Positions 1-11,935 of a DNA stretch of 11,935 bases are shown in pieces; the first letter of the stretch is position 1; each line of letters begins with the position of its first letter. The notes below the pieces were generated by a model that did no database searches, was not told where the DNA came from, and saw only the letters and a program-made list of their open reading frames with translations. The stretch is from assembly GCA_000004985.1 (NCBI GenBank), contig GG739009.1; one strand, written 5' to 3'. The position numbers and the translations under genes were made by a program. This DNA comes from Naegleria gruberi. Its lineage: Eukaryota.

Positions 1-25
1 ATTGCATATCATATTGTTGGCTACT

Positions 26-817
26 TCAAATGGAAAAAGGCAAAAAATAAATAGGAGATGCTGAACTTTCTGATGTTATGTACATTCCAATAAATAGTAA
101 ACAAAAATATAAAGTCAAAACGCTAAACCATTTGGTAATTGAATAAATATTTTGCTGTGAAATTTGTCGATGGGCTTCTCTAAATTTAGGGTTAGGATTT
201 TTTTGCATGATTAGTTGGATAAATTGAAAAAGTGAAATTGAGGAAAGAATCTGTTCATTACTATTATCATTCGAATCGTCCACATCCAAAGGTATACTTG
301 TTTGGGAAATGAATTTGGAATTTGTTGGTGTGAGGATGATTGAGTTTCTTGTTGAGGGTGGTGGTTCATTAATTCTTGAATTTGGTGGTTGACAGGTGGA
401 TGACTTTCTAGGTGTTGAACTCACTCCAAACACACCAGTTGTTTCTGGAACAATTATTGGGGAGGGTTTTTCACCTCTCTTTGGAGAGATATCTTCAGTA
501 TTTGTTATTGAAACGTTAGTTGTCGAAGAGATGATAGGTACTGATTCCCATCTTGATATTGGTGATTTAGTTTTTGGAATGCTTCTGCTACTGGTTGAAC
601 TTGTGATTGAAGAAGGAGGTGACAATAAATTATTTGTATTTCTGTTATTACTTGTTATTTCCGATAATGAGGGAGTAGGTTTTGTATCTTCCTTAATCAA
701 CTTTTGATTTATTTGTTGTAGACTGCTATTTCCCAAGTCTCCAACCGTGGATGACGATCCGATAGAACTCGTGGTACAATTCGTTCCAGTCACGTTGTGG
801 GGTTTTAATGTACTCAT
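26..817 (-). CDS. Partial membrane protein paralogous to the N-terminal sensor region of the neighbouring hybrid histidine kinase. The ORF has an in-window stop at 26-28; it may be truncated, or may continue through an unrecognised intron beyond the window.
   Basis: 263-aa ORF that starts with ATG in an A-rich context (ttaaaaaaaATG). It has about 180 aa of S/T/N/P-rich low complexity followed by hydrophobic TM segments. The segment 'KNPNPKFREAHRQISQQNIYSITKWF...LYFCLLFIGMYITSESSASPIYFLPF' aligns with 'ENSEPKYLEAYRALSQQNLFFMTSWF...IYFVLVFLTMYKLSGCEQSLALYFATF' of the ORF at 2962-4407. 'SIILTPTNS' matches 'SIVLTPNTPNS'. The paralogue keeps its reading frame where this ORF stops. Confidence 0.55.
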   Translation of the reverse strand: MSTLKPHNVTGTNCTTSSIGSSSTVGDLGNSSLQQINQKLIKEDTKPTPSLSEITSNNRNTNNLLSPPSSITSSTSSRSIPKTKSPISRWESVPIISSTTNVSITNTEDISPKRGEKPSPIIVPETTGVFGVSSTPRKSSTCQPPNSRINEPPPSTRNSIILTPTNSKFISQTSIPLDVDDSNDNSNEQILSSISLFQFIQLIMQKNPNPKFREAHRQISQQNIYSITKWFSVLTLYFCLLFIGMYITSESSASPIYFLPFSI

Positions 818-943
818 TTTTTTTAAATATTAATTTCGCGAATTATCCCTTATTTGACCTTAATACAAGCAATAATATCAACCAAAAAACCATCCAAAAA
901 TGAAAAGGTGTTGGTACTGTTATGTAGGTTGTTGATATTTGGG

Positions 944-1452
944 CTATGAGTTGCTTTCTTGCGTTAACCGTTCAACTTCCTCCCTCAATTTTTCAATAAG
1001 GATTGGTTTGTAAATGACAGAGTCAAATCCAAGTTGTGAGAGAGTATCAACTGATTCCCAAATGTTGGCAGTGATGGCAATTACTGGTGTTCGTTTTCTT
1101 CCTTCACTCTCTTCAAATTCTCGAATATGTTTCACACTCTGCTTGCCACACATGACTGGCATCAACAAGTCCAATAAAATGATTGAATATTGTTTTTGTT
1201 TGTACATTTCAAAACATTCCAATCCATTCGATGCACAATCAACTTCAGTAAATCCCAACAATCGAACCATCTTTTCCATCACTTTTCTGTTAATTAAATT
1301 ATCATCTGTTATCAGTATTCGTTTAGAAGGTACAGGTTCTGGTATTACTACCTCTATAGTTGGAACATTATCAGTTGTGATATTTATCTCTGGAGGTGGA
1401 GTAATAATATTTTGACCAATTAATCTTCTTCTTTTGCTTGTCGAGTTTTTCG
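944..1452 (-). CDS. Hybrid histidine kinase, C-terminal segment: linker plus CheY-like receiver (REC) domain. The stop codon TAG lies at 944-946.
   Basis: The translation 'KRILITDDNLINRKVMEKMVRLLGF...YSIILLDLLMPVMCGKQ...TPVIAITANIWESVDTLSQLGFDSVIYKPI' carries the canonical REC signature: an acidic DD pocket, a phospho-acceptor Asp in 'ILLDLLMP', a T/A in 'AITA', and a Lys in 'YKP'. The REC domain spans roughly 1321..975. The frame runs in from gap 1, so continuity with the upstream exons is inferred, not seen. Confidence 0.8.
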
Positions 1453-2563
1453 NNNNNNNNNNNNNNNNNNNNNNNNNNNNNNNNNNNNNNNNNNNNNNNN
1501 NNNNNNNNNNNNNNNNNNNNNNNNNNNNNNNNNNNNNNNNNNNNNNNNNNNNNNNNNNNNNNNNNNNNNNNNNNNNNNNNNNNNNNNNNNNNNNNNNNNN
1601 NNNNNNNNNNNNNNNNNNNNNNNNNNNNNNNNNNNNNNNNNNNNNNNNNNNNNNNNNNNNNNNNNNNNNNNNNNNNNNNNNNNNNNNNNNNNNNNNNNNN
1701 NNNNNNNNNNNNNNNNNNNNNNNNNNNNNNNNNNNNNNNNNNNNNNNNNNNNNNNNNNNNNNNNNNNNNNNNNNNNNNNNNNNNNNNNNNNNNNNNNNNN
1801 NNNNNNNNNNNNNNNNNNNNNNNNNNNNNNNNNNNNNNNNNNNNNNNNNNNNNNNNNNNNNNNNNNNNNNNNNNNNNNNNNNNNNNNNNNNNNNNNNNNN
1901 NNNNNNNNNNNNNNNNNNNNNNNNNNNNNNNNNNNNNNNNNNNNNNNNNNNNNNNNNNNNNNNNNNNNNNNNNNNNNNNNNNNNNNNNNNNNNNNNNNNN
2001 NNNNNNNNNNNNNNNNNNNNNNNNNNNNNNNNNNNNNNNNNNNNNNNNNNNNNNNNNNNNNNNNNNNNNNNNNNNNNNNNNNNNNNNNNNNNNNNNNNNN
2101 NNNNNNNNNNNNNNNNNNNNNNNNNNNNNNNNNNNNNNNNNNNNNNNNNNNNNNNNNNNNNNNNNNNNNNNNNNNNNNNNNNNNNNNNNNNNNNNNNNNN
2201 NNNNNNNNNNNNNNNNNNNNNNNNNNNNNNNNNNNNNNNNNNNNNNNNNNNNNNNNNNNNNNNNNNNNNNNNNNNNNNNNNNNNNNNNNNNNNNNNNNNN
2301 NNNNNNNNNNNNNNNNNNNNNNNNNNNNNNNNNNNNNNNNNNNNNNNNNNNNNNNNNNNNNNNNNNNNNNNNNNNNNNNNNNNNNNNNNNNNNNNNNNNN
2401 NNNNNNNNNNNNNNNNNNNNNNNNNNNNNNNNNNNNNNNNNNNNNNNNNNNNNNNNNNNNNNNNNNNNNNNNNNNNNNNNNNNNNNNNNNNNNNNNNNNN
2501 NNNNNNNNNNNNNNNNNNNNNNNNNNNNNNNNNNNNNNNNNNNNNNNNNNNNNNNNNNNNNNN
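1453..2563. other. Assembly gap of 1111 N. It lies inside the histidine kinase gene and presumably hides the HATPase_c catalytic domain.
   Basis: Run of n characters. The six-frame ORFs of X-runs that cross it are artefacts. Confidence 1.
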
Positions 2564-2961
2564 CAATATTATAAAATACTGAAATTACTGATTCAATTGT
2601 GTCCAGTAAATTGAATGGTTCATTCTTCAATTTGATATTTCCCATTTCAAGACTTGTCATTTGAAGTGAAGTACTGAAAATGTGAAGTAACAAATTGGCA
2701 TTATTATAAATATCATTCACCAATTCAAGATACGGTTGTTCAGCTGTTGAATCTCCACATGAAGATTCACAATCACTCGAATAGTGTCCATCATCATTTG
2801 AAACATGCAAAAATCCATTCTTTGCATTCATTGGTGAATGAGAAGGTGATTGTAAAATGCTGTTCTTTCTTCCTCTCTTTTTTCTTTTATCTGAATGACT
2901 GTTCTTTTCCATATCATGTCTCAAAATTGTTGAAGCTCCAATAATACCATGCAATGGATTT
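2564..2961 (-). CDS. Hybrid histidine kinase exon 2, visible part: the second half of the H-box plus the HisKA dimerisation helices, running into gap 1.
   Basis: After splicing the protein reads '...MIANISHEA|R NPLHGIIGASTIL...', matching the H-box consensus SHELRTPLnGIIG. Downstream, 'YLELVNDIYNNANLLLHIFSTSLQMTSLEMGNIKLKNEPFNLLDTIESVISVF' fits the HisKA pattern (Q.EY...I..S...LL.LINDILD.SK.E.G...L....F.L...I). An S/N/K/R-rich low-complexity loop sits between the H-box and this helix. Confidence 0.7.
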
Positions 2962-3034
2962 CTACATAGGAATAATTAAAACAATTCCAAAATGTGAATT
3001 TGAATTAATTCGAACTGATACTGGTAATACATAC
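2962..3034 (-). other. Spliceosomal intron of 73 nt, phase 2, inside the H-box codons of the histidine kinase.
   Basis: Minus-strand sequence is gcaag|GTATGTattaccag...ttaattattcctatgTAG|aaatccattgcatggt. It has a canonical GTATGT donor, a pyrimidine-rich 3' end and a TAG acceptor. Splicing removes the in-frame stop of ORF 2962..4407 and rebuilds a perfect H-box, SHEAR-NPLHGIIG. Confidence 0.75.
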
Positions 3035-4407
3035 CTTGCTTCATGTGAAATATTTGCAATCATGTGAGTCTTCTCATTGCTCAAATACTTTTCCTGCATG
3101 TAAGCAAACCTTTGTTTATAATGATATCTTTTTTCTTCTGCATATATTTTTGAAAAGAACAAGCACATAATGGCTATGGAAGTCATTACTATCCCGTTGC
3201 TTACTATAGATTCTATTGGATACCCCAAAATCATCATTGGAATAAGCGAACCAGATACGAAAATTACTGTAGATATTAAGGAGGTGATAAGATGGTCTCC
3301 AAAAATATGACAAGAAATTATTAATTTGAGTATTGTCAATATATATATGGATAGCTTAGTGTAATACATTTGCATTATGAATCCATAAGAGGTTGACAGA
3401 ACTGTTCTGCATAAATGAATTACATTCTTCCTTGCCCTAGTTGGAGATTTACAGCATGTTAAATAATTCAGATAAAGATTACTAAAAACCTCCACTGCAA
3501 AAGTTGCAAAGTACAGAGCTAGAGATTGTTCGCATCCTGAAAGCTTGTACATTGTTAAAAATACTAAAACGAAATATATCCCAAAATACCTAAACCAAGA
3601 GGTCATAAAGAATAGGTTTTGTTGAGAAAGAGCCCTATAAGCCTCTAAATATTTAGGTTCTGAGTTTTCCTTGAGTATTCCAATTTTTAAAAATATAAAG
3701 AATGGTACTGATTCCAGTATTGGGTTAATTTCTGATTCGTCTGTTTCAATATTGACATTAGATACCGAGTTAGGAGTATTTGGTGTTAAAACAATTGATG
3801 CTAATGAGGGCGATTCTAGATTTTTGGGCTGGTGATCTATTTTTGTTTGTCCTCTCTTATCGTTAGATTGTTTGTTCATTTCAACTTTTGTGTAAGTTGT
3901 TTTGTTAGAGTTTTGAAAAAGAGAATTTCTCGAATTTTGAAAAGTTAGTTTGTTTTTCTGCATTTTCTCTTTTTCCTGATCCTTAGTTTTTGGTAATATT
4001 GGAATTAAGTTACTTTTTGATGATGGAAATAAATAATTAGTTGTTGGCATTGACAGGCTGGCTGTTCTCGTTCCTCGATTTTCAAGAGACCTTTTATCAT
4101 CAATATTCCTCCTATTTTTAATGATATCATCCACAACGAGAGTACTTGTTGTTGGCATCTTTGTAGTATTACTTCCACAATCAATGTTCGGAACAGCAAG
4201 AGTAGATGCTGCAGATAATTCATCATTATTCTTCACCTCCGTGATTAGATTTTCCTTCATGTTAGAAATAGAATCGCTCGCTTGTTGCTGTGGGGGACTA
4301 GCATTGATAGTTAAAGTGTTAAACCCAACACCACTATCCTGATTAGTACGTACTTTACCTCCAACAAATGATGATTGGTCATCGAGTTCACTTTTATCTT
4401 GTGGCAT
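3035..4407 (-). CDS. Hybrid histidine kinase exon 1: a low-complexity N-terminus, a polytopic TM sensor-like region of about 6 helices, and the first half of the H-box.
   Basis: ATG at 4407 in the context tttttaaaaaATG, with an in-frame TAA immediately upstream. The first ~235 aa are S/T/N/K/Q-rich. Hydrophobic segments follow: FFIFLKIGIL, FRYFGIYFVLVFLTMY, LALYFATFAVEVF, LSIYILTILKLIISCHIF, ITSLISTVIFVSGSLIPMMILGY and IVMTSIAIMCLFF. The exon ends '...KTHMIANISHEA' at the GTATGT donor. Confidence 0.75.
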
Positions 4408-4525
4408 TTTTTTAAAAAGGCTTGGCTCTCAGTTCTGGCGAATTTTAACCAACCTCCATTTCTGCTGTCTTTTGATCGTTGTTGGGATGAAGCGAAAAAG
4501 GTCAAGGATGTGCCCAATCTGGGCA

Positions 4526-4555
4526 GGAGGTAAGATACTAAATTGTATCTCCTCC
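4526..4555 (+). other. Stable hairpin, and possibly a 28-nt mini-intron, in the divergent intergenic region between the histidine kinase and leucine-rich-repeat genes.
   Basis: GGAGG-ta-AGATAC-taaatt-GTATCT-CCTCC forms a stem of about 11 bp with a 2-nt bulge. The same bases read as a GTAAGA donor (4530-4535), a TACTAA branch-like hexamer (4536-4541) and a TCTCCTCCAG acceptor (ending at 4557). It sits inside a 32-codon plus-strand ORF that starts at ATG 4487. Confidence 0.3.
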
Positions 4556-4801
4556 AGACGTCTGTTTGGTTCAGAATCAGTTTGAATCTCTTTTGATTTA
4601 TTGTAAACATTACTATTTCCAATAAAAAATAAATGACCAACATACAGCATTTGAATGAGGATGTCTTGGCTGTGATGATAGAGTACCTAGCATTGGGTGT
4701 GCATGCAGAGTTTGTTCCGTGTGGTTTCGTGCAAGTGCTCTTGTCCCTAGCAAAGTGATTATGAAGGCAAGAAACTCGGAAGACCTTGATAGTTTAGCAG
4801 A

Positions 4802-5014
4802 GTGACATTTGCAAATAATCCAACTTTCTCAAATCTAACCCAATTGCACATCTCTGATTGTACAACTATTGAAGAAAGACACATCATGCCACTAGTTAGT
4901 GGGAAGTACATTACACACCTTACCGATCTCTCCCTTAAATCCATGCCAGGATATATCTGTACAAACTCAAAGCACCTACCTTACAAAGTTAAAATATTTG
5001 AGATTGAATTATAA
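4802..5014 (+). CDS. Leucine-rich-repeat protein (cysteine-containing or RNI-like LRR), upstream ORF or exon. It has no convincing ATG start and ends at an in-frame TAA (5012-5014).
   Basis: 'NLTQLHISDCTTIEE...ITHLTDLSLKSMPGYICTNSKHLP' fits the LxxLxLxxCxxITD LRR-CC pattern. The ORF tool used a GTG start. An acceptor-like 'ttgatag' lies just upstream at about 4786-4792. The ORF is in the same frame as ORF 5054..5395. Confidence 0.4.
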   Translation: MTFANNPTFSNLTQLHISDCTTIEERHIMPLVSGKYITHLTDLSLKSMPGYICTNSKHLPYKVKIFEIEL

Positions 5015-5053
5015 GGAGACAAAGGTGTTGATTGTATTGTTTCAGGAGAAAAT

Positions 5054-5395
5054 ATGAAAAATCTGGAAATTTTACTCTTGGACGACACTGGATTGACTGG
5101 GAAAAGTATTATTTCCTTGCATGAATCAAACTCTCTTCAAAACTTGATTGAATTAAGTATTGCAGATAATAACCAAATTACCAAAGATAACATCCAATTC
5201 TGTCTCTCAAATCCAACAAAACTGAAAAGGTTAAGAAAGCTCACGCTTCCTAATTGCTCAATTCCTTCTCGACTGCTAAACATAACACCTCTTGCAAGTC
5301 AATTATCTCATCTCACCTACGATAATATTTATCTAGTCGATGAATATGATGAACAGTTTGCTTGGGAGGAAGAAATAGACGATGAGTTCGTCTAA
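5054..5395 (+). CDS. Leucine-rich-repeat protein, downstream ORF. It is probably the same gene as 4802..5014.
   Basis: 'NLEILLLDDTGLTGKSIISL', 'LQNLIELSIADNNQITKDNIQFCL' and 'LKRLRKLTLPNCSI' are LRR units, followed by an acidic C-terminal tail. Stop codon TAA at 5393-5395. The 36 nt between the TAA at 5012-5014 and this ATG read in frame as 'GDKGVDCIVSGEN'. Confidence 0.55.
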   Translation: MKNLEILLLDDTGLTGKSIISLHESNSLQNLIELSIADNNQITKDNIQFCLSNPTKLKRLRKLTLPNCSIPSRLLNITPLASQLSHLTYDNIYLVDEYDEQFAWEEEIDDEFV

Positions 5396-5505
5396 TACTA
5401 CTATTGTTTCGTTATTCATGAACTCCAACCATAATATTCAAGAAGGACCTACCCATTACAATATTTTCCTGTCAAGATACAAAGTCCCCACATCCGTTCT
5501 CAAGC

Positions 5506-8500
5506 NNNNNNNNNNNNNNNNNNNNNNNNNNNNNNNNNNNNNNNNNNNNNNNNNNNNNNNNNNNNNNNNNNNNNNNNNNNNNNNNNNNNNNNNNNNNNNN
5601 NNNNNNNNNNNNNNNNNNNNNNNNNNNNNNNNNNNNNNNNNNNNNNNNNNNNNNNNNNNNNNNNNNNNNNNNNNNNNNNNNNNNNNNNNNNNNNNNNNNN
5701 NNNNNNNNNNNNNNNNNNNNNNNNNNNNNNNNNNNNNNNNNNNNNNNNNNNNNNNNNNNNNNNNNNNNNNNNNNNNNNNNNNNNNNNNNNNNNNNNNNNN
5801 NNNNNNNNNNNNNNNNNNNNNNNNNNNNNNNNNNNNNNNNNNNNNNNNNNNNNNNNNNNNNNNNNNNNNNNNNNNNNNNNNNNNNNNNNNNNNNNNNNNN
5901 NNNNNNNNNNNNNNNNNNNNNNNNNNNNNNNNNNNNNNNNNNNNNNNNNNNNNNNNNNNNNNNNNNNNNNNNNNNNNNNNNNNNNNNNNNNNNNNNNNNN
6001 NNNNNNNNNNNNNNNNNNNNNNNNNNNNNNNNNNNNNNNNNNNNNNNNNNNNNNNNNNNNNNNNNNNNNNNNNNNNNNNNNNNNNNNNNNNNNNNNNNNN
6101 NNNNNNNNNNNNNNNNNNNNNNNNNNNNNNNNNNNNNNNNNNNNNNNNNNNNNNNNNNNNNNNNNNNNNNNNNNNNNNNNNNNNNNNNNNNNNNNNNNNN
6201 NNNNNNNNNNNNNNNNNNNNNNNNNNNNNNNNNNNNNNNNNNNNNNNNNNNNNNNNNNNNNNNNNNNNNNNNNNNNNNNNNNNNNNNNNNNNNNNNNNNN
6301 NNNNNNNNNNNNNNNNNNNNNNNNNNNNNNNNNNNNNNNNNNNNNNNNNNNNNNNNNNNNNNNNNNNNNNNNNNNNNNNNNNNNNNNNNNNNNNNNNNNN
6401 NNNNNNNNNNNNNNNNNNNNNNNNNNNNNNNNNNNNNNNNNNNNNNNNNNNNNNNNNNNNNNNNNNNNNNNNNNNNNNNNNNNNNNNNNNNNNNNNNNNN
6501 NNNNNNNNNNNNNNNNNNNNNNNNNNNNNNNNNNNNNNNNNNNNNNNNNNNNNNNNNNNNNNNNNNNNNNNNNNNNNNNNNNNNNNNNNNNNNNNNNNNN
6601 NNNNNNNNNNNNNNNNNNNNNNNNNNNNNNNNNNNNNNNNNNNNNNNNNNNNNNNNNNNNNNNNNNNNNNNNNNNNNNNNNNNNNNNNNNNNNNNNNNNN
6701 NNNNNNNNNNNNNNNNNNNNNNNNNNNNNNNNNNNNNNNNNNNNNNNNNNNNNNNNNNNNNNNNNNNNNNNNNNNNNNNNNNNNNNNNNNNNNNNNNNNN
6801 NNNNNNNNNNNNNNNNNNNNNNNNNNNNNNNNNNNNNNNNNNNNNNNNNNNNNNNNNNNNNNNNNNNNNNNNNNNNNNNNNNNNNNNNNNNNNNNNNNNN
6901 NNNNNNNNNNNNNNNNNNNNNNNNNNNNNNNNNNNNNNNNNNNNNNNNNNNNNNNNNNNNNNNNNNNNNNNNNNNNNNNNNNNNNNNNNNNNNNNNNNNN
7001 NNNNNNNNNNNNNNNNNNNNNNNNNNNNNNNNNNNNNNNNNNNNNNNNNNNNNNNNNNNNNNNNNNNNNNNNNNNNNNNNNNNNNNNNNNNNNNNNNNNN
7101 NNNNNNNNNNNNNNNNNNNNNNNNNNNNNNNNNNNNNNNNNNNNNNNNNNNNNNNNNNNNNNNNNNNNNNNNNNNNNNNNNNNNNNNNNNNNNNNNNNNN
7201 NNNNNNNNNNNNNNNNNNNNNNNNNNNNNNNNNNNNNNNNNNNNNNNNNNNNNNNNNNNNNNNNNNNNNNNNNNNNNNNNNNNNNNNNNNNNNNNNNNNN
7301 NNNNNNNNNNNNNNNNNNNNNNNNNNNNNNNNNNNNNNNNNNNNNNNNNNNNNNNNNNNNNNNNNNNNNNNNNNNNNNNNNNNNNNNNNNNNNNNNNNNN
7401 NNNNNNNNNNNNNNNNNNNNNNNNNNNNNNNNNNNNNNNNNNNNNNNNNNNNNNNNNNNNNNNNNNNNNNNNNNNNNNNNNNNNNNNNNNNNNNNNNNNN
7501 NNNNNNNNNNNNNNNNNNNNNNNNNNNNNNNNNNNNNNNNNNNNNNNNNNNNNNNNNNNNNNNNNNNNNNNNNNNNNNNNNNNNNNNNNNNNNNNNNNNN
7601 NNNNNNNNNNNNNNNNNNNNNNNNNNNNNNNNNNNNNNNNNNNNNNNNNNNNNNNNNNNNNNNNNNNNNNNNNNNNNNNNNNNNNNNNNNNNNNNNNNNN
7701 NNNNNNNNNNNNNNNNNNNNNNNNNNNNNNNNNNNNNNNNNNNNNNNNNNNNNNNNNNNNNNNNNNNNNNNNNNNNNNNNNNNNNNNNNNNNNNNNNNNN
7801 NNNNNNNNNNNNNNNNNNNNNNNNNNNNNNNNNNNNNNNNNNNNNNNNNNNNNNNNNNNNNNNNNNNNNNNNNNNNNNNNNNNNNNNNNNNNNNNNNNNN
7901 NNNNNNNNNNNNNNNNNNNNNNNNNNNNNNNNNNNNNNNNNNNNNNNNNNNNNNNNNNNNNNNNNNNNNNNNNNNNNNNNNNNNNNNNNNNNNNNNNNNN
8001 NNNNNNNNNNNNNNNNNNNNNNNNNNNNNNNNNNNNNNNNNNNNNNNNNNNNNNNNNNNNNNNNNNNNNNNNNNNNNNNNNNNNNNNNNNNNNNNNNNNN
8101 NNNNNNNNNNNNNNNNNNNNNNNNNNNNNNNNNNNNNNNNNNNNNNNNNNNNNNNNNNNNNNNNNNNNNNNNNNNNNNNNNNNNNNNNNNNNNNNNNNNN
8201 NNNNNNNNNNNNNNNNNNNNNNNNNNNNNNNNNNNNNNNNNNNNNNNNNNNNNNNNNNNNNNNNNNNNNNNNNNNNNNNNNNNNNNNNNNNNNNNNNNNN
8301 NNNNNNNNNNNNNNNNNNNNNNNNNNNNNNNNNNNNNNNNNNNNNNNNNNNNNNNNNNNNNNNNNNNNNNNNNNNNNNNNNNNNNNNNNNNNNNNNNNNN
8401 NNNNNNNNNNNNNNNNNNNNNNNNNNNNNNNNNNNNNNNNNNNNNNNNNNNNNNNNNNNNNNNNNNNNNNNNNNNNNNNNNNNNNNNNNNNNNNNNNNNN

Positions 8501-9834
8501 NNNNNNNNNNNNNNNNNNNNNNNNNNNNNNNNNNNNNNNNNNNNNNNNNNNNNNNNNNNNNNNNNNNNNNNNNNNNNNNNNNNNNNNNNNNNNNNNNNNN
8601 NNNNNNNNNNNNNNNNNNNNNNNNNNNNNNNNNNNNNNNNNNNNNNNNNNNNNNNNNNNNNNNNNNNNNNNNNNNNNNNNNNNNNNNNNNNNNNNNNNNN
8701 NNNNNNNNNNNNNNNNNNNNNNNNNNNNNNNNNNNNNNNNNNNNNNNNNNNNNNNNNNNNNNNNNNNNNNNNNNNNNNNNNNNNNNNNNNNNNNNNNNNN
8801 NNNNNNNNNNNNNNNNNNNNNNNNNNNNNNNNNNNNNNNNNNNNNNNNNNNNNNNNNNNNNNNNNNNNNNNNNNNNNNNNNNNNNNNNNNNNNNNNNNNN
8901 NNNNNNNNNNNNNNNNNNNNNNNNNNNNNNNNNNNNNNNNNNNNNNNNNNNNNNNNNNNNNNNNNNNNNNNNNNNNNNNNNNNNNNNNNNNNNNNNNNNN
9001 NNNNNNNNNNNNNNNNNNNNNNNNNNNNNNNNNNNNNNNNNNNNNNNNNNNNNNNNNNNNNNNNNNNNNNNNNNNNNNNNNNNNNNNNNNNNNNNNNNNN
9101 NNNNNNNNNNNNNNNNNNNNNNNNNNNNNNNNNNNNNNNNNNNNNNNNNNNNNNNNNNNNNNNNNNNNNNNNNNNNNNNNNNNNNNNNNNNNNNNNNNNN
9201 NNNNNNNNNNNNNNNNNNNNNNNNNNNNNNNNNNNNNNNNNNNNNNNNNNNNNNNNNNNNNNNNNNNNNNNNNNNNNNNNNNNNNNNNNNNNNNNNNNNN
9301 NNNNNNNNNNNNNNNNNNNNNNNNNNNNNNNNNNNNNNNNNNNNNNNNNNNNNNNNNNNNNNNNNNNNNNNNNNNNNNNNNNNNNNNNNNNNNNNNNNNN
9401 NNNNNNNNNNNNNNNNNNNNNNNNNNNNNNNNNNNNNNNNNNNNNNNNNNNNNNNNNNNNNNNNNNNNNNNNNNNNNNNNNNNNNNNNNNNNNNNNNNNN
9501 NNNNNNNNNNNNNNNNNNNNNNNNNNNNNNNNNNNNNNNNNNNNNNNNNNNNNNNNNNNNNNNNNNNNNNNNNNNNNNNNNNNNNNNNNNNNNNNNNNNN
9601 NNNNNNNNNNNNNNNNNNNNNNNNNNNNNNNNNNNNNNNNNNNNNNNNNNNNNNNNNNNNNNNNNNNNNNNNNNNNNNNNNNNNNNNNNNNNNNNNNNNN
9701 NNNNNNNNNNNNNNNNNNNNNNNNNNNNNNNNNNNNNNNNNNNNNNNNNNNNNNNNNNNNNNNNNNNNNNNNNNNNNNNNNNNNNNNNNNNNNNNNNNNN
9801 NNNNNNNNNNNNNNNNNNNNNNNNNNNNNNNNNN
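5506..9834. other. Assembly gap of 4329 N.
   Basis: Run of n characters. The >1400-aa ORFs of X-runs that cross it are artefacts. Its content is unknown. Confidence 1.
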
Positions 9835-9990
9835 CTCAAATCGGACGGGATGAGGTGCATTCATCGTGATATGGCCGTAGCCATTAATCATCTTAAATTG
9901 TGAAACTTGAATCGGTTCAACCCTTGTTTCCCTCTGAAATTTCTGAACTGCATTGAAAAATAAATGTAAAATTGAGTACGTATAAGTTAC
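9835..9990. repeat. Degenerate direct repeat, copy A. It abuts gap 2, downstream of the ubiquitin gene.
   Basis: 9851-9894 'tcatcgtgatatggccgtagccattaatcatcttaaattgtgaa' matches 10909-10950 'gaatcgatataccgtagccatttattgccttaatacaatgaa' at about 80% identity. The flanks 'ctcaaatcgg...' and '...attgaaaaataaatg...ataagtta' also match copy B, apart from a roughly 45-nt insertion in A. Confidence 0.5.
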
Positions 9991-10107
9991 AATCGACTTG
10001 TTTTTGTTTATTATCAATTGATTTATAAATTATACTCATACAAGAATACGCTATTCAATGAATAATTTATTGACAATAATTGAAAGAATCTATGATATTT
10101 TGCAAAC

Positions 10108-10566
10108 TTAACCACCTCTCAATCTCAATACTAAATGCACAGTTGAATCCTTTTGAAGATTGTAATCACCAATAGTTCTTCCATCTTCCAATTGCTTACC
10201 GGCATAAATCAATCGTTGTTGATCTGAAGGAATACCTTCCTTATCAAATATCTTTTGTTTCATATTCTCAACAGTATCATTCGATTCCATTTCAATAGTG
10301 ATTGTCTTTCCAGTTAAAGTTTTTACAAAAAGTTGCATTCCTCCTCTTAATCTCAACACCAAATGAAGAGTTGAATCTTTTTGAATGTTGTAATCATTAA
10401 TAGTTCTGCCATCTTCCAATTGTTTCCCAGCAAAGATGAGTCTTTGTTGATCTGGTGAAATTCCTTCCTTATCTTGTACTTTTCTTTTCACGTTTTCAAT
10501 TGAATCATTAGATTCAACCTCCAAAGTGATAGTTCTTCCAGTGAGTGTCTTGACAAATAATTGCAT
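10108..10566 (-). CDS. Diverged di-ubiquitin (polyubiquitin-like): two 76-aa ubiquitin repeats, each ending LRLRGG, with no extra residue after the final GG before the TAA stop.
   Basis: 152 aa = 2 x 76. Repeat 1 is 65/76 identical to canonical eukaryotic ubiquitin (I3L K11R S20N T22S D24E S28R I30V P38S L56I S57N E64D). Repeat 2 is about 60/76 identical. K6, K27, K29, K33, K48 and K63 are kept, and so are L8, I44, V70 and the GG terminus. The two repeats differ from each other at about 14 positions. Confidence 0.9.
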
Positions 10567-10622
10567 TGTGTTTGTTGTCTTGTTTTTCTTATTGTTTTTC
10601 TTGAATTCAAAACAGTTCCTTG

Positions 10623-10631
10623 CTTTTTATA
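10623..10631 (-). promoter_or_regulatory. Candidate TATA box (TATAAAAAG on the minus strand), about 57-65 bp upstream of the ubiquitin ATG.
   Basis: Plus strand reads ctttttata. The position and orientation fit a core promoter for the minus-strand gene that starts at 10566. Confidence 0.3.
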
Positions 10632-10689
10632 TTGTTTTGAGATGTATATATTTTTAGAAAGTAGTTCTTCTGCAAAGAAATTCTTTCAA

Positions 10690-10724
10690 TGAACCGATTT
10701 TTGTTTCTGGACACAAATTTGGTT
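10690..10724. promoter_or_regulatory. Imperfect 35-bp palindrome in the ubiquitin upstream region.
   Basis: GAACCGATTT-ttgtttctggacac-AAATTTGGTTC. The GAACCGATT half-site recurs in inverted orientation (aatcggttc) at 9900-9908 inside repeat copy A. Confidence 0.25.
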
Positions 10725-10884
10725 CATGTTTAGTAAGTATTGCTTAAGCTGTACATGCAATAATGAATTTTAACTTGTTGTTCGTGAATTGAATGCAATT
10801 TGACTCTTAATGGTTTTGAATTTAAAAGGTGATTATTGGAAAAATTTAATACTTGTAAAATGGTTTGGGTACAGCTATTCATCA

Positions 10885-10988
10885 CTCAAAATCAATGTTT
10901 AACTCTATGAATCGATATACCGTAGCCATTTATTGCCTTAATACAATGAATAATAAATAAATTGAAAAAATGAAGGAATAAGTTAAAG
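10885..10988. repeat. Degenerate direct repeat, copy B, upstream of the ubiquitin gene.
   Basis: See copy A. The two copies are about 1.06 kb apart and bracket the di-ubiquitin gene. Confidence 0.5.
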
Positions 10989-11035
10989 AGTTCAAGTAAA
11001 TAAGATTTTGTTGTTTGTCTTTCAATTGTTAATTT

Positions 11036-11125
11036 AGACGGGAAGCCTGCCAGGAATATGGCGACTATCCCGCTACAGTCTTTGACTGTATGAACAGTGA
11101 AGGCAAGAGTTCTGGACGAATCTTG
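11036..11125. other. GC-rich island of about 55% GC inside AT-rich intergenic DNA. Nature unknown: candidate small ncRNA or an exon of an unseen gene.
   Basis: 'gacgggaagcctgccaggaatatggcgactatcccgctacagtc...' contains nested CGGG/CCCG and GCC/GGC complementarity. A stop-free frame reads '...EACQEYGDYPATVFDCMNSEGKSSGRILLC...' but uses GC-rich codons atypical of the neighbouring genes. I found no tRNA, 5S or U-snRNA signature. Confidence 0.15.
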
Positions 11126-11318
11126 TTGTGTTCAAATAACAGGTTGTTGAAGAAATTGAAAAGGTTGATCAACCTCAAATTTATTGAACATTAGACATGT
11201 GAATTGCTTGATCCAAATTTTGGTTTCTCATATTCTGATCAATTCTAAATTGAAACTTCATCTATTTCAAAACAAATTATTTTATTTACAATTTACTGAA
11301 TTATTTACAAGTTGTAAT

Positions 11319-11726
11319 TTACATCTTTTTCGATTTGGTAATCTTCTTAGTTGTGGTGTTCGATTGTTGTTTAGCTCTCTTTTCAATTGAATTTTTCGAA
11401 GATCTTTTCACTGAAATTTGTTTACCATTTAAATTTGCATGATGATAATCAATATTATTACGATGTCTAGTTCCACTTATAATATTAGAAGTATCAATAT
11501 CAAATAATGGTAATCTTTTAGATAAATCAATTGGTTTAGATCTTGTCCATTGTGTTTTAGTTGGAATTCTATCTTCGGAAGAATTTGAAGAATTTGATGA
11601 AGCATTTCTAGCTGGAAATAAATAACTGTTGATCGGATGATGAAATTTCCCCAACAAAACAAAATAACAATAAGAAAATGGTCTCAACAAGAAGAAATAT
11701 GTATAATTCCTCCAATAACACTTCAC
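11319..11726 (-). CDS. Small S/N/K-rich basic protein, member 1 of an inverted paralogue pair. Its true 5' end is uncertain because the first ~16 codons overlap the start of the plus-strand paralogue.
   Basis: The C-terminal 100 aa, 'ARNASSNSSNSSED...LPLFDIDTSNIISGTRHRNNIDYHH...VKRSSKNSIEKRAKQ...', align with the plus-strand ORF 'RRNMYNSSNNTSQF...ISLDNIVGGTRKRNLIDYKT...SKSQSHNTLEMRNKQ'. A strong acceptor-like 'ttatttatttccag' precedes 'ARNASS' at about 11625-11612, so the hydrophobic N-terminal extension may be spurious. Confidence 0.4.
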   Translation of the reverse strand: MKCYWRNYTYFFLLRPFSYCYFVLLGKFHHPINSYLFPARNASSNSSNSSEDRIPTKTQWTRSKPIDLSKRLPLFDIDTSNIISGTRHRNNIDYHHANLNGKQISVKRSSKNSIEKRAKQQSNTTTKKITKSKKM

Positions 11727-11893
11727 AATTTATTTCCGAAATTTCTCTGGATAATATTGTGGGTGGAACAAGAAAAAGAAATTTAATTGATTACAAAACA
11801 TTGAATTCTATTGGAAGTGAAACAAGCAAAACTTCCAAATCTCAATCACATAATACTTTAGAAATGAGAAACAAACAATTCAAAAAGTGGTAA
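11678..11893 (+). CDS. Small S/N/K-rich basic protein, member 2 of the inverted paralogue pair.
   Basis: 71-aa ORF with a good start context (aagaaaATGg) and a TAA stop at 11891-11893. It shares the motifs RN..NSSN..S, D.NI.GTR(K/H)RN.IDY and SK.S...E.R.KQ with the minus-strand ORF. The DNA identity across the motif is roughly 70%. Confidence 0.45.
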   Translation: MVSTRRNMYNSSNNTSQFISEISLDNIVGGTRKRNLIDYKTLNSIGSETSKTSKSQSHNTLEMRNKQFKKW

Positions 11894-11935
11894 TCTCCAT
11901 TTACTCAAAATGTTGTAAACCTAGGCAAATCATGT

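Follow-up and report, generated by a model that had tools for sequence, protein, structure and literature searches.

At one end of a small Naegleria gruberi scaffold, two divergently oriented open reading frames (ORFs) had been called with overlapping 5' ends, which raises the question of whether both are genes, how they are related, what their products may do, and how their starts could share the same DNA. The window (the whole stretch of DNA that was analysed) was the complete scaffold of 11,935 bp, with ~30% G+C and two long N runs. As called, the ORFs were 11319..11726 on the minus strand and 11678..11893 on the plus strand, with a shared stretch of 49 bp; the scaffold ended only 42 bp past the plus gene. 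The minus gene corresponded to NCBI XP_002668573.1, which is recorded as 'predicted protein, partial' (the self-match P0001). No Rfam RNA family was found in the window. Features of the locus, and the spacing of the start codons at homologous loci, are given in Table 1.

Table 1. Features of the divergent gene pair in the window, and start codon spacing at homologous loci
Feature	Position	Strand	Description
Minus-strand CHZ gene, 5'-truncated	11319..11615	-	Codon 2 (CCA) to stop; 98 codons + TAA; no start codon
Block C, minus protein: SSKNSIEKRAKQ	11367..11402	-	Alignment A3; start of predicted C-terminal helix, residues 77-92
CHZ motif, minus protein: FDIDTSNIISGTRHRNNIDY	11445..11504	-	Pfam PF09649, above cut-off
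Block A, minus protein: TQWTRSKPIDLSKRLP	11508..11555	-	Conserved in the family; missing from the plus paralogue (alignments A1, A3)
Deletion junction	11615..11616		Homologues TGG/CAT (codon 2, then start, minus strand); window TGG/AAATAAATAAC
Leader/proximal promoter segment left, contains GGATGATGAAATTTCCCCAACAAAACAAAATAAC	11616..11677	+	Now precedes the plus gene
Non-coding 5' extension of the called minus ORF, GTG start	11616..11726	-	No in-frame ATG; homologues diverge completely 5' of codon 2
Plus-strand CHZ-type gene, intact	11678..11893	+	71 codons + TAA; orthologue P0005, 67% identical
CHZ motif, plus protein: SEISLDNIVGGTRKRNLIDY	11735..11794	+	Pfam PF09649, below cut-off; homology to minus family
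Block C, plus protein: QSHNTLEMRNKQ	11843..11878	+	Alignments A3, A4
L003, ENA metagenome contig, both 5' ends visible			232 bp between start codons; 238-nt span with both start codons
L005, ENA metagenome contig			237 bp between start codons; 243-nt span, CAT through ATG
L007, Logan assembly of SRR15442749			179 bp between start codons
L008, N. fowleri			250 bp between start codons
L009, ENA metagenome contig			254 bp between start codons

As far as sequence evidence can show, both ORFs are real genes. For the minus gene, dN/dS was 0.19-0.25 against L003, L004 and L005 (0.22 against L004), and for the plus gene it was 0.21-0.27 against L005 and L006; between L005 and L006 themselves, the plus gene had accumulated 7 synonymous and 0 nonsynonymous changes. 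Ratios of ~0.2 indicate that both genes are under purifying selection. Intact plus-type ORFs with the pattern MV(S/C)TR...SE(I/V)S..NI..GTR.R...NY...SHNTLEMRNK were present in L005, L006, L007, N. fowleri L008 and L009, and the indels among Naegleria plus-type ORFs were multiples of three. The product of the plus ORF had no exact entry in the protein collection, a homology search with it returned no N. gruberi protein, and the N. fowleri orthologue (L008, 4529-4750, minus strand) was absent from the called genes. With no entry in the protein sets searched for either species, the plus gene appears to be an unannotated conserved small gene. This same absence is what could be said for one or both ORFs having arisen by chance in AT-rich DNA; against the dN/dS of both genes, the 7:0 ratio of changes and the orthologous ORFs kept intact across Naegleria with in-frame indels, such an origin is hardly credible.

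The two ORFs were compared with each other at the protein and DNA levels, and the comparisons indicate that they are homologous paralogues. The minus and plus products had 45% identity over 47 aa (BLASTP, E=1e-8). Their Smith-Waterman score was 85, and shuffles of the plus peptide scored 32.8 +/- 5.6 on average, with a maximum of 65; because 0/5000 shuffles reached the observed score, the similarity is not due to the S/N/K-rich composition of the proteins. A plus-family profile (six sequences) was matched to a minus-family profile (fourteen) by hhalign at 98.2% (E=5e-14), over the motif and block C, and all three motif groups named in the sequence-only reading were collinear between the two proteins (alignment A1). 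A reading made from the sequence only had noticed collinear motifs shared by the two divergent ORFs, and the BLASTP match, the shuffle test and alignment A1 agree with it. In the DNA, a 42-nt inverted repeat was found over the CHZ codons (11446-11487 and 11752-11793; 74% complementary). The axis of symmetry, which had been put near 11690, was placed by the repeat arms (midpoint 11619.5) and by the two gene starts (midpoint ~11647) near 11620-11647 instead. Concerted evolution by gene conversion was also considered, since L005 and L008 have arms of 30-42 nt that are 83% complementary, but it was left aside because the proteins cluster by paralogue and not by species.

The head-to-head orientation of the two genes was kept across species, with 179-254 bp between the ATGs at five further loci, and the inverted duplication is therefore older than the diversification of the Naegleria lineages sampled. 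That the duplication is ancient had been proposed from the motifs, and the identical head-to-head pair in N. fowleri (L008), L007, L009 and L005 argues for it. These loci show that the layout, with ~180-255 bp between the starts, existed before N. gruberi and N. fowleri diverged. The 40-60 nt lying 5' of each ATG were themselves imperfect inverted repeats (…ATGAAAAT..C.AACAAAAC…), and inverted-repeat leaders of this kind were seen in L003, L007 and L008. Central intergenic strings were common to the gruberi-group loci (TTTTCCAC…TTTTTGGTGGATTTTC), and an intergenic GTGGAAT was common to L007 and L008. With the layout and some intergenic elements conserved, divergent transcription from common intergenic DNA is plausible, and the two genes would then use one bidirectional promoter.

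At the locus in the window, the apparent overlap was traced to a missing start codon. Homologues of the minus gene (P0002-P0004, L005, N. fowleri P0006, L007 and L009) have an ATG right at the site, with no intron; their proteins begin MPARN..., and the ATG-CCA falls at the position matching window 11615/11616. Identity to the homologous loci ended exactly there (…GCTGG/CAT… versus …GCTGG/AAATAAATAAC… in the window, the slash marking the junction). From minus codon 2 to the plus ATG the window had 62 bp, compared with ~180-255 bp elsewhere. Over its full length this 62-bp remnant aligned with the L004 minus-gene leader in reverse complement, at 83% over 64 nt, with a score of 68 compared with 16 to 46 for the other orientation or other loci; L004 is the closest relative, and is itself without a plus-side leader. 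The alignments indicate that a rearrangement on the contig removed the minus ATG, the minus leader and the central intergenic DNA (~175 bp), and that one leader was left, in front of the plus gene. A simple deletion of ~175 bp would fit, if the two leaders were near-identical inverted repeats in this lineage; inversion of a segment with deletion of the remainder would also fit. The ORF overlap is an artefact, because the minus start region has been lost and the called ORF reads through into the leader and 5' end of the plus gene. The 49-bp overlap of the starts, as claimed in the sequence-only reading, is thus correct for the ORFs as called but does not hold for coding sequence, since 11616-11726 is a GTG-started read-through and the homologues start at 11615/11616.

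The same reading had offered decay of the minus copy as one way out of the overlap, and a copy without its ATG and promoter-proximal DNA fits that description. The rest of the minus coding sequence had no stop, no frameshift and no other sign of coding decay; because it is undamaged, the event would be either recent or heterozygous or, with less likelihood, an artefact of assembly. NAEGRDRAFT_69990 (P0004), a copy with 90% identity that has its ATG, was located in the same genome, on a scaffold of 379,849 bp. We infer that the minus copy on the contig is a recent null allele or a young pseudogene. Two metagenome pattern scans, for more gruberi-group alleles or for the junction, returned no match.

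Similar lesions were seen in relatives. In L006, minus codons ~1-17 and the leader were gone, through a 92-bp deletion relative to L005; in L004, the plus-side leader and ~140 bp of the 5' end of the plus gene were gone, and the 3' remnant of the plus gene (68 bp) matched the window at 98.5% identity. Of the seven loci at which the pair is seen, three (the window, L004 and L006, with low-coverage metagenome contigs among them) had therefore suffered an independent 5' deletion of one partner. The recurrence hints that the divergent promoter region is unstable, that the paralogues are redundant, or both.

Other accounts of the junction were weighed against a rearrangement. The overlap had been explained beforehand by a short 5' intron, with the minus gene intact and an upstream exon spliced to the acceptor-like 'ttatttatttccag' at 11616-11629. 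An AG-terminated, pyrimidine-rich string does stand exactly at the 5' edge of the conserved coding sequence, and the coding part is without decay; however, the homologues have their ATG at this very site and no intron, and ttatttatttccag is a chance product of the junction, where GGAAATAAATA, a leader element conserved in L004, abuts the conserved codons CCA GCT. The search for an upstream exon gave just two first exons with an ATG...GT structure in a compatible phase; both were trivial, at 2 and 4 codons, and lay antisense to the constrained plus gene in one case and at the contig end in the other. The intron was accordingly dropped as very improbable. An assembly or cloning artefact at 11615/11616, with a true locus that is intact and has ~240 bp of intergenic DNA, deserves more weight but is still unlikely. 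The contig is small, has long N runs and stops just past the plus gene, the minus coding sequence is intact, and the locus has inverted-repeat leaders; inverted-repeat structures are unstable in clones. Here, though, the inverted arms, at 71-86%, are too short and imperfect for a strong hairpin, independent 5' deletions lie in the same promoter region in two unrelated short-read metagenome contigs (L006 and L004), and the gene was annotated by NCBI/JGI as partial on the identical sequence. Loss of the minus start by a rearrangement in the genome is the reading that we carry forward.

The motif shared by the two proteins was matched to the CHZ motif of histone chaperones. In the sequence-only reading, the GTR+RN+IDY motif had not been recognised as any known family; the Pfam HMM and the PDB profile matches identified it as the Pfam CHZ domain PF09649. 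Against this HMM ('Histone chaperone domain CHZ', gathering cut-off 23.3 bits), the minus ORF scored 27.2 bits (E=2.7e-6), and 28.5 bits in a second run, and the motif alone scored 27.7 bits; PF09649 was already assigned to P0001, P0002 and P0004 in the public collection. The plus ORF scored 16.0 bits (E=0.008) and 18.5 bits (E=0.0014), under the cut-off. When a profile of the shared module (alignment A3) was searched against 177,635 PDB sequences, the best three matches were 6ae8_C (E=0.025) and 2jss_B (0.036), both yeast Chz1, and 6m2m_M (0.15), rice OsChz1; these E-values (0.025-0.15) are weak because the motif is short (~20 residues). The minus CHZ motif aligns to 'EIDTSNIITSGRRTRGKVIDY' of Chz1 in PDB entries 6ae8 and 2jss, and the A3 alignment to the PDB CHZ segment, with the same weak E-values, set 'aeidekNIvsGTRrRknvNY' against 'AEIDTSNIITSGRRTRGKVIDY'. 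Single-sequence phmmer searches of either peptide against PDB gave no relevant match, and only the family profile reached Chz1. When a profile built from the untrimmed alignment A2 was searched against PDB, a single fusion protein dominated the matches through its Ras domain, and that profile was set aside. Literature searches with the gene identifiers, and with Naegleria and Chz1, found no matching publication. In Chz1, HIRIP3 and plant Chz1, the CHZ motif is the indispensable core for binding of H2A.Z-H2B or H2A-H2B dimers, and it sits on the H2B alphaC helix and extends to the H2A alpha2 helix (PMC6544321, PMC10854748). The fungal proteins owe their H2A.Z specificity to flanking elements and to a DEF/Y motif at the C-terminus (PMC6544321).

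An exhaustive profile search for further family members covered 1.84 billion representative proteins and yielded 26 matches at E<=0.001. All of the named matches were from Heterolobosea (N. fowleri FDP41_002142, three from Willaertia magna, one from Acrasis kona, and N. gruberi NAEGRDRAFT_45318), and the remainder were environmental sequences without names. Alignment A3 resolved the family into block A, (E)W-x-R-S-x-P-x-D-x-S-K-R; block B, the CHZ core; and block C, S-x-N-T-L-E-x-R-x-K. The plus family was without block A. Members were either 70-150 aa long, or 287-488 aa, with an acidic run and a conserved C-terminal domain after the module. The proteins of the window were 8.2 and 11.3 kDa, with pI 10.3 and 10.9, 35-39% S+T+N and no acidic tract. 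The overall ranges for charge were pI 9.5-11.1, with 11-23 K+R versus 5-9 D+E. An AlphaFold2 model of low confidence (pLDDT 59.5, pTM 0.17) was mostly unstructured, with one C-terminal helix (residues 77-92) from block C.

Taken as a whole, the locus is probably a conserved divergent pair of genes for basic, mostly disordered CHZ mini-proteins, in which the contig copy of the minus gene is start-truncated. The proteins would use the CHZ core to bind H2A-H2B or H2A.Z-H2B; the core would lie, as in Chz1, on the H2B alphaC helix and reach the H2A alpha2 helix. Since they are basic and have no acidic shielding regions, they may more likely be binders or escorts at the surface of the dimer or nucleosome than classical acidic chaperones. 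It is possible, if rather unlikely, that the CHZ-like stretch is a mere basic nuclear-localisation or nucleic-acid-binding patch, and that these are small basic nuclear, nucleolar or RNA/DNA-binding proteins that do not bind H2A-H2B. The pI of 10-11 and the absence of acidic tracts would suit that role, the plus ORF is under the Pfam cut-off, the PDB matches are weak, and the best-conserved residues beyond the motif, those of blocks A and C, are without a counterpart in Chz1. A basic patch would not, however, account for the minus protein being above the curated Pfam cut-off, for agreement with Chz1 at the non-basic D-x-S-N-I-I and I-D-Y positions as well, or for all of the best three profile matches among the PDB sequences being CHZ proteins; the longer heterolobosean paralogues, moreover, pair the module with acidic runs, as a chaperone would. 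We would give a still smaller chance to a bolder proposal, by which the proteins form an undescribed three-block class so far found only in Heterolobosea, the CHZ core serves as a docking peptide for the surface of the nucleosome (H2B alphaC, acidic patch), much as HMGN, LANA and the 53BP1 UDR do, rather than as an acidic chaperone of free dimers, the CHZ core and the metazoan UDR are related peptides, and the recurrent 5' deletions reflect an unstable inverted-repeat promoter together with redundancy.

On the preferred reading, a divergent pair of CHZ mini-protein genes, the CHZ family itself is known; what would be new is the unannotated conserved paralogue, the conserved divergent pair, and a CHZ mini-protein variant so far only in Heterolobosea. 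The plus ORF could be added to the protein sets of both N. gruberi and N. fowleri. On the contig, the model of the minus gene should be flagged as a 5'-truncated copy rather than just as 'partial'. The heterolobosean mini-proteins would provide a minimal natural system for the CHZ core alone, without acidic chaperone regions. The puzzling ORF overlap is accounted for without an intron, and current understanding is not overturned.

Several known systems can be set beside the pair. Divergent histone gene pairs, which have a shared promoter, resemble it, in that paralogous or linked chromatin genes diverge across a short conserved intergenic region. They differ in that the Naegleria products are not histones, and in that here the intergenic DNA is 62 bp and one partner is without a start codon. 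The fourth PDB match of the A3 module profile was the 53BP1 UDR peptide (5kgf_L, E=0.15). Its 'ADISLDNLVEGKRKRR' (5KGF chain L) is identical at 10/14 positions to 'SEISLDNIVGGTRKRN' of the plus ORF, and the UDR follows the surface of the nucleosome close to H2B as an extended coil and then forms a helix in contact with the acidic patch; unlike the CHZ core, it is without the I-D-Y end. The likeness is marginal: the UDR peptide gave no match to Pfam CHZ, and the UDR was not reached by phmmer with the single sequence. We treat it as a lead only.

Chz1 (S. cerevisiae YER030W, a chaperone of H2A.Z-H2B; 2JSS, 6AE8) has in common with the Naegleria proteins the core D/E-I-D/S-x-x-N-I-I/V-x-G-x-R-x-R-x-x-I-D/N-Y, and both are disordered chains with short helices (for Naegleria, in a model of low confidence). 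Chz1 also has a DEF/Y motif at its C-terminus and, on the flanks, acidic and other elements that contact H2A.Z G98/A57 (PMC6544321), none of which is found in the strongly basic Naegleria proteins; a check of the window proteins for features of the fungal Chz1 subfamily found no D/E run, no DEF/Y and no acidic character, with 5-7 D+E versus 12-21 K+R and pI 10.3-10.9. Conversely, two further blocks, W-x-R-S-x-P-x-D-x-S-K-R and S-x-N-T-L-E-x-R-x-K, are conserved in the Naegleria proteins (71-99 aa) and missing from Chz1. HIRIP3 of mammals, and AtChz1 and OsChz1 of plants, are CHZ chaperones of H2A-H2B without H2A.Z specificity or the fungal specificity elements, and in this group an 'extended CHZ' region adjoining the motif adds to binding (PMC10854748, PMC6544321). 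They are long proteins with glutamate-rich and serine-rich regions, whereas the Naegleria pair are basic mini-proteins with little beyond the module. Acidic regions help known CHZ proteins to shield histones, but the Naegleria proteins are basic, and the functional analogy is perhaps incomplete. Closer to hand are the longer heterolobosean paralogues (NAEGRDRAFT_45318, 347 aa; W. magna KAL9642586 and KAL9644325; Acrasis kona KAL0483377), which have the same three-block module at the N-terminus, with block A degenerate. They differ from the window proteins in their acidic run and conserved C-terminal domain, and one is fused to a Ras-like GTPase. These paralogues look more like conventional chaperones, and the genes of the window are stripped-down derivatives or relatives.

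A third independent 5' deletion at the promoter region of the divergent pair was identified in L006, a metagenome contig with a related locus. Relative to 206-297 of the metagenome contig L005, L006 (95-135) carries a 92-bp deletion that takes out the minus-gene leader, the ATG and the first ~17 codons. The plus proteins of L005 and L006 were identical, with 7 synonymous differences between the contigs. On L004, a further metagenome contig, the lesion was reciprocal to that of the window, and the partner affected was the plus gene. Only the final 68 bp of this gene were left (98.5% identity to window 11818-11885), directly abutting the central intergenic DNA. Missing from L004 were ~140 bp of plus-gene coding sequence, with the CHZ motif among them, as well as the plus-side leader; the minus gene was intact with its ATG present.

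Features located in the window and at related loci.
Feature	Location	Strand	Remarks
L004 locus	L004 1-240	minus-gene sense orientation	ENA ERZ929261 contig
Intergenic strings common to gruberi-group loci	L003 95-170, L004 69-161, L005 335-400
L009 minus-type gene	L009 708-974	(-)	block C lost in frame
Plus-type ORF, 73 aa (MVCTRSNKGYNNYSSEISMDNIVVGTRQRKQFNY…SHNTLEMRNKTFRK)	L008 4529-4750	(-)	N. fowleri VFQX01000028.1
Two tandem genes	window 26-817, 944-1480, 2567-2954, 2962-4407	all (-)
Ubiquitin gene	window 10108-10566	(-)	two units, differing from each other

The intergenic strings of the gruberi-group loci read ATTTTCCAC…TTTATGAT…TTTTTGGTGGATTTTC and contain a small palindrome, GTGGA-TTT-TCCAC. 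A GTGGAAT core was also found in L007 (Logan assembly) and L008 (N. fowleri). Judged by sequence, strings and core are a candidate shared promoter element, which the window copy lacks wholly.

In the minus-type protein of the metagenome contig L009, …VKRSS is followed directly by SKITKSRKMKK at the loss of block C (S-x-N-T-L-E-x-R-x-K), where N. fowleri reads …VKRSSKNTLEKRSMSSSSKITKSRKMKK. As this loss is in frame, block C may be dispensable, or the L009 copy may also be decaying. Within residues 79-116 of P0004 (NAEGRDRAFT_69990, the N. gruberi copy on the 380-kb scaffold), divergence starts after …NSIEKR, and the tail beyond is unrelated and hydrophobic (TKCKYPKFVNKK…LLCLRQ); a frameshift or a wrongly predicted splice site in the gene model is the probable cause. 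The N. fowleri plus-type ORF lies head to head with FDP41_002142, the minus-type protein, and is probably an unannotated gene, because it had no counterpart among the called genes of VFQX01000028.1.

The two tandem genes of the window are likely hybrid histidine kinases. Their S/T/N-rich N-terminal and transmembrane regions are paralogous (…KFREAHRQISQQNIYSITKWF… vs. …KYLEAYRALSQQNLFFMTSWF…), and in one gene a response-regulator receiver domain (Pfam, 6e-18) follows on the far side of an N gap. The ubiquitin protein (152 aa) had identical copies on an ERZ929261 metagenome contig, from the sample of L004, and in NCBI assembly GCA_006365155.1.

The CHZ-containing module was N-terminal in longer heterolobosean proteins (P0010, P0017, P0021, P0023, P0025/P0032, P0029 and P0030), where it precedes an acidic run as well as a conserved domain of ~120 aa at the C-terminus that has no Pfam match. 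In P0021 (Willaertia), a fusion to a Ras-family GTPase domain was also present (Pfam, 5e-18). From sequence comparison, the ubiquitin-dependent recruitment motif (UDR) of 53BP1 is a possible but unproven relative of the CHZ core. The UDR peptide had no match to Pfam CHZ, and the profile E-value of the PDB 5kgf_L match was 0.15; aligned with the plus ORF at window 11738-11779 (+), 'SEISLDNIVGGTRKRN', the UDR peptide 'ADISLDNLVEGKRKRR' was identical at 10/14 residues.
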